This document shows positions 1 through 64,000 of a stretch of 64,000 nucleotides of DNA, piece after piece. The stretch is taken from positions 229 through 64,228 of the forward strand of contig JBLHSN010000002.1 in NCBI GenBank assembly GCA_047626195.1, given 5' to 3'. This DNA comes from Myxococcota bacterium. GTDB taxonomy: Bacteria > Myxococcota_A > UBA796 > GCA-2862545. The first letter of the stretch is position 1, and each line of letters starts with the position of its first letter. Position numbers and translations under genes: made by a program. The notes under the pieces were generated by a model that worked only from the letters and a program-made list of their open reading frames with translations, was not told where the DNA came from and did no database searches.

Positions 1-144
1 CCGTTCGTACTCGTCTGCTGATGGCCGCACACCGCGGATATCGAGCGACAGTCGGGTGAGCAGCTCATTCGCCGGTAGCGGCTCGACCACGTTGGCGGAA
101 CCACAGCTCGTCAGCAGTATACAAGAGAGAAGCGGCTTTACCAT
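1..144 (-). CDS. lipoprotein, N-terminal fragment (gene runs off the left edge)
   Basis: Absent from the ORF track because under 60 aa lie in the window. The reverse-strand ATG at 142-144 gives MVKPLLSCILLTSCGSANVVEPLPANELLTRLSLDIRGVRPSADEYER, a signal peptide plus lipobox LTSC. The start overlaps the TAA (138-140) of the upstream gene (ATGGTAA). LSLDIRGVRPSxxEY resembles DUF1549/PSCyt-type N-termini from memory; this is unverified. Confidence 0.4.
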   Translation of the reverse strand, partial: MVKPLLSCILLTSCGSANVVEPLPANELLTRLSLDIRGVRPSADEYER

Positions 145-1061
145 GGGGTGTTCTCCCACTCGCTGAGCGCGGAAAAGTCGGGGCAGACGTCGCCCAGGTA
201 GCTTCCACGCCAATACACGCCGCCGCATCCGTCGCAGGTCTCCGGGTCGATTTCCCCGCCGAACTCGGTGGTTCCGTCGAAGACAACGTCGAACCAGTTG
301 CCGTCCGCCGCGCGAACCCCCATGACGCCGGCCGGTTCGATGCCACAGGCGGTGATGTCAGGGTGTACCATGACCAACTCGTCAACAACCACTGTGTCGG
401 CGGGAGCGCCGAGTCCAGAGACGCCGCCGCTCATCTGAATCCTGCCGCCGTTGAACTCGGGAATGTAGTTCGCCACCATGAGAATGTCGGGGTTGACCTC
501 GCCCGACAGCCAGGAGTCTGCGGCTCTAGGAGCGTCCCAGTAGAACGTGCCGCTCACGTTGTTTTGGTGGGTGGTGTGGGCCGTGTCATCACCGGTGTAG
601 ACAGCGTTCACCCAGGAGGCTTCACCGCCTCCAGTGAGGGTCTCGCCGTTGGCGCCGACTAGGTCGAAGACTCCGAAGATAGCGGCGCCTTCGTACACGT
701 ACTCCCCTTCTGCAACGTCCGCGTATTCTTGGGCGAATGCGTAGCCCGAGTAGGTGGTTCCGCCCTCGGTCGTGCACTCGCCGAACCAATAGGTGTTGCC
801 GTCTTCGGTGTACTGTGGCGGACAATAGGCATCTTGGTCAGCTGCAAGCTCCCAATAGGCGTCGGCGAGCGGCTGGGCTGTAATGGTGAAGATGACAGAG
901 AAAAAGCCTTCAATGGCCGCTTCCAGCTCAGTCAGCGCTAGCGCCGGCGTGGTCTCATCGACGTCGTCGTACACGTAGGGCAGAGGCTCATCTGGGGCGC
1001 TTGAGCAGGCGGCGAGTAGGGCGAGTATCCACATGGGGACTCCGGGCAGGCGGTGCAGCAT
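138..1061 (-). CDS. secreted lipoprotein, function unknown
   Basis: 307-aa ORF. The N-terminus MLHRLPGVPMWILALLAACSS has a lipobox LLAAC. The protein is acidic and Gly/Thr/Tyr-rich with several Cys pairs. I recognised no catalytic motif. Confidence 0.6.
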   Translation of the reverse strand: MLHRLPGVPMWILALLAACSSAPDEPLPYVYDDVDETTPALALTELEAAIEGFFSVIFTITAQPLADAYWELAADQDAYCPPQYTEDGNTYWFGECTTEGGTTYSGYAFAQEYADVAEGEYVYEGAAIFGVFDLVGANGETLTGGGEASWVNAVYTGDDTAHTTHQNNVSGTFYWDAPRAADSWLSGEVNPDILMVANYIPEFNGGRIQMSGGVSGLGAPADTVVVDELVMVHPDITACGIEPAGVMGVRAADGNWFDVVFDGTTEFGGEIDPETCDGCGGVYWRGSYLGDVCPDFSALSEWENTPW

Positions 1062-1209
1062 AGGGTGTGGAGAAAAAACTGTCGGTCAACCGCAGTCCTC
1101 CATCAGACACACCACCCTCACTACACGGAAAAGAGAAAGTTCTACAGGCCCGCTTTTTTCGCGACTGGACAACGATGGACGCAGGTTAAGCGCCGAGCGG
1201 AGGACCTTC

Positions 1210-1437
1210 ATGCAACGTTTCGAGTACTTAGTCGTCTACCAAGAGAACAACCGTGTGCTGACCGCCAACGGCAACTGGCAGGGTTTGGTCGACAAAGGCG
1301 AAGACGGAGATGTCGCCAGCTGTCCGGACAAGTTCGAGTACATGGCCGAAGCCGGTGCCCAGGGCTGGGAACTCGTGGCGATTGACCCCGAAGAGACTGG
1401 CACTGCGGTGCTGTACTTCAAGCGTACACACGGCTGA
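1210..1437 (+). CDS. small DUF4177-like protein
   Basis: The internal ATG at 1210 is preceded by GGAGGA (1198-1203). The 75-aa product MQRFEYLVVY...GWELVAIDPEETGTAVLYFKR fits the DUF4177 pattern (YEYKVV...GWELV...KR) as I remember it. The 5' part of the longer 1033 ORF overlaps the divergent lipoprotein gene. Confidence 0.55.
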   Translation: MQRFEYLVVYQENNRVLTANGNWQGLVDKGEDGDVASCPDKFEYMAEAGAQGWELVAIDPEETGTAVLYFKRTHG

Positions 1438-1610
1438 GTGCTTGGTCGGCTTCGGCTCGCCTTGACCGCTGTCCCGCACCTGTCGCGCTGACAACAAGGG
1501 CTCGATGACTGGCAGATGACACCCTGTCACACCTCAGCCAACCCGCTCGTCGCCAGTGACAACTTGTCGAAACCAAGCGGTCTGACAGCGTACAAGCCGG
1601 CTCTTTGGGC

Positions 1611-1626
1611 TGGCACGATGCTTGCT
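1611..1626 (+). promoter_or_regulatory. candidate sigma-54 (-24/-12) promoter of the gsp operon
   Basis: TGGCACgatgcTTGCT matches the TGGCAC-N5-TTGCW consensus exactly. GG is at 1612-1613 and GC at 1624-1625. GGAGG (1653-1657) lies about 27 nt downstream, followed by an in-frame TTG at 1666. Confidence 0.4.
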
Positions 1627-1665
1627 GTACGTTACTCGCCGCCACTCGAATCGGAGGTAGGCTTC

Positions 1666-2565
1666 TTGAAACGTGCTGCACCATGGATCATTGTCGGGGT
1701 TCTCACCCTGCTCGTCGCATTGACGGCTTTTGGCGTCAACAGCGTGATTCGTCGCCAGCTAGCGCTGCCTGACGATGCGGAACCCGTGAACATTGTGGTG
1801 GCGGATACGCCAGATGTGCCCGATGGAGTACAGCCGGACCGCGCGCCGGTCATCAAAAGCAAGCGACAGTACATTGATGGAATCCTGGTACGGAACATCT
1901 TCGACGCCTCGGCAATTGGTCGCGCGGCAGAGGTCACGGACGCCGCGACCATGCTGGCCGACCTGAACTTGAGTCTCATTGGCACGCTGGTGGCCGTGCC
2001 CTCCCGGTACAGCGCCGCCTACATTACGCAGACAGGGGATGACCCAGAGACGCTGTCTTACGGCATCGAAGACACGATTGAAGACGCCACTATCGTCGAG
2101 ATTGGTGTCGACTCGGTGACCCTTCGCCGCAGCGACGACAGCGTAGAGATGCTCACGATGGGCGAAGATGCACCCGCGGCTACGCCTGCTCCTCGTCCGA
2201 GCAGTGGTGACAGCGACGAAGAGGGCGTGGAGAAGGTCGACGACAACAACTACGTCATCGACCGTGAGCTCGTCGACCGGTACCTTACGGACCTAGACGC
2301 TATCGGTCGCCTCGGTCGGGCCATTCCTCACCGTGGGTCAGACGGCGAGATTGATGGCTACCGCCTGTCGGGTGTCCGTCGTCGCTCCATCGGTGACAAG
2401 ATCGGCATAAAGAATGGCGACATTGTACATTCCGTAAACGGGGCTTCCCTCGACTCTATGCAAGGGGCCATGGCGGCCTATCAAACGCTACAGAGCGAGA
2501 ATCGGTTCACCTTTGAGGTCACTCGGCGTGGCCAGCGCCAGACCATGTCCTACGAGGTCAAGTGA
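1666..2565 (+). CDS. gspC: type II secretion system protein C (TM-anchored, C-terminal PDZ)
   Basis: ORF 1516-2565. I prefer the TTG at 1666 (GGAGG 8 nt upstream), giving MKRAAPWIIVGVLTLLVALTAFGV, a short basic N-terminus plus a TM helix. The C-terminus is PDZ-like (GIKNGDIVHSVNGASLDS). It sits first in the gsp operon. Alternative starts are ATG 1516 and ATG 1618. Confidence 0.7.
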   Translation: MKRAAPWIIVGVLTLLVALTAFGVNSVIRRQLALPDDAEPVNIVVADTPDVPDGVQPDRAPVIKSKRQYIDGILVRNIFDASAIGRAAEVTDAATMLADLNLSLIGTLVAVPSRYSAAYITQTGDDPETLSYGIEDTIEDATIVEIGVDSVTLRRSDDSVEMLTMGEDAPAATPAPRPSSGDSDEEGVEKVDDNNYVIDRELVDRYLTDLDAIGRLGRAIPHRGSDGEIDGYRLSGVRRRSIGDKIGIKNGDIVHSVNGASLDSMQGAMAAYQTLQSENRFTFEVTRRGQRQTMSYEVK

Positions 2566-3317
2566 TGACTGTGGCTCGTTCATGGAGGACTGTCGCGGTG
2601 GTCTTGGGAACCATTGCGGCTGGCTGCTCGACTGGACCTGACGCGGATGGCGCATCGGGCGGGCAGGCGCCGATTTGCTCGGTAAGTGGCGCGTACACAG
2701 TCGAGAGTCTGGGGCGGTTGTCCCAAGATACTCTAGGCGTTCGCATCGCTGCGCTGAATCATCAAGACATGAGCAAAAGTGTGTTCGTCTTTCCCCCGGA
2801 TGAGCCTCTTGGCCGCGACGCTTGCGTCGACCTCATTATCCGGAGCTTGACAGAGCGGGGGCTTGTTTTCGGGCGTCATGGCGACCTCATCCTCATTGAG
2901 AGAGAGGGGCCGCCGATTGTCCCGACAACCCAAGTCGTGCCATCCGAGCCGTCCGAGGCCCCCGACCATGGTGCTCACATCGCCAAAGTGAGTGACTGGT
3001 CGTACACCGTCGATCGCTCTTACATTGCCGCGGAACTGACTGACCTCGACGCCATGATGCGCCATGGTCGAATCATTCCTCACCGCGATTCGAACGACGC
3101 GTACGACGGGTACCGCATCGCCGGAATCCAGTCTGGCTACTTGGGGCATGCCCTCGGCATCCGCAACCGCGACATTGTGCACTCGATCGGCGGCGTGCTC
3201 ATGGACTCGATTGAAGGCGCCACGGGTGCCTACCTGACTCTTCGAGACGCCAACCCGATCACGCTCGAAATTACGCGGCGCGGCCAGCGCCACACCATGT
3301 CCTACGAAGTCAAATGA
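2562..3317 (+). CDS. GspC-like PDZ protein, lipoprotein paralog
   Basis: 251 aa. GTG 2562 or ATG 2565 overlaps the gspC stop. Signal and lipobox: VVLGTIAAGCSTG. The C-terminal ~100 aa align with GspC (LTDLDA...IPHR...DGYR...I+N+DIVHS..G...DS..GA..AY..L......T.E+TRRGQR.TMSYEVK). Confidence 0.65.
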   Translation: MMTVARSWRTVAVVLGTIAAGCSTGPDADGASGGQAPICSVSGAYTVESLGRLSQDTLGVRIAALNHQDMSKSVFVFPPDEPLGRDACVDLIIRSLTERGLVFGRHGDLILIEREGPPIVPTTQVVPSEPSEAPDHGAHIAKVSDWSYTVDRSYIAAELTDLDAMMRHGRIIPHRDSNDAYDGYRIAGIQSGYLGHALGIRNRDIVHSIGGVLMDSIEGATGAYLTLRDANPITLEITRRGQRHTMSYEVK

Positions 3318-5803
3318 CGACACCAATACCCGAGTACCTCCGCATGCGCACTTCGCTCGCTCGCCTCACCCGCCCCCTGTTGGTGGCGACCCTCCTTGGC
3401 CTCCCCATGGTGGCTTCGGCCCAGGACCCTGACGGTCCGGAAGGCACTACGCCAATCACGCAGACCGGTCCACGTGCTCAACAAGGGGCTCGCTACACCC
3501 TCAACGGTGAGTACACCGTCGCCCAGCTCATCGACTTCTTCGCGTCGCGCTTTGAGCAGACGATTTTGGTCGATGACCCACGTACGTTGACCGATACCGT
3601 GCAGTTCATTGGCCGCAGTACCGTGAGCTACGGCGAGGCCTACCAAGCCATGCTCGCTGGCCTCGAAGTCAAGGGCTACAGTGTGTATGAAGTGGGCGGC
3701 ATCACCCACATCGTAAAGAACTCCGAAGCCAGCCAAGCGCCGATTCGGGTAGGTGAGGGCGGAGACATTCCGTTCACTGCGTCCTACGTTACCCAAATCA
3801 TCTCGCTCGACAGCGTGGCTGTCGCCGACGTCCAGCAGGTCATCACCAGTATGGCCAGTGCAGATGCCAAGGTCGTGGCCTACGCGCCGACCAACACGCT
3901 TATCCTCACGGACTCGGCGTACAACCTTCGTAAGATCTACGACGTACTCCAGCGCTTGGACGTCGCATCTCCCAGTAGCAGCCTTAAGATTTACCCCATC
4001 GCCTTCGCGTCAGCGTCGGAAGTGGCGCAGATTATCGAGCAAATCTACGGAACCGAAGCCAGCGGTAGCCAGGATTCAGCCACTGCGGCAACCAGTCGTC
4101 GGGAGACCGCTGCACAGCGTCGTCGTCGTCGTCGTCGTGAGCGGGAAGCAGAGTCCACCGCCGCGACCACAGCCAGTGGCGTCACCGCGGGTAAAGCATC
4201 GGCCTTCATCAGCAAGGTCATCGCGGATGAGCGTACCAACAGCCTCATCGTCCTCGCCAATGAGAGCGGCCACGAGAAGATTGTCGAGCTGATTGCCGAC
4301 ATTGACGTCGACGTTGACCTCACCAGTCGCTCACAGATTCACGTGGTCTACCTGGAGCACGCCAAAGCCGACGAGATTGCGACCGTGTTGTCCAACCTGT
4401 CAGGCACTGGCAACGACGCAAATCAAGGAGCGGGTTCGCGAGCCACCCGACAGTCAGCGGCACAGCGCCGCGCGGATGCTGAAGCGGAAGCAGGAGATGA
4501 CGAAGACGGCGGCAGCGGGGGTGTCCTCGCAGCTTTCGATAGCGGCATGCGCATCACCAGTGACGAGAACACGAATAGCTTGGTCATCATTGCTAGCAAT
4601 GACGACTTCCGCATTGTGGAATCGGTGATCAGCAGCCTAGATGTTCGCCGCAAGCAGGTGTACGTCGACTGCGTCATCCTTGAAATCGCCAGTGATGACA
4701 GTAGCGAGCTCGGCATTGGCTACCACGCACCTGGTTTTGACCCGGACGGTAGTGGCGGCGGCTTCGGACTGGGCTCCGCTCAGCTTGGTGCCAGCTCTTT
4801 GGGCCTGTCGCAGGACCTACTTACTGGACTCGCTCTGGGCGTGTTCGGTGAGAGTATCGAAGTGCCAATTTCTACGGGTGCCGGTACAACCACCAACCTG
4901 AGCATCCCGTCGTTCGGCATTGTATTGAGCGCGCTGAAGACCAACTCGCTCGTCAACATCGTCAGCTCACCGTCGCTGCTGACCTTGGACAATCAAGAGG
5001 CTGAGATCACTGTTGGTCGTCGTGTCCCGTTCCCAACACAGACCACGCTTAGCCAAGTTGGTGGCGCTTTCCAGAGCTTCCAGCGTGAAGATGTCGCCAC
5101 GACTCTTCAGGTCACGCCGCGCATCAACTCGTCTGACGAAGTCACCTTGGAGCTCACCGTTGAGGTGAGTGATATTGAAGAGGATGACGCGGGCCTCAAC
5201 GCTGCTGGCGGTGGTCCCGTCACCAGTAAGCGCGAAGTGACGACTACAGCCCTGGTCAGCAACAACAGCACGATGGTGCTTGGCGGCTTGGTCGGTAGCA
5301 CCGAGAGTGAAGTGGAGACCAAGGTGCCTATCCTTGGCGACCTTCCGCTCATCGGCAACTTGTTTCGCGGTTCGCGCAAGACTGCTCGCCGTACCAACTT
5401 GCTCATCTTCTTGACGCCGCACATCATCGATAGCCAAGACGACATCCAAGAAGTCATGCGCATCAAGATGGCCCAGCGGGCCGAGTTTGAGCGCCGGTTC
5501 TATGGCAAATCGCAGGCCGAACAGGAAGAGGCATTGCAGGATCTGTTGTCTTACTCGATGAACTTCCCCGACCGTGAGTCCGAGTACATCGACCAAGACT
5601 ACGTGCCGACCACGCCTACGCCTCCCCGCGAACTGACGGACGAAGAAGTGGAACGGTACTTGATTCCTGGCACCCCGCGCACCGGTCAAGTCGTCCCTGG
5701 AGATACCCTCGAAGACGAGGTTCGTATCGCTGTTGAGGAAGCACTCGCTGTTGGGGTCGAACCTATCGTTGAGCCGGCCGACGACGAAACGGAAGGGGAA
5801 TAG
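3314..5803 (+). CDS. gspD: type II secretion system secretin
   Basis: 829 aa. ATGA overlap with the upstream gene. Signal peptide ...MVASAQDP. Repeated N-domain signatures: NTLILTDSAYNLRKIYDVLQRLD, NSLIVLANESGHEKIVELIADID, NSLVIIASNDDFRIVESVISSLD. Secretin core: VPILGDLPLIGNLFR...TNLLIFLTPHII. Confidence 0.9.
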   Translation: MTTPIPEYLRMRTSLARLTRPLLVATLLGLPMVASAQDPDGPEGTTPITQTGPRAQQGARYTLNGEYTVAQLIDFFASRFEQTILVDDPRTLTDTVQFIGRSTVSYGEAYQAMLAGLEVKGYSVYEVGGITHIVKNSEASQAPIRVGEGGDIPFTASYVTQIISLDSVAVADVQQVITSMASADAKVVAYAPTNTLILTDSAYNLRKIYDVLQRLDVASPSSSLKIYPIAFASASEVAQIIEQIYGTEASGSQDSATAATSRRETAAQRRRRRRREREAESTAATTASGVTAGKASAFISKVIADERTNSLIVLANESGHEKIVELIADIDVDVDLTSRSQIHVVYLEHAKADEIATVLSNLSGTGNDANQGAGSRATRQSAAQRRADAEAEAGDDEDGGSGGVLAAFDSGMRITSDENTNSLVIIASNDDFRIVESVISSLDVRRKQVYVDCVILEIASDDSSELGIGYHAPGFDPDGSGGGFGLGSAQLGASSLGLSQDLLTGLALGVFGESIEVPISTGAGTTTNLSIPSFGIVLSALKTNSLVNIVSSPSLLTLDNQEAEITVGRRVPFPTQTTLSQVGGAFQSFQREDVATTLQVTPRINSSDEVTLELTVEVSDIEEDDAGLNAAGGGPVTSKREVTTTALVSNNSTMVLGGLVGSTESEVETKVPILGDLPLIGNLFRGSRKTARRTNLLIFLTPHIIDSQDDIQEVMRIKMAQRAEFERRFYGKSQAEQEEALQDLLSYSMNFPDRESEYIDQDYVPTTPTPPRELTDEEVERYLIPGTPRTGQVVPGDTLEDEVRIAVEEALAVGVEPIVEPADDETEGE
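4118..4138 (+). repeat. (CGT)7 in-frame trinucleotide repeat (Arg7) inside gspD
   Basis: Read directly: cgt x7 encodes AAQRRRRRRRERE within a low-complexity linker between secretin N-domains. Confidence 0.95.
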
Positions 5804-5805
5804 TC

Positions 5806-7482
5806 ATGGCAATCCGTCGCGCAGAGGACACCAACGTAGGGCTTGCCACGGCGCGTCAGGTTGCCGATGAACAGGGGATCTCTTTTCTGCAGGCTGTGCA
5901 GCGGACAGATGGTGTCGACGCGTCGGGTGTTGCCCAAGCTCTCTCACAGCTGTCCGGTCTTCCGGTGCTGGAGAGCTTTGACCCAGAACTGCTCGACCCG
6001 GAGCTGATTCGGCCGCTGCCTCTGGGTATGGCTCGTGACATGGGCGTCTTGCCGCTCTACGTGTCGGACGGCGAGTTGATTGTCGCCATCTCTGAACTAG
6101 CCGCTGTCCGTTCGTTGGACGACTTGCGCGTCTTGCTCGGCTACCCGGTTCGCCCAGTTCTTATGCCGGTGGATGTCCTCGATAAGACGATGAACCTCGC
6201 CTACGACCGGGCCAGTCAGTCTGCTAGCTCTGTGTTGCAGGACGTAGACAAGGAAGTCCAAGACGGCGAAGACCTCTTCCTAGATGACGCTGACCTTCTC
6301 GATGACCCAAACGAAGCCCCCATCATCCGCTTTGTGAACGCGTTGTTGACCCAGGCCATCAAAGAGCGGGCGAGTGACATCCACATTGAGCCCTTCGAGA
6401 AGGACCTCATTGTGCGCTACCGGATTGATGGCGTGCTGTACGAGAGCATCCGTCCGCCAAGCAAATTCAAGAACTCCATCGTCTCGCGTATCAAGATTAT
6501 GTCGGGCCTAAACATTGCAGAGAAGCGTCTGCCGCAAGACGGTCGTATTCGCCGGCGCATGGGTGGTCGTGAGATTGACCTGCGCGTGTCTACGGTTCCG
6601 GTTCGGCATGGTGAACGGGTTGTCATGCGTATTCTGGAGAAGGGCGAAGTCCTGGCTCTCGAGTCCATTGGCATGGAAGGCGAGACCCTGACCACCTTCC
6701 GCGGTCTCATCCGCAAGCCGCACGGCATCTTGCTCGTCTCGGGGCCCACCGGCTCTGGTAAGTCGACGACGCTGTACTCGGCTATCAGTGAAATCAACTC
6801 GCCCGACAAGAACATTCTGACCATCGAAGACCCCGTTGAGTACGAGCTCACTGGCATTGGTCAGGTCCAGGTAAACCACAAGATTAACCTGACCTTCGCC
6901 TCTGCCTTGCGCGCTTTCTTGCGCCAAGACCCCGACGTTATTCTGGTGGGTGAGATTCGGGACGGTGAGACAGCGGGCAACGCCGTTCAAGCCTCGCTCA
7001 CCGGTCACTTGGTGTTCTCCACCATTCACACCAACGACTCGGCTGGCGCCTTCGCCCGAATCGTAGACATGGGTGTGGAGCCATTCTTGGTGGCCAGCTC
7101 CATCCTCGGCGTTCTGGCACAGCGCCTAGTGCGAAAGCTCTGCAAGCACTGCAAGGCCGAGTACACGCCCACAGACGAAGAGCTCGGCGAGATGCGACTG
7201 TCTCGCGTTGAGGTTCCGGGGGTCGTTTACCGCCATGTCGGCTGCGACGAGTGCAGTGGCCATGGCTACCGCGGTCGTAGCGGCATCTTCGAGTTCTTAC
7301 CAGCGTATGACGAAGTGAAAGCGTTGGTTATCGCCAATGCGGACGCGGGTACCGTCGCACGAAAGGCGCAAGAGCTTGGCATGACCACACTGTGGGAAGA
7401 TGGCGTCCGCAAGGTCGTCAGCGGGGTGACCACGTTCGATGAAGTTCTGCGCGTCACCCGTGACGACAGTGTGGAGGACTAG
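5806..7482 (+). CDS. gspE: type II secretion ATPase
   Basis: 558 aa. Walker A GPTGSGKST, Walker B DVILVGEIRD, TGHLVFSTIHTN, and a tetracysteine motif CKHCK...CDECSGHGYRGR. The N-terminal region is T2SE_N-like. Confidence 0.95.
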   Translation: MAIRRAEDTNVGLATARQVADEQGISFLQAVQRTDGVDASGVAQALSQLSGLPVLESFDPELLDPELIRPLPLGMARDMGVLPLYVSDGELIVAISELAAVRSLDDLRVLLGYPVRPVLMPVDVLDKTMNLAYDRASQSASSVLQDVDKEVQDGEDLFLDDADLLDDPNEAPIIRFVNALLTQAIKERASDIHIEPFEKDLIVRYRIDGVLYESIRPPSKFKNSIVSRIKIMSGLNIAEKRLPQDGRIRRRMGGREIDLRVSTVPVRHGERVVMRILEKGEVLALESIGMEGETLTTFRGLIRKPHGILLVSGPTGSGKSTTLYSAISEINSPDKNILTIEDPVEYELTGIGQVQVNHKINLTFASALRAFLRQDPDVILVGEIRDGETAGNAVQASLTGHLVFSTIHTNDSAGAFARIVDMGVEPFLVASSILGVLAQRLVRKLCKHCKAEYTPTDEELGEMRLSRVEVPGVVYRHVGCDECSGHGYRGRSGIFEFLPAYDEVKALVIANADAGTVARKAQELGMTTLWEDGVRKVVSGVTTFDEVLRVTRDDSVED

Positions 7483-7485
7483 CGC

Positions 7486-8736
7486 ATGCCAGTCTACGAA
7501 TACAAAGGATTTGATGCTGCTGGAAAGTCGGTCAATGGCATTGTAGACGCCGACAATGGCAAGGTCGCGCGGTCGCGTCTGCGTCAGAAGGGCTTGTTCC
7601 CAACAGACGTGTACGAGCAGACGAAAGATGGTGGTGGTAGTCGCGGAAAGGGGCTCAACCGTGAAATTGACTTCTCCAAGTACACCCAGTTCATCACCAC
7701 GCGGGACATCGCTAATACCACCAAGCAGCTGTCTATTCTGCTGGGGGCGTCGGTCCCCATGGCCGAGTCGCTGACTGCGTTGGTCGACCAGACGGACAAG
7801 CAGAAGCTCAAGGTGATTTTGAGCGAAGTCAAAGAAGACGTTGTTGAGGGCGCCACACTGGCAGATGCGCTGAAGAAACATCCCAAGCTCTTTGGTAAGC
7901 TGTACGTTCAGATGGTCCGTGCTGGCGAGCGAAGCGGTGCGCTAGACACAGTGCTTAAGCGCTTGTCCAAGTTCAGCGAAGGGCAGGTCAAGCTGCAGGG
8001 TCAGCTCATTGCAGCCTTGGCCTACCCACTATTGATGTCCGTTGTCGGAACGTTGATGATTGGCGGGTTGTTCCTGTTCGTTGTCCCGCAGATGCGCGAA
8101 ATCCTTGACGGTCTTGGGGGGGGAGACTCACAGCTTCCGCTGATCAGTCGGGCTGTGTTCTTGCTCGGTGACATCCTGACCAGCCCGTGGATTCTGGTCA
8201 TTGTTGCAGCATTTTTTGGCTCTGTCGTCCTCTTCCGTTGGTGGTCGAAGACGGAGACCGGTCGCTTCCGCATTGATGGTTGGAAGCTGAAGACACCCGT
8301 GTTGGGTCGACTCAATCGCATGGTCGCGGTCAGCCGTTTCTGCCGCACGCTGTCCACGCTTTTGGCAAGTGGTGTGCCGATTATCAGCGCCCTGTACATC
8401 GTCCGAGACGTGGTAGGCAATACCCACATTGCCCAAGCCGTGGACGCCGCTGCGGTCAACATTCAAGAAGGCCACTCCATCGCAAAGCCACTGCGTGCTT
8501 CGGGTCAGTTCCCGCCGATGGTCGTGCACATGGTCACGGTTGGCGAGCGCACGGGTGAGCTTGAGACCATGCTCGTGTCGATTGCAGACGCCTACGAAGA
8601 CGAAGTCGAGGCGGCCATGACTGCACTGACCAGTATCTTTGCTCCGCTGATGATTTTGATTCTCGCTGGGGCGGTGTTCTTCGTCGCGTTGGGCCTCTTG
8701 TTGCCGCTGCGCAGCATGACCGAGATGATCCGATGA
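7486..8736 (+). CDS. gspF: type II secretion inner-membrane platform protein
   Basis: 416 aa. It starts MPVYEYKGFDAAGK, typical of GspF/PilC. It has two repeated cytoplasmic helical domains and three hydrophobic segments. Confidence 0.9.
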   Translation: MPVYEYKGFDAAGKSVNGIVDADNGKVARSRLRQKGLFPTDVYEQTKDGGGSRGKGLNREIDFSKYTQFITTRDIANTTKQLSILLGASVPMAESLTALVDQTDKQKLKVILSEVKEDVVEGATLADALKKHPKLFGKLYVQMVRAGERSGALDTVLKRLSKFSEGQVKLQGQLIAALAYPLLMSVVGTLMIGGLFLFVVPQMREILDGLGGGDSQLPLISRAVFLLGDILTSPWILVIVAAFFGSVVLFRWWSKTETGRFRIDGWKLKTPVLGRLNRMVAVSRFCRTLSTLLASGVPIISALYIVRDVVGNTHIAQAVDAAAVNIQEGHSIAKPLRASGQFPPMVVHMVTVGERTGELETMLVSIADAYEDEVEAAMTALTSIFAPLMILILAGAVFFVALGLLLPLRSMTEMIR

Positions 8737-8914
8737 CTACTGGGCTTTCACGATGGAAGACGCCGATTACTGCGTCGCTGCGGCACTCACCCACAGGAGC
8801 ACATGTCGTACGTTGCTCTTTGCGCTCGACGTCGTCTTCGTCGCGGGTCTGGCGGTCCGGTTTCCGGGTTGGTGATTGGACTGTAGACGTTGTTGGCACA
8901 CCCCTGGAGATGTC

Positions 8915-9295
8915 ATGTCACCATTGAAAGCTCGAAATGCTGCGGATACGTCCCGCGCTGGCATGACTCCGGTTGAGATTGTTGTGGTCGTCGCCATCTT
9001 ACTGGTGCTGACAAGTGTTCTGTCTTTCGGCATCTACAACATCTACGAGGACAGCAAGAGACAAGTTGCTACCTTGGAAGTCAGCGGACAGGGGAAACAG
9101 ATGTTTGTATGCGATGTCACCCGGTCACCTTTGTCTGACGCTGACGAACCGGTGTCAACCCAACGACTCACCGACACGACCCAGCCCACCCTGGAACGAC
9201 CCGTGTACCAAGGCTTCCAGATTGCGTCCCAGCCCGCCAGTGCACGGCTAGTCGGTATGGGAAGTGCCGACGGAGTTCGTCACTCCGATCGTTAA
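8915..9295 (+). CDS. divergent GspG-like pseudopilin paralog
   Basis: ATG 8915 with GGAGA 5 nt upstream. Prepilin-type leader ...TSRAG|MTPVEIVVVVAILLVLTSVLSFGIY, with Glu at +5. The N-terminus and the extreme C-terminus (LVGMGSADG...SDR) align with the next gene. The central DPWGNPY region is missing. Confidence 0.6.
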   Translation: MSPLKARNAADTSRAGMTPVEIVVVVAILLVLTSVLSFGIYNIYEDSKRQVATLEVSGQGKQMFVCDVTRSPLSDADEPVSTQRLTDTTQPTLERPVYQGFQIASQPASARLVGMGSADGVRHSDR

Positions 9296-9408
9296 CGACT
9301 GCATGCGGGTAGTGGCCGTATGCACTGACAACTGATGGCTGAAAGCTGACGACCCGAATCACCGAAATCTAACAGACTTATCAATCTCGCTTCTCCGGAG
9401 GAGCCCCC

Positions 9409-9822
9409 ATGCTTCGCAATCGCCTTCAATACCGCAACGCCGCAGACTCCGGGCGCTCCGGTATGACCCTCGTCGAAATCATCGTCGTTATTGCCATCAT
9501 CCTCGTGCTGACCAGCATCTTGGCTTTCGGCATCTTTTCCGTCTTCGGACAGGCCAAGGCAGACGCTGCCAAGGTGCAGATGAGCCGCCTCGACTCTCGC
9601 ATTCAGATCTACATGGCTCGCAATGGCTCGTACCCGAGCGGCGGAGATGGCCTCGCTGCCGCTGTCGCCCCGGACGAAGTCCCGAATGACCCATGGGGCA
9701 ACCCGTACCGCTACGTCGTCCCCGGTGGGAATGGCAAGCCGTACGACATTGTGTCGCTCGGTTCTGATGGCGCCGAAGGCGGCACCGGTGAAGCGGCAGA
9801 CCTCCGTCTGTCGGACCGCTAG
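9409..9822 (+). CDS. gspG: major pseudopilin
   Basis: 137 aa. Leader ...SGRSG|MTLVEIIVVIAIILVLTSILAFGIF. Hallmark GspG motifs NDPWGNPYRYV and IVSLGSDGAEGG. Confidence 0.9.
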   Translation: MLRNRLQYRNAADSGRSGMTLVEIIVVIAIILVLTSILAFGIFSVFGQAKADAAKVQMSRLDSRIQIYMARNGSYPSGGDGLAAAVAPDEVPNDPWGNPYRYVVPGGNGKPYDIVSLGSDGAEGGTGEAADLRLSDR

Positions 9823-9833
9823 GAGACCTTCGC

Positions 9834-10640
9834 ATGAGCTTCGGCCCAGCCCGGCATGAACTTGTAGAAGCGTCTTGGCGCAGTGGTCATCTTGACTCAC
9901 TGCCCGGGAACGCGTCCGCGAGGCGTGGTGGCCGTCGGTCCTTGGTCCGCTCGCGCCGGCGCTCGGGCATGACGCTGCTCGAAGTCATCGTTGTCATCGC
10001 CATCGCATTGGTGCTCACCGTGGTCATGGCGACCGGCATCAACTCGCTGTTCTCGCTCAACCAGCGCAGCGCAGCAAGCCAGTTGGCCATCACCTATACG
10101 CTGTTGCGCGAAGAAGCGGTGCTTCGAAACCAGACCTACCGCGTGGCCTACCACCTGGACGGCAACTACTACCAGGTAGAGATGGGCGACCCGAACGTGC
10201 TGATCTTTGAAGACGAAGACCAGCGCAAAGAGTACGAGCGTCAGCGGCAGTCGAAGCTCACGCGGCAGACTGCTGAAGAGGTTGAAGCTGACGACCCGTT
10301 GGGTGGATTTATGGCCATCGCTCCCTTTGATGGGGAGCGGGTAGACCTGCCGGGCGGAACCGTCTTTGGCGGTGTCAAGACCCCGCAGTACAACGACATG
10401 GTCCTTCCTAGCGGCGGTGAAGAAGACGAGGAAGATCCGCTCGTTGTGTACTCCTATGTCTTTCCGACGGGGTTCACCGAACCGACTGTCATTCAGCTTG
10501 TCGACAAAGACAATGACCGGCGCGGCTTCACCATCATTGTCGATGCCATGACTGGTTCTGTTCGCTTGGAATCTGAAATTATCGACGCCCGCGATGCCTT
10601 TCGTGACCACCCCGATGAAGGACCGAGTTTCCCACAATGA
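9834..10640 (+). CDS. gspH: minor pseudopilin (GspH-like by position)
   Basis: Prepilin-type N-terminus RRRSG|MTLLEVIVVIAIALVLTVV with Glu+5. It is the first minor pseudopilin slot after gspG. At 268 aa it is longer than classical GspH. Confidence 0.55.
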   Translation: MSFGPARHELVEASWRSGHLDSLPGNASARRGGRRSLVRSRRRSGMTLLEVIVVIAIALVLTVVMATGINSLFSLNQRSAASQLAITYTLLREEAVLRNQTYRVAYHLDGNYYQVEMGDPNVLIFEDEDQRKEYERQRQSKLTRQTAEEVEADDPLGGFMAIAPFDGERVDLPGGTVFGGVKTPQYNDMVLPSGGEEDEEDPLVVYSYVFPTGFTEPTVIQLVDKDNDRRGFTIIVDAMTGSVRLESEIIDARDAFRDHPDEGPSFPQ

Positions 10641-11290
10641 ACCGCTCCACCCGCCAAGGCTACTCCCTGCTTGAGACTGTTGTTGCGATGGCCATCTTGG
10701 TCACTAGCCTCACCGTACTCATTCAGATTCAGGGAGATGCGGTTGAGATGACGCAGACCGCGGAGCGCCTCGTTACCGCCACTCAGCTCGCGCAAGAGAA
10801 GATGACCGAGGTCCGCTTGCTCATTGAGCGGGAAGGCATCACCGAGAGCGAGATGGAAGAGAACGGCGACTTTGACGAGCTGGGCGATGACCAGCTTGAC
10901 CTTGAATTCGGGCGTCAATTTGAGGACTACCACTGGGAATACACCGTTTCCGAGATTGACCTTGGACTTGCCGGTGATCTCGGCGGAATGGCGGATAGTT
11001 TGGGTGGTTCTGGCCTCATGCCTGGTGGCGGCGCGGCAGACACTCCAGACCAGCCGGATATTGAAGGCGGGCAACCGGACCTGGCCTCCCTGGGCGTCAG
11101 CAATGACATGATTACCGACATGCTCGCAAAATACATCCGCGAGATTCGCGTACGAGTGTGGTGGGGCGACGACAGCCGTGAAGCGGCCGAGCGCAAAGAT
11201 GAAGTCATCCTTACTGGCCACTCTGTGGACCCGGCCGGAAGCTTTATCAACCTCACCCAGGAAGGCGGCGCTGCGGAGATGCTGCAATGA
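10637..11290 (+). CDS. gspI: minor pseudopilin (GspI-like by position)
   Basis: ATGA-coupled. N-terminus TRQG|YSLLETVVAMAILVTSLTVL with Glu+5. 217 aa with an acidic insertion. Confidence 0.55.
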   Translation: MNRSTRQGYSLLETVVAMAILVTSLTVLIQIQGDAVEMTQTAERLVTATQLAQEKMTEVRLLIEREGITESEMEENGDFDELGDDQLDLEFGRQFEDYHWEYTVSEIDLGLAGDLGGMADSLGGSGLMPGGGAADTPDQPDIEGGQPDLASLGVSNDMITDMLAKYIREIRVRVWWGDDSREAAERKDEVILTGHSVDPAGSFINLTQEGGAAEMLQ

Positions 11291-12141
11291 GTAAGCTAGG
11301 GCACACCACAGGCCTATGGAGTGGCCGGCGCCGGTCTCGGTCGGGACTCAGCTTGGTGGAGGTCGTCGTATCGATTTCCATTCTGTTGGTCATGAGCGTC
11401 TCGGTCGGCGCGGTCTTTGGGTCTGGCATTGAACTGCGCACGATTCTCGAAGACCGAGACGTCTCAACACGCGCTGCAAGAGCCGCATTGTCGACCATTC
11501 GTCGTGAGCTGCAGCTGGCCTACTTGACCGACCAAAACCAGTCGCTCGAGTTCTACCAGACCGTGTTTGTTGGCCTGGATGGCAGCACGGACACTCTGTA
11601 CTTTGCAACGCGTGGCCATCAGCGCCTGTACCGCGACACCCGCGAGAGTGATCAGTCGGAAGTAACGCTTTGGACCGAGTCAGCCCGTGATGGTTCTCGC
11701 GGCTACACGCTGTACCATCGGGAGTCGTCGCGCGTTGATGGAGAGCCCGGAGAGGGGGGAACAGTCTACCCTCTGGCAATGAACGTGCGAAGCTTCGAGC
11801 TACGCTACCTCGACGGTGTCACCGACGAATGGCAAACGGAGTGGGACAGTCGCGGCGCAGATTTCGCTAACCGCCTGCCGCGTGCCGTTCAGATTGGATT
11901 GGTGTTGATTGGTATTGACCCACAAGACGACACACGGACTGTCGACATCCCGTTCTTCACTACGGTTCTGCTTCAATATGCAGACCCACTTCCGCGGCAG
12001 GGCATGTCGCTCGCCGTACCCCCCGGTGGCGGCTCTCAACAGACCGCACCGACCGCTCCGTTGCGCGGGGGGCCGGGTCCGGGTGCAACGCCGAATATTC
12101 CTGGCATGAATCCGAGTGCACTCGGTGGGGGGCGTCGATGA
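11287..12141 (+). CDS. gspJ: minor pseudopilin (GspJ-like by position)
   Basis: ATGA-coupled. N-terminus SRSG|LSLVEVVVSISILLVMSV with Glu+5. 284 aa. Confidence 0.55.
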   Translation: MSKLGHTTGLWSGRRRSRSGLSLVEVVVSISILLVMSVSVGAVFGSGIELRTILEDRDVSTRAARAALSTIRRELQLAYLTDQNQSLEFYQTVFVGLDGSTDTLYFATRGHQRLYRDTRESDQSEVTLWTESARDGSRGYTLYHRESSRVDGEPGEGGTVYPLAMNVRSFELRYLDGVTDEWQTEWDSRGADFANRLPRAVQIGLVLIGIDPQDDTRTVDIPFFTTVLLQYADPLPRQGMSLAVPPGGGSQQTAPTAPLRGGPGPGATPNIPGMNPSALGGGRR

Positions 12142-13367
12142 ACCTCGCTAACTGGTTCTGGCATGAGCTGACCCGCCCGCGCGGGGAGAGCAAACGTCGC
12201 TATTACCGAGGCGGGCGACAGTCGCGCAGCGGTGTGGCCCTGTTGATGGTCATCACCAGCCTGATGTTCATCACCATCATCGGCACCGAGATGACCAAGG
12301 GCGGCATTGTTCGACTGCGCCTTGCAGCGAACCAGCGTGACGAAGCCAAGGCCGAAGCATTGGCCGAGACTGGCTTTCAGATGTACCGGCTCATCTTGGT
12401 CGCCAGCAAAGGCATGGGGCAGCAACTGGGGCCGATGCTCCAACAGTTTGGAATGACCGGTGAGTTGTGGCAGATGATGCCTTTCATCAACACCGGCATG
12501 ATGCGTATGCTGCTGTCGGCCGGCTCAACCCCGGACGACGATGACGTCGAACAGTTCGCCCTTGAGGGTCTGACAGACGAACAAATCGCCGAGAGTCGTG
12601 AAGACGGCCAGGGAACCACCAAGCGCAACTTCCTCGACTTTGACGGCGACTTCTTTGCAGAGGTCACAGACGAGAATAGCCGTATTTTCGTGGGCACGTT
12701 CCAAGCGACCAACTACGCCGATATGCTGCAGGATCCAGTTGCTTTGCGCCTGTACGGCCTGATGAGTGGCGTTGAGAACGACCAGTTCTTTTATGACCAG
12801 AACATCGACCGGTGGGAGCTCATCGGTAACTTGGCAGACTGGACAGATGCCGATGATATGCGTCTGTACCAAGGTGGGTCGGAGATTTCGATCTACGACC
12901 GATTGGACGAGCCGTATCGTCCGAAAAATGCCGGTTTTGAGAGCATGAGCGAGATTCGCTTGGTCGATGGCTGGCACCGTGACGACATCTGGGAGAAATT
13001 CAGCGAGCAGTTGACCATCTACGGAAATGGGCAGGTCAACATCAACTCAGCCACTCCGGAAGTCATCTCTGCCCTGTTGCGTGCCTACGTCATGCCCAAC
13101 AACCCTGACTACGTCCGCACCTTGCTCGCCGAGATCTCGCTGTACCAATCCATTAGCCCGTACCCAAACGGTCGTGGTTTTGTCACTCATCTTGAGAGTT
13201 TGGGTGCCACAGTGAATCCCGAGCTGCAGCGTGCGGTCGGTACCGAATCAAACGTCTTTCACCTCACATCCACCGGGCAAGTTGGAGAGGCGGTCGTCAC
13301 GATTGACGCTATCGTCGACTTTACCAACAGCCCGATTGGCGAGATTGTGTACTGGAGAATCCTATGA
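12138..13367 (+). CDS. gspK: minor pseudopilin GspK
   Basis: ATGA-coupled. N-terminus SRSG|VALLMVITSLMFITIIG lacks Glu+5, as is typical for GspK. Large size (409 aa) and a VNINSATPEVISALL motif. Confidence 0.75.
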   Translation: MNLANWFWHELTRPRGESKRRYYRGGRQSRSGVALLMVITSLMFITIIGTEMTKGGIVRLRLAANQRDEAKAEALAETGFQMYRLILVASKGMGQQLGPMLQQFGMTGELWQMMPFINTGMMRMLLSAGSTPDDDDVEQFALEGLTDEQIAESREDGQGTTKRNFLDFDGDFFAEVTDENSRIFVGTFQATNYADMLQDPVALRLYGLMSGVENDQFFYDQNIDRWELIGNLADWTDADDMRLYQGGSEISIYDRLDEPYRPKNAGFESMSEIRLVDGWHRDDIWEKFSEQLTIYGNGQVNINSATPEVISALLRAYVMPNNPDYVRTLLAEISLYQSISPYPNGRGFVTHLESLGATVNPELQRAVGTESNVFHLTSTGQVGEAVVTIDAIVDFTNSPIGEIVYWRIL

Positions 13368-13395
13368 GTTCTGCTTGTGAGTCCGGGAGCATTCT

Positions 13396-15000
13396 ATGGC
13401 TCGCGTAGTCGCTATTGACCTGGGTCGACATGCGGCCAAGGCCGCTGTGTACGAGACGACGGGTCGCTCTGCAGGTCTAGAAGGGTACTTCACCGAGCAG
13501 GTTGCCGATGATGGAGAGGGGCGTGGTCCGTCTTTGGGAGCGCGACTTGCGGCCTTGGACCGGTTGCTCTCCGAACACCAGACATGGCAGTCTCCGGCTA
13601 CGGTCGTGGGGTTGGTCTGGCCAACAGATGACGTCAGCACGCGTGTCATCCAGCTCCCATTCACGGACAAGACTCAGCTCGAGCAGACGCTGCCGTTCAC
13701 TGTCGAAGAGGTCGTTCCGTTCGATATGGACGACATGCTGCTCGGCTGGCGTCCCCTTCCGGGTACGCACTCGGGTACAAAGGCACATGTCACGTTGGTT
13801 CGAACCGAGAGCCTGCGAGCGGTGCTTGAGGCCTTTCAGGCGCGAAGCCTCGACCCGCGACAAGTTGTCGTAGATGGCGAAGCGCTCGGTGCGATGGTCA
13901 CAGCTGGCGGTGGCGTTAGCGTAGTGGATGTTGGCCACAGCTCCACCACTATCAGTGTTCTTCTCGACGGAGTGGTGGTCAGCGAGCGGGCGATTGATGT
14001 GGGCGGACGTCGCTTTACCCAGGCCATTGCCGCGGCGATGGACCTCACTTTTGCCAATGCTGAGCGTCTGAAGCACGGCGACTTCCACCCAGATGAAGAG
14101 CCCACTGAAGGGGGCATGCCCAGTGGACTGGCGAGTCTCTCTCCGCAAGCTCGGACCGCGCTAGACGGTGTGTTTGGTCTGTTGCTTGCCGAGATTCGCT
14201 CCACACTTATCGCCGCTGAAGACCAGCACGGGATGGAGATTGATTCGGTCCTGTTGACCGGTGGTGGCGCCCGGCTGGAACCACTACCCGAGTATCTGCA
14301 GCGCGACCTGGGTCTGACCGTTGAGTGGTTGGCAGAGGCAGATGGTGCGGGCATTCCTCCCGAACACGGCGTGTCACGTGCCATGGCACAGGTGTTGGCC
14401 ACCAACGCGACGTCGGTCAATCTACGCACTGGGTCGCTCGCCTTCAAGGGTGGCGTCAATGTGCTGCGTGCCGTGGTGACCTATGGTACCGCTGGCGTCG
14501 CCTTCTTCTTAGTGGCGGCCACGGTCGTGTTCGCCGTTCAGTTTATGCGTCTTCGCAGCGAACTTAGCGAAGTAGACAGCCAGATTCGTTCCCTCGTCCT
14601 GGCCGACTTCCCGGAAACGTCAGACGAGATTCTGGCCGTTGGCGCTGACGCGGCTGCGGTCACCGAGGCTGGCGTCCTAGGCATGGAAGACCGCGCAGAT
14701 GTCCTAGCTGGCGAAGGTCGGGTACCGCCGACGGTCGACCTGCTTTTGCTGCTGACCGACGCTTTCCCAGACCCAGAGACTGTCACCGTCAATGTCAGCG
14801 ACTTGACCATGGGGAATCTCAGCATGACGTTCAACGCCGAGACCGACACCTATGAGTCGGCGGCTGCCATTGAGACGTCCATCCAGGCGGTCGAAGCCTT
14901 CGCCGACGCCGTTAAGTCGAATGAGCGACGCAGCCGCGACAACGTGACGTTCACCATGACCATTCCGTTGAATGGATCTGCTGATGAAGAGGTGCAATAA
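13396..15000 (+). CDS. gspL: GspL-like assembly protein (PilM/actin-like cytoplasmic domain, TM, periplasmic domain)
   Basis: 534 aa. N-terminus VVAIDLGRHAAKAAVYE and later SVVDVGHSSTTISV are actin/PilM-like phosphate motifs. A single TM (AGVAFFLVAATVVFAVQF) lies near residue 370. Position between gspK and gspM. Confidence 0.6.
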   Translation: MARVVAIDLGRHAAKAAVYETTGRSAGLEGYFTEQVADDGEGRGPSLGARLAALDRLLSEHQTWQSPATVVGLVWPTDDVSTRVIQLPFTDKTQLEQTLPFTVEEVVPFDMDDMLLGWRPLPGTHSGTKAHVTLVRTESLRAVLEAFQARSLDPRQVVVDGEALGAMVTAGGGVSVVDVGHSSTTISVLLDGVVVSERAIDVGGRRFTQAIAAAMDLTFANAERLKHGDFHPDEEPTEGGMPSGLASLSPQARTALDGVFGLLLAEIRSTLIAAEDQHGMEIDSVLLTGGGARLEPLPEYLQRDLGLTVEWLAEADGAGIPPEHGVSRAMAQVLATNATSVNLRTGSLAFKGGVNVLRAVVTYGTAGVAFFLVAATVVFAVQFMRLRSELSEVDSQIRSLVLADFPETSDEILAVGADAAAVTEAGVLGMEDRADVLAGEGRVPPTVDLLLLLTDAFPDPETVTVNVSDLTMGNLSMTFNAETDTYESAAAIETSIQAVEAFADAVKSNERRSRDNVTFTMTIPLNGSADEEVQ

Positions 15001-15548
15001 TGGGCGTTGTAGGTGACCAACTCGATGCACTCTCCCCCCGTGACCGTAAGCTATTAGCAGGCGTGTTTCTCTTCTTTGGTGCAGCCTTTGTGTTCGTGGT
15101 GTTCTTTGGCATGAACCGAACGCTAAGTTCGAATGCCGAGACCATCACCAATAAGAAGCTAGCGCTTGCCCGTATTCAAGGGTTCCACCAGAGGTTTCTG
15201 GTGGCTGAGACTCGCATTGATGCGGCAGAAGAGAAGCTGCGTGAGTACGGCAATCAGCCGGCCAGTGCGTTTCTGGAGCGCGCTGCGACCCAAGTCGAAG
15301 TTCGCGAGCAGTTCAGTGTTGAGAAGCAGGGCACCGAGGTCGACGGCAATCTGGAACGAACACGGTACCGGGTAGAGCTGAATCGTGTTCCCATCGACCT
15401 ATCGCTCAACTACGTCTACGACATCGAAGTGAGTGATTACCCGCTTGAGATCGAGAGCGCGTCTTGGCGTATTCAAGAGCGTGGCGGCGAACGGTTGGCC
15501 AGCGTGACACTTGAGATTGTGACCTTTGCCCTTGAGGAGGCCGGATGA
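15000..15548 (+). CDS. gspM: GspM-like protein
   Basis: TAATG overlap with gspL. 182 aa. The N-terminus LSPRDRKLLAGVFLFFGAAFVFVVFFG fits the GspM pattern (short cytoplasmic tail, one TM). Confidence 0.55.
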   Translation: MGVVGDQLDALSPRDRKLLAGVFLFFGAAFVFVVFFGMNRTLSSNAETITNKKLALARIQGFHQRFLVAETRIDAAEEKLREYGNQPASAFLERAATQVEVREQFSVEKQGTEVDGNLERTRYRVELNRVPIDLSLNYVYDIEVSDYPLEIESASWRIQERGGERLASVTLEIVTFALEEAG

Positions 15549-16735
15549 AACGTGTCCTGTTTGTCCTGCTGACACCCGTGTGGTTGGTGGTCGTCTTTAT
15601 TGTCGTCTTTCGGCTCACCTTTCCGTCCGACGCCATCGTCGACCGGGCATCGTATGAGGTAGGAAATGCCACAGGCGGAGCCATGGCTCTGCAGCTGGGT
15701 TCGGTCAGTCCGGCTTGGATGGGGTTGACCGGGTACGACTTGTTGCTTTCTTCCGTCGAAGAGGGAGTAGCCACACCCATGTTTGCGGTTGAACAGCTCA
15801 AGGCCGCTGGCGGCTTGATGAGCTTGATCAACAGAGCTCCGACCGTTGCCGGCTACGCGCGCTTTGGTGACGGTCGTCTCAACTTCGACGCAACGATTGC
15901 GGGAGATGACGCTGGCGTGTACGACATGCGCAACCTCGATGTCGATGCCCAGGGCTTTCCGCTGTCCGCTCTGCCTCCCATCCAGGGCACCAAGATTCTT
16001 GGAACGGGCGGCTTCGACCTGGACGTGGACCTTGACGTCCCCGATGGCTACGCCAAGTCCAATGGCCGGGCTTCACTCTCTGCCGCGAACATTGAGTTGT
16101 CAGGGGTGAGCGGAGACATGAACATGATTGTCACCGGGTTCGGCATTTTGCCCGCAACCATTGAGCGTCTGGACCTTGAGCTGGAGATTCGCGAAGGCAA
16201 AGCCGAAGTCCGTCGTGGCACGCTGGTCAGCTCGTTGGCAGATGTGACGATTGAGGGAGATATTGTTCTCACCAATCGTCTGTCCAACAGCCGGCTTCGT
16301 CTGGACCTGGTCATTGATGCAAAAGAGCCACTACAGGGCCTCTCCACCTTGATGGCGAACGCGCTGTGGGACACGGACGAGAAGTACCACTACGAACTTC
16401 GTGGAAATTTCAACCGTCCGAGCTTCAGTCCGGCTCGCAACCGGGCTGCGACTCGCTCGCGTCCGCGTCCAGCATCTCGTCCCACTCGACGTGGGCGTGA
16501 CAACACCAATGAGCCGCCAGAGGTCGAGCCGGTAACCGGCAGTCAAGTGACGCGTGATAGGGCCCAAGCTGCTCGTGAACAACTCCGCCGTCGCGGACCT
16601 CAAGTGGAAGGCATTGAACGGGCTGGTGGCGTGATGGACGGACCCAACATTCTCGGAGATGGTCCTGTCATTCCCGGTCAGAATGAAGGCGACACCGCAG
16701 AACCTGCGGCTGATCCTGAAGAAGCGACCGAGTAG
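15545..16735 (+). CDS. gspN: GspN-like protein with Arg/Pro-rich C-terminal tail
   Basis: ATGA-coupled. N-terminal TM (VLFVLLTPVWLVVVFIVVF). The call rests on position after gspM and size of the first ~280 aa. The last ~110 aa (RNRAATRSRPRPASRPTRRGRD...) are low complexity. Confidence 0.45.
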   Translation: MKRVLFVLLTPVWLVVVFIVVFRLTFPSDAIVDRASYEVGNATGGAMALQLGSVSPAWMGLTGYDLLLSSVEEGVATPMFAVEQLKAAGGLMSLINRAPTVAGYARFGDGRLNFDATIAGDDAGVYDMRNLDVDAQGFPLSALPPIQGTKILGTGGFDLDVDLDVPDGYAKSNGRASLSAANIELSGVSGDMNMIVTGFGILPATIERLDLELEIREGKAEVRRGTLVSSLADVTIEGDIVLTNRLSNSRLRLDLVIDAKEPLQGLSTLMANALWDTDEKYHYELRGNFNRPSFSPARNRAATRSRPRPASRPTRRGRDNTNEPPEVEPVTGSQVTRDRAQAAREQLRRRGPQVEGIERAGGVMDGPNILGDGPVIPGQNEGDTAEPAADPEEATE

Positions 16736-16792
16736 AGCGTATGGCATTCCAAGTGCGCTCGGCTGCGATAGGTAGGCGCTTCTTGGAGGCTT

Positions 16793-18241
16793 TTGGTGAA
16801 CGTTCGTACCGTTGTATTGCTGGCACTTTTGATGACTGGTTGCGGAGCAAAAAAAGCTTTCAAGGCTGGTTTCCAGTCCGAAACTGCTGGGGATACCTGG
16901 CGGGCAGCGCAGTTGTACTTGGAAGCACTGGACAAGAGGGCAACCCACGAAGACTCGAAGGTTGGGCTTGACCGCATTGGTGAAGACGCCCTGATGCAAG
17001 CGGTGGGCTTTGCAGAGCGTGAAGAAGCCGACGAAGATTTCTTGGCCGCCATGCAGTGGTACCAAGAGATGCAGCGGTACACGCGCCGCCTCGAGCGGTT
17101 TAACCACCTTGGCTTCCCCGTAACCGTGGACTTCGACGACAAGATCGGCGAGATGCGCTCGGCCGCTGCGTTTGAGGCCTACTCGGACGGAGATGACGCG
17201 GTCAGGGCGCGTCGCTGGGAGCAAGCGATTGGTTTCTTCAAGGCGGCTCAACAGATTGTGCCGAGCTTTAAAGACACCGATGGCCGCATTGCTGCGGCGC
17301 ACTACGGATGGGCCGAAGATGAGGTCGCTAGCGGTCAGTTTCGCAGCGCCGCGGTTCGGTTCACCCAGGCAGTGACCGGCGAGGAAGCGTTTGAGGACAG
17401 CGCGATTCGCTCGTTGGAGTTGTTCGCTGCTCTCGGTCGGCACCATCTCGCTACGGGAACTTGCCGCCAAGCCGTTCGCGACCTTCGTGTTGCTCACATT
17501 GAGTTTCCCAACGAGCTGGGTGCAGAGCTTCACGCCGCCGAGGAATGTGCCCACCGGACTGTGGAGATCGCTTCGTTCACCGGTGGCGGTCGAGTTGCCG
17601 GTGTTGTCGTGGACGATTGGGTGGAAGGCTATGTTCTACGTGAATTCCCGGCCGCATCGAGTGAGTTCATCGACCTCGTCGCCAGCGGTGATAGAAAGTC
17701 CGTTACCGCTGATTTCGAAGTGCGCGGTGCCATCAACGAAGCATGGTTACGCAGGCCGGAGCCGGCTACTTCGGCGCGAAGCGTCAGTGGTAGTCGTATC
17801 CGTGCATGCCGTGAAGGAGAGTTGCCTACGCCATGTCTTGAGTCGATACCCGTCACGTATCTCGAGCATACCTCGGTCGTGCAGGCACGCGTGGAGGCGT
17901 CCATTCGCGTTGTCGCCTCCGAGAACGGTCGCTTTATCGGGCAGGCACAGCCGGTGGGTGAAAATCAGAGCACGCGTCACTGGGCCGATACTTTCGCCGA
18001 CACCAACGGAAACGCTGCCCCTGTAGCGGCAACGCCAACGGAGAGCCTCATAGGTATTGGGGAGGCTCTCATCACGCTGCGTGACGCCCAGCAAACCCAT
18101 CCTGCTGATGCAGAGATTTTTCGGTATGCGCTGGCAATCGTCGGCCGAGATGCGGTCTCGTCGATCGTCGGCGCTGTAGATACCGAAGAGCCGGTGCGCG
18201 ACCCGAGCTCGCTGACCGTTCTTTCGATTGTCGGCAAGTAG
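16793..18241 (+). CDS. lipoprotein, function unknown (last gene of the gsp array)
   Basis: GTG start. Signal and lipobox VVLLALLMTGCGAKK. 482 aa. The N-terminal half is helical and TPR-like; the C-terminal half is mixed. Same strand as gspN, 57 nt downstream. Confidence 0.6.
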   Translation: MVNVRTVVLLALLMTGCGAKKAFKAGFQSETAGDTWRAAQLYLEALDKRATHEDSKVGLDRIGEDALMQAVGFAEREEADEDFLAAMQWYQEMQRYTRRLERFNHLGFPVTVDFDDKIGEMRSAAAFEAYSDGDDAVRARRWEQAIGFFKAAQQIVPSFKDTDGRIAAAHYGWAEDEVASGQFRSAAVRFTQAVTGEEAFEDSAIRSLELFAALGRHHLATGTCRQAVRDLRVAHIEFPNELGAELHAAEECAHRTVEIASFTGGGRVAGVVVDDWVEGYVLREFPAASSEFIDLVASGDRKSVTADFEVRGAINEAWLRRPEPATSARSVSGSRIRACREGELPTPCLESIPVTYLEHTSVVQARVEASIRVVASENGRFIGQAQPVGENQSTRHWADTFADTNGNAAPVAATPTESLIGIGEALITLRDAQQTHPADAEIFRYALAIVGRDAVSSIVGAVDTEEPVRDPSSLTVLSIVGK

Positions 18242-18257
18242 ACGGCGTCGGGTCCCT

Positions 18258-19085
18258 CTAGGGAATGACGAAGTCGGCTCGGATGGCGCGGTGGTCTGAG
18301 CGCTCGTCATCGTCGCGGCAATAGCTGTGGTTGGTGTTCAAAATTTCTGTACTCGCGGGCCACTCTTGCGCTTCGCCAGCAACAAACACGAAGTCCAAGA
18401 CACTGTTGTAGCTGAAGTTGCACTGCGTCATGATGAGTTCTTCGGGACGTACCCAGGTCCACGTTCCGTCTGCGACCATGTTGTCGTAGCCGAGGTCGTG
18501 GTCGTCATCACCGCCTTCAACAACCCAGTCGAAGTTGAAGTCCCCCAGGCTGATGGCCGGCAGGGTCTGCTCGGTTGCCCACTGGTTCATCAGTGCGCCT
18601 TGTTCATGCCTGTAGCGGTCTTGTGAACGCCAGAAGTGGTTGGTAACAACCAGGAACTCAGCACCGTTGTCGACAGCGCGGAAGTGACCCACGAGCGGTG
18701 CCCGGCCGCTATCTCCGACATCGATGGATTGGAGTTCGTACGAGCTGATAAGCTCAAGCTGGGCGGGGTCCCACAACATGGCCAAGCGGATGAAGCTTCC
18801 GGCTCCAAGCACGTACTCAAACGGCTTGTCGGGGTCGCCACTGGCGATGGCGGCTAGGTCGACGAGAAAGGAGCGGCTTGGAACCTCGGATAGGCCCCAA
18901 AATGCTTCGCCAATGACCTCGTCCATGACCGTTGCGGCCAACCCTTCTGTTGTTGATTCATTGCCTTCGACGTTGAAGGCAATCATCGACATCTCGACGG
19001 GTGAGCGGGATATCTCAGTGCCCACATCCGCCGAATCATCGGACGGCGCAGGGGTACATGCGGCAAGAAGTACGGCGATAAACAT
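18258..19085 (-). CDS. endonuclease/exonuclease/phosphatase (EEP) family lipoprotein
   Basis: Lipobox VLLAACTP. EEP motifs: AFNVEGNE, VVTNHFWRS, LGDFNFD, and C-terminal RSDHRAIRADF. Confidence 0.8.
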   Translation of the reverse strand: MFIAVLLAACTPAPSDDSADVGTEISRSPVEMSMIAFNVEGNESTTEGLAATVMDEVIGEAFWGLSEVPSRSFLVDLAAIASGDPDKPFEYVLGAGSFIRLAMLWDPAQLELISSYELQSIDVGDSGRAPLVGHFRAVDNGAEFLVVTNHFWRSQDRYRHEQGALMNQWATEQTLPAISLGDFNFDWVVEGGDDDHDLGYDNMVADGTWTWVRPEELIMTQCNFSYNSVLDFVFVAGEAQEWPASTEILNTNHSYCRDDDERSDHRAIRADFVIP

Positions 19086-19370
19086 GTCGGAGTCTTACCC
19101 GGAAAGAAGTCCGCTTGTCGCAGCAGGCAGATGCGGAGAGCAAAAATGACTGCCCGCCGTTGAGTCAGTGTCGTCGGTAGTGTGCGGGCCTGTAGGGCCT
19201 TCTGCGTACTTCCCCGGTCATTGCTGACGTCTTCGGCGCTGCAGGCAGATGCTCTTGATGGCGTTGCGACATGGTTCCAATAGGTGGCACCTGGCCGCTT
19301 TGTTGCCTTGGGGTCGGATTGTGTGTGATGCACTCGGCCGGCACCTTCCGTGATGCGATCGATAGCGCGG

Positions 19371-20282
19371 CTACGATGCCTTGAGTAAGGACAGCTGCGG
19401 GCTGCTTTGATGGGCGAGACGTTGGTGGGAGACGCGAGGCCAGGTGAGCAGCCCACCGCGGGCCAAAGCGTCTTGGCGAAATGCGAGCGGACAGCGAACG
19501 AGACTGCCAGGCTCAATACGGTACAGATCGGCCTGACTGCGAACGACAACCATCGGGCGGCTGGGCAAGTCGATGAACTGCCACGGACGGGACTTGTCGG
19601 AGTCCCAGATGGCGTAGCCCTTCGTTTGGTTGGCTTCACTCCAAGATGTTCGCTCTGTGCTCCCAGGCGTCACCACGGTGCAGCCATCCAACTGAACGGC
19701 CTGGCGTGGGTGGATGTGGCCGCAGAGAACATGGGACACACGACGAGGGATGTGCTGGGCGCCGAGGGTGTCTGCTGGCTTGCCAATTCGGAAAGTGAGT
19801 CCCGGAACCGCCTGGCCGTCGAATCCTTGATGAGCCACCAGCCAGTCCGTTCCAATTCCCACGGCTTGTTCGGCTGCGTGTACCCATGCGCTGGGAGTCC
19901 GGCGATAGGGTACCAGTCCAATCGCGACGCCGCCGATGACGACGCGTGTGGGTCGGTCGCAAACGGTCAGGCCTGGAGCGCCGATAGGAAGCGTTCGACA
20001 CACTCCGTTTCTGTCGTGGTTGCCAGGAATGACAAAGGTGGGAACCCGGCGTGCGACGGCCCGGAGCAGTCGGTCTGCGGTTGCGATGGCCGACTGGGGT
20101 GGGCGAGAACGGTCAAATACGTCTCCGCTGTGAATGACAGCGTCGACCTCACCACGCAGGGCCGGTGCCAAAGCGTGTTCCATTGCCGCGGCGTGGTCAT
20201 GGGCTCGTGTCCAGCCGGCATGGGCTCCTTCATAGGAGCGTCGGATGCCTAAGTGTGTGTCGGTGAGGTGTAGGAGCTTCAT
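19371..20282 (-). CDS. metallophosphoesterase (SbcD/Mre11-like calcineurin fold)
   Basis: Start moved to MKLLHLTDTHLG (ATG at 20282), which avoids overlapping pabB. Motifs DxH (LTDTH), GD (HSGDVFD), GNHD (IPGNHD) and GHxH (CGHIH). Confidence 0.8.
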   Translation of the reverse strand: MKLLHLTDTHLGIRRSYEGAHAGWTRAHDHAAAMEHALAPALRGEVDAVIHSGDVFDRSRPPQSAIATADRLLRAVARRVPTFVIPGNHDRNGVCRTLPIGAPGLTVCDRPTRVVIGGVAIGLVPYRRTPSAWVHAAEQAVGIGTDWLVAHQGFDGQAVPGLTFRIGKPADTLGAQHIPRRVSHVLCGHIHPRQAVQLDGCTVVTPGSTERTSWSEANQTKGYAIWDSDKSRPWQFIDLPSRPMVVVRSQADLYRIEPGSLVRCPLAFRQDALARGGLLTWPRVSHQRLAHQSSPQLSLLKAS

Positions 20283-20292
20283 GCCCTTGGTT

Positions 20293-21594
20293 CTAAGAGC
20301 GCTTCGACCAGAAATTGTCCGCGTCGAAATCTTCTTTCGACAACGCTGGTTCTGGATGGAGCGCTTTGGCCAGCGCGAGGCCCTTTGCCTCGGTCTCCAG
20401 CCACTCAGCCCGTGGCTCCGACTCGGCAACAATGCCCCCGCCCACATGGTACCGGGCATTGGTTCCATGAATCACGGCGGTTCGAATGGCAACGGACCAC
20501 CGTGCATCCCCACCGTCGGAGACGAATCCGATACCCCCACAGTACACACCACGGGGCTGGCTCTCCAGCTCATGAATCCGCTTGCACGCGCGCACCTTGG
20601 GAGCGCCGGTCACTGACCCGTAGGGCAACAGGGCCGCGAGCACGTCCCATGCATCTGTGCCTGCATTGAGCTCCGCTCGTATTCGCTGAGACGCATGGTG
20701 GACGTTGGCGTGGGCCTGAATGTGCCGATTTCCAGCAACGACGGTCCCTGGCTGGGCAACCTTCCCCAGGTCGTTGCGCAGCAAGTCCACAATCATGGTC
20801 AACTCTGCACGCTCTTTTGGGCTGGCTTCAAGTTCCGCGGCCAATCGGGCATCGGTCTGCTCGTCTGCGGCTCGGGGACGCGTGCCCTTAATGGGCTCGG
20901 CTAGCGCCATCCCGTTGTGAACGCGCACCAACAATTCGGGGCTATTCGACAGCACGGCGAGGTCGCTCGCCAAGCGAAGATAGGCGCCGAACCGCGCACT
21001 AGATGTGGTGCGAAGGCGCCGGTACGCGTCTGCTGCAGGGCCGACGCCGCTGACGTGTACGGCGCGAGACAGGTTTACCTGGTAGCAATCGCCTTCACCG
21101 ATAAACGAGAGGATACGACGGACGGAGGCTTCGTAGCAGTCTCTCGAGATGGTGGTGGCGGTTCCGCTCGGCTGCCCCGGGAAGCGAGGGGGACGGGCTG
21201 CGTGCAGGACCTCATTGGCCTGCCGGCGAAAGGCGTCCGTTCCGGCGACGTGCCATTGGCGGGTAGGGTGATGCCAGCACAGGCCGCCGTCATAGCGGCC
21301 AAGCCAGATCGGGGGTTCTGGAGTGGCGCCGTCTGGAGGGACCGACTCGACTGTGTGCCCAACCCCGTAGCCAAGGTACCCGAGAACGCCGCCTTGAAAC
21401 GGGCAGTCTTGAGAGGCCGCCGGCCGCACGTTGGCCCGTGCGAAGGCTTGCCAGCCGGTCAGGGTGGTGTGAACGTCTGTCGGAGACCAGGTCAGGATGG
21501 ACCATCCGTTCGCGGACGCACCACCATCAAGCCATACCGAGCCATTAAGTTCGCTAATTTGCGAAAAAACATGTTCGGGAAGGGGGGGCGTCAT
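20293..21594 (-). CDS. pabB: aminodeoxychorismate synthase component I (chorismate-binding enzyme)
   Basis: 433 aa. EPIKGTRPR, TMIVDLLRNDLG, GSVTGAPKVRA, RGVYCGGIGF, SVAIRT, GGGIVAES. The short N-terminus favours PabB over TrpE. PabB versus other MST-family members cannot be settled by eye. Confidence 0.75.
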   Translation of the reverse strand: MTPPLPEHVFSQISELNGSVWLDGGASANGWSILTWSPTDVHTTLTGWQAFARANVRPAASQDCPFQGGVLGYLGYGVGHTVESVPPDGATPEPPIWLGRYDGGLCWHHPTRQWHVAGTDAFRRQANEVLHAARPPRFPGQPSGTATTISRDCYEASVRRILSFIGEGDCYQVNLSRAVHVSGVGPAADAYRRLRTTSSARFGAYLRLASDLAVLSNSPELLVRVHNGMALAEPIKGTRPRAADEQTDARLAAELEASPKERAELTMIVDLLRNDLGKVAQPGTVVAGNRHIQAHANVHHASQRIRAELNAGTDAWDVLAALLPYGSVTGAPKVRACKRIHELESQPRGVYCGGIGFVSDGGDARWSVAIRTAVIHGTNARYHVGGGIVAESEPRAEWLETEAKGLALAKALHPEPALSKEDFDADNFWSKRS

Positions 21595-21686
21595 CCGCTG
21601 TCATCGCTCCATGGGATGACTTCCGGTATGCTGCGGGTCCGTACGGCACACGGTCCAATTGTGTTGCGGCCAGACAGGGAGACAGC

Positions 21687-22394
21687 ATGGTGCGAATTGC
21701 AGTAGTCACGAGCGGGTTTATTGCGTTGTTGGGATGCTCGGCCATTGAGTCAGAAGACCTTCTCACATCCGGAATGTACGCGGATGTCGTGGTCACAGCG
21801 GATGGCGAAGGAACCTCAGACGTACTGGCCACCCTTCGGGCAGGCGGTGCACTGTCCACTACGTTCGTAGAGCTTACCGGCGATGATGTCCTGACGGTCA
21901 CGCTTGCGGAAGAGACGGTGATCATGAACGAGATCTCCCTTGGGAATCTCAACAGCTTTGTGGCGGAGTTCCAGACCGATGAACCCGGCATTGACTACAC
22001 TATTTCGCTGGAGCGCTCCCTAGATGAAGGGGCGCCAAGCACCGTTATCCGGCTGCCAGCGGCCTTTGTTGTCGACGCGCCGACAATCAGCGAGTTTGCG
22101 AGGTCGACCGAAGATCTCACCGTCACATGGACGCCATCAGACAGCGGTGACAATATGCGGGTGACGGTGGATGGCGACTGTTTCTTGCTGCGGGTGGACG
22201 ACCTCTCGGGCGACCCCGGAACGTGGACTCTCGCGGGCGGTTTGTTGGAGGACACCGGTACGGAGTCGACGAACTGCGAAGCCGACATCACCATTGAGCG
22301 ACGTCTGCTCGGTGTCTTGGACCCCAACTACAGCGAAGGTGGGAGCGCTACCGGTGTTCAGCAACGCACGGTGAGCATCGAGTCCACGCCCTAA
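21687..22394 (+). CDS. lipoprotein, function unknown
   Basis: Signal and lipobox SGFIALLGCSAIE. 235 aa, acidic and Thr-rich. Its stop overlaps the thiE stop convergently (22391-22394). Confidence 0.55.
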   Translation: MVRIAVVTSGFIALLGCSAIESEDLLTSGMYADVVVTADGEGTSDVLATLRAGGALSTTFVELTGDDVLTVTLAEETVIMNEISLGNLNSFVAEFQTDEPGIDYTISLERSLDEGAPSTVIRLPAAFVVDAPTISEFARSTEDLTVTWTPSDSGDNMRVTVDGDCFLLRVDDLSGDPGTWTLAGGLLEDTGTESTNCEADITIERRLLGVLDPNYSEGGSATGVQQRTVSIESTP

Positions 22395-23035
22395 ATGCGG
22401 AGCAGGGACTGCGTCGCTCTGACTCGGTCATCGGCGTCGCGAATGGTACCAATCACTGCCCATGCGTCGACGCCAAGAGCGAGCAGGGCTGGCAGGCGAT
22501 CGGCAGTCACGCCCCCAATAGCGACAAGGGGCGTTGTCTTCGGCACGCGTTGACGAACCTTGGCTAGCTCATCGAGGCCGCGTGATCCTTTGTCGCGGTC
22601 GGTGTTCGTCGTTGGCCAGATGGGGCCGAAAGCGAGGTAGTCTGCGTCTCGCAGGGCCTCGTCGATATCGACGAGACTGTGAGTGGACCGACCCAGGAGT
22701 GCGCCGACCGGCATCTGCTTGCGTGCGGTGATGGTGTCGACGTCGAGCTGGCCCAGATGAACACCCTGCGCCCCAACGGATCCTACCAAGTGAGCATGGT
22801 CGTTCAAGATGAACAGTGCACCGGCGTTGGTGCAATACCGTCCGATACGCACGCCCACGTGTACAATGTCGTCCTCGGACCACCCCTTGCACCGGAGCTG
22901 TAAAAGTCGACATCCGCCTGCCAACAGGGATATGGCCAATTTTTCAGGGTCACAGGCGGCGCCCCCAGCGTCCGCGATGCCGTATAGGCCACGGATTCGC
23001 TCGTGTAGTCCACGGGTTTCAACTATTAAAGCCAT
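22391..23035 (-). CDS. thiE: thiamine-phosphate synthase
   Basis: 214 aa. LYGIAD, RLLQLRCKG, FILNDHAHL, GVHLGQLD, LLGRSTHS, YLAFGPIWPTTNT, LVAIGGV. Confidence 0.85.
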   Translation of the reverse strand: MALIVETRGLHERIRGLYGIADAGGAACDPEKLAISLLAGGCRLLQLRCKGWSEDDIVHVGVRIGRYCTNAGALFILNDHAHLVGSVGAQGVHLGQLDVDTITARKQMPVGALLGRSTHSLVDIDEALRDADYLAFGPIWPTTNTDRDKGSRGLDELAKVRQRVPKTTPLVAIGGVTADRLPALLALGVDAWAVIGTIRDADDRVRATQSLLRI

Positions 23036-23101
23036 TGACGCCTCTCCACGTTCCGGTAATATCCGCAGCGGGAAGGGAGGGTCCTCGTCAGGAGAATTAG
23101 A

Positions 23102-25012
23102 ATGCGTATCTCGCTGGTGGCGGCACTATCGCTTGCTGGCCTCGTCTGGAGTAGCCTAGCAGCTGCCCAGACATCTCCAAATAACCTTCCCGTAGCCTCC
23201 CCGGCTGCGGACGCGCCAGCGTCATCGGAAGGTACCGACACCCCGACCTCAGCGGAGGGGACATTGAGCGCCGACGACTTGCCGGACGCTGATGAACCCG
23301 CTCTTGAGGCTCCTGGTGACGGCGTGTGGACCTGGGTTTCCAGGTTTGAGCGCGGTAATGCGGATCCGGAGATGGAACAGGCTGTCGAAGAAGCCCTCGA
23401 AGAAGAACGACAAGAAGCGGTGTTGACGGATGAATTCGCAGTCGCGGCGATTCCTGTTGACTACTACACAGATCCGTCTGCCGCTCTGCACACGGACCCG
23501 CTGTTCTTGGACCGGGTTGACCCCGCCGAGTTCGACATCCCAGTGGTCGTCAATGCGTCGGTGGAGAAGTGGGTTCGCTACTTCACTGGGCCCGGGCGCA
23601 GGCATTATGCGCGTTGGATGGGGCGATCTACTACTTATCGGCCCATGATGTACGAGAAGCTAGACGCAGCCGGTCTGCCGCGAGATCTTGTATACTTGTC
23701 GATGATCGAGAGTGGCTACAATGCCCATGCGTACAGCCATGCGGCAGCCGCTGGCCTCTGGCAGTTCATCCCGAGCACCGGGCGTATGTACGGACTCCGG
23801 GTTGACTCATGGGTTGACCAGCGTCGTGACCCGCACATGTCGACCGACTCGTCGATCAAGTTCCTTGGCGAGCTGAACGACATGTTTGGCGATTGGTACT
23901 TGGCTTGGGGCGCCTATAATGCAGGCCCTGGCCGCATCCGTCGCGCTGTTCGCAACTCCGGCTCGGAAGACTTCTGGACGATTCAAGCGGGCGACCACTT
24001 GCATCCAGAGACCGACAACTACGTGCCCAAGATCATCGCTGCTGCCATTATTGGCAAGCATCCAGAGCGGTACGGCTTCACCGACATTGAATTCCAAGCT
24101 CCGTTGTCAGTTGAGCAGGAAATGGTCGAAGGCCAGGTCGAGATCAGCGTGCTCGCTGGTTGTGCAGGCCTGTCAGTCGACGAGTTCAAGCGCTTGAACC
24201 CCTCCCTGCGGGCCTTCACAACCCCTACGGGCAGTACGCGCATCAACGTTCCTTCGGGCATGCAGCGTCAGTTCGTCGCAGCGCTCGAGGCGGTTCCTGC
24301 AAGCCGCCGAGTGACGACGACCTACCATACGGTCCGTCGCGGCGAGACCCTGTCGGTCATTGCTGGTCGTTACGGAAGCTCGGTCTCGAACATCTCACGG
24401 GCAAACGGTCTTCACAATGCCGACCATATCTACGTGGGTATGCGTCTTCGTATTCCGCGAGATGGCTCGGCTGCTGCGTTGGCGTCAACGAGTTCTGCAC
24501 CTACTAGTAGCGCTACTCGCCCCACCACACCGTCGCGTCCTTCGTCGCATACGGTACGGCGCGGAGACACGTTGTCCGAAATTGCGACCCGCTACGGTGT
24601 GTCACAGGGCAACCTAAAGAGCTGGAACTCTCTGCGGTCGGACACCGTCTACTTGGGCCAAGTGCTCAAGGTGTCGGGAAGTGGAAGTTCTACAGCTTCC
24701 TCGGGTGGAAGTACCCGCACGCATGTGGTTGCTCGTGGTGAGAACCTGTCGACGATTGCAGCCCGGTACGGCGTGTCCCTGGCAAATGTGAAGAGCTGGA
24801 ACAACATCAGTAATGCCTCGCACATTACCGTTGGACAGCGCTTGAGCATTCGCGGCAGTGGGCCGGTTTGGAACACGGTAACGGTCCGAAACGGTGACAG
24901 CTTGGGACGCATTGCTACGCGAGAAGGGGTATCGGTATCCCAACTGCGTGAGTGGAATGACATCTCTGGCTCGGTCATCCATCCGGGCCAACGTTTACGG
25001 GTTCGGCGATGA
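23102..25012 (+). CDS. mltD: membrane-bound lytic murein transglycosylase D-like protein with four LysM domains
   Basis: Signal peptide. SLT domain LVYLSMIESGYNAHAYSHAAAAGLWQFIPSTG and AYNAGPGRIRRAV. Four C-terminal LysM repeats (YHTVRRGETLSVIAGRYG..., HTVRRGDTLSEIATRYG..., HVVARGENLSTIAARYG..., VTVRNGDSLGRIATREG...). Confidence 0.85.
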   Translation: MRISLVAALSLAGLVWSSLAAAQTSPNNLPVASPAADAPASSEGTDTPTSAEGTLSADDLPDADEPALEAPGDGVWTWVSRFERGNADPEMEQAVEEALEEERQEAVLTDEFAVAAIPVDYYTDPSAALHTDPLFLDRVDPAEFDIPVVVNASVEKWVRYFTGPGRRHYARWMGRSTTYRPMMYEKLDAAGLPRDLVYLSMIESGYNAHAYSHAAAAGLWQFIPSTGRMYGLRVDSWVDQRRDPHMSTDSSIKFLGELNDMFGDWYLAWGAYNAGPGRIRRAVRNSGSEDFWTIQAGDHLHPETDNYVPKIIAAAIIGKHPERYGFTDIEFQAPLSVEQEMVEGQVEISVLAGCAGLSVDEFKRLNPSLRAFTTPTGSTRINVPSGMQRQFVAALEAVPASRRVTTTYHTVRRGETLSVIAGRYGSSVSNISRANGLHNADHIYVGMRLRIPRDGSAAALASTSSAPTSSATRPTTPSRPSSHTVRRGDTLSEIATRYGVSQGNLKSWNSLRSDTVYLGQVLKVSGSGSSTASSGGSTRTHVVARGENLSTIAARYGVSLANVKSWNNISNASHITVGQRLSIRGSGPVWNTVTVRNGDSLGRIATREGVSVSQLREWNDISGSVIHPGQRLRVRR

Positions 25013-25013
25013 C

Positions 25014-26264
25014 ATGATTCTGGTCCAAGACGCGCTTCGGCGCATACTTCAAGAAGTGCCTTCAGTACCCGTCGAGTCCGTTGGACTCGACGTCGCACTG
25101 GGACGCGTTTTGGCCGAAAATGTAAGTGCTACCATGGCTCTGCCCCGTTGGAATAACTCCGCCATGGACGGGTACGCCATACGTGCCGCGGACACCAAAC
25201 AGGGGGAAGTGACCCTGCGCCTCACAGAGGTAGTCGGCGCTGGGCATTTGCCCAAGTCGCCGGTTCCTCCTGGTTTTGCGTGCGGATTGATGACCGGCGC
25301 GCCACTTCCTGACGGCGCTGACGCCGTCGTGATTGTCGAGAATACGGATGGTAGCCGTCGTGACAGCGTGGTTGTGCGTGGTGTGGCGACCGTCGGCCAG
25401 AACATTCGCCGGCGAGGAGAGGATGTCCAGAAGGGCACCACCATCATCCAGTCTGGTACGCAACTCCGCCCCGGGCACCTGGCTTTACTGGCGTCGCAAG
25501 GACTCACAAGTGTCATGGTGAGTCGGAAGCCGGTTGTCGCTATTCTGACCACTGGAGATGAAGTCGTTGAACCGGGGCGTCCGCTCGGGCCTGGCCAAAT
25601 CTACAGCTCCAACGCTGTGTTATTGAAGGCCATGGTCGACGACGCCGGCGGTGATGGGGTGTACGCCGGTAACGCCATGGATGACCCACACAGCGTCGCA
25701 ACCCGACTACAGTGGTGTGTGGCTGAAGCAGACATCGTGGTCACGAGTGGCGGTGTAAGCGTCGGCGCCTTTGACCCGGTGAAGCGTGCTTTCGACTTGA
25801 TTGGCGCACGCGTTGACTTTTGGAAAGTGGCCATGCAGCCCGGAAAGCCACTCGCCTTCGGTGTTGTGGAGATGACCGGTCGTCGCACGCCACTCATTGG
25901 GCTTCCTGGAAACCCGACCAGCGCTGCAGTCTCCTGTTTGGAGTTTGTTCGGCCAATGGTTCGTGCTGCAATGGGCATCCGCCGGCCTATTATGCCGGTT
26001 TTGGCAGCGATTAGTGCAGATGACATTACCGTTCGGCCGGGCCGGTCGAAGTTTATCCGCGTGATGGTTGAATCGACCGACTCCGGACTGGTGGCGCGAC
26101 TCGCTGGAAAGCAGAGCAGCGGCATGGTGTCGACCTTCGCTCGTGCGAATGCGCTGCTGCATCTCCCCAGTGATAGCGAAGGCGTCAAAGCCGGGGCGCG
26201 GGTGAAGATTCAGCTTTTCGACCCTACTTGCCTCGACCGTTCCGACCTGGGGCTCATGGGCTGA
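25014..26264 (+). CDS. moeA: molybdopterin molybdenumtransferase
   Basis: ATG 25014 lies directly after the mltD stop. LPRWNNSAMDGYAI, GADAVV, ILTTGDEV, SSNAVLL, VVTSGGVSVG, GLPGNPTSA. Confidence 0.9.
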   Translation: MILVQDALRRILQEVPSVPVESVGLDVALGRVLAENVSATMALPRWNNSAMDGYAIRAADTKQGEVTLRLTEVVGAGHLPKSPVPPGFACGLMTGAPLPDGADAVVIVENTDGSRRDSVVVRGVATVGQNIRRRGEDVQKGTTIIQSGTQLRPGHLALLASQGLTSVMVSRKPVVAILTTGDEVVEPGRPLGPGQIYSSNAVLLKAMVDDAGGDGVYAGNAMDDPHSVATRLQWCVAEADIVVTSGGVSVGAFDPVKRAFDLIGARVDFWKVAMQPGKPLAFGVVEMTGRRTPLIGLPGNPTSAAVSCLEFVRPMVRAAMGIRRPIMPVLAAISADDITVRPGRSKFIRVMVESTDSGLVARLAGKQSSGMVSTFARANALLHLPSDSEGVKAGARVKIQLFDPTCLDRSDLGLMG

Positions 26265-26947
26265 TGGATGGTGTCGTCCTCGCTGGAGGGCGCTCGGTTC
26301 GCATGGATGCGGACAAGGGCCGTCTGCCAACGCCGGAAGGCCTGGCGTGGGCGGTTCACATGGCGCGGATACTGTCGAGTGTGTGCGCCCGCGTAGGCAT
26401 TGTCCGTCGGGAAGGGGCGTCTGCAAGTCCTTGGTTTGAGCCCGCTGGACTTCACATTCACGACATCTGGGAGTCTGCAGAGACGCCGCTGCATCCATTG
26501 ACCGGCCTAGCGACGGCGTGTCGGTGGAGCCGGACTCCGTTGGTGCTGGTGGTTCCCGTAGACCTTGTTCGCCTCAAAGTAGAGGATGTTCAGCAGTTGG
26601 TCGTGGCGACTCATCCTGGCGGCGCCACTGGCGAGGCTGACGTGTTGAAGGATGCGAGCGGAGCGCTGATCAGTGAGCAACCGCTGTTTGGTGTGTTTCC
26701 GAGAGCCCTCGCTCATCTAGCGACCGACTCGGCACAGCGGGGAGATGCGGTTCGTCACTTCTTAAATGGTGCTACTAAGGTCGCTTTGCCCAATGCGGAC
26801 CTACGCAATGCAAACCGTTGGTCTGACACAGGGTGGCCGCATCCGCTAGCGCAGCTACGGCAGCGAGGTGTGAGCGAGTGTGCTCTGGAGGCAGAACGGG
26901 AGCGGCTGCGCGCGCGCGGCCTGACGCTTCCGCCTGAACTAGGGTAA
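26264..26947 (+). CDS. mobA: molybdenum cofactor guanylyltransferase-like protein
   Basis: ATGA overlap with moeA. N-terminus MDGVVLAGGRSVRMDADKG (the GxxLAGGxxxRMG..DK motif), HPLTGL, and VVPVDLVRL (the pcDmP equivalent). The C-terminal ~60 aa are atypical. Confidence 0.65.
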   Translation: MDGVVLAGGRSVRMDADKGRLPTPEGLAWAVHMARILSSVCARVGIVRREGASASPWFEPAGLHIHDIWESAETPLHPLTGLATACRWSRTPLVLVVPVDLVRLKVEDVQQLVVATHPGGATGEADVLKDASGALISEQPLFGVFPRALAHLATDSAQRGDAVRHFLNGATKVALPNADLRNANRWSDTGWPHPLAQLRQRGVSECALEAERERLRARGLTLPPELG

Positions 26948-26966
26948 GGCCAGCGTTCAGGAGGCG

Positions 26967-27950
26967 TTGGTGGAACTGCCGAAACCGGTCCGACTACGAC
27001 GCGAGCCCACCGTTGCTGCATTTGAGGAGCGGCGCCTCGTACTGCGCGAGCGCGGGCTGAGCTCGGTGCATCGTGTCCAGGAGCTGTCCGAAGCCCAGCT
27101 TGATCTCGGTACGTCGTTGCGACAAGATCTGGCCGGCTTGACCGACCGCGGGAGTGCCATCGAGCAGCTCCAACAAGATGCGAATGCGGGGGTTCTGGCT
27201 GGCTTAGTTCGCCGATTGACCGCCCGACGAGACGCGCTTGCGCGACGCAGCGCGACTGCAGCCTTGGTGGAAAAGTATGAGGCTGTTCAGACCGCGCTGC
27301 GCCGGGCGACCGCATTGGCGGATGACCTCCGGGTGTGTGCGGTAGAGCTTCAGGGGGCGGTGGACGACCTACACGGGACACAGTCGGAGGCCGAGATCGA
27401 TGCGGTACAGGTTGCAACGCGTATCTTGGCGTTAGAGGCTGACCTGGTGAATCCCGTGTCGGCTCAAGTACGCGACCGTCTGCATTTTGAGCTGGCCAAT
27501 GAGAGCACGCGGCTCGAGCTTCTGGAGGGCATGGCCGAGCTGTCGAGAGAGCAGCTGGGCCCTGCTCGCCGTTTGCGTGACACTGTGCAGCGCCTTCACG
27601 CTCAGACGGCAAAGTACGTGCTGAATGCTGCTGGGACGGTGAACGAGGCCGGACGTAGCATCCAGGCGCTCGGAGTTGCAGCCGACGCTCCCTTGGTGGT
27701 GTTGGAGCTGCAACAAGCCCTGGCGGCTCTGAATGCCTCAATGGCGGGTGGGGATGACGTCATGGAGCTCGCGCAAGATCTTGTTGCGAACGTCTTGCCG
27801 GACCTGGATGCTCAGCTGTCTGCTGCGGATGAGACGCGCAGGTGGGTCGACAAGGGAGCGGGAGGCTTGAACGTGGCGCAGACCAAACTTCAGGCAGAGC
27901 GGGCACTGCGCCGTGCGGCTCGGGCGGAAGTGGATGCATTGGGCTCATGA
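26967..27950 (+). CDS. Ala/Arg/Leu-rich all-helical (coiled-coil) protein, function unknown
   Basis: 327-aa ORF. AGGAGG at 26959-26964 favours GTG 26970 over TTG 26967. Heptad-like, helix-rich sequence with almost no Lys. A TelA-like fold is possible but unverified. Confidence 0.55.
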   Translation: MVELPKPVRLRREPTVAAFEERRLVLRERGLSSVHRVQELSEAQLDLGTSLRQDLAGLTDRGSAIEQLQQDANAGVLAGLVRRLTARRDALARRSATAALVEKYEAVQTALRRATALADDLRVCAVELQGAVDDLHGTQSEAEIDAVQVATRILALEADLVNPVSAQVRDRLHFELANESTRLELLEGMAELSREQLGPARRLRDTVQRLHAQTAKYVLNAAGTVNEAGRSIQALGVAADAPLVVLELQQALAALNASMAGGDDVMELAQDLVANVLPDLDAQLSAADETRRWVDKGAGGLNVAQTKLQAERALRRAARAEVDALGS

Positions 27951-28861
27951 CGTCGGTGAGTCGGCTTCCTAGCAAGCGAGTCGTTCCGTGGCTGCGGGCG
28001 CTCTCGGCAGGGGTGCGGGCTATCGCTCCGCACAACGATTTTGTATCGATGCATGCCGTACTTGCTCACGTAGAGGCACTCTCTCCTTCACTTTCTGCCG
28101 ATCTACTCGCGCCAGCCGAGGTGGACCCGGACTCCGGCATGCCAAGCCTTGCGTGGATGACCCGGGCGACGGCAGAACAGATGCTCGGACGGCGGGCAGA
28201 ACCTGTCTCAGACACCGTTCACAGGCTGGACCCCGAACTTGCAGCGCGCATGGAGGCGCGTTCTCGCCTGGCGACCCACTTGGCGACGCATGAACTGCTG
28301 CCGGTGCTCCGATTGACCGGGCGTGTCCGGCGTGTCGACCAGAGTACCAGCGCATTTGTGGTGTTCGACCACATTGACCCGGCTGGGCGGTGGGTCCGTA
28401 CGCGGGTGGAGCTGACCGCGCCTGCCGGCACCCGCGACCTGGGACTTGTTCAGGTCGAGCCCAACGCGCGAATCGTCGTTCAATCTGGGCTACGGGATGT
28501 TTTTGCCCGGCACATTCTCACCTCGCTTCCATCGCTACATGTGGCCCTTCAGGGGCTCACCATGGCCCGTGTGACTCGCGTATCCAGGGCCAGTCTGGGC
28601 CCATTTTGGTATCCAGGAGGTCCGCAGGTAACGGTGATGCCAGCGGCAGTCGCCAAGACCTTGGTCCTGCATGCGCTGCACGAGGTAATGGGCGACGATG
28701 TGGCTCGCACCGTGACCAACGACCCCTTGGCATCGGTGACTGTAGCGACTGCGGTCGGGGTCCACCGAACGCGACTACGTCGTCTGGCCGTGTTTCGTCC
28801 GGGCGTTGACGCGGTACGCGAGTGGCTTGGAAGTGACGTACTTATCCACCCGTTCGGGTAA
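27947..28861 (+). CDS. hypothetical protein (orphan)
   Basis: The ATG at 27947 overlaps the upstream TGA (ATGA), giving 304 aa (MTSVSRLPSK...). No motif recognised. The 3' end overlaps the convergent 966-aa gene by 20 nt. Confidence 0.5.
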   Translation: MTSVSRLPSKRVVPWLRALSAGVRAIAPHNDFVSMHAVLAHVEALSPSLSADLLAPAEVDPDSGMPSLAWMTRATAEQMLGRRAEPVSDTVHRLDPELAARMEARSRLATHLATHELLPVLRLTGRVRRVDQSTSAFVVFDHIDPAGRWVRTRVELTAPAGTRDLGLVQVEPNARIVVQSGLRDVFARHILTSLPSLHVALQGLTMARVTRVSRASLGPFWYPGGPQVTVMPAAVAKTLVLHALHEVMGDDVARTVTNDPLASVTVATAVGVHRTRLRRLAVFRPGVDAVREWLGSDVLIHPFG

Positions 28862-31742
28862 TGAGCGAGCGGGCCAGCGCTTCGGACGCGGCAACGAAGT
28901 CGGTGTTGGTCGTGTGACAGACCCGTTGGGCGAGCGACCACAGCAGCAGCAGGTCGCCTCCGGGTTCACTGAGACGTGCGCTGTCCTGCTGGCCTAGGCG
29001 AATCACCACCGCACCCATATTGGGCACCGACACAATCGTCTCGGCAATGGTCACGGGCAGGATGGTGCACCTGATGAACGCGCGCAGGTGATGCTGAAGG
29101 TCCGGTCGAGTCAATGCCGTCTTGTCGGGTTGCTGGTGGTGCCAGAGTTCGAGGTAACGAGACGCATCTTCATCGTTCGGATGACTGGCGATGTAGTCCT
29201 CAAGATCGGCATACAAGGCTCGAATCTCAACGTCGAGGTCGGCGTCCATGGTGTCCGCTCGCTCCACGGCGAGCTCAAGCCAGCCACGACACGGCAGTGC
29301 CTCCTGCGTGCCGCGGAAGGTCGATGTCTGCCCTTGCCAGGCTCCGAGAACCCCAAGAGTCGGGTCATAGGGTCGAGGCAGAGCGAGCCAGCCATACCCC
29401 CAATCGCGATGGACAGGCCGGTACACCACCTGGGCGCCCGGGTCTTCATTCCAGGCAGTGCGATGGTCATCGATATTCAGCGGGAGGTCGCGGCCAGCGA
29501 ACAGGTGGATGGCCTCGTCCAGGGTCAGAGCGGTTGTCCATCGGTCGTGATGCGACAGTCCATGTGCGGTAGCTACGCGAAGCCGGTCATCCGCTAGGGC
29601 TTGGTGGGCAGCCATCGTACGTGTGCCCACGGTCAGCGGCAGCTTTTCGGCTTGTTCTTGCGACGCACACACCACACGAGCGATAGCTCTCTGCAGTTCT
29701 GCGTCATCTTCGGGCCATGCGTCATTCTTTTCGAGGTCGATGAGGCGCCTGCAGAGCAACGCTATGCCTGCAAAAGGTGCATACGGAGTCTGACCGTCGC
29801 GCACCAGGTGTGCGACAAATGGGCCTGGTGATTCCTGGACAATAAAGCCTTCGATTGCAATGTCCGGCACTATGCATGCTGACACAATGAGCAGGTCCGT
29901 CACGGTGTTCCGCGTCCAGTCATCATCCGGTTCTAGCCAAATCCAATGACCATCACGCGTGCCTACGGCGAACAGGCGCCGCTGAGTACGAGACGGATGC
30001 TGCAGATGTCCGACTCCGAGACGGCGCTCGAGCGGCGCGAGTCTGTCGACTGCCTCCAGCGTTGATATCGCGAGAACGGCTCCCACTCCTTGTACATCCG
30101 CGAGGGCTTTGGCGCAGATGTTGTCGGTGAGCGGGAGGCTGTGAAGGTGCTGCGCATGACGCTGAAGAGCCGGCGGCAGCCACAGATCTAGTCGGGGGCC
30201 ATCCGCTGTAGCCACGAGCTGTGGCCGACTGTACTCGACGACAACGGCGCGGCGAAGTTCGGTGAGATCCGCCGCGGGCACCTCGTCGAATACTCGTCCG
30301 AGAGCCTGGATGATGAGCGACTTGCAGAAGGATTCCGGTGGGAGTTCTTCAGCCTGTACGAACGCCCACACGCCCGGTAGATCAAGTGGAAGACGAGTCA
30401 GTGAACGGGACACGCCATCTACGATGTGCAGGAGAGGGGTACCCACATCGGCAGCCGGCTCGGGAGCGTCTCCGTCAACATGCACTCGAATCCACAGAGT
30501 TGCGGTGCCGTGAGTGACCCGAGCGCTGTGGATGACCGGACGACTGTTGCGCTGCATTTCTGCGACGAATCGCGCATCTTCTGCACTCTGAAGCCGAGCG
30601 ATGGTCCGACCCGGCAGCCTGTCTGCGAGCAATGCCCCCGTTCGCTCATCGAGGAGCAACACGGGCCAAGGAAACCGCTGGGGGTCGAGGGCACTGTGCG
30701 TCTCAATGACGCTCCCCGGGCTGACAAGGAACAGTGGCTGTGTGGCCGAGAGCGTTGTCAAATCAGAGACCGAGACGTCGGGGCGCAGGCCACATTGTCG
30801 CATAGGCTCGACCAGTACTGCGACTCCTCCGGGTGTGGGGGCTTTGGGGGTGCGAAAGTCGGCCGTCGAGACAGAGGCGTGTTCACTACGCAGGAGCGGA
30901 ATGATGTGGGGCTGTGCGATGGCGAGCATCCCTGTCCAGGCCTCGTCTTGCACAATGTCGACGCCGTCAGCGGACTTTCGCAAGCGGTCGTCACACACGA
31001 TGCCGGCGGTGGATTCCCCCAGCTCGGGAATACGAAGCGTGGCGATGGTCACACCGCCGACGACAACCCGAACCCGTGGCAATACTCCGGGTCGAACGAT
31101 TCCTAGAACACCGCGAACACCGCGTTCGTTGAACGACACCGAGCGCTCCAGCCCTGGTGCCCACAAGCCCGCTGCAGGCTTGGTTCCTAGGATGGGACGA
31201 CCATCGACAAGAATGGGTATTGGCAGGTGAGCGCAGCGCTGCCTGATCAGGGTTTCTTCGTCGGGGACAACAGGTGTCTTCCATGGGCGCCAGCCTGGCT
31301 CGCGAAAGGTGGCTCGAATGTAGGTGCCGACGAGCGGCGCAGCTGAATCGACGGTGATGTCGCCACTTCGACTGATCGTTGCTCGCGACGTCGTTGCAGC
31401 CGTCCCATTGCCAGACTCAATGACGAGGCTCCGCGGATGGCGCAACAGCATCGCGTTGACCCCGAGGGCAAGCTGTTGCAGCGAACGGGTGTCGGCTCGT
31501 GTCTGCGAGACGAACAGGTAGTCGAACAGCCGGGCCAACTCGTCTCGAGTGACCGGCGGTGCTCCCACCCAGGCGACCCGAGACTCTGTCGGTGTGGCAT
31601 CCACGCTGATCCACTGGGCACCTTGGAGTACCGCCGCTTGAATCAACTCCAACACGTACTGGTCGGGGTGACGCATGGCGTACTCACGCATCTTTGCGAT
31701 GGCTTGTTCGCGAGCAATGGTAAAGCGTTGCCGTTCAGCCAC
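28842..31742 (-). CDS. large protein with degenerate (catalytically inactive) GHKL-like N-terminal domain
   Basis: 966 aa. The start overlaps the stop of the upstream GHKL gene by 8 nt. The N-terminus YVLELIQAAVLQGAQWISV aligns with FLRELVQNALDAGSPRIEV of the neighbour (Asn->Ala, Asp->Leu). WVGAPP replaces DFGHGM, and LALGVNAML replaces GRFGIGFASVF. The remaining ~800 aa are unrecognised. Confidence 0.6.
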   Translation of the reverse strand: MAERQRFTIAREQAIAKMREYAMRHPDQYVLELIQAAVLQGAQWISVDATPTESRVAWVGAPPVTRDELARLFDYLFVSQTRADTRSLQQLALGVNAMLLRHPRSLVIESGNGTAATTSRATISRSGDITVDSAAPLVGTYIRATFREPGWRPWKTPVVPDEETLIRQRCAHLPIPILVDGRPILGTKPAAGLWAPGLERSVSFNERGVRGVLGIVRPGVLPRVRVVVGGVTIATLRIPELGESTAGIVCDDRLRKSADGVDIVQDEAWTGMLAIAQPHIIPLLRSEHASVSTADFRTPKAPTPGGVAVLVEPMRQCGLRPDVSVSDLTTLSATQPLFLVSPGSVIETHSALDPQRFPWPVLLLDERTGALLADRLPGRTIARLQSAEDARFVAEMQRNSRPVIHSARVTHGTATLWIRVHVDGDAPEPAADVGTPLLHIVDGVSRSLTRLPLDLPGVWAFVQAEELPPESFCKSLIIQALGRVFDEVPAADLTELRRAVVVEYSRPQLVATADGPRLDLWLPPALQRHAQHLHSLPLTDNICAKALADVQGVGAVLAISTLEAVDRLAPLERRLGVGHLQHPSRTQRRLFAVGTRDGHWIWLEPDDDWTRNTVTDLLIVSACIVPDIAIEGFIVQESPGPFVAHLVRDGQTPYAPFAGIALLCRRLIDLEKNDAWPEDDAELQRAIARVVCASQEQAEKLPLTVGTRTMAAHQALADDRLRVATAHGLSHHDRWTTALTLDEAIHLFAGRDLPLNIDDHRTAWNEDPGAQVVYRPVHRDWGYGWLALPRPYDPTLGVLGAWQGQTSTFRGTQEALPCRGWLELAVERADTMDADLDVEIRALYADLEDYIASHPNDEDASRYLELWHHQQPDKTALTRPDLQHHLRAFIRCTILPVTIAETIVSVPNMGAVVIRLGQQDSARLSEPGGDLLLLWSLAQRVCHTTNTDFVAASEALARSLITRTGG

Positions 31743-33384
31743 GAGTCATGGCCTCGTACAGGTGTGCATGTTCTTGTTGAGTGGCCCCGCGCGCAGTGAG
31801 TATGACCTGAAGGATGGCGAATGCCGCGGCGGTTGGGAAGCTGCGGGCAAGGAGACGAAGCGCGCGAATCGTTGGGTGCCCGTGATTTATCAGAACGTCG
31901 GTATCTATTGGCGCATCGAGATTGCGTAGGATGACCCCCGATTCGTTCGGTACAGGAATGGCCACGGGTTCGTGTCTTGACGCAGCCACCCCCCCGAAAC
32001 GCCCAAAGTGAAGGTGACGAAAGCCGGGGATCAGGGCAATACGCTTGAGCTCGGTCAACAGGGCCAGGTCGACCGGACCCAGGCCGCTGTCTGGAATGCG
32101 CTGTGGCAGAAAGAATCGGTCGGTGGCCGTTCGCAGCGTTCGTAGCTTGGGCACGATGCCCAACATTCGCTTGCGAGGGAAAGCGCGGAACACAGAGCGG
32201 ATAGCCGGAGTATCCGGCAAGACGAAACGCCCTTGCGCTGTCAATGCGTGAACGACGGGGTGGTCCACATCCCCAACGAGCAACACGGCCAGGTCATCTT
32301 CTTGATCCTCCACTTCCGTAAGCGTACGAACGATGCCTGTGGTGTCGCGAAAGAGGGGCTGGCCATCGGGAAGGCTTCGGGTTCCTTCGGGTGCAAGGTC
32401 TGCGGCAAGCCAGCGCAGCAAGGCATCGTCGTCTGCGCCGGACACGGCCGCTTCATGCAGCGCGCGTAAAAGCGACTTGCGGAGCTCTTTCCGAACGTCG
32501 AGGGTCAGCCGCATGGCTCTGTGCCACATGTCGTCTTGGATGACGTTGTCGCGCGTAAGGGTGTGGTCGAGCCCAGGACCGGCAACCTTGATGTTGAGGT
32601 GCCTCAAGCGGTCCGCATAGTCACCAAGAACGGCGACATCTTCGGTGGAGACCAGCGTGAGACCGTGGCTGTAGAACCCAAAGCGCGGGGAGTCTGTGGC
32701 ACTGACGAACACGCGGATTTCGTCCCGTCTAGCCATTGCGGTGATGGGGTCGTCGAGGCCCAGAGGTCGGCTCACCGTCTTCAGGCTCTGAATCGGTTGC
32801 GCGAAAGACGCAAAAGGGTCGTCAGAGACCGTATCTGGCGACGGTTTCACACCGTCCTCGTACAGCACAACAGGCCGTTCACTGTGCTCACACCAGTAGG
32901 CCAAGACGTAGGCAGCTTGCCGCTGGGTTCGCTGTGCGGTGTTGCTGTCCATGCGCTTGCTCAGTGTCACCACGGTTCCGACAACCGGGGTCTCCAGTGC
33001 CGTTACTGTGAATGTACGCTCGGCATCGAAGTGCACTTCCCACGACTCACCAATGCGTCCGGTCGTCACCCAGACGTCATCGGGTCGCAGCGAGAAGACG
33101 GAGGCAAAGCCGATTCCAAAACGCCCAATCTGCGTGAGGTCACCCTGCTTTTGCGACGCGAAGAGGCGAGTTAGCTGCCGGTCGATAATCTCGCGAGTCA
33201 TGCCGTGGCCAAAGTCAGTCACGGACAGCACAAACACGCCCTGGGCCGAGTTGTAGTCCGTTCGCACTTCGATACGGGGAGAGCCCGCATCCAGGGCGTT
33301 TTGAACCAGCTCCCGCAGGAAGTCGAGCGGGCGTGCGAACTGGTCGACCAAGTTGTTGAGGGCTTGCTCGGCGAGACTCGCCAT
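31735..33384 (-). CDS. GHKL (Hsp90/MORC-like Bergerat fold) ATPase, non-canonical family
   Basis: 549 aa. N-box ELVQNALDA, G1 box DFGHGM, G2 box GRFGIGFASVF. No Hsp90 middle/C domain, MutL, GyrB or His-kinase features recognised. The start lies 2 nt after the tyrA stop. Confidence 0.75.
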   Translation of the reverse strand: MASLAEQALNNLVDQFARPLDFLRELVQNALDAGSPRIEVRTDYNSAQGVFVLSVTDFGHGMTREIIDRQLTRLFASQKQGDLTQIGRFGIGFASVFSLRPDDVWVTTGRIGESWEVHFDAERTFTVTALETPVVGTVVTLSKRMDSNTAQRTQRQAAYVLAYWCEHSERPVVLYEDGVKPSPDTVSDDPFASFAQPIQSLKTVSRPLGLDDPITAMARRDEIRVFVSATDSPRFGFYSHGLTLVSTEDVAVLGDYADRLRHLNIKVAGPGLDHTLTRDNVIQDDMWHRAMRLTLDVRKELRKSLLRALHEAAVSGADDDALLRWLAADLAPEGTRSLPDGQPLFRDTTGIVRTLTEVEDQEDDLAVLLVGDVDHPVVHALTAQGRFVLPDTPAIRSVFRAFPRKRMLGIVPKLRTLRTATDRFFLPQRIPDSGLGPVDLALLTELKRIALIPGFRHLHFGRFGGVAASRHEPVAIPVPNESGVILRNLDAPIDTDVLINHGHPTIRALRLLARSFPTAAAFAILQVILTARGATQQEHAHLYEAMTRG

Positions 33385-33386
33385 GG

Positions 33387-34496
33387 CTACGGCTCGCGAA
33401 TCAAGGTTTCGATGATGCGGTCGGACTCCTGCTGCGCTTGTTCGGCAAAGTCACTGAACCAGGCCGCTGTCTCTTCAAACAACGCCATGAACCCCGTGCG
33501 GTCGCGGTGAGCAATGAGTGCGTGCAGCTCGGTCGTCGCCTCGCTCAACAGGTGGCGAACGCGGTCGCCATCCGGATTATCGAACAGGATGGATGCGTAT
33601 AGCTCGGGGTCCTGTGCGAATAGCCGACCGATAACGGCCATCTCCAAGCGGTAGATGGGGCTTGTGTATCGTAAGCTCTCGGAGATCGAAACCCCAGTTC
33701 GCGCAAGGGTTATTCCAGTCGCAATGGTGCGAAAGTGTGTGATGACCTGAACCAGTGCCATCATGCTGTCGTGTTCTTTCGGCGTGGTCTCGATCAGCTC
33801 GGCTCCCATCGCGGCCAGCTGGGTCAGCATCCAAGTGGTACGGGGACCGGACTTGACTCGACAAACAACGACTTTCTGTCGGCGAAGAGAGGATGTGGTC
33901 GGCCCAAACATTGGATGTAATCCGAGCGTTTCGCAGGCGGCACTTTCGTATCCAGCACAGACATTTGCCTTGAGCGAGTTGATGTCGCATAGGAGGGCGT
34001 CTGCCCGCATGTGAGGGAGAACGTCTTGAAGCACCTGTTCAACCGCATGCATAGAGACCGACAGCAGAACAATGTCCGAGGCAGCGACCAAGGCGAAGCG
34101 GTCGCGTGGGTCGTCTATGTCCGTCAGAACAACTTGGGCCCCGCGCGATTCAAGGCAGCGCGCAAACCATTGTCCCATGGCGCCGTTGCCACCAATGATG
34201 AGTACTGTTGGCCCTTCTGGCGGAATGTCTTGGACCGTTTCTTGGGCTGTATGTCCGGCCTCCATGACCGCTTGAACCACGGCCACTCCTGTGGCCGCTG
34301 GCAAGCCGAGGGCTGTGCTTCGCTGGCGCGTGCGGGCCAGCACCACTTCTTCACGACTGCGATCGAAGATAGCCGTACCCGTGGCGGCTTTGAGCGCACC
34401 AATACGCCGGGTGATGGCGAGTCGGTTTGCGGCTGCGGTGAGCAGCGCTTCGTCTGCGGCATCCAGCTCGGCACGGAGCTCTTGTAGTGTGGTCAT
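33387..34496 (-). CDS. tyrA: bifunctional chorismate mutase / prephenate dehydrogenase (T-protein)
   Basis: 369 aa. N-terminal CM type II (LRAELDAADEALLTAAANRLAITRRIGALK). NAD site LIIGGNGAMGQWFA. GLHPMFGP. EHDSMMALVQVITHF, as in E. coli TyrA. Confidence 0.9.
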   Translation of the reverse strand: MTTLQELRAELDAADEALLTAAANRLAITRRIGALKAATGTAIFDRSREEVVLARTRQRSTALGLPAATGVAVVQAVMEAGHTAQETVQDIPPEGPTVLIIGGNGAMGQWFARCLESRGAQVVLTDIDDPRDRFALVAASDIVLLSVSMHAVEQVLQDVLPHMRADALLCDINSLKANVCAGYESAACETLGLHPMFGPTTSSLRRQKVVVCRVKSGPRTTWMLTQLAAMGAELIETTPKEHDSMMALVQVITHFRTIATGITLARTGVSISESLRYTSPIYRLEMAVIGRLFAQDPELYASILFDNPDGDRVRHLLSEATTELHALIAHRDRTGFMALFEETAAWFSDFAEQAQQESDRIIETLIREP

Positions 34497-35197
34497 TTGA
34501 CCTCGTTTATGACGATTCCGCGCTCGGAAAATCGGGGGTAAATATCTCCGGTTACCGTTCTGTCGTGCACCTCGGCATACGTCGACAGCGGAATGAGGCC
34601 CATCGTCAGCTCCTCTGCGGTCAAGGTGTTGCTGTCGGGCATTGCAGCGTATGCCTGTCGGAATCCGTCAAGCCAGGCCGGTAAGCGGTCGATGATTCGC
34701 TGCCGGACGCCTGTCTCATCCAACGCCAGCAAGGCGTCCAACGCGGACCAGCCAAAGGCGCGGTGTACGGCTTCGTCTCGTAAGATTCGGGTCAGTGCCG
34801 GCTGGACAGCAGGATGTGTCGCGGTGCGCCGCATGGCGTCGAACAACGGTACGGCGAAGGTCTCACCCAGACAGAAGTTTCGGACCACATTGTCGACGAG
34901 AGCCGCGAGTGGACCTTCGGGACTGGGAAGCTCAAGGGCGGCCAACTCCAGCGGAATGGGCTCGTCCGCACCCCCTAGGGCGGTCAAGCAGTCATGTGAC
35001 AGACGTGCGTGGTCCAGCTCATCACCGACGATTCGTAGCGCAGTGCGATGTAGGTCGTCCGGCAGGCCAACCTGAATCGCACGGTGGAGCGCCTGCGACG
35101 CGTACGTTGCCGACGTGTATTCGGCGGCGACTCGGTTGCTCCACTCCGCCAGTACGCGGCGACTCGCACTACCCACCGTTGGTGCCGTCCTCGTCAT
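34493..35197 (-). CDS. ferritin-like di-iron carboxylate protein, function unknown
   Basis: 234 aa. Four-helix di-iron ligand pattern read directly: E (AAEYTS), ExxH (DELDH), E (LGETF), ExxH (DEAVH). The stop overlaps the tyrA start (ATGA). Confidence 0.65.
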   Translation of the reverse strand: MTRTAPTVGSASRRVLAEWSNRVAAEYTSATYASQALHRAIQVGLPDDLHRTALRIVGDELDHARLSHDCLTALGGADEPIPLELAALELPSPEGPLAALVDNVVRNFCLGETFAVPLFDAMRRTATHPAVQPALTRILRDEAVHRAFGWSALDALLALDETGVRQRIIDRLPAWLDGFRQAYAAMPDSNTLTAEELTMGLIPLSTYAEVHDRTVTGDIYPRFSERGIVINEVK

Positions 35198-35627
35198 CTC
35201 GGGTCGGCCGCGTCTTATAGGTGTCCATTAGTGGCTGTGCGCGTTCGGGACAGGCAATCTGTGTGCCACAGGCTTCGGTTGCACAATCTTCACGAACACG
35301 GTCGCCGATGCCATCGGGCCCGCTAGCTCGGAATGGCGAGACGAAGTCCTTGTAGCAGTCCCCCTCGGGTGTGACGTACAAGAAGGGGATGGGCGGATTG
35401 GTCGCGCCCTCCGGATGACTGCTTGCAACGTCATTCCACGATGGCAGACTCGGTTGCTGGGGGGGTGGCGGATTCTCCATCGGCTCTTGACTGGGCGCTG
35501 GCGGATTCTCGGTCGGTTGGATGTCCGGCGGTGGCGGATTTGTCGTAAGCTCAATTTTGCCGTTGCAGGCTGAAAGTGACAGGGCTGAGCCCGCTGCGAG
35601 GACGGCGATGATTGGAGTGGTTTTCAT
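35169..35627 (-). CDS. proline-rich lipoprotein
   Basis: Signal and lipobox GSALSLSACNG. Repeated (T/E)NPP(P/A)P units. Four Cys in the C-terminal half. 152 aa. Confidence 0.6.
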   Translation of the reverse strand: MKTTPIIAVLAAGSALSLSACNGKIELTTNPPPPDIQPTENPPAPSQEPMENPPPPQQPSLPSWNDVASSHPEGATNPPIPFLYVTPEGDCYKDFVSPFRASGPDGIGDRVREDCATEACGTQIACPERAQPLMDTYKTRPTRDDEDGTNGG

Positions 35628-35659
35628 GTTGCGGAGTATAGTCCACGTCGGAGGAAGTC

Positions 35660-36796
35660 ATGTCCGACACGTTCCACGCTGTCGTGATTGCCATTGGTGA
35701 ACACGCCGAGCCCGCTGCAGTCCAAGCGGCAAAGACCATTGAATCGGCAGGCCACACTGTCACCGACCGCCACACCTGCACTCTCGAAGATGCCATGCGC
35801 CACGTCTCGGCGCTCGGTGCCGCTGGCGCGGTAGATTTCGTGTGCGTGGTTGGCGGGGATGGGAGTGAGCTTGCCAAGGTCAGTGGCGCTCTAACCGCGC
35901 CGTTACCCGTGCTCTCAACGGTTTATGCCGTACGTCGATTCCGCGAAGCGGGTGGCAATGCTCTGGGCGAAGGCTTTGCGATGGGGCGCTCTGAGGAGGC
36001 TGTGGTCATAGCGGTTCCCGCAGATGACGGTGCGATTGCCTTGGCTCTGGGCCTCGTCTTGCCGGCTCTCCCTGCACTGTGTGGTGGTCAGCTGGTCGCG
36101 GTGAATGAAGATGCCGCAGAGGATGACGAGGAGTTGATTGCCGAGGTGGTCGAAGAAGAAGAGGAGGCGGCTGCGGTCGAGCCCGATCACACGACGGTGG
36201 CTCGAGGGTTTAGCCTTGGGTCGTCAGAGATGCGCAGCACCGGGCCGTCGATTGACGGCGCTGTTCCTGGCATGAACTTCGGTCCCGGCTGGCAAAAGTG
36301 GGTGCAAGCGCACGATGCAGAGATTCTTCGCGACCGTAGGGAAGAGCTGCCGAACAACATTGATGAGCTCGCTCCTGTGCTTCAAATCCTGCACACCGCC
36401 GGTGAGCAAGCAGTGCTGAAGATTGGGCGAAACAAGATGAGCCTGTGGGGGTGGCCGGACCTCCAGCGTTCAACGAGCAAGGTGATTGCTGTGGGGTGGG
36501 GACTCCCGTTTGTGGAGGTTGTGGCCCTGCATCGTCACCCGACGAATACCGGTCTTGCGATTGAGGAAGAACGAGCTCTAGCGGGGCGTCGTAGTGCAGA
36601 TCTGGACGAGCTGACCAAGTCCATGACTGGGCGTCGCAACAAGAACGCCGAAGGGGAGCTGTTCGCCGTGGAGAAGGGCCGAGTCTGGACCCAGCGCGAT
36701 TCGCTCGTCTACGAATGGGACGGCAAGAAGGAGCGCAACGTGGGCAGCATTCAGCAAGCGCTAGCATCATTGTTGCTCAGCTGGAGCCAGCGCTAG
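35660..36796 (+). CDS. hypothetical two-domain protein (possible MoaB/MogA-like N-domain, acidic linker, unknown C-domain)
   Basis: GGAGGA 5 nt upstream of the ATG. The N-terminal ~140 aa (HAVVIAIGE...DFVCVVGGDGS) loosely resemble the MoCF-biosynthesis fold. Linker EDAAEDDEELIAEVVEEEEE. The C-terminal 200 aa are unrecognised. Confidence 0.5.
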   Translation: MSDTFHAVVIAIGEHAEPAAVQAAKTIESAGHTVTDRHTCTLEDAMRHVSALGAAGAVDFVCVVGGDGSELAKVSGALTAPLPVLSTVYAVRRFREAGGNALGEGFAMGRSEEAVVIAVPADDGAIALALGLVLPALPALCGGQLVAVNEDAAEDDEELIAEVVEEEEEAAAVEPDHTTVARGFSLGSSEMRSTGPSIDGAVPGMNFGPGWQKWVQAHDAEILRDRREELPNNIDELAPVLQILHTAGEQAVLKIGRNKMSLWGWPDLQRSTSKVIAVGWGLPFVEVVALHRHPTNTGLAIEEERALAGRRSADLDELTKSMTGRRNKNAEGELFAVEKGRVWTQRDSLVYEWDGKKERNVGSIQQALASLLLSWSQR

Positions 36797-36855
36797 ACGC
36801 TGGGTTCTCTCGATGGCGCGCACGGGTTAGGTCGCGCGAACTCTGGGGGGCCCAC

Positions 36856-38217
36856 ATGGCCAAGACGTCCGCTGGTCGCCGTTGGGCGCTTAATCTTCTG
36901 AAGCTACTGATTACCATTGGTGGCTTCTATCTTCTGCTTACCCACGAGGTGTCGACCTGGGTTCGCACGAGTACGGGCGCCTACTCCGTGCCGATTACCG
37001 AGCAGGTTGAGTCGGTGTCAGTCGCCGGGCAAACGCTGCCTGAGCTGGGGCCCGATATGCGCGCGGAATCCAGCGCGGTAGGGTGGTTTGCTAGCGATGA
37101 CTTGGTGACTATTCGCTTGGAAGACGGTGCGAATCCGGCCAAGGCGGATCTGGAGCTATCGAGCGGGGAAGAAGTCGGCTCCTTGCCCATTGCCTCTGCC
37201 ATCGCGGACTACGTGACGAAGGTCGATGCGAAGGTCTTTGTATTCTGGTCACTCATTGCGATGTCCATCAAGTTCGTCGGCGTGTTGTCTAGTGCCATGG
37301 CGTGGAATCTGCTGTTGCGTGGGCAGGGGCTGCGGTTCCCGTTCTGGCAGCAGATCGTGACCGCGTTCCTTATTGGTCGTTTCATCGGCACGTTCCTGCC
37401 GTCTACCATTGGCCTAGACGGCTACACGCTGTTCGAGGCCGGCCGCTACAGCAACGAATGGGCCCGAGCGACCACGGCGAAGGCCCTTGAGAAGTTCATC
37501 GGTATCGCTGGGCTGTTCGCCGGCATGCTGCTGACTCTACCGGCTGGCTACGTGGTGTTGACGGACGTGGTTGGCGATCGAGCCTTACTGTTAACGGCCC
37601 TTATTGGTACGTTCTGCATTGTGGTCACCGCCGGCGTCATTGTTGGATTGGTGTTCCCACAGCTGTACCTGTGGGCACTCAACCTCATCGAAGAGCGATT
37701 GCCCGCTCCGCTGCGTCGGCTGGGTTTCGTCCGGCGCTTCATCGATGCCGCTACTGCCTACCGCGGCAAGATTGGCATCGTCTTCGGCGCCCTGCTCCTC
37801 AAGTTCGTCACCCACTTCACCACGGCAATGGTGTACTTCTTCACCGCCTTGGCCATTGGCGTTGTTGGCGTCAGCTTCCTGCCCATCGTCTTTGGCAGTC
37901 TCATCCAGATTTTGGGAACGCTGTTCTCCCCAACGATTGCGGGAGAGGGCGCGCGCGAGGCCATTCAGGCCCTGCTGCTGTCCAACTACTTGGGCGGTGC
38001 CGCCCAGGCAGTTCTGTCGGCCGCGTTGGGCTTCGTTGCGGCCGAGGCTGCGACGCTGTGGGGTGGGGCCTTTTTGTGGACGCGCACCGCCGCTTGGCGG
38101 CCAGCCTTCATGTTGGTGGATGGGAAGCAGGTGGCCTACGAGTGGCTGTCTGACGACGATGATGGACGCTTTGACGCCGATGTCATGGAGCGTGTGCGGA
38201 ACTCGTCCCCACAATGA
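36856..38217 (+). CDS. UPF0104/LPG-synthase-TM (flippase-like) family membrane protein
   Basis: ATG 36856 (MAKTSAGRRWALNLLKLLITIGGFYLLL). Multiple TM segments. The segment WNLLLRGQGLRFPFWQQIVTAFLIGRFIGTFLPSTIGLDGY resembles the family core. An extra ~90-aa loop follows TM1. Confidence 0.5.
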   Translation: MAKTSAGRRWALNLLKLLITIGGFYLLLTHEVSTWVRTSTGAYSVPITEQVESVSVAGQTLPELGPDMRAESSAVGWFASDDLVTIRLEDGANPAKADLELSSGEEVGSLPIASAIADYVTKVDAKVFVFWSLIAMSIKFVGVLSSAMAWNLLLRGQGLRFPFWQQIVTAFLIGRFIGTFLPSTIGLDGYTLFEAGRYSNEWARATTAKALEKFIGIAGLFAGMLLTLPAGYVVLTDVVGDRALLLTALIGTFCIVVTAGVIVGLVFPQLYLWALNLIEERLPAPLRRLGFVRRFIDAATAYRGKIGIVFGALLLKFVTHFTTAMVYFFTALAIGVVGVSFLPIVFGSLIQILGTLFSPTIAGEGAREAIQALLLSNYLGGAAQAVLSAALGFVAAEAATLWGGAFLWTRTAAWRPAFMLVDGKQVAYEWLSDDDDGRFDADVMERVRNSSPQ

Positions 38218-38293
38218 CAGAGAATTTATTGTGATTTCGCGGAGTAACAGTGGTGAGTATGCAACGATACCGTTCGCGCTGATTGGGGGAGTC

Positions 38294-39166
38294 ATGGGCG
38301 AGACGCGCACAATCTCTCGGATATTGCCGGGTCGTCCTGTCACAGACGGCGGCGGCGTGCCCGTGCGCCGAACCATCGGCGACAAGCATCTTGAGACGCT
38401 CGACCCGTTTCTGCTGTTCGATGAGCTGAAATCAGGGGCTCCTGGTGAGCATGATGCCGGCCTTCCAAAACATCCGCATCGTGGTCTTCAAACCATCACC
38501 TATGTCATTGATGGCGAGCTCGATGTGCGCGATAGCCATGGCAACTTCGTGTCGCTCACACCAGGAATGGTGCAGTGGGCACATGCAGGAACTGGCATTA
38601 TCCACGATGAGCTCCCCAAACGAGGGGTGCCCATTCGTGCCATCCAGTTTTGGCTGAACGTACCGGGTCGCGAGAAGATGTCTATGCCGCAGGTACAGAC
38701 GCTTGCCGCCGCCGATATCCCGACTGTAGAACTCCCGATGGGCGGAACCATACGGGTCATTGCGGGCTCGCAGAAGACGGTATCAGGACCGATTGTCGCG
38801 GACCGTACCAAGGCCCTACTGCTCGATGTCAACCTCCCTCGTGGCAGCGGCGTTTCCCTGGACATCCCAGCCGACAAAGTTGCCATGCTCTATGTGTTGC
38901 AGGGGCGAGCAATGTTTGGCATTACTGGAACGTCCACCGGCGAGATGGTTGGCCGAGGGCACCTCATCTTGCTCAGCCAGGGGGATGTCGTGAAGGTGCT
39001 GTCGGGCCACATGGGTGCGCGATTCCTCGTCGTTGGTGCCATACCCATCGGTGAGCCCATCTGCCGCTACGGCCCAATGGCCATGAATACCGCCATTGAA
39101 ATTGAACAAGCCGTTGCCGAGTATCATGCCGGTACCTTTGACCTGAACGCACCTGTTCAGCTCTAG
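38294..39166 (+). CDS. pirin family protein
   Basis: ATG 38294 with GGGGGA upstream. GVPVRRTIG, LDPFLLFDE, HPHRGLQTITYVIDGEL.H.DS.GN, FWLNVP. The longer 37604 ORF is an overlap artefact. Confidence 0.85.
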   Translation: MGETRTISRILPGRPVTDGGGVPVRRTIGDKHLETLDPFLLFDELKSGAPGEHDAGLPKHPHRGLQTITYVIDGELDVRDSHGNFVSLTPGMVQWAHAGTGIIHDELPKRGVPIRAIQFWLNVPGREKMSMPQVQTLAAADIPTVELPMGGTIRVIAGSQKTVSGPIVADRTKALLLDVNLPRGSGVSLDIPADKVAMLYVLQGRAMFGITGTSTGEMVGRGHLILLSQGDVVKVLSGHMGARFLVVGAIPIGEPICRYGPMAMNTAIEIEQAVAEYHAGTFDLNAPVQL

Positions 39167-39200
39167 TTAAGGCCTCTAGCGACGCCTGCGGGAAGATTCG

Positions 39201-40124
39201 ATGCTAGTCAAGACACGTGGAAATACCTTTGGAATCGCCGCGTTTCACTGGCGTGGTTCGGCACTTCGCCAGATCTGGCCATGGGTGCTGCTGGTCGGCC
39301 TCACGTCTCTGGGGGTGGACTTCGCCTACACCACCTTCGAGCTGGATGAGAAGTTTAGCCTGGGGCTAGCGCCATTTTCACTCATCGGATTGGCCTTGTC
39401 CATCTTCCTGGGTTTCAGGAATAACGCGTGCTACGATCGGTTCTGGGAGGCGCGAAAGCACTGGGGAAGCCTGGTGAACAACAGCCGAACCTTCGCGCGT
39501 TCGGTGTCGCTGTATGTGGCGGACCACGATGGTCTTCGCCGTGAGCTGGTCTTGCGACAGCTCGCCTTCGTCCACGCATTGCGCATGCACTTACGTGGCG
39601 AGACCGACTGGCAGATACAGCTCGAAGGGCTGCTCCCAGAGTCGGAGATTGCCGAGTTCAGTCTGGAGCCAAACGTCCCGAATGCCATCACTCGGCGCCT
39701 CGGCGAGCGGTTGCGCGATGCCTGGAAAAACGGTCATGTCGACCTGTTCCACCTGCCCGCGGTGGAAGGCTGTGTGGCCACGGATACGGATGTTCAGGGA
39801 GCGTGCGAGCGCATCAAGAACACGCCACTACCGGCGTCGTACACCATGCTTACTCACCGGATTGTCGGGCTGTACTGTCTGCTTCTGCCGTTCGGGCTGC
39901 ATACCGTCGTGGGTTACCTGACTCCGATTGTGACCATGTTCGTAAGCTACGCTTTCTTTGGTCTAGACGCCGTGGGCTCCGAGATTGAAGACCCCTTCGA
40001 GACCGACGTCAACGATCTGCCGTTGTCGCAGCTGTGCAACGTGATTGAACGCGACCTCCGCCGGTCACTGGGTCAGGTGGACTTGCCTGCCGCCATGGTT
40101 CCCGTGCGCGGCGTACTTCAGTAG
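39201..40124 (+). CDS. bestrophin-family (UPF0187/YneE-like) anion channel
   Basis: 307 aa. LGFRNNACYDRFWEARKHWGSLVN signature, four hydrophobic segments, and a C-terminal DPFE motif (EIEDPFETDVNDLPL). Confidence 0.8.
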   Translation: MLVKTRGNTFGIAAFHWRGSALRQIWPWVLLVGLTSLGVDFAYTTFELDEKFSLGLAPFSLIGLALSIFLGFRNNACYDRFWEARKHWGSLVNNSRTFARSVSLYVADHDGLRRELVLRQLAFVHALRMHLRGETDWQIQLEGLLPESEIAEFSLEPNVPNAITRRLGERLRDAWKNGHVDLFHLPAVEGCVATDTDVQGACERIKNTPLPASYTMLTHRIVGLYCLLLPFGLHTVVGYLTPIVTMFVSYAFFGLDAVGSEIEDPFETDVNDLPLSQLCNVIERDLRRSLGQVDLPAAMVPVRGVLQ

Positions 40125-40897
40125 CGCTCAATAATGTGTAGGCCGTAAGGGGACTCTACAATGCCGCTGCGTTGACCCGGCTGTAGGGCAAACGCAGCGT
40201 CTTCGAAGTCAGGCACCATCTGTCCCGGTGTCACTGTGCCGAGGTCTCCAGCGAACCGGGCCAAGTTGTCTTCGCTGACGTCCCGCACCACGTCCGTCCA
40301 CGAGTCGCCGCCGGTCAGTCGAAGCTGTGCGGCTTCCAACAGAGCCCGGGCCGCAGTCTTGTCCCGTCCGGTGGTCGTGGTCCCGTCCCGCTTTCGGGCG
40401 CCGTCGAAGCCCACAACCATGTGGCGGAAGTTGCCTTCGACAACGGCATCTCGCCGAATGATGTGAAACCCGTAGGCAGTCTGGGTCAGCGCGGCGACTT
40501 CACCGGGGTGTACTTGTGCTGTAGCGGATTCGAACTCGGGCATCATTGTGCCAGCGAGGAACACGCCAATACGACCACCGCGGCCTGAGTTGGGGTCTGC
40601 CGAGTGCTGCGCTGCGAGGGCCTCGAAGTTGGCGCCGCCCACAGCCTGAGCGTGCACCGACTGTGCCAGCGTCCGAGCCTGCGCCTGTGAGCGTGCAGAC
40701 GTACTTTGGTGCGCGGTGTCGTAGTCAATGAGAATGTGCGACGCCCCGTACCGTCCGGAGGGAACCAAGCGCGGTGGAACGGCGACGGGCGCGGACGAAG
40801 CTGGGGTCACAATGGGGGTAGAGACGGTTGCTGGAGCGGGGTCGTTCGGTGTTGGTGACCCACATGCCATCAGCAGTGCAGCAGCAAACATGCGCAT
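40118..40897 (-). CDS. parvulin-type peptidyl-prolyl isomerase lipoprotein (two PpiC domains)
   Basis: Lipobox LLMACGSP. Two rotamase-like segments (ASHILIDYD...TAYGFHIIRR and FRHMVVGFD...SPYGLHIIERY). Abuts the porin gene with zero gap. Confidence 0.75.
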   Translation of the reverse strand: MRMFAAALLMACGSPTPNDPAPATVSTPIVTPASSAPVAVPPRLVPSGRYGASHILIDYDTAHQSTSARSQAQARTLAQSVHAQAVGGANFEALAAQHSADPNSGRGGRIGVFLAGTMMPEFESATAQVHPGEVAALTQTAYGFHIIRRDAVVEGNFRHMVVGFDGARKRDGTTTTGRDKTAARALLEAAQLRLTGGDSWTDVVRDVSEDNLARFAGDLGTVTPGQMVPDFEDAAFALQPGQRSGIVESPYGLHIIERY

Positions 40898-42031
40898 TTA
40901 TAGAAGTTCGCCCGAGCGGTCGTTGAGTGGGAAGCGGAACTGAGTCCAGATGCGCACCGTGTCGTTGTTGACCGAGCGTCCCTGGCGTTCGAGACGCAGG
41001 ATGTAGCCGGCGCCAAGGTCGATACCTGGAGCGATGTCATGGAAGTTGGCACCTACGTGCACAATCGAGACATCACCGTTGTCCTTGAGCTGGGTCGCGT
41101 CGTCCAAGCTGGAGTAACGAGCCGCGATTTCCAAGCCGCCGTCTAGGAGGGGGAAGCCGGCTGACAACTGGCCCGTAAAGCCGATGGCTGTGGTATCCGA
41201 CACGACGGTCGGTGCTGCGATGAGGTCATCCTTGGGTGAAGTGGCGTTGCGAGTAATGCCGACAGTCGCGGTGATGGGGCCAACGCGGGCGAGGGCGTCA
41301 GCGTTGAGACCTAGGGTGTTGGTCGAGATGTCGTCGTTGTACAGCGCTGACAACGCGACACCGTATGCGGCTTCTCCGTCTGGCGAGTAGGTCCGGTAGG
41401 TGTCGCCGCTGGCTAGCTCCACGCGAGCCGCTCCCATGACGCCGTCGTTGTTGTCGCCGAGGATGTTTCCGTTGCCGTTGTACACGCCGGCGCGACCGCG
41501 GAAGATGCCTTGAGTGGTATCGAACATCACGCCGACGTCGCGAATCGGGGATGTCCAGATCGTCCCTACGCCGCGCTCTTGGAAGGTGAGGTCTAGAGAA
41601 GACATCAGCGTTTCGCGCGCGAACGGAACCGGGACAATACCGGCGGCAATTGTTGTGTTGCGTTTCTCACCGAAGCGATATCCGCCGTAGGCGTCAACAA
41701 TCTGAATGAGGTCTTCGGACGTGGACAAACCGTCGTATGGAGCGCCCGTTCCCATGGAAACGCGCCAGAACGTGCCCCCCATGTTGCCGGTCAGCCCGAT
41801 GCGCGCGCGGCGGATGGAGAAGCCGATGTCTGCTTCGGGGTCACCGTAGCTGGACGGGTCGGCTTGCGGGTCTTCGTCCATGTCGAAGGCTGTGGACCAC
41901 ACTTGAACGCGTGCTGTGGGCTGCAGAACCAGGTTGTTCTCAAGCACATTCAAGACAATTTGACCATCCGAATGGTCTTGGGCTTGGGCTGGGGCCACCA
42001 GCAATGTCAGAAGTGTGACGAGTGCAGTCAT
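40898..42031 (-). CDS. outer-membrane beta-barrel porin-like protein
   Basis: Signal peptide ...LLVAPAQAQ. 377 aa with alternating amphipathic strands. Gly/Asn/Asp/Tyr-rich. Aromatic-rich near the C-terminus (IWTQFRF). The family was not identified. Confidence 0.45.
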   Translation of the reverse strand: MTALVTLLTLLVAPAQAQDHSDGQIVLNVLENNLVLQPTARVQVWSTAFDMDEDPQADPSSYGDPEADIGFSIRRARIGLTGNMGGTFWRVSMGTGAPYDGLSTSEDLIQIVDAYGGYRFGEKRNTTIAAGIVPVPFARETLMSSLDLTFQERGVGTIWTSPIRDVGVMFDTTQGIFRGRAGVYNGNGNILGDNNDGVMGAARVELASGDTYRTYSPDGEAAYGVALSALYNDDISTNTLGLNADALARVGPITATVGITRNATSPKDDLIAAPTVVSDTTAIGFTGQLSAGFPLLDGGLEIAARYSSLDDATQLKDNGDVSIVHVGANFHDIAPGIDLGAGYILRLERQGRSVNNDTVRIWTQFRFPLNDRSGELL

Positions 42032-42070
42032 GATGCAGATCCTTTGCGTGATGGGCGGTATGATAGCCGC

Positions 42071-45000
42071 ATGCAGACCCTACGTCCGACTCGCCGTTCA
42101 TTTCCCACGTTCCTCGGCCTCTTCGCCATCAGCCTTGCGCTGATCCCCGGCTGCGCCGAGGAGGAACCGTACGCCCGCGCCTTTGAGATCACCCGCCTAG
42201 ACCAGACGATTGGGGGTCCAAAGTCATTGGCTCGTCCCGCAGACCCGTCCACGGACCGACCCGGCGACTTGATGTTGGAGAACGACCGAATCCGGGTGAC
42301 CATCTTGGGTGCGCACCCGAGCATGGGGCCGTCGGTCTTCGGTGGCTCTCTGGCAGACGCCGACATCCAGTGGAATGACCCACGCTTCAGTGGCGGAAAG
42401 GGGAAAGACCAGCTCGCTGAGGTTTTTGCAAACGCCAACATGAATGTGTTGGCACCCTTGGAAGACGACGACGTATTCATCCTCGCTGACGGGTCGGATG
42501 GCGGACCCGCGGTCATACGGGTGGTGTCGCTCTCCGAGCCCTTTTTGACGTTGCTTAAGCCGTTGTGGGGGCTGTCTAATCAGCCCGAATTCCACCTCAT
42601 CACCGACTACTCGCTGTCACCGGGCGAGTCGTGGGTGCGTATGGACAGCACGGTGGTCCTGGGCTGGGACGGGGAAGGCGAGTTGCCGGCAGCCGAGGCC
42701 ATGCTCCCGATTGAGCCCAACTTCCCGCTGATTGAGACCGCCGTCGAGAACGGAATCGTCGGCGGAGACTTTTACCTTCAGGGCGGTTCGGTCAACGTAT
42801 TTGGACCCGGCATGGGCTTTGACGAGAGTGGTTTTGTCGCTGAACAACGCGAGCTGGACCGCAACCTGTTCTTGGATCCGGCAGGCTTCGAGTTCCTCGC
42901 AGGTGTCGGAGATGGCGTTAGTTACGGCATTGCTGGCGCTGTAGGAGACGTCTACGTCCCCCTGTTTACCGCTTCGCAGACGGCCACTTTCTACGAGTTC
43001 TCACCCACCCGCTCGGGTCAGAAGAGCCTAAGCTACAGCCGATACTTCTTTGTAGGCACCGGCGATGTGGGCAGCATTCTCGACGGTATCATCCGGGTCA
43101 AAGAGATTCCCCATGGCACTCTGCACGGTGTGGTTCTCGAGGAAGGCACCAGCTCACCGCGCAGCGGCTACGATGTGTTCGCCTACCGGCCTGGAGACGA
43201 CGGCCCATACAGCCAGTGGCGGACAGATGTAGACCCCCGCGACGACGTCGCAGACGGATCCTTCGGTGGCACTCTGCCAGTGGGCGACTGGGAGCTTATG
43301 GTCCACCAACAAGGCCGTCCGGACAGCGAGCGGTTGGCCGTTACGGTTGCCGAAGGCAGCGACCAAGACGTGGTCCTCATCTCACCACGACCCGGCCTGT
43401 TCTCGTTCACCATTCGTGACGAACGTGGTCTTCCAGTACCTGCCAAGGTCACGCTGTTCGCCGTCGATGACGAGGTGAGTCGGGACCCCACATTGGGTGA
43501 CAGCTTTATTGGTGGAAACCCCGAAGCGGTTCTCTTTCCCATGTACGGCAGCGGTGAAGCCGAGCTTCCCGATGGCGAGTACTACGCCGTGGCCAGCCGC
43601 GGTCTTGAGTATGAGCTGGACATCAGCGAGCCATTCCTCATCGATGCCACCCGCCGTACCCACCTCAACTTCACCGTCATTCGGTCGGTTCAGACCGATG
43701 GCTGGGTGAGTGCCGACCTTCACGTCCACGCGGTCCGTTCCCACGACAGCGGCGTTGCACTGGCTGACCGTGTTCGGACAATGGTGTGCGAGGGCGTCGA
43801 GTTCTTTGCGGCCACGGACCACGACTGGATCACGGACTACGCGCCGACCATCGAGATGTTGGAGATGGGCGAGTGGGTGCAGAGCGCTCCCGGTAACGAG
43901 GTCACGACCATCGAGACCGGCCACTTCTTGGGCTTTCCGCTCGCCGAAGACTTCCTCGGAGATGCCGGTGGAGCGGTCGACTGGACCGGCCTGACCCCCG
44001 AAGAGATGATTGAGCAGCTTCGCGAGATTGGCGAAGAAGCGGGCCTCGACCCGGTGGTGTTCATTGGCCACCCCCGCGCGGGTATCCTCGGGTACTTCGA
44101 CCAGTACGGCCTGGATCCGTATAGCGGAACCATCGAGAATGTTGTGTCCCGTCCGAGCATCCTGACCGCTTCGAACCCACTTATCAGCCCGGACGAGCTG
44201 TCCATGGAGTTCGACGCCATCGAGCTGATGGGAACCAAAGACCTCATCTTTTTGCGCACGCCAACGCAGCCAGAGCTGGACCAGCAGCGCACGCGGGGAG
44301 ACCTCGAGATCATTGATGTGATGACCCGCACCCTTGAAGAACAGCAGGGCCTTCGCGACGGTGAGTTTCGCCTTGGCTACGGTATTGAGGGTCAGATTGA
44401 TGACTGGTTCACCCTGTTGAACCTAGGTTATCGCTACACGGCGCTCGGCAACTCGGACACCCACGGCGTCACCAGCACCGAGGCGGGCTGTCCGCGAAAC
44501 TTCATCTTGTCAGAAACCGACGACCCGGCCTTCATCGACGACCAAGCCATGGCCGATGCGGTGAAAGAGCACCGGGTCATTGCTTCGTATGGTCCGTACT
44601 TACAGATGTGGATCAACGGGGAAATGGTCGGCTCGGAAGTGGTCGACGAAGACGGTGTAATTGACATCACGATCGAGGTGCAAGCCCCTACATGGATGGA
44701 TGTTGATCGGGTTGAGCTGTATCAAAACGGAACTCTCGTCGAGGTGTTGATAGCAGACAATCCTGACGAGGTGATTCGTCTGTCGACCACGCTCGAACGG
44801 TCCATTGACCAGGACTCCTGGTACGTGGCTATCGCGACGGGAGACGACTCCATGAGCCCCGTGTTCACCCCGGTTGAGATCCCATACATCCCGCTGGACG
44901 AGATTGTCATTGAAGCCCTGGGCGGGGTTGGCAGCGTGGCCACGTTCCTGTCACCGTCGATTCCAATGCCGCTGACCTATCCGATTCATCCGTACGCTCT

Positions 45001-45112
45001 GACCAACCCCATCTGGGTAGACGTCGATGGCGACGGCTTTGACGCCCCAGGCCTTCCCGATTGGCTCCTTGCCCCTGAAGAGCCGGTTGAAGAAGAGACC
45101 GGCGACGAGTAG
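42071..45112 (+). CDS. large PHP-domain (CehA/McbA-like metallohydrolase) lipoprotein
   Basis: ATG 42071 gives MQTLRPTRRSFPTFLGLFAISLALIPGCAEE (lipobox). PHP-type metal-ligand motifs: ADLHVHAVRSHDSG, FFAATDHD, GNEVT, FIGHP, LGNSDTHG. 1013 aa. The upstream part of the 41864 ORF overlaps the porin gene. Confidence 0.65.
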   Translation: MQTLRPTRRSFPTFLGLFAISLALIPGCAEEEPYARAFEITRLDQTIGGPKSLARPADPSTDRPGDLMLENDRIRVTILGAHPSMGPSVFGGSLADADIQWNDPRFSGGKGKDQLAEVFANANMNVLAPLEDDDVFILADGSDGGPAVIRVVSLSEPFLTLLKPLWGLSNQPEFHLITDYSLSPGESWVRMDSTVVLGWDGEGELPAAEAMLPIEPNFPLIETAVENGIVGGDFYLQGGSVNVFGPGMGFDESGFVAEQRELDRNLFLDPAGFEFLAGVGDGVSYGIAGAVGDVYVPLFTASQTATFYEFSPTRSGQKSLSYSRYFFVGTGDVGSILDGIIRVKEIPHGTLHGVVLEEGTSSPRSGYDVFAYRPGDDGPYSQWRTDVDPRDDVADGSFGGTLPVGDWELMVHQQGRPDSERLAVTVAEGSDQDVVLISPRPGLFSFTIRDERGLPVPAKVTLFAVDDEVSRDPTLGDSFIGGNPEAVLFPMYGSGEAELPDGEYYAVASRGLEYELDISEPFLIDATRRTHLNFTVIRSVQTDGWVSADLHVHAVRSHDSGVALADRVRTMVCEGVEFFAATDHDWITDYAPTIEMLEMGEWVQSAPGNEVTTIETGHFLGFPLAEDFLGDAGGAVDWTGLTPEEMIEQLREIGEEAGLDPVVFIGHPRAGILGYFDQYGLDPYSGTIENVVSRPSILTASNPLISPDELSMEFDAIELMGTKDLIFLRTPTQPELDQQRTRGDLEIIDVMTRTLEEQQGLRDGEFRLGYGIEGQIDDWFTLLNLGYRYTALGNSDTHGVTSTEAGCPRNFILSETDDPAFIDDQAMADAVKEHRVIASYGPYLQMWINGEMVGSEVVDEDGVIDITIEVQAPTWMDVDRVELYQNGTLVEVLIADNPDEVIRLSTTLERSIDQDSWYVAIATGDDSMSPVFTPVEIPYIPLDEIVIEALGGVGSVATFLSPSIPMPLTYPIHPYALTNPIWVDVDGDGFDAPGLPDWLLAPEEPVEEETGDE

Positions 45113-45589
45113 AGCCGCCGTCTCGGAGGAACTGTACAGATCGCAGGTCGCGGACTGACAGGAAAGCCGCCCCGCACGCTTGTGAGGGTCGGCGTGTAGG
45201 GAGACGCACTCGTGGTGGGAGCTGAGGTTGCACCGGCCATGCCGGACGCGGCGTTGTTGGGGGGGGGTGCTCACCGCCGACACCACGGTGACTGCTGTTG
45301 TGTGGCTAGCCGGAGTCGCACTCAACAACACCCGCAGGGACGGCCCGCTCCGGTCTGTGGCACCACGTCGCTTGGCGGTGGCTAGTGTGGAGGGATGGGA
45401 CATCACGGTGTTGTTGGTGACCGTCAGGGTGCCCCTCATGGATGCACGAATGAACAGCCGCTGTCCGACCTCTGTTGCCCATTGGCGACGCATTCCAATG
45501 ATTTTCCTGCTGTGGTACAGCCGCGCCTAGCGACGCGTTTCCGCAACCGGCTCTGACTCGGTTATGCGCGCGCCACCGAAGGAGGCACT

Positions 45590-46909
45590 GTGCCGCGCGT
45601 ATCCGCTCAGCCGTTCTCGAATGCCCTGATTGTCGAGGGGCCCCACCTGAACCTCGATGACCATCTGCGAGCGGTTGGCATTGTCCCGCACCGCATCGAC
45701 AAGGTTCCAGACGAGTCCGCCCTTATCGATGCGATTCGCCGTACAAACGCCGAAGTCCTGTTTAAGCGCAGTCGGGTTCCAGTCACTGCCGAAGTTCTCG
45801 CCGCCTGTGCGTCACTGCATGCTGTTCAGCTGTGCTGTATCGGTGATGACAGTGTCGACACCGAAGCGGCTGCATCCCATGGCGTCATGGTCTTCAACGA
45901 CCCGGTCAGCAATGGCCGAAGCGTTGTAGAGCTAGCGGTGGCGCACCTTATCGCCATGGCACGTCGCTTGTACGAGACCGACGTTGCTGCCCACGACAAC
46001 CGTTGGGAAAAGAATGCGACCGGTCGCTACGAAGTTGCTGGCAAGCGTCTGGGCATCATTGGGCTCGGTAATATTGGTCGCCAGGTGGCGCGTGTTTGTG
46101 CGGCGTTGGGCATGGAGATTGCGTTCTTCGACTCCCGTCCGGTTGCCGTTGAAGTGGGCATAGAGATGGGATGGACGTCCTGTCCGGACCTGGACACCTT
46201 GTTCCGCAGCTGCGACATGGCCTCGGTTCACACCAGCGCCAAGGACTTCTGGGGCAAGGACAATGATGGGTTCCTCGACCCGTACCTGCCGATACTCGGA
46301 GCGGACCGAGACGACAACGGGCCGCGTCTGTTCTTGAATCTTGCCCGTGGCAATGTTCATTCCGTCGAAGCTCTGAAGGACGCCATCGCAAGCGGAAGAG
46401 TGCGTCGCGCAGCCGTGGACGTGTACCCGAGCGAGCCCCGTCCGGGAGCTGCGTGGATCAACCCGTACGCCGACGAGCCGCGCGTCATCTGCACGCCGCA
46501 CATCGGTGCTGCCACCCAAGAAGCCCAACCCCGAATCGCCCGACGTGTCGCTACAACAATTGGCGAGTTCAGTCGTTTTGGCTCGGTTCGGGACTGTGTC
46601 TTTGCGCCGCGCGCTGCTTTGTCGCTCAAGGACAATGCCCGCGGTAAGACGCTGCTTGCGGTCACCCATAGTACGGTTCGCGGAACGAAGAAGGCGGTTG
46701 ATGACGCCATCTACTCGGCAGAGGCTAACAATCTAGGCTCAACCCATCGTGACTTCGACATCGGCGTTGCCTACGATTTGAGCCTACTTGATCGCCCTCT
46801 CACGGACGCCGAGCTGGAGAACTTGTTCGCCAACGCCGATGACTTGTCGCAGGACATCAAGGCCGTGCGTAGCGTGCGTCAGATCCAGGTACCCGAGGGT
46901 GGCTGGTAA
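45590..46909 (+). CDS. serA: D-3-phosphoglycerate dehydrogenase-like 2-hydroxyacid dehydrogenase
   Basis: GTG start with AAGGAGG 5 nt upstream. NAD fold GIIGLGNIGRQVA. LNLARG. TPHIGAAT. C-terminal ~90-aa regulatory-like extension. Confidence 0.75.
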   Translation: MPRVSAQPFSNALIVEGPHLNLDDHLRAVGIVPHRIDKVPDESALIDAIRRTNAEVLFKRSRVPVTAEVLAACASLHAVQLCCIGDDSVDTEAAASHGVMVFNDPVSNGRSVVELAVAHLIAMARRLYETDVAAHDNRWEKNATGRYEVAGKRLGIIGLGNIGRQVARVCAALGMEIAFFDSRPVAVEVGIEMGWTSCPDLDTLFRSCDMASVHTSAKDFWGKDNDGFLDPYLPILGADRDDNGPRLFLNLARGNVHSVEALKDAIASGRVRRAAVDVYPSEPRPGAAWINPYADEPRVICTPHIGAATQEAQPRIARRVATTIGEFSRFGSVRDCVFAPRAALSLKDNARGKTLLAVTHSTVRGTKKAVDDAIYSAEANNLGSTHRDFDIGVAYDLSLLDRPLTDAELENLFANADDLSQDIKAVRSVRQIQVPEGGW

Positions 46910-47021
46910 ACGGGTCTTGAAAGTGGGACGTCGGTAGATCCCGCTGGCGGGCGAGTTCTGACGTCCGATAGCTGACTTCCGAATTGCCCAGATTTGCGCC
47001 AAGCGAATCGTATGCGAAACG

Positions 47022-47065
47022 AAAAACGCCGCGTTGCCATCACTGGCAACGCGGCGTTTCGTTTT
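47022..47065. terminator. bidirectional rho-independent terminator
   Basis: Perfect 15-16 bp stem: aacgccgcgttgcca (47025-47039), loop tcac, tggcaacgcggcgtt (47044-47058). It is flanked by an A-run upstream and tcgtttt downstream. It sits between convergent serA and the NYN gene, 12 nt from the NYN stop. Confidence 0.7.
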
Positions 47066-47076
47066 ACACGGACGAC

Positions 47077-49047
47077 TTATTCAGCAGCTTTCTTCTTGGC
47101 TGGAGCGCGGCGGCGGCGAGGCTTAGCTTTGGGCTTTTCTTCCGCGTCATCCGCAACGAGCAGGTCGTCGGTTGCGTCTTCGGTGGTGGTGGCCGCTTTC
47201 TTGGCGGCAGCCTTTTTCTTGGCGGGCTTGCGCTTGCGAGCCGGCTTCTTCTTGGGCTTTGCTTCTGCCTTGGGTTCGTCGTCCGCAACGAGCAGGTCGT
47301 CCGCAACGAGCAGGTCGTCCGCAACGAGCAGGTCGTCTGCAACGAGCAGGTCGTCATCAGCAACTTCCACCTTGGCAACCACCTTCTTGGCAGGGACCTT
47401 GCGCTTGCGAGCTGGCTTCTTCTTGGGCTTCGCTTCAACCTTAGGCTCATCTTCCATGATGAGCAGGTCGTCTTCGACCTTGGGCTCGTCTTCGGTAACG
47501 AGCAGGTCGTCTTCGACCTTGGGCTCGTCTTCGGTAACGAGCAGGTCGTCTTCCACGAGGAACATGTCGTCGCTGACTTCGACTGCGGCCTTCTTGGCAG
47601 GCGCCTTACGCTTGCGAGCGGGCCTCTTTGTAGCGGCTTCTTCTGCCCACGGGGAACTGGCCTGGGCAGGCGCAGCAGGCGCAGTAGACTCGGCAGGCGA
47701 ACCACCGTCGACTGAGAGCAGGTCATCAATGGCCGACATGTCGGCGTCACTCGGCTGGTCAAGCCAGGCCAGAGTCTCCTGGATGGTGCGGTCACGGCCA
47801 GAGTTGCCGAGGAAGATATCAGCGAGACCCTTGGTATTGCTGAGGTCTGCGCCGATCGACTTCAGGGTCTCGAGGTAGAGATTCGTGAGCAGAATGTTCA
47901 TCTGCTCCGGGTTCTTCTCGAGGTTGAATGGAGCGGATGCGGTGCGAACGGGGGTTCCATCACGGTGCATGAACACGTGGGTGTTCATCAGCGCATCAAA
48001 CACGCTGCGCAGTGCGCTTGCGGGAAGGTCGCTGTGGGTCTTGGAGATACGGCGACGAACATCTTCGCGGACGAACTGGATGTTGTTGCGACGCTTGCGA
48101 CGCTCACGGTCCGTGACCACGGCCTCAAGGGCTTCCAGGATGGACATACGCGTCGGAGCGGCGAGAGGGTTGTAGCCTTCCTTCGCCAATGCCTCGATGA
48201 CCCACTCCATGCCGTTCGGACAGTAGGGGTCGACGTACGGACCTTCTTGGGTCGGGGCAATGTCGACATCGGGCTCGGATTCGACGCCGTTGTCCACAAG
48301 GTCGACCAAGTAGCCGCCCTGCTTGCTGTTCTGGCTCAGGCGGATGGCGCCAGCCTTCTTGGCGGCTTCGAGGAAACGCGTCCATGAGCTGAAGCCGTAG
48401 TCGCCTTCCGAGAAGTCTGGAACCCGGCGGAGCAGAGCACCCTTGACGACGGAAGCGTTGGGGGTGTTTGAGCTCTCGCGGAGCAGGCCTTCGAGAGCTT
48501 CAACCAAGATGGCAAACGCGGCCTGCTTGCTGCTCGGAGCTTCGGTGCGTGCGCGTGAGCGGCTGCGGGACTTCTTCTTGTGAGCGACAATGCTGTCGTA
48601 GAAGATGAACTCGTCGCACGCCTGGATGAGCAGGCGTGAGGTACTTGACCGTGTACCAATGCCGATGATGCGCTTGTTCATCTCGCGCATCTTCAGGACG
48701 AGCGGGGTGAAGTCACTGTCTCCGCTGACGATCACGTAGGTGTCGATGTAGTCGCGGGTAAATGCGAGCTCTAGGGCGTCGACGACCATGGCGATGTCGG
48801 CGCGGTTTTTGTCGTGCATGCCGTGGCTGGTCAGCTCGTACATGGTGACGTTGGCTTTGAGCAAACCCTGCTTGAAGCGCGCGAAACGGCCCCAGTCAGC
48901 GTAGGAACGGGCGACGAGTACGCGGCCCTTGTCCTTGATTCGTTCGAGAACAGCGTCGATGTCGAATCGGCCCAGGTTTTCCTTCTCGGTACCCGCGGCT
49001 ACGTTTTCAAAATCGATCAAGACTGCTAGATTGGCTTCCATTTTCAT
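47077..49047 (-). CDS. NYN (LabA-like) domain protein with OST-HTH/LOTUS domains and a repetitive acidic/basic tail
   Basis: 656 aa. NYN motifs AVLIDFENV, ADIAMVVDA, VIVSGDSDFTPLV. LOTUS-like segments follow (AFAILVEALEGLL...GFSSWTRFLEAAKKAG). The C-terminal ~190 aa consist of DDLLV(A/T) and KPKKKPARKRK modules. Confidence 0.8.
   Translation of the reverse strand: MKMEANLAVLIDFENVAAGTEKENLGRFDIDAVLERIKDKGRVLVARSYADWGRFARFKQGLLKANVTMYELTSHGMHDKNRADIAMVVDALELAFTRDYIDTYVIVSGDSDFTPLVLKMREMNKRIIGIGTRSSTSRLLIQACDEFIFYDSIVAHKKKSRSRSRARTEAPSSKQAAFAILVEALEGLLRESSNTPNASVVKGALLRRVPDFSEGDYGFSSWTRFLEAAKKAGAIRLSQNSKQGGYLVDLVDNGVESEPDVDIAPTQEGPYVDPYCPNGMEWVIEALAKEGYNPLAAPTRMSILEALEAVVTDRERRKRRNNIQFVREDVRRRISKTHSDLPASALRSVFDALMNTHVFMHRDGTPVRTASAPFNLEKNPEQMNILLTNLYLETLKSIGADLSNTKGLADIFLGNSGRDRTIQETLAWLDQPSDADMSAIDDLLSVDGGSPAESTAPAAPAQASSPWAEEAATKRPARKRKAPAKKAAVEVSDDMFLVEDDLLVTEDEPKVEDDLLVTEDEPKVEDDLLIMEDEPKVEAKPKKKPARKRKVPAKKVVAKVEVADDDLLVADDLLVADDLLVADDLLVADDEPKAEAKPKKKPARKRKPAKKKAAAKKAATTTEDATDDLLVADDAEEKPKAKPRRRRAPAKKKAAE
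47281..47352. repeat. 4 x 18-bp perfect/near-perfect tandem repeat (encodes DDLLVA x4 on the minus strand)
   Basis: gtccgcaacgagcaggtc occurs three times and gtctgcaacgagcaggtc once, head to tail. A further copy lies at about 47149-47168. Confidence 0.95.
47461..47553. repeat. 2.4 x 39-bp tandem repeat (encodes EDDLLVTEDEPKV units)
   Basis: gagcaggtcgtcttcgaccttgggctcgtcttcggtaac occurs at 47461-47499 and 47500-47538, followed by a partial third copy. There is also a ~170-bp higher-order repeat of cttgcgcttgcgagcNggcttcttcttgggctt (47228 and 47398). Confidence 0.9.
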
Positions 49048-49296
49048 GGCTCCGCACGACGGTGCGTATGTTAAAATTCCCCAAGGCCACTGCCCGTAGC
49101 GCGAACCCCAATGTGGAGGTCAGGTACGAGTGGCACAACCGTACGCGGTGCCTTGAGGGATGTGTCGAGCCCGTCTAGTGTCGACACGCGCGGGATATAA
49201 TCCGGTGCGATCGGTTGCACCACATTCCGTGTGGACACACTGCGACCGGCGGATGTTGTTCATCGGCATTACCCGTGCGCGTCCCCGGGAGGTCTT

Positions 49297-50124
49297 ATGT
49301 CCTTTGATGCGTTTGCTGGAACCGACGACTACATTGCTGACGACGGCCTCTTGGCCTCGGTCAATGCGGCGATTGCGCTACAGCGGCCGCTGCTTGTGAA
49401 AGGGGAACCGGGCACCGGCAAGACGATGCTGGCGCGTGCTGTGGCAGCGTCCCTCGACATGTCGCTGCTGTCGTGGCACGTGAAGTCGACGACAAAAGCG
49501 GTCGATGGTCAGTACACCTACGATGTCGTCCAACGTCTAAACGACAGTCGGTTCGGCGATGCTGATGTCGCAGATATTCGCAACTACATCCGCCTCGGCG
49601 TCATGGGCCAAGCCTTCGCGAGCGACAAGCGGGTCGTGCTGCTCATTGACGAGATTGACAAGGCTGACATGGAGTTTCCGAACGACCTTCTTCGCGAGCT
49701 GGACGAGATGGCCTTTCACATTCCAGAGCTTGACGAGACCGTCTCGGCCAAGCATCGCCCTGTCGTCATCATCACGTCCAACGCCGAAAAGGAACTACCG
49801 GACGCTTTCTTGCGCCGCTGCGTTTTCCACTTCATCTCATTCCCTGAGCGGGCTCAGATGGAACAGATTGTCCGTGTACACCATCCGAACCTCGACCAAG
49901 CGCTCATGGATCGAGCTCTCGATAGGTTCTTTGCGTTCCGAAAGACAACAGGATTGCGCAAGCCGCCTTCAACGTCTGAGCTCGTGGACTGGCTCACGGT
50001 GCTGTCGCATGCTGGCGTAGATGTGGAGTCCGTGCAGTCTGGTGACCCGTTTTTGGGCGTGTTGTTCAAGCAGGAGCAAGACCTTGTGGCCGCGACCGCA
50101 CCGAAGCGTCGGACGCTGTACTAG
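49297..50124 (+). CDS. MoxR-like AAA+ ATPase
   Basis: ATG 49297 with GGGAGG upstream. Walker A GEPGTGKT, Walker B VVLLIDEIDKA, TSNAEKELPDAFLRRC. 275 aa. Confidence 0.85.
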   Translation: MSFDAFAGTDDYIADDGLLASVNAAIALQRPLLVKGEPGTGKTMLARAVAASLDMSLLSWHVKSTTKAVDGQYTYDVVQRLNDSRFGDADVADIRNYIRLGVMGQAFASDKRVVLLIDEIDKADMEFPNDLLRELDEMAFHIPELDETVSAKHRPVVIITSNAEKELPDAFLRRCVFHFISFPERAQMEQIVRVHHPNLDQALMDRALDRFFAFRKTTGLRKPPSTSELVDWLTVLSHAGVDVESVQSGDPFLGVLFKQEQDLVAATAPKRRTLY

Positions 50125-51273
50125 ATGTTCATTGAGCTGCTCATCAGCGCTCGCGCTCGCGGACTATCTGTTGGGATTGGTGAACACCTGACCTTGCTCG
50201 AAGCCCTCTCTAAAGGAGTGGCAACGAACATCGACGGTCTTTACCACCTCGGGCGCGCCATCTACTGCCGTTCGGAGACCGAGTATGACGCCTGGGACCT
50301 CGCGTTTGCTGAGACCTTCCAGGATGCAACGCTCCCGCCGGACCTGCGTGAGAACTTGGTGCAGTGGCTGGAACAGGCGGCTGAGCGAGAGGCGAAGGCC
50401 GAGGGGGACTGGACTCACCTGGACCGCGATGAGCTGCTCAAAAAGTTTCTAGAGCGTTTGGCCGAACAGAAAGAACGCCACGATGGCGGCAATCACTGGA
50501 TTGGGACCAAGGGCACCAGCCCTTTCGGACACAGTGGGAACGCGAAAGGCGGCATGCGCGTTGGCGGTGCGGGTGGGGGGCGACAGGCGATGAATATGGC
50601 GCTGGAGCGTCGCTGGGAGGGGTACAGGACGGACCGCGTATTGGATATTCGGGATCTACAGGTCGTCTTGCGTACGCTGCGAGACCTGGGCCGGGTGGGG
50701 CGGGTCGAGCTGGACCTTGACGAGACGATTGACCAGACTGCGAAGAACGCAGGCGATATCGAGATCGTCGAGCGGCGTGAGCGAAAAAATCGCTTGGACG
50801 TCGTGTTGCTCATGGATGCCGGTGGGTCCATGGGTCCGCATTCGCGCCGAGTAGAGCAGCTGTTCACCGCAGCGAGCAAGCTGGATACCTTCAAGTCATT
50901 TGCGGCGTATACCTTTCATAACTGCATTTATCGCTGGTTGTATAAAGACGAAGGCCAGCCCGACCGTCTGCCGACCCACGAAGTGCTGGCCAATCTCAAG
51001 CCCCATACTCGCCTTGTTTTTGTCGGGGACGCGTCCATGGCGCCCTATGAATTGTTCAGCGGGATGAGCTGGCCGGGTGAAGATTCACTTTCTGGGATCG
51101 AGTGGCTTCGTAGGTTTAAAGGTCGTTGTCCGGCAAGCGTCTGGCTCAACCCCGATCCGCCCCGTTTGTGGCGCCATCCGACCGTGTCGGCAATCGGCGG
51201 GATCTTCCCCATGTATGAGCTGACAGTTTCGGGAATGCGCGACGCAGTAAAAACGCTTCGCGTCCCTGTGTGA
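50125..51273 (+). CDS. VWA domain protein (CoxE-like partner of MoxR)
   Basis: Starts directly after the MoxR stop. 382 aa. MIDAS-like VVLLMDAGGSMG. The C-terminal VWA fold and gene order match CoxD/CoxE-type pairs. Confidence 0.7.
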   Translation: MFIELLISARARGLSVGIGEHLTLLEALSKGVATNIDGLYHLGRAIYCRSETEYDAWDLAFAETFQDATLPPDLRENLVQWLEQAAEREAKAEGDWTHLDRDELLKKFLERLAEQKERHDGGNHWIGTKGTSPFGHSGNAKGGMRVGGAGGGRQAMNMALERRWEGYRTDRVLDIRDLQVVLRTLRDLGRVGRVELDLDETIDQTAKNAGDIEIVERRERKNRLDVVLLMDAGGSMGPHSRRVEQLFTAASKLDTFKSFAAYTFHNCIYRWLYKDEGQPDRLPTHEVLANLKPHTRLVFVGDASMAPYELFSGMSWPGEDSLSGIEWLRRFKGRCPASVWLNPDPPRLWRHPTVSAIGGIFPMYELTVSGMRDAVKTLRVPV

Positions 51274-51308
51274 CGACTGAGGCCAAACCGTTTATACGGC
51301 TGGTGTTC

Positions 51309-51384
51309 TGGGGCGTCGTCAAGTGGTAAAGACACCAGGTTTTGATCCTGGTATGCGTAGGTTCGAATCCTACCGCCCCAGCCA
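51309..51384 (+). tRNA. tRNA-Gln (anticodon UUG)
   Basis: Cloverleaf read by hand: acceptor TGGGGCG/CGCCCCA; anticodon stem CCAGG/CCTGG with loop TTTTGAT (anticodon TTG); T-arm GTAGG-TTCGAAT-CCTAC; discriminator G; encoded CCA. Close to E. coli tRNA-Gln. Confidence 0.9.
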
Positions 51385-51448
51385 CTTCCCGCGATGAAGC
51401 GTCCGCACCGTTCGGGGTGCGGGCGCGTCGCATGCTCCGGGAGTCGCT

Positions 51449-52402
51449 ATGCACGGTGAAATGGTTTTGGTCACCGGCACAGCCAACCCGAGGCTCGCAG
51501 CGAGCATCGCAGGTTGTCTTGGCCATCCTTTAGCAGACGCCAATGTCGGTCGCTTCTCGGACGGGGAAACCCGGGTGGAGTTGGGGCAAAACGTGCGCGG
51601 CAGGGATGTGTTCATCATCCAGCCGAGCTCGGCGCCGGCCAACGACAACCTCATGGAGTTGTTGATCATGGCCGAGGCGTGTAAACGCTCGTCGGCGGGT
51701 CGGATCACAGCGGTCATGCCGTACTTCGGCTACGCGCGTCAGGACCGAAAGGTCGCACCTCGGGCACCCATTACCGCCCGTCTCGTCGCGGACTTGATTC
51801 AGGCGTCTGGGGTGGAGCGCGTGTTGACCATGGACCTGCATGCTGGGCAGATTCAAGGGTTCTTCAACATTCCCGTCGACAACCTGTACGCGCAGCCTGT
51901 GCTGCTCAAGTACATACGTGAGAACTTGCTCACGAACGACACCATTATTGTCTCGCCTGACGCTGGCGGCACCGAGCGAGCTCGTAGCTACGCCAAGTAC
52001 CTCGGCTGTGAGATTGCGATTGTCGATAAGCGCCGCCAACGCGCCAATGAGTCGGAAGTGATGAATGTGGTTGGCGACGTCAAGGGCCGCCGCTGCATCC
52101 TCATCGACGACATGATTGACACGGCTGGAACGCTCACGAAAGCCGGTGTGGCTCTCAAAGAACAAGGCGCGAAGTCGGTGTTCGCCGTTGCTACCCATCC
52201 CGTTCTCTCGGGCAACGCTTTGGCGCGGCTTGAAGAGTCGGTGTTTGAAGAAGTCTGCGTGACAGACGGCATTCCACTGCGCCCCGAGCTGGCAGAGCTG
52301 CCCATGCTCAAGGTGTTGTCTGTCGCCGACTTGTTTGCCCAAGCCATCCGCAGCATCCACTTCAACGACTCGATTAGTCGGCTCTTCCTGGAAGGCGGCT
52401 GA
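51449..52402 (+). CDS. prs: ribose-phosphate pyrophosphokinase
   Basis: 317 aa. GTANPRLA, FSDGE, YARQDRK, DLHAGQIQGFF, and PRPP loop ILIDDMIDTAGT. Confidence 0.95.
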   Translation: MHGEMVLVTGTANPRLAASIAGCLGHPLADANVGRFSDGETRVELGQNVRGRDVFIIQPSSAPANDNLMELLIMAEACKRSSAGRITAVMPYFGYARQDRKVAPRAPITARLVADLIQASGVERVLTMDLHAGQIQGFFNIPVDNLYAQPVLLKYIRENLLTNDTIIVSPDAGGTERARSYAKYLGCEIAIVDKRRQRANESEVMNVVGDVKGRRCILIDDMIDTAGTLTKAGVALKEQGAKSVFAVATHPVLSGNALARLEESVFEEVCVTDGIPLRPELAELPMLKVLSVADLFAQAIRSIHFNDSISRLFLEGG

Positions 52403-52861
52403 TCTCGTCGTTGATGGTGATGAGGTCGGAGATCTTGGTCGTTTGGGACGTCCGCTGTGAGCGTTTGCTGCTCGCTGCGCCGTAATTTCTGCGGCAGGAC
52501 GCTCCTTTCCGTGTGGACTCCGTCAACGGTATGAGGCTGGAAGTTGCGGCAGGCTGCTCCATCAGAGACAGCTTGTCGGCAACGCCTGAAGGCTAACGGC
52601 CGATAGCGGAATGCGCGGCTAGCAGCCGACACTCACCACACGACGGTGTCGATTGACACAGCCGCGTGGCGCGTTAGGACGCGCCGCTGCCGGGGCGTGG
52701 GTCTCGGCTTTTTAGGTCTGTAGCTGTCCCGGTACGCCCAGAGCGCACCCGCGAGTCCATGGGGCGGAAGGTAGTCTTGGAGAATTCTCCTAGGTTCCTT
52801 GCGTCTTGCTTTGGTGTCGCGGTTTGCCGATGGGAGTCGGGAGCAGCCCCAAGGAGACTCC

Positions 52862-53470
52862 ATGGACACCAACATGAATGCCACTGTTCGCACGAACGAT
52901 GTGGGCAAGGGCGCAGCCCGTAAGCTGCGCGCCGCTGGCCGCCTTCCCGCCGTTGTGTACGCACAAGGCGCGGAAGCAACGGCGATTCACATCGATCCGC
53001 TGACGCTCACCACGATTTTCCGCAAGACGGAAAACCGCAACACCATCATCCATCTGGAAATCGATGGTGAATCGGTTCCGTGCCTCGTGCGTGACGCTCA
53101 GCGTCATCCACTCACGCGCGAAATCCTTCACGTCGACTTCTACCGGTTGGCAGCAGGCCAGTCGGTCACGGTCGACGTCCCGCTCGAGCCTACCGGCCGT
53201 CCGGAAGGCGCTTCGCTCGGTGGCCGCTTGCGCGTCATCCGTCGCACGGTTCCGGTCCGCTCGGACTGGTCTGCCATCCCTGCGACTCTTCCTGTTGATG
53301 TCTCTCCGATGATCATCGGCGACTTCATCACGATCTCCCAAGTTGCGACCCCAGACGGTGTCGAGATTCTCTTCGAATCTGATTTCAACGTCCTGTCGGT
53401 CTACGGCAAGAAGGGCGGAGACAAGAAGACGGAAGATGAAGCCGAGTCGGCTGCGGCCGCCAAGGCTTAG
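52862..53470 (+). CDS. rplY: 50S ribosomal protein L25/general stress protein Ctc
   Basis: ATG 52862 with AAGGAGA upstream. ARKLRAAGRLPAVVY, HPLTREILHVDF. 202 aa with an acidic tail. Confidence 0.9.
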   Translation: MDTNMNATVRTNDVGKGAARKLRAAGRLPAVVYAQGAEATAIHIDPLTLTTIFRKTENRNTIIHLEIDGESVPCLVRDAQRHPLTREILHVDFYRLAAGQSVTVDVPLEPTGRPEGASLGGRLRVIRRTVPVRSDWSAIPATLPVDVSPMIIGDFITISQVATPDGVEILFESDFNVLSVYGKKGGDKKTEDEAESAAAAKA

Positions 53471-53472
53471 TC

Positions 53473-54066
53473 ATGTTCTTGGTGCTCGGCCTCGGCAATC
53501 CAGGTCGCAAGTACGCATCGACGCGTCACAACGTCGGCTTTCTTGCGATTGAACGCCTTGCTGAGCGCTGGTCCGCACCCGCCGACAAGAAGCACCTAGG
53601 TGCTCTTGTGGGCAAGGCGCTTATCGCGTCCCAATCGGCCACTTTGGCCATGCCACAGTCATTCATGAATCTCTCCGGTCAGCCCGCTGCCTCCTTGAAA
53701 GGTTATTTCAAGGTCCAAAATGAGAAGATCGTTGTCATCCATGATGACCTCGACATTCCATTTGGCGATGTGCGGGTGAAGGTCGGTGGGGGACATGGCG
53801 GGCACAATGGTTTGCGGGACCTGAATAAGTGTATTGGTGCTGACTACACCCGGATTCGCGTGGGTGTCTCTCGTCCTCCCGAGGGCTGGGACACCGCCGA
53901 CTATGTGTTGGGCAAGTGGAGCACGGACGAGGCAAATCGCCTCGCCGACGTCGTCGATGACGCTGCAGATGCGGCCGAGGCTGTCCTTCGGGACGGTGTC
54001 ATGGCAGCCATGAACCACTTCAATACACGTGGCCGGACACAGCAAAGCGCTGGCGGTTCCGCATGA
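53473..54066 (+). CDS. pth: peptidyl-tRNA hydrolase
   Basis: LVLGLGNPGRKYASTRHNVGF, MNLSGQ, VIHDDLD, GGHGGHNGLRD. Confidence 0.95.
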   Translation: MFLVLGLGNPGRKYASTRHNVGFLAIERLAERWSAPADKKHLGALVGKALIASQSATLAMPQSFMNLSGQPAASLKGYFKVQNEKIVVIHDDLDIPFGDVRVKVGGGHGGHNGLRDLNKCIGADYTRIRVGVSRPPEGWDTADYVLGKWSTDEANRLADVVDDAADAAEAVLRDGVMAAMNHFNTRGRTQQSAGGSA

Positions 54067-54221
54067 ATTATGATTGCTCAACGTTTCCAGGTATGTCTGC
54101 GCATCGCGGCATGCCGATCACTGATTTGGCGTCAGGGCTGTGTTGCAGCCTGGGCGACCTCTGAATCCTCCTCGGGAGCGCTGACCGGCGTTCCCCGAAT
54201 TTTGACCACGTGGAGGGTCTT

Positions 54222-54761
54222 TTGACCATCAACGAATACGAACTCGTCCTCATCCTTCGCCCCGACCTCGATGAGGCCGCGACGACTGAGATTCTCGAAA
54301 AGATCGAGACCAATATCACCGACCACGAGGGCACTCTCCTCGTCCGCGACGACTGGGGCCAACGCAAGATGGCCTACGAGATCCAAAACCACCAAAAGGG
54401 TCGTTACGTTCTCGAGAAGTTCCTGTCGAGCCCGGATCTCATCGTGGAAATTGAGCGTCGCCTTCGCATCGAAGAGCGCGTGATTCGCTTCCTCACCGTC
54501 CGCAAGCCGGGCGCCGTGGATGTCGAAACCCGCCTTGCCGAAGCCACGGAAGAACGCACCAAGTTGGCTGAAGAAGCTGCCAAGCGCGAAGCTGAAGCCG
54601 CTGCCCAGGCACAGTACGAAGTGGAAGCCAAGGCTGCCCGCGAAGCTGCCGCCAAGTTTGAGGCCACCCAGGCCGCTGCTGCTGCCGCCGCCAGTGACGA
54701 CGACGACAGCGACGACACCAACAACACCGACGAGGCAGCTGGCGAACAAGCCAGCGCCTAG
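54222..54761 (+). CDS. rpsF: 30S ribosomal protein S6 with long Ala/Glu-rich acidic C-terminal extension
   Basis: I prefer the TTG at 54222 (GGAGGG 5 nt upstream); the alternative is GTG 54210. INEYELVLILRPDL...WGQRKMAYEI. About 85 extra C-terminal residues end in SDDDDSDD... Confidence 0.85.
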   Translation: MTINEYELVLILRPDLDEAATTEILEKIETNITDHEGTLLVRDDWGQRKMAYEIQNHQKGRYVLEKFLSSPDLIVEIERRLRIEERVIRFLTVRKPGAVDVETRLAEATEERTKLAEEAAKREAEAAAQAQYEVEAKAAREAAAKFEATQAAAAAAASDDDDSDDTNNTDEAAGEQASA

Positions 54762-54788
54762 TTCAACCCCGAATACGAGGACATACTC

Positions 54789-55232
54789 ATGCGAGTCATC
54801 CTGAATCAGGAAGTAAAGAACCTCGGTGACGCTGGCGATATCGTCAAAGTCGCCGCGGGGTACGGACGCAATTTCCTCTTGCCGCGCGGCCTTGCCGTGC
54901 TTGCAAGCGAGGGGACGGTTGCTCAAGCCGCACACGCTGCCAACGTTGCCGACGCCATTCGTCGTAAGCAACTCTCGGGCTCCAAGGCAATCGCCGAGAA
55001 GCTCGCTGAAACGGCAGTCACCATCCGCCGCGAAGCCGGTGATGACGACAAGCTGTTCGGCTCGGTCACCAACCGCGACATTGCTGAGGCGCTCGCCGCC
55101 GAAGGCGTCGAGTTGGACCGTCGCTTGATCGAAGTTGCAGAGCCCATCCGCAACATCGGCTTGTTCACGGTTCCCGTGCGCTTGCATCGTGATGTGGAAG
55201 CTAGCGTTCGCGTTTACGTCATCCGGGCGTGA
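54789..55232 (+). CDS. rplI: 50S ribosomal protein L9
   Basis: MRVILNQEVKNLGDAGDIVKVAAGYGRNFLLPRGLA. 147 aa. Confidence 0.9.
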   Translation: MRVILNQEVKNLGDAGDIVKVAAGYGRNFLLPRGLAVLASEGTVAQAAHAANVADAIRRKQLSGSKAIAEKLAETAVTIRREAGDDDKLFGSVTNRDIAEALAAEGVELDRRLIEVAEPIRNIGLFTVPVRLHRDVEASVRVYVIRA

Positions 55233-55284
55233 TGCATCTGTAATGACGGGCTGGGCATTGCTCGGCCATGTCGATACGTCTTGG

Positions 55285-55324
55285 GCCCGCTGCGCAGTTG
55301 TGCAGCGGGCTCATGCTGTTTGTG
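55285..55324 (+). terminator. candidate hairpin terminator/attenuator between rplI and dnaB
   Basis: Perfect 9-bp stem gcccgctgc (55285-55293) / gcagcgggc (55302-55310), followed by tcatgctgtttgtg. It lies 22 nt before the dnaB ATG. Confidence 0.4.
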
Positions 55325-55331
55325 AGGGTAC

Positions 55332-56693
55332 ATGGGTCCAGATGACAACCGCCATTCGGTGCATCCGAATGCCGTTGAGGCGGAGCGTGCACTGTTGGGC
55401 GGGCTCATCCAACGTCCAGATGTGCTCGAAGAGATCCGTCGTGACTTAGATGCGGCCGACTTTTGGCGAGACGACCACCGTCTACTGTTCACACTGCTCG
55501 TTGAGATGCAGTTGAATGGTGAAGCCATTGACCTCATCACCATTCCGGAACGTGTGCTGCGAACCGGTACGCCTGGTAAGTACGGTGGCATCGCGTATGT
55601 CATTGAGCTGCCGGAACACGCGCCATCTACGGTGAATCTCGAGCACTATGCTGGCCTCATTCGCAGCAAGTCTTTGCTGCGTCAGATGATGACCCTCGGT
55701 AACGAGCTGACCACTCACGCTTCGCGCCACCCAGACGACGTAAACAGCTTGTTGGACAAGACCACAAGCGAGCTCGTGCGGCTGTCGTCGCAAGGAAGCG
55801 CCGGCAAGCAGTGGCATCCGATCAGCATCATCGTCGACGACGAGATCATGAAGTTTGAAGAGCTGGCCTCAAAGGGGGGCGGCGAGAACGTAGGTCTGTC
55901 ATCGGGGTTTGCACGCTTGGACAAGATGACTGCTGGTTTCCAGAAAGGAGACCTGCTCATACTCGCGGCGCGGCCTTCCATGGGCAAGACGGCGCTCGCA
56001 CTGAACCTTGCGCTGAATGCCGCCATTTTGGATGGCGCCGGTGTTGGCATCTACTCCCTTGAGATGGGCCGCCACTCTCTTGTAGACCGCTTCTTCTGTA
56101 GTCTGGGCATGGTCGACGGAACGAAGCTGCGCACCGGCGATCTAGATGCAGACGACTGGGAGCGCCTGCACAAGGCCTCGGAACAGCTTCGGCGGTTGAA
56201 GATCCACATCAACGACAAGCCTGGCCTGAATGTGGCGGAAATTCGCGCTTCGGCGCTCCAGCTTAAAGCTCAAGATCCAACCCTGGGCCTCATATTGCTC
56301 GATTATCTGCAATTGATGGGAGCAATGGATCCGAAGCTGCCGCGCGTCCAACAGGTCTCCAACATGAGTCGGGGTCTCAAAGCGCTGGCGAAAGATCTGG
56401 AAGTCCCAGTCATCGCGTTGTCCCAGCTGTCTCGTGGCGTCGAGCAGCGCCAAGACAAGCGACCGATGATGTCTGATCTGCGCGAGTCTGGGGCTATCGA
56501 GCAGGACGCGGACGTGATCATGTTCATCTACCGCGATGAGTACTACGACCCGGACAGCGCGGATCAGGGGCTGGCCGAGATTATCATCGCTAAGCAGCGC
56601 AATGGCCCAACAGGTACGGTGAAGCTTGCTTTTCAGAAGCAGTACACCCTGTTCAACGACGTTGCGGAAGGAGATTGGCTGGCCGGCATGTGA
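55332..56693 (+). CDS. dnaB: replicative DNA helicase
   Basis: 453 aa. N-terminus PNAVEAERALLGGLI, Walker A AARPSMGKTALALN, Walker B LILLDYLQLM, ALSQLSRGVEQR, IIAKQRNGPTG. No intein-sized insertion. Confidence 0.95.
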   Translation: MGPDDNRHSVHPNAVEAERALLGGLIQRPDVLEEIRRDLDAADFWRDDHRLLFTLLVEMQLNGEAIDLITIPERVLRTGTPGKYGGIAYVIELPEHAPSTVNLEHYAGLIRSKSLLRQMMTLGNELTTHASRHPDDVNSLLDKTTSELVRLSSQGSAGKQWHPISIIVDDEIMKFEELASKGGGENVGLSSGFARLDKMTAGFQKGDLLILAARPSMGKTALALNLALNAAILDGAGVGIYSLEMGRHSLVDRFFCSLGMVDGTKLRTGDLDADDWERLHKASEQLRRLKIHINDKPGLNVAEIRASALQLKAQDPTLGLILLDYLQLMGAMDPKLPRVQQVSNMSRGLKALAKDLEVPVIALSQLSRGVEQRQDKRPMMSDLRESGAIEQDADVIMFIYRDEYYDPDSADQGLAEIIIAKQRNGPTGTVKLAFQKQYTLFNDVAEGDWLAGM

Positions 56694-56897
56694 GCGCTGT
56701 GCGCCACTGCGCTGCGGAATGCAGACTGGGCTGATGTGTTGGGGGCTGTTGTTGACGGCGCGAAGGCAAGGTTCAAGCCACATCGGACCCCGAAATGGGC
56801 CGACCCTCACTCGGTACCTTGACCCCACGCGCTCGGTCCGGTAGCAATGGTGGCCGTCGCGGGGGGGACCCGCAGACATGCACATTAGCTTCTGTAG

Positions 56898-58064
56898 ATG
56901 AAGGCGGGATCCATGGACCAGTCCGAGTTGTTGGCGGACTTCCAAAGCAAAGTCGATGATGTTGTTAAGTTTCAAAACTTCATCGATAAAGCTACGGCGA
57001 AGGCAAGCAGTTTCACCGCGAAAGTGGTGGAGAAGGTCGTCACAGACAACACCGCAAAGCGCGATGTTGTTGTTGAGGCGCTACTCCCACTCATTGAGCA
57101 AGTTCAGTCCTCTGTAACTTTGCTTGAGTCGGATAAGAACGGCATCGTGTCGGGGCAGGAAGCTTCGCGTGGCGAATTGGAGGAGCTTGAGCTCCGCCTC
57201 GCCATCGAAGAACTGACCCAAGATGAGTTCGATGCCAAAGCTGCTGACTTGCAAGAGGAAGTTGCGCAGGGAAATAAGGAAATCGGCTCGATCGATGACC
57301 AACTGCAAACCATTCAGACGGAACTAGACCGCTGGATTGAGGTTGCGGCGAACGCAGGTGTTGCGGATGGTCTGGGCCACGCCCCTGAACCTGAACCTGA
57401 ACCCGAGCCAGAGTCTGAACCTGACGGTGAAGACGCGGCTTTCCAGACCCAGCTTGCGGGTACGGATGAAGCCGAAGAGGGACTCTTTGGTGATTTCGAC
57501 ATCGGCGGGTCGGACGAAGACATCCTGGTTGGCAGCGAGCCGGAGCCCGACCTGAGCGGGTTTGAAGGCAGCGACGGTACCGAAGGTATCTTCACCGAGT
57601 CGGTCAGTATTAGCGAAGACGTCTCTGTCGTCTTCGGTGATGATGACAGCGACGACGGTCTCGACCTCGAAGTCGGAGACATGGACACCCTCGTTGACGA
57701 CGACCTCGTTGAGATGGGCGACGACAGCGACGCCGGCGATGACAGCGACGATTCCGAGGGCGGAGAGCGTCACGCGGTCATGCTGTACCAGGAGGGAACT
57801 GCCGAAGAGCAGATCTACCCGTTCAGCAACGATGTGCTGACTCTGGGCCGCGGCCGTGACAACGACATTCAAGTCAAGAACGACTCGAAGGTCTCACGCT
57901 ACCACTGCAAGCTGTACCGCCGCAGCGGCAACTTCTACATTGAAGACAACAAGTCCGCGAACGGTACGCTGGTCAACGGAGAGCTGATCACGGAACGCCG
58001 TTTGTTCGGTGGTGAGGAGATTATCATCGGTGAGACCTTCTTCCGCTTCCGGATTATGGACTGA
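56898..58064 (+). CDS. FHA domain protein with coiled-coil N-terminus and highly acidic linker
   Basis: C-terminal FHA: LTLGRGRDNDIQVKNDSKVSRYHCKLYRR...YIEDNKSANGTLVNGE. Central region with (PE)n and D/E-rich sequence. An alternative ATG lies at 56913. Confidence 0.8.
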   Translation: MKAGSMDQSELLADFQSKVDDVVKFQNFIDKATAKASSFTAKVVEKVVTDNTAKRDVVVEALLPLIEQVQSSVTLLESDKNGIVSGQEASRGELEELELRLAIEELTQDEFDAKAADLQEEVAQGNKEIGSIDDQLQTIQTELDRWIEVAANAGVADGLGHAPEPEPEPEPESEPDGEDAAFQTQLAGTDEAEEGLFGDFDIGGSDEDILVGSEPEPDLSGFEGSDGTEGIFTESVSISEDVSVVFGDDDSDDGLDLEVGDMDTLVDDDLVEMGDDSDAGDDSDDSEGGERHAVMLYQEGTAEEQIYPFSNDVLTLGRGRDNDIQVKNDSKVSRYHCKLYRRSGNFYIEDNKSANGTLVNGELITERRLFGGEEIIIGETFFRFRIMD

Positions 58065-58115
58065 CCGTTTGATGGTTGTGTAAGTGGCTGTAAGAAATCG
58101 CTACACTCATTTGAG

Positions 58116-58158
58116 TCCCCCTGCGGTATGGTTGAATCATCCGCTGGGGGATTTCTCT
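58116..58158 (+). terminator. candidate terminator hairpin after the FHA gene
   Basis: tccccctgcgg (58116-58126) pairs with ccgctggggga (58141-58151) at 10 of 11 bp, with a 14-nt loop, followed by tttctct. Confidence 0.35.
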
Positions 58159-58213
58159 GTCTAAGACTACGCCAGAACAGACGCTCTACTACACTACTCA
58201 TCAGGTTGCGGGC

Positions 58214-58777
58214 ATGTTTGGTGTGTCGCTGGGCACTGTCGCGAACTGGGTCGACAGCGGGCGTTTGCCTGCCCACCGCACCCCTGGTGGTCACCGACGT
58301 ATCGGTTCAGTAGATCTCCGGATGTTCGCGGATGCCCTCGATTATGCGGTGCCGGACACGATGTTACCATCGGCGGGCAAACCGCTGCGTGTCTTGGTTG
58401 TGGACGACGAACCTGACTTCTTGTTGCTTGTGTGCGAGACGTTGGCGAGCTCCGAAGGAATCGAGGTCGCCACTGCGAACTCGGGTTTCCTTGCTGGCTT
58501 GGAAATCGGCCGTTTGTTGCCAGACCTCGTGTTGCTTGACTTGATGATGCCGGACATTGATGGATTCGAGGTTTTTCGCATGCTCAAGGAGCGCGAAGAA
58601 CTGCGAGACATACCGGTGGTTGCGTGCACGGCGTTCGCGGACAGCAGCATCCGGCAGCGAGTGAAGGAGGCCGGCTTCACAGGGTTCCTGCCGAAGCCGA
58701 TGGTCTTTGTTGATCTAGAGAACACCCTGCGCGGCTTCCTCGACGCCAACAAGGCCGCGGCCCTCACAAAGGGCTAG
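58214..58777 (+). CDS. response regulator with N-terminal excisionase/MerR-type HTH
   Basis: HTH: (YYTTHQVAG)MFGVSLGTVANWVDSGRLPAHRTPGGHRRI. Receiver: LRVLVVDDEPDF...DLVLLDLMMPDIDGF...PKP. The true start is probably upstream of ATG 58214 (see findings). Confidence 0.75.
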   Translation: MFGVSLGTVANWVDSGRLPAHRTPGGHRRIGSVDLRMFADALDYAVPDTMLPSAGKPLRVLVVDDEPDFLLLVCETLASSEGIEVATANSGFLAGLEIGRLLPDLVLLDLMMPDIDGFEVFRMLKEREELRDIPVVACTAFADSSIRQRVKEAGFTGFLPKPMVFVDLENTLRGFLDANKAAALTKG

Positions 58778-58804
58778 AGACGCGCCCCGTCTGTTGGGGG
58801 ATTC

Positions 58805-60166
58805 GTGTCCGAGCCGATTTCGTCACCCATTCGTGCTCCCGGCGATAACGCTGAGGAGGTGCGCACCTTGTGGCGTCTCGGCTGGCCTGTGGCACTTGGC
58901 GGAGTGGGGATGCTCGGCATGGGAGCCGTTGACACCGCGATGGTCGGACCGCTCGGCGAACAAGCTCTCGCTGCACTGTCTGCCTCAAATATGTGGGTGC
59001 ATGGCTTGGCGGTGTTTGGCCGCGGCATCATGATGGGCGTTGACCCCATTGTCTCGCAGGCCCATGGTCGAGGAGACTCGCAGCGTATCGCGGGCGCGGC
59101 GAGAGCCGTGCTGCTGTTGGCTGTGCTCATCGCCATACCGCTGTGGGGAGGCTACCAACTGGCTGCCTCCGGGTTGCAAGCGCTCGGACAGCCGGCTGAG
59201 ATCCTTCCCGATGTGGCGCTGTATTGCCGGGCTGTGGCGCTGGGCGTGCCAGGTTTCATGGTGTTTTGGGCGGTACGGCAGCTGATGCAGGGTGTTGAGG
59301 TCATGCGGCCTGCGACGATTGCCATCATCGTTGCCAACGTTCTAAACGTGTTTCTGAACGCTTGTTTTGTTCATGGATGGCTTGGCGCACCTGCTCTGGG
59401 TGTAGTCGGGGCTGGGTATGCGACGGCAGGCTCGTCGTGGTGCATGGCGTTCATGTTGGTATGGTTGTGTCGCGCCGATTTACTACGCCTGCTGAAGCAG
59501 CCATCGCAGCACGGGATTGTGCACCACGCACGAGATATTGTGTTGATGGGGTCGCCGGTTGCCGTGCAGCTTGGCATCGAGATCTGGGGTTTTGTTGCAG
59601 CCGGAGTGATGATTGGCTGGATGGGAACCACCGCTCTGGCTGGGCACGCGATCGCCCTTCTTGTGGCAAGCATCTCATTCATGGTTCCACTCGGCATTGG
59701 GAGCGGCGCCACGACACGGGTAGGCAATCTACTCGGCGCTGGGTTTCCATGGCAGCGCAGTGGATGGCTTGCGATTGCGCTCGGGGGCAGCATCTCCACT
59801 GTGGCGGCAGTGGTCTTTGTGACGCTTCCAGGACCCATTGCCCGTCTGTTCACTCCGGACGCTGCTGTTGTGGGGGTTGTGGTCATACTGCTACCGATTG
59901 CCGCCACCTTTCAGGTCGTCGATGGGCTCCAGGTCACAGCTCAAGGCGTGCTGCGCGGGATTGGGGATGTCCGCATGCCGATGGTCTTCAATGTGCTGGC
60001 ACACTGGTGCGTCGGTATGCCTACTGCAGCGGTGTTGGCCTTTTGGTTGGACTGGGGCGTTGCCGGCGTATGGTGGGGCCTAGTAGCTGGCCTATCGACG
60101 GTCGGGGTGCTGGTTCTACTTCGGCTTCTCCAGCTGGGAGCGCGGCCACTTCGATCGAGCGCCTGA
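58805..60166 (+). CDS. MATE family efflux transporter
   Basis: GTG start. 453 aa, ~12 hydrophobic segments. The N-terminus LWRLGWPVALGGVGMLGMGAVDTAMVGPLGEQALAAL is typical of NorM/DinF-type MATE proteins. Confidence 0.8.
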   Translation: MSEPISSPIRAPGDNAEEVRTLWRLGWPVALGGVGMLGMGAVDTAMVGPLGEQALAALSASNMWVHGLAVFGRGIMMGVDPIVSQAHGRGDSQRIAGAARAVLLLAVLIAIPLWGGYQLAASGLQALGQPAEILPDVALYCRAVALGVPGFMVFWAVRQLMQGVEVMRPATIAIIVANVLNVFLNACFVHGWLGAPALGVVGAGYATAGSSWCMAFMLVWLCRADLLRLLKQPSQHGIVHHARDIVLMGSPVAVQLGIEIWGFVAAGVMIGWMGTTALAGHAIALLVASISFMVPLGIGSGATTRVGNLLGAGFPWQRSGWLAIALGGSISTVAAVVFVTLPGPIARLFTPDAAVVGVVVILLPIAATFQVVDGLQVTAQGVLRGIGDVRMPMVFNVLAHWCVGMPTAAVLAFWLDWGVAGVWWGLVAGLSTVGVLVLLRLLQLGARPLRSSA

Positions 60167-60187
60167 ATTCGCTGGCGCATAATATGT

Positions 60188-60616
60188 GTGCGCTATATGC
60201 GCGCGGCCATGACTTGGCGCGCCACATTGCCGGACCTGCTGACAGCGGGAACTTTCCGCACACAAGCAGCAATTGTCGAGGCACTAGAGCGGCGCGGTGC
60301 TGTGATTGACCAGTCCGCGGTGTCCCGTGAGCTGCGTCGACTAGGTGTGAGGAAGGTGGCGGGGTGCTACCGCATGCCGGGACAGCCCTCACTAGGTGCG
60401 CCGATACACTCGCTAAATGTGGCGTACGGGGGCGGGCTTGCTGTCCTCACCACGGAACCCGCGTTTGCCGCGGTCGTCGCCAATGCCATTGACCAATCCC
60501 ATGTCCCCGGCGTGCTCGGCACGATTGCGGGAGACGATACCGTCATGGTTGCGCTAGGCACGACCACCGCTGTGCGCGCGCTGCGCCAGCTGGTGGGACT
60601 GCCGGAAGCCAACTGA
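60188..60616 (+). CDS. argR: arginine repressor
   Basis: wHTH TQAAIVEALERRGAVIDQSAVSRELRRLGVRKV. C-terminal oligomerisation/Arg-binding motif GTIAGDDTVMVAL. The start could be GTG 60188, ATG 60197 or ATG 60209. Confidence 0.75.
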   Translation: MRYMRAAMTWRATLPDLLTAGTFRTQAAIVEALERRGAVIDQSAVSRELRRLGVRKVAGCYRMPGQPSLGAPIHSLNVAYGGGLAVLTTEPAFAAVVANAIDQSHVPGVLGTIAGDDTVMVALGTTTAVRALRQLVGLPEAN

Positions 60617-60638
60617 ACACTTCGCTCGTGGAGCTGTC

Positions 60639-61850
60639 TTGAAACAACCCGTCGCCGTGGCCTTTTCTGGAGGTCTCGATACTAGCTGGCTCGTCGCACG
60701 TATGGCCGAAGCCGGGCATCCCGTCACCGCCATCAGCATCAATACCGGTGCTTGGGAAGACGATGGCATCGGTGCCCTCGCTGCCCATGCGAAGGCCCTT
60801 GGAGCGACCGAACACGTCGCTATCGACGGTCGTGACTCGCTGTATGACGACCATATCGCGTGGCTCATCCGCGGGAACGTCCTGCGTGGCCAGGTCTACC
60901 CGCTGTGTGTTGGCGTTGAGCGCGTGGTTCAAGCCCGACTCTTTGCAGACGCTGCTGCCAAGCGAAACATTGAGCTTCTCGTCCATGGGTCTACTGGCGC
61001 CGGCAATGACCAAGTTCGGTTCGACGTGACCCTGCGCGCGGTTGCCCCAAAAGCAACCGTGCTCGCGCCCATTCGCGACGAATCGATCTCCCGCGAACAC
61101 AGCGCATCTTGGCTGGCGGAGCGCGGACTCGGACCCATGCAGGATGATGTGGAAGTCTCCATCAACGATGGCCTGTGGGGAACCACAGCCGGTGGACGCG
61201 AGACCCATGACCCGTGGTTGGCCCCGGAAGAGACGTCCTACATTCGCACGACTAAGCCAACCGACGCGCCAGCAGACGGCGTTGACGTCATCTTGGACTT
61301 CGTAGACGGCCTTCCCGTTGCCATTGATGGTCAAGCCATCCGCGGTTGGCATGCGGTAGCGGCGCTCAACGCTCTCGGCGCAGCGCACGGCGTTGGACGC
61401 GGCATTCATCTGGGTGACACCATCCTCGGCATCAAGGGCCGCATTGCCTTTGAGGCTCCAGGCGCCTTCATTGTGCTTCCAGCTCACCGTGAGCTGGAGA
61501 AGCTAGTCCTGACCCCGCAGCAGCGGTTCTGGAAAGACCACCTCGGCGAGCTGTACGGGCAGTTGGTGCATGAAGCCAAGCTTCTCGACCCACTCGCGCG
61601 CGACATTGAGGCCTTCTTGGCCAGCTCGCAAGAGCGTGTTGCCGGGCAGGTTCGCATCACTCTTCGCCAGGGCCATGTTCAGGTCACTGGTGTGCGCAGC
61701 CCTTGGTCGATGCATGCCGTGCAGCAGACCGCTTACGGCGAACACACTGAATTGTGGACGGGTGCGGATGCCAAGGGCTTCTCGCTTATCCACGGTACTT
61801 CTCAGTGGCTGGCTGCGCAAGCCAAGCGCGAAGCAGAGTTGCAATCATGA
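60639..61850 (+). CDS. argG: argininosuccinate synthase
   Basis: TTG start after GGAG. VAFSGGLDTS, HGSTGAGNDQVRF. 403 aa. Confidence 0.95.
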   Translation: MKQPVAVAFSGGLDTSWLVARMAEAGHPVTAISINTGAWEDDGIGALAAHAKALGATEHVAIDGRDSLYDDHIAWLIRGNVLRGQVYPLCVGVERVVQARLFADAAAKRNIELLVHGSTGAGNDQVRFDVTLRAVAPKATVLAPIRDESISREHSASWLAERGLGPMQDDVEVSINDGLWGTTAGGRETHDPWLAPEETSYIRTTKPTDAPADGVDVILDFVDGLPVAIDGQAIRGWHAVAALNALGAAHGVGRGIHLGDTILGIKGRIAFEAPGAFIVLPAHRELEKLVLTPQQRFWKDHLGELYGQLVHEAKLLDPLARDIEAFLASSQERVAGQVRITLRQGHVQVTGVRSPWSMHAVQQTAYGEHTELWTGADAKGFSLIHGTSQWLAAQAKREAELQS

Positions 61851-62911
61851 GAGTCAAGCTCGACAAAGTGGCGTCATCTACGAGGAACGTGCCACTGCAT
61901 GACATGGTCGTCCTCGGAGAAGACATTCCGGCTAAGCCCGGTGTCATCATCGCAGTGCGCGTACTCGACGAGAAAGCGGTCTACAACAAGGTTGAAGACG
62001 TTCACGGCCGAATGATGACCGTACATAAAGGCGACGTGGTCGCCGGCGTTCTCGGTGAGCGACGTGCCCTTCGTGGCTACAGCGGGGTGGTCCCAAAGTC
62101 CGTCAAGAAGGGCGACATCCTTCACCTGCTGAACCTCGGTGGCATCATTGGTGAGTGCACCTCGGCTAATCCTGAAGTCGGACCGCCCGCTCGCGCCGAA
62201 GTCTTGGGAGTTGTTCTGACCTTCCACAGTGGTGAGCGTCGCGACGGTCAGCCGGCGAATATTTTCCCGGGACCGGTGGCGCTGCGTGACGTCGTTCCCC
62301 AGCTGCCGCCGCTGGTCTTCGTGGCCGGAACCTGTATGCACGCTGGCAAGACGGCTGCAGCCTCGATTCTCATTCGTCAGCTGACAGCCCGCGGTCTTCG
62401 TGTTGGAGCGACGAAGGTCACCGGCGTGGCGCTGCGTCGCGACTCTCTGGAAATGCAGGATCACGGCGCGGTTTGTGCCATCACATTCAATGATGCTGGC
62501 CTAGCGTCGACAACCGGCCAAGATGCCGTATGTCCTGCACGTGGCTGCTTGGCTGCGGTAGCCGACCATCGCGTCGACGTCATTGTGGCCGAGCTTGGAG
62601 ACGGCTTGCTCGGAGAGTACGGGGTGGCTGATATTCTGGCTGCCGCAGATGTCCGCGAGCAGACCCAAGCCATCATTCTTGCAGCGACGGACCCCGTCGC
62701 TGGATGGGGTGGGGTCAAGCTACTCGAAGAGCTGGGCTACACCACCACTGTGGTGACCGGTCCGGCGACGGACAATAGTGCCGGGACCAACGCTATCAAA
62801 AGTCGCACCGGGACGCCCGCTATCAACGCATTCAAGGACCCAGAGGCCTTCGCCGACTGTGTGCTGCGTAGTCTCTCAGTGTCCGTGCCAGCCCAGCTTG
62901 GAGTGTCATGA
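61847..62911 (+). CDS. uncharacterised protein with BioD/CobQ-type P-loop, embedded in the arg operon
   Basis: ATG 61847 overlaps the argG TGA, and its own TGA overlaps the argC ATG (two ATGA junctions). 354 aa. The N-terminal ~170 aa are beta-rich. Then LVFVAGTCMHAGKTAAASILIRQLTARGLRVGATKVTGV (GTxxxxGKT...K.TG). Confidence 0.55.
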   Translation: MRVKLDKVASSTRNVPLHDMVVLGEDIPAKPGVIIAVRVLDEKAVYNKVEDVHGRMMTVHKGDVVAGVLGERRALRGYSGVVPKSVKKGDILHLLNLGGIIGECTSANPEVGPPARAEVLGVVLTFHSGERRDGQPANIFPGPVALRDVVPQLPPLVFVAGTCMHAGKTAAASILIRQLTARGLRVGATKVTGVALRRDSLEMQDHGAVCAITFNDAGLASTTGQDAVCPARGCLAAVADHRVDVIVAELGDGLLGEYGVADILAAADVREQTQAIILAATDPVAGWGGVKLLEELGYTTTVVTGPATDNSAGTNAIKSRTGTPAINAFKDPEAFADCVLRSLSVSVPAQLGVS

Positions 62912-63861
62912 GCATTCGTGTCGGCGTGGTAGGCGCTGCTGGCTACGTCGGCAGTGAGATGTGCAGGTGGGTCCTGGCTCACCCGGACATGACGTTGAGT
63001 ATGGCCGTGTCGCGTTCGCGCGTTGGCAAGCCACTAAGCTCGGCCGTTCCAGCGCTGCTTGGTGCCACGGACCTGTGTTTCTCGGGCTTTGAACCCGAAG
63101 CTCTGTGCGCCCTCGACGTGGTTATTCTCGCAACGCCACATGGTGCGGCTGCAGGACTTGCTGCTCAATTGAGCGATGCACCGGTCCTCTTGGACTGCAG
63201 TCGTGACCACCGTCATGCCGTTGGCTGGGTCTTCGGCCAGCCCGAGTGGCATGCTGAGCAGCTCGTTGGAGCTAAGCGCATTGCGGCCCCCGGATGTTTC
63301 GCCACGGCACTCATGCTCTCAGCGGCTCCGTTCGTTGACGCGGGCGTTGTTGCCGGAGACATCCAGGTTGTCGCGGCTACGGGCTCAACGGGGTCAGGCG
63401 CCAGCGCGTCGGCTGCGACGCATCACCCTGAACGCTTTGTGAACCTCAAGGCGTACAAGGTGCTCACCCACCAGCACGTTCCCGAAGTACTGACCTTCTT
63501 GGCCGGTCTGGGAGCGCAGCCTACGGTGAACTTCGTGCCTTGGTCGGCTCCGGTGGACCGCGGCATCTTTGCGACTAGCTTCATTCCGATGGCGCCAGGA
63601 ACGGATGCAGCCTCCGTGGTTGAAGCAGCATATGGCAATCGACGATTCATTCGCCTACGTGATGGCACGCCACAGCTTCGCCATGTACGTGGGACTGCTT
63701 TCTGCGATATCTCTGTCCATCAAGACGGCGATACCGCCGTAGTCTTGGCTGCCATAGACAACTTGGGAAGGGGGGCCGCCGCACAAGCGATGCAAGCCCT
63801 CAATCTTGCACTCGGCTTGCGTGAAGACGCAGCCATCGGCGTGTTCGCCGCTACTCCCTGA
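62908..63861 (+). CDS. argC: N-acetyl-gamma-glutamyl-phosphate reductase (short type)
   Basis: IRVGVVGAAGYVGSE. Active-site APGCFATA. 317 aa. Confidence 0.9.
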   Translation: MSIRVGVVGAAGYVGSEMCRWVLAHPDMTLSMAVSRSRVGKPLSSAVPALLGATDLCFSGFEPEALCALDVVILATPHGAAAGLAAQLSDAPVLLDCSRDHRHAVGWVFGQPEWHAEQLVGAKRIAAPGCFATALMLSAAPFVDAGVVAGDIQVVAATGSTGSGASASAATHHPERFVNLKAYKVLTHQHVPEVLTFLAGLGAQPTVNFVPWSAPVDRGIFATSFIPMAPGTDAASVVEAAYGNRRFIRLRDGTPQLRHVRGTAFCDISVHQDGDTAVVLAAIDNLGRGAAAQAMQALNLALGLREDAAIGVFAATP

Positions 63862-63872
63862 AGGACGCGCTC

Positions 63873-64000
63873 ATGCCGCACCTCGACACCATTGGTCCCA
63901 ATAAACTCCCCATCACCCTGCATTCTGGCGAAGGCGCTTTGTTGTGGGACACCGGCGGACGCACCTACTGGGATTTTTACGGTGGCCACGCCGTCACTAT
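63873..64000 (+). CDS. argD: acetylornithine aminotransferase (class III), 5' fragment
   Basis: MPHLDTIGPNKLPITLHSGEGALLWDTGGRTYWDFYGGHAVT matches the ArgD N-terminal pattern (GeG..lwD..G..y.DF.gG.AV). Follows argC. Truncated by the window edge. Confidence 0.65.
   Translation, partial: MPHLDTIGPNKLPITLHSGEGALLWDTGGRTYWDFYGGHAVT

Follow-up and report, generated by a model that had tools for sequence, protein, structure and literature searches.

What does an intact GHKL ATPase do beside a larger paralog whose ATP site is dead, and does the pair belong to any system already described? The question is raised by two overlapping genes in the window analysed here, a 64,000-nucleotide stretch of a marine myxobacterial genome. 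A first-pass annotation of this DNA had proposed a two-component machine that could be assigned to no described system. The latter point holds, in that neither protein could be placed in a characterised family when curated thresholds were applied, and no description of the pair was found in the literature searched. A 2006 survey lists uncharacterised 'HSP90-like' bacterial and archaeal proteins without family signatures (PMC1525184).

Organization of the locus

The first gene of the pair, here called G (31735..33384, reverse strand, including its stop codon), encodes a 549-aa Hsp90-like GHKL ATPase, and the second, P (28842..31742, reverse strand, including its stop codon), a 966-aa catalytically dead Hsp90-like paralog. 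Both assignments draw on ORF translation, an AF2 model and Foldseek searches, and that of G on Pfam matches as well. The two genes overlap by 8 nt (31735..31742, reverse strand), as first annotated, with the GTG start codon of P at 31742-31740 and the TGA stop codon of G at 31737-31735, a junction of the translational-coupling type. This GTG is the sole possible start for P because a TGA lies in the P frame two codons upstream.

The upstream neighbour of G, outside the conserved module, is tyrA (33387..34496, reverse strand), the gene for a bifunctional enzyme, chorismate mutase/prephenate dehydrogenase (291 bits to NF008400, cut-off 273); a 2-nt gap separates its stop codon from the ATG of G. 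On the far side of P lie two linked genes identified by ORF translation and alignment: X (26967..27950, forward strand), an accessory gene for a coiled-coil protein of about 327 aa, and Y (27947..28861, forward strand), for a 304-aa protein with the motifs GPFWFPG, DPL and RERRF. The Y start overlaps the X stop (ATGA), and Y and P are convergent, their 3' ends overlapping by 20 nt. A promoter and terminator scan of positions 26000-36500 gave nothing above shuffled expectation, and there were no tandem repeats at the locus and no Rfam matches near it.

G has an intact ATP site and a predicted Hsp90-like architecture

The conserved motifs of G read LRELVQNALDAGS, VTDFGHGMT and IGRFGIGFASVFS. Residues 1-180 (32845..33384, reverse strand) make up an ATP-binding Bergerat domain with intact N-box, G1, G2 and GT motifs, recognised from invariant residues and from a match to the HtpG N-domain profile. 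The ATP-site residues (N-box E25, N29 and D32; G1 D57, G59, G61 and M62; G2 G87, G90 and G92; GT G136 and T137) are all invariant among the 55 aligned family members, and every hallmark of the GHKL superfamily (N-box Glu/Asn/Asp, G1 DxGxG, G2 GxxGxG and GT) is present in G. Within the family the N-box is Hsp90-like (FLRELVQN..DA) and the G2 box reads IGKFGIGF. Pfam matches include PF13589 (E 2e-12), PF02518 (33 bits versus 26.4) and the SACS model PF25794 (36.7 bits versus 32.8, the best stretch covering residues 70-99 only), and NF047352 scores 49.1 against a cut-off of 50. The complete Bergerat fold claimed at first pass is thus borne out by the invariant ATP site and the PF13589 match, and from these motifs G should bind and hydrolyse ATP. 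By profile comparison, the N-domain of HtpG (E 7.5e-9) is nearer to G than the crystallised sacsin SR1 (E 2.7e-5).

The AF2 model of G has a pLDDT of 87.4, and its sole low-confidence segment, residues 77-86, corresponds to the ATP lid. This lid is short, with 30 residues between D57 and G87 and gaps of 6 and 4 residues relative to E. coli HtpG; the same alignment contains no LGTIAKSG-type lid signature in G. Residues 181-335 (32380..32844, reverse strand) form a middle-domain-like region in which DSSP assigns a beta sheet (215-268) followed by a long helix (285-315), with the catalytic-loop-like sequence LDHTLTRDNVIQD containing R278. Seven residues here (H274, T275, T277, R278, D279, V281 and D284) are invariant in all 55 members. 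The wider motif around R278, LEHTLTRDNVLQD, resembles LPLNISREMLQ of Hsp90; judging from this similarity and from the full-length structural match, R278 may be equivalent to the catalytic-loop Arg380 of yeast Hsp90. The remainder, residues 336-549 (31735..32379, reverse strand), is a confidently modelled alpha/beta region that ends in three helices, is covered by end-to-end Foldseek alignments and is a candidate dimerisation domain.

Foldseek aligned the G model end to end with full-length Hsc82, TRAP1, GRP94 and HtpG (best E 8.8e-22, ranging to 1e-17). All of the top 50 matches were full-length or near-full-length Hsp90s, over 630-700 columns with query-normalised TM scores of 0.40-0.51, and none was a MutL, MORC or GyrB protein. 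The modelled chain therefore has the three-domain N-M-C architecture of an Hsp90. The earlier statement that G has none of the downstream domains of Hsp90 cannot be kept in view of the full-length matches to Hsp90, TRAP1 and HtpG and the catalytic-loop-like motif.

P is a paralog whose ATP-site motifs are lost

P begins with a segment homologous to G. BLASTP aligned the two N-termini in register (E 0.002), profile-profile comparison gave E 3e-5 over 264 columns, and hhalign matched P 24-283 to G 17-301 with 93% probability (E 3e-7), in agreement with the homologous start seen at first pass. From these alignments, the pair clearly arose by duplication.

Residues 1-185 of P (31188..31742, reverse strand), delimited by that hhalign match, form a degenerate Bergerat domain in which the ATP site reads ELIQAAVLQGA, WVGAPP and LALGVNAML. 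The destruction of these motifs, first noted in the one sequence, turned out to be family-wide: the Mg-binding Asn has given way to A, S or G, neither the G1 Asp nor the G2 glycines remain, and the nucleotide-contact motifs are gone in 33 of 33 family members. The same 33 all keep E32, Q35, G139 and T140, and the invariant residues of the family also include A42, G60, A92, N96 and D259. Invariance of the replacement residues indicates selection on a repurposed domain. P is therefore a pseudo-GHKL protein, a member of the superfamily by descent without a GHKL active site.

A middle-domain-like module follows (residues 186-300; 30843..31187, reverse strand), homologous to the middle domain of G up to the end of the hhalign match at P 283 and G 301. 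The putative catalytic-loop arginine has been replaced here (LRKSADGVDIVQD), and the position matching R278 of G is H, G, Q or L across the family. The rest of the protein, residues 301-966 (28842..30842, reverse strand), is an extension without sequence similarity to G or to a known family by hhalign and PDB sequence search, for which the model is nonetheless confident (pLDDT 82.9 for P). Pfam, NCBIfam, PADLOC and PDB sequence searches returned no match to P. The top Foldseek matches of its model were full-length TRAP1 and Hsp90 proteins (E 5e-13, 480-650 columns), with MORC3 appearing only at rank 49. The first-pass description of some 800 unrecognisable residues was therefore too broad, given this structural match and sequence homology to G up to about residue 300. 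The N-domain is the best-conserved part of P, most of its 25 invariant columns falling within residues 19-259. The P family is large, comprising about 1,860 clusters at 50% identity (1,862 at E<=1e-3), and is annotated only as 'hypothetical protein'.

By DSSP, a pattern of five strands and a long helix occurs four times in P, the three occurrences past residue 300 lying at 405-487, 589-672 and 771-853. Sequence comparison of the modules with the G middle domain, using a 153-sequence alignment, gave no confirmation of internal repeats: module 1 matched at E 2e-4 and module 4 only marginally, at E 0.01-0.015, while no match was obtained with module 2 or module 3. A further shared stretch proposed earlier, QPLF...G.V.T, did not survive as homology (P 295-420 versus G 315-420, hhalign probability 0.3%). 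We likewise dropped the idea of dimerisation helices shared by the two C-termini, where hhalign found no sequence similarity. At the opposite end, the N-terminal arms are among the most conserved segments of each protein. GHKL ATPases form an N-terminal dimer contact, and such conservation is as expected if the arms of G and P make it.

Conservation of the pair and of linked genes

A gene-neighbourhood census of homologs supported the pairing. Among 80 species-level loci, the flanks of which are otherwise unrelated, about 70 have P directly downstream of G and on its strand. The pair occurs across Myxococcota and genomes labelled Bradymonadales, although the model species Myxococcus xanthus is not represented in the 80 loci. 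In 92 loci we located the start codon of the P frame that lies closest to the stop of G: it overlapped that stop by 4 nt in 72 and by 8 nt in three, with most others between -1 and +31 nt. Most loci show the same gene order and strand together with a coupling-type overlap at the G stop, and do so over divergence as deep as about 35% identity to the G of the window and 27% to its P.

The first-pass annotation had the pair riding on the tyrA transcript. The adjacency is lineage-specific, being confined to two of 83 loci (L002 and L004), in which G is at least 71% identical; a functional link to tyrA was accordingly set aside. Neighbours of the locus are housekeeping in character (moeA, a mobA-like gene, tyrA, and pirin and bestrophin genes) and GC content is uniform. 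Searches of IMG/VR viral contigs found no relatives, and with no GC anomaly either, a viral or mobile origin was rejected.

X is always immediately upstream of Y and carries the family-invariant motif IQALGxAADAPxVVxEL. Of 83 loci, 31 have the two genes no more than 6 kb from G-P, and the linkage holds in three different arrangements of the genes. In a reverse census of metagenome contigs, made with a narrow Y alignment, P was found within 5 kb of Y in 19 of about 23-26 informative loci. X-Y also occurs without G-P within 10 kb (L132, L134, L087, L088, L092 and L114), and G-P without X-Y in Nannocystales, so the four genes show only a partial association. In three loci (L135, L065 and L070) a predicted AAA ATPase, Z, stands between Y and G; it is assigned by Pfam only (PF00004, 22.8 bits versus 21.2) and has no PDB sequence match. 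The accessory genes thus differ by lineage, comprising X-Y, the AAA gene and a further gene, W. When X, Y and W were searched against Pfam, NCBIfam, PADLOC and PDB sequences, only coiled-coil noise came back, and profile and PDB searches found no nuclease, helicase, methylase or other effector domain in the linked genes. The notion that X or Y are detached pieces of P or G was discarded (hhalign probabilities <=0.4%). With X and Y as two more conserved genes linked to G-P, the two-component description probably falls short of the whole.

Comparison with known GHKL systems

The closest likeness is to the Hsp90 family (HtpG, TRAP1, Hsp82/Hsc82). These proteins share with G the Bergerat site (FLRELxxN..DA, IGxFGxGF, GT) and probably a conserved arginine loop in the middle domain, and with both G and P an N-M-C chain by Foldseek (E about 1e-22 for G and 5e-13 for P). 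Hsp90s act as dimers whose two ATP sites are asymmetric, as in TRAP1 and yeast Hsp90. The differences are nevertheless substantial. G scores 37.4 bits against a cut-off of 371 for the HtpG model NF003555 and 39.4 against 455 for the HSP90 family protein model NF010683, with only the N-domain matched; the lid of HtpG exceeds that of G by about 10 residues, the G chain is shorter (549-600 aa), and signature motifs that Hsp90 has in its lid and ahead of the catalytic loop are absent from G. Moreover, an Hsp90 dimer consists of identical active chains, whereas the partner of G is always a dead, enlarged paralog, and we know of no counterpart of P among Hsp90s.

Sacsin offers a second parallel. Its SRR/SIRPT modules (an Hsp90-like SR1 domain plus a middle-repeat domain) have a short lid as G does, and the SACS match over a short stretch of G and the near-threshold NF047352 score may point to a likeness. 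In sacsin a beta sheet leads into a five-strand core, a long helix and a catalytic arginine loop (PMC9880540), an order that G shares, its own loop being putative. Several Hsp90-like modules of differing status act together in sacsin, as they would in G-P. However, sacsin is one eukaryotic polypeptide of 4,579 aa with DnaJ, UBL and HEPN domains, whereas G and P are two bacterial polypeptides without them.

MutL-alpha (MLH1-PMS1/PMS2) and the TopoVIB-like subunits of the meiotic SPO11 complex also bring two paralogous GHKL chains into one complex, with ATPase capacity that is unequal between the chains or has been lost. G-P would share this design principle. Those complexes act on DNA and have endonuclease or transducer/Toprim partners, in contrast to G-P, which has no linked DNA-related domain, and the MutL model TIGR00585 gives G 33.5 bits against a cut-off of 180. 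The Tiamat protein TmtA (PADLOC) has a sacsin-like GHKL N-domain similar to that of G (E 3e-10, G residues 3-118). TmtA proteins, however, are single proteins (models of 1,300-1,780 positions) of which only about 100 residues match G; P is unmatched, and the context of G-P is no defence island. A test for a sensor histidine kinase found no HisKA match in G, whose GHKL domain is N-terminal, and histidine-kinase models matched at E 2e-5 or worse, with cut-offs of 300 to 1,000 bits.

A candidate asymmetric clamp

In the G-P pair the Hsp90 clamp seems to have an undescribed version whose asymmetry is permanent. From the folds, motif status, paralogy, synteny, junction and gene linkage, each directly supported, we infer heterodimerisation, ATPase activity, a protein-remodelling role and a client, and we put at roughly even the chance that G and P together make up an ATP clamp of the Hsp90 type, a candidate heterodimer that is obligate and always asymmetric. 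G would be a compact yet complete Hsp90-like chain, with a short sacsin-like lid in its N-domain, a catalytic-loop arginine in its middle domain and a C-terminal domain. P would descend from a common ancestor with G, having kept the N- and middle-domain folds, lost nucleotide binding and gained about 650 to 950 extra residues, most likely as a client- or adaptor-binding platform. The two would be produced from one message via the coupled stop/start junction. ATP on G would cause its N-domain to close on the dead N-domain of P, much as in Hsp90 N-terminal dimerisation, and each cycle would spend one ATP on a conformational change by which a bound protein is remodelled. X (coiled-coil) and Y (about 310 aa) appear to act with the pair in many lineages, and the AAA ATPase in some, partners that point to protein remodelling or assembly, not nucleic-acid chemistry. 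Given that G falls far below the HtpG and HSP90 thresholds, transferring the Hsp90 mechanism to it is an extrapolation, and the analysis turned up neither a client nor a co-chaperone or stress-regulon link for G-P. A broader proposal is more tentative: G, P, X and Y, with an AAA ATPase in some lineages, may constitute an unrecognised multi-subunit Hsp90-class machine, mainly of Myxococcota and Bradymonadales, built on a hard-wired one-ATP heterodimer whose dead subunit bears a client platform for lineage-specific assembly or remodelling.

The subunit arrangement could be different. Hsp90 dimerises constitutively through its C-terminal region, where no G-P similarity was detected, so G could homodimerise and P be a regulator or client. 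In such a case G would be a homodimeric Hsp90-like chaperone, and P a pseudo-enzyme regulator, scaffold or dedicated client that docks as a co-chaperone does, its dead N-domain being a decoy with which to cap or time N-domain closure in G. That G alone has the complete N-M-C architecture, and that P is about twice its size with family-specific extra sequence, would suit this arrangement. The stop/start overlap and near-universal adjacency fit subunits of fixed stoichiometry better than a regulator, though, and P keeps both N- and middle-domain modules in register with G, beyond what a decoy needs; we consider the arrangement unlikely. Still harder to credit is that P carries only a functionless remnant of G and works independently of ATP and of G, the two being adjacent merely through tandem-duplication ancestry. 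The clear origin of the pair by duplication and the vanished ATP site of P agree with such a history, but the N-domain would not then be expected as the best-conserved part of P, and order, strand and coupling-type overlap recur in most loci to the identity levels given above. Because adjacency has been kept over that much divergence, its neutral persistence is improbable, and we give the remnant explanation very little credence.

The first-pass annotation also suggested a link to nucleic acids and conflict, in which case the pair would be a GHKL module akin to MORC, MutL or sacsin, within a nucleic-acid-clamping or -sensing system directed against phages or mobile elements. The weak matches of the G N-domain to TmtA, MutL and, at 21 bits, a restriction-enzyme model (BbrUII/HgiDII), the MORC3 match to P and the lineage-variable accessory genes, a common trait of defence systems, are consistent with such a role. 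The top 50 structural matches of G, however, are all Hsp90s, the linked genes encode no effector domain, and P, X and Y have no significant PADLOC match. The locus sits among housekeeping genes of uniform GC content and has no viral copies in IMG/VR, and its recurrence across Myxococcota and Bradymonadales-labelled genomes looks unlike the usual patchy distribution of defence genes. The suggested link consequently loses its footing, and a conflict role seems to us quite improbable.

Implications

Hsp90 is usually presented as a homodimer of identical active chains, and inequality of its ATP sites has been argued from engineered heterodimers and TRAP1 structures. If the asymmetric clamp is real, a natural pair with one site dead across an entire clade would allow one-site operation of an Hsp90-like machine to be studied without engineering. 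It would also give the poorly understood sacsin-type Hsp90-like modules a bacterial relative. The large P family is covered by neither Pfam nor NCBIfam, and X and Y likewise lack annotation; to define the three families would close a gap that recurs in the annotation of predatory bacteria with complex social behaviour.

Genomic arrangement of the G-P pair

The Hsp90-like GHKL ATPase G (549 aa; window positions 31735-33384, minus strand) and its paralog P (966 aa; 28842-31742, minus) are the third and fourth of four genes in a row, preceded by a 234-aa gene (34493-35197, minus) and by tyrA (33387-34496, minus), whose bifunctional product combines chorismate mutase with prephenate dehydrogenase (NF008400, 291 bits). 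Only 2 nucleotides separate the ATG of G from the stop of tyrA, and the G stop shares an 8-nucleotide overlap with the GTG start of P. This GTG is the sole usable start of the window's P, because its frame has a TGA two codons further upstream; the protein therefore lacks about 16 N-terminal residues of most family members. Base composition is even throughout the region. The 234-aa protein, whose gene overlaps the tyrA start by 4 nucleotides, has only faint ferritin-like, DUF455 and haem-oxygenase-like matches (E about 0.08-0.09); it and an upstream 152-aa ORF without a family (both within 34493-35627, minus) are conserved in a close relative (L002). A tRNA-Gln(TTG) gene (51309-51384, plus) is the sole tRNA or Rfam match in the 64 kb.

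Scanning one genome per GTDB species gave 182 loci with P relatives, and among credibly named records these belong to Myxococcota (including Nannocystales/Nannocystis and Polyangia), Bradymonadales and Microvenator. Many MAGs with a Myxococcota-type locus are titled 'uncultured Enterobacterales', 'Rickettsiales' or 'Alphaproteobacteria', titles that are probably wrong. An exhaustive profile search yielded 1,862 clusters of P relatives at 50% identity (372 at E<=1e-30), usually 1,100-1,300 aa long; there were none among IMG/VR viral contigs. Sources that give the proteins a name use 'hypothetical' or 'ATP-binding protein'. In one MAG (ERR599052_bin.23) P is present at two loci, both with Y close by (Y is described below); this could reflect a real duplication, strain heterogeneity or an artefact of binning.

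G lies directly upstream of P on the same strand in approximately 70 of the 80 retrieved loci. In five exceptions P sits within about 720 nucleotides of a contig end, too close for a G gene to fit upstream; two others have the reversed order, with a G-like match downstream of P (L062, L072), and in two more G was not detected (L063, L083). A start codon in the P frame overlaps the G stop by 4 nucleotides in 72 of 92 loci and by 8 in three, those of the window's clade. The genes flanking the pair are otherwise unrelated from lineage to lineage, and only L002 and L004, the two closest relatives, have tyrA next to G.

G is an Hsp90-like chain with an intact ATP site

Every motif quoted in the first-pass annotation was found as written. 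G matches HATPase_c_3 (E 2e-12), HATPase_c and a sacsin domain in Pfam, and sacsin-like, HSP90-family, HtpG and MutL models in NCBIfam, all of these below or at their curated cut-offs. The nucleotide-contact residues of the Bergerat site are invariant in 55 of 55 G sequences (N-box E25, N29 and D32; G1 D57, G59, G61 and M62; G2 G87, G90 and G92; GT G136 and T137), as is an arginine-containing loop (H274, T275, T277, R278, D279).

AlphaFold2 models G with a pLDDT of 87.4 and a pTM of 0.80, and only the ATP lid (residues 77-86) is poorly defined. The model's best 50 Foldseek matches are Hsp90s without exception, with full-length Hsc82, TRAP1, GRP94, Hsp90-beta and HtpG aligned over 630-700 columns (E 9e-22 to 2e-17), contradicting the earlier claim that G lacks every downstream domain of Hsp90. 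Sequence motifs agree with this structural match: FLRELISNASDA of Hsp90 corresponds to FLRELVQN..DA of G, IGQFGVGF to IGKFGIGF, and LPLNISREMLQ to LEHTLTRDNVLQD, and we infer that R278 is the equivalent of the Hsp90 catalytic-loop Arg380. The lid of HtpG is about 10 residues longer than that of G, which is not an HtpG orthologue and scores 37 and 39 bits versus cut-offs of 371 and 455. In its short lid, and in a continuous sheet that leads into a five-strand core and then a long helix, G resembles published descriptions of the sacsin repeat regions (PMC9880540). Uncharacterised 'HSP90-like' prokaryotic proteins without family signatures were already noted in a 2006 survey (PMC1525184). One G homologue (P0088; L107:16242-18467) has 742 aa, about 150 residues above the usual length.

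P is an enlarged paralog with a degenerate ATP site

P has no match in Pfam, NCBIfam, PADLOC or PDB sequences. BLASTP places the N-termini of G and P in register, with 20% identity across 173 residues and E 0.002, and a profile of 33 P sequences compared with one of 55 G sequences gave E 3e-5 over 264 columns. Judged by these sequence comparisons, the two proteins are homologous and P is a paralog of G. Trimmed profiles match P 24-283 to G 17-301 (93% probability, E 3e-7), and the homology thus runs past the ATP-binding domain into the second domain; a further shared stretch proposed earlier (QPLF...) gains no support from the profile comparison.

The dead ATP site first noticed in the window's P proves to be a family-wide trait (33 of 33 sequences, versus 55 of 55 intact in G). 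All 33 have lost the adenine-binding Asp together with the glycines of G2 and carry Ala, Ser or Gly in place of the Mg-binding Asn, and where G has its loop arginine they have His, Gly, Gln or Leu. The replacing residues are in turn wholly or almost invariant (E32, Q35, A42, G60, A92, N96, G139, T140, D259); the N-domain of P is therefore under selection for a role distinct from nucleotide binding.

For P, the model (pLDDT 82.9) aligns with TRAP1 at full length and with other Hsp90s over 480-650 columns (E 5e-13), so that on their predicted structures G and P are both Hsp90-like chains. No relatives are detectable for the rest of the C-terminal part. Its pattern of strands and helices is suggestive of middle-domain-like repeats, for which sequence comparison gives no confirmation.

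Linked genes

When all ORFs of the retrieved loci were clustered, two additional recurrent genes emerged: X, encoding a coiled-coil protein of about 330 aa with an invariant IQALGxAADAPxVVxEL motif (window 26967-27950, plus), and Y, encoding a protein of about 310 aa (about 304 in the window; 27947-28861, plus) with the motifs GPFWFPG, DPL and RERRF. Neither matches Pfam, NCBIfam, PADLOC or PDB families. X is always directly 5' of Y; in the window an ATGA overlap joins them as a translationally coupled pair (26967-28861, plus), and the 3' ends of Y and P overlap convergently by 20 nucleotides. Upstream, moeA (24894-26264, plus) and a MobA-like NTP transferase gene (26228-26947, plus), ending 20 nucleotides before X, complete a tight head-to-tail array (24894-28861, plus). 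Compact transcription units joining unrelated genes seem to be a trait of this lineage, the abutment of G-P on tyrA being a like case.

The two genes recur beside G-P in many lineages. In 31 of 83 loci X-Y is no more than 6 kb from G-P, and the layouts are of three kinds: convergent and downstream of P; co-directional and upstream of G (Bradymonadales, L135); or co-directional and downstream of P (L037, L074). A reverse census from Y in metagenome contigs found P within 5 kb in 19 of about 23-26 sufficiently flanked loci. The link is incomplete: in Nannocystales loci G-P stands with no X-Y inside 10 kb, and several loci have X-Y without G-P. One of these, on a 7.5-Mb contig with planctomycete-type neighbours (PSCyt1, PSCyt2, DUF1501; L132:8772-13435), lacks G-P inside 10 kb and encodes a 775-aa WD40-like beta-propeller protein after X-Y; the X-Y module is therefore independent and reaches beyond Myxococcota.

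Three co-directional clusters have a 554-aa AAA ATPase between Y and G (L135:7157-8821; L065:2601-4229; L070:2498-4153), with a Walker A motif GRPGSGKT, a PF00004 score of 22.8 bits versus a cut-off of 21.2, and no PDB sequence match. Bradymonadales-type clusters have a conserved protein of about 541 aa directly downstream of P (L135:14691-16316; L061:9826-11355; L065:9784-11313), without a match in Pfam, NCBIfam, PADLOC or PDB families. The window has no homologue of either.

A candidate asymmetric clamp

GHKL ATPases in general are dimers that close around ATP. The best-supported reading, to which we give about an even chance, is that G and P form an obligate heterodimeric, permanently asymmetric Hsp90-type clamp, for which we infer heterodimerisation, ATPase activity and a client alike. 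G would supply the sole ATP site, P a structurally matched but inert partner domain, and the large extension of P would probably bind a client or adaptor. This reading is favored because the paralogy spans both domains from which Hsp90 builds its closed N-terminal dimer, because gene order is fixed and the stop/start overlap recurrent, and because the N-terminal arms of both proteins are strongly conserved. The linked coiled-coil protein and AAA ATPase, with no nucleic-acid enzyme domains, point to protein remodelling. It is distinctly less probable that G acts as a homodimer with P as its regulator or client.

A clamp acting on nucleic acids or in a conflict system is unlikely. Least plausible is a functionless remnant of duplication.

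The folds of G and P are already known. A description of the pair was not found in the literature searched, coverage of which is incomplete. The novelty lies in three things: an active Hsp90-like chain is conserved side by side with a dead and enlarged paralog, the unannotated P family is large, and the X-Y module is linked to the pair.
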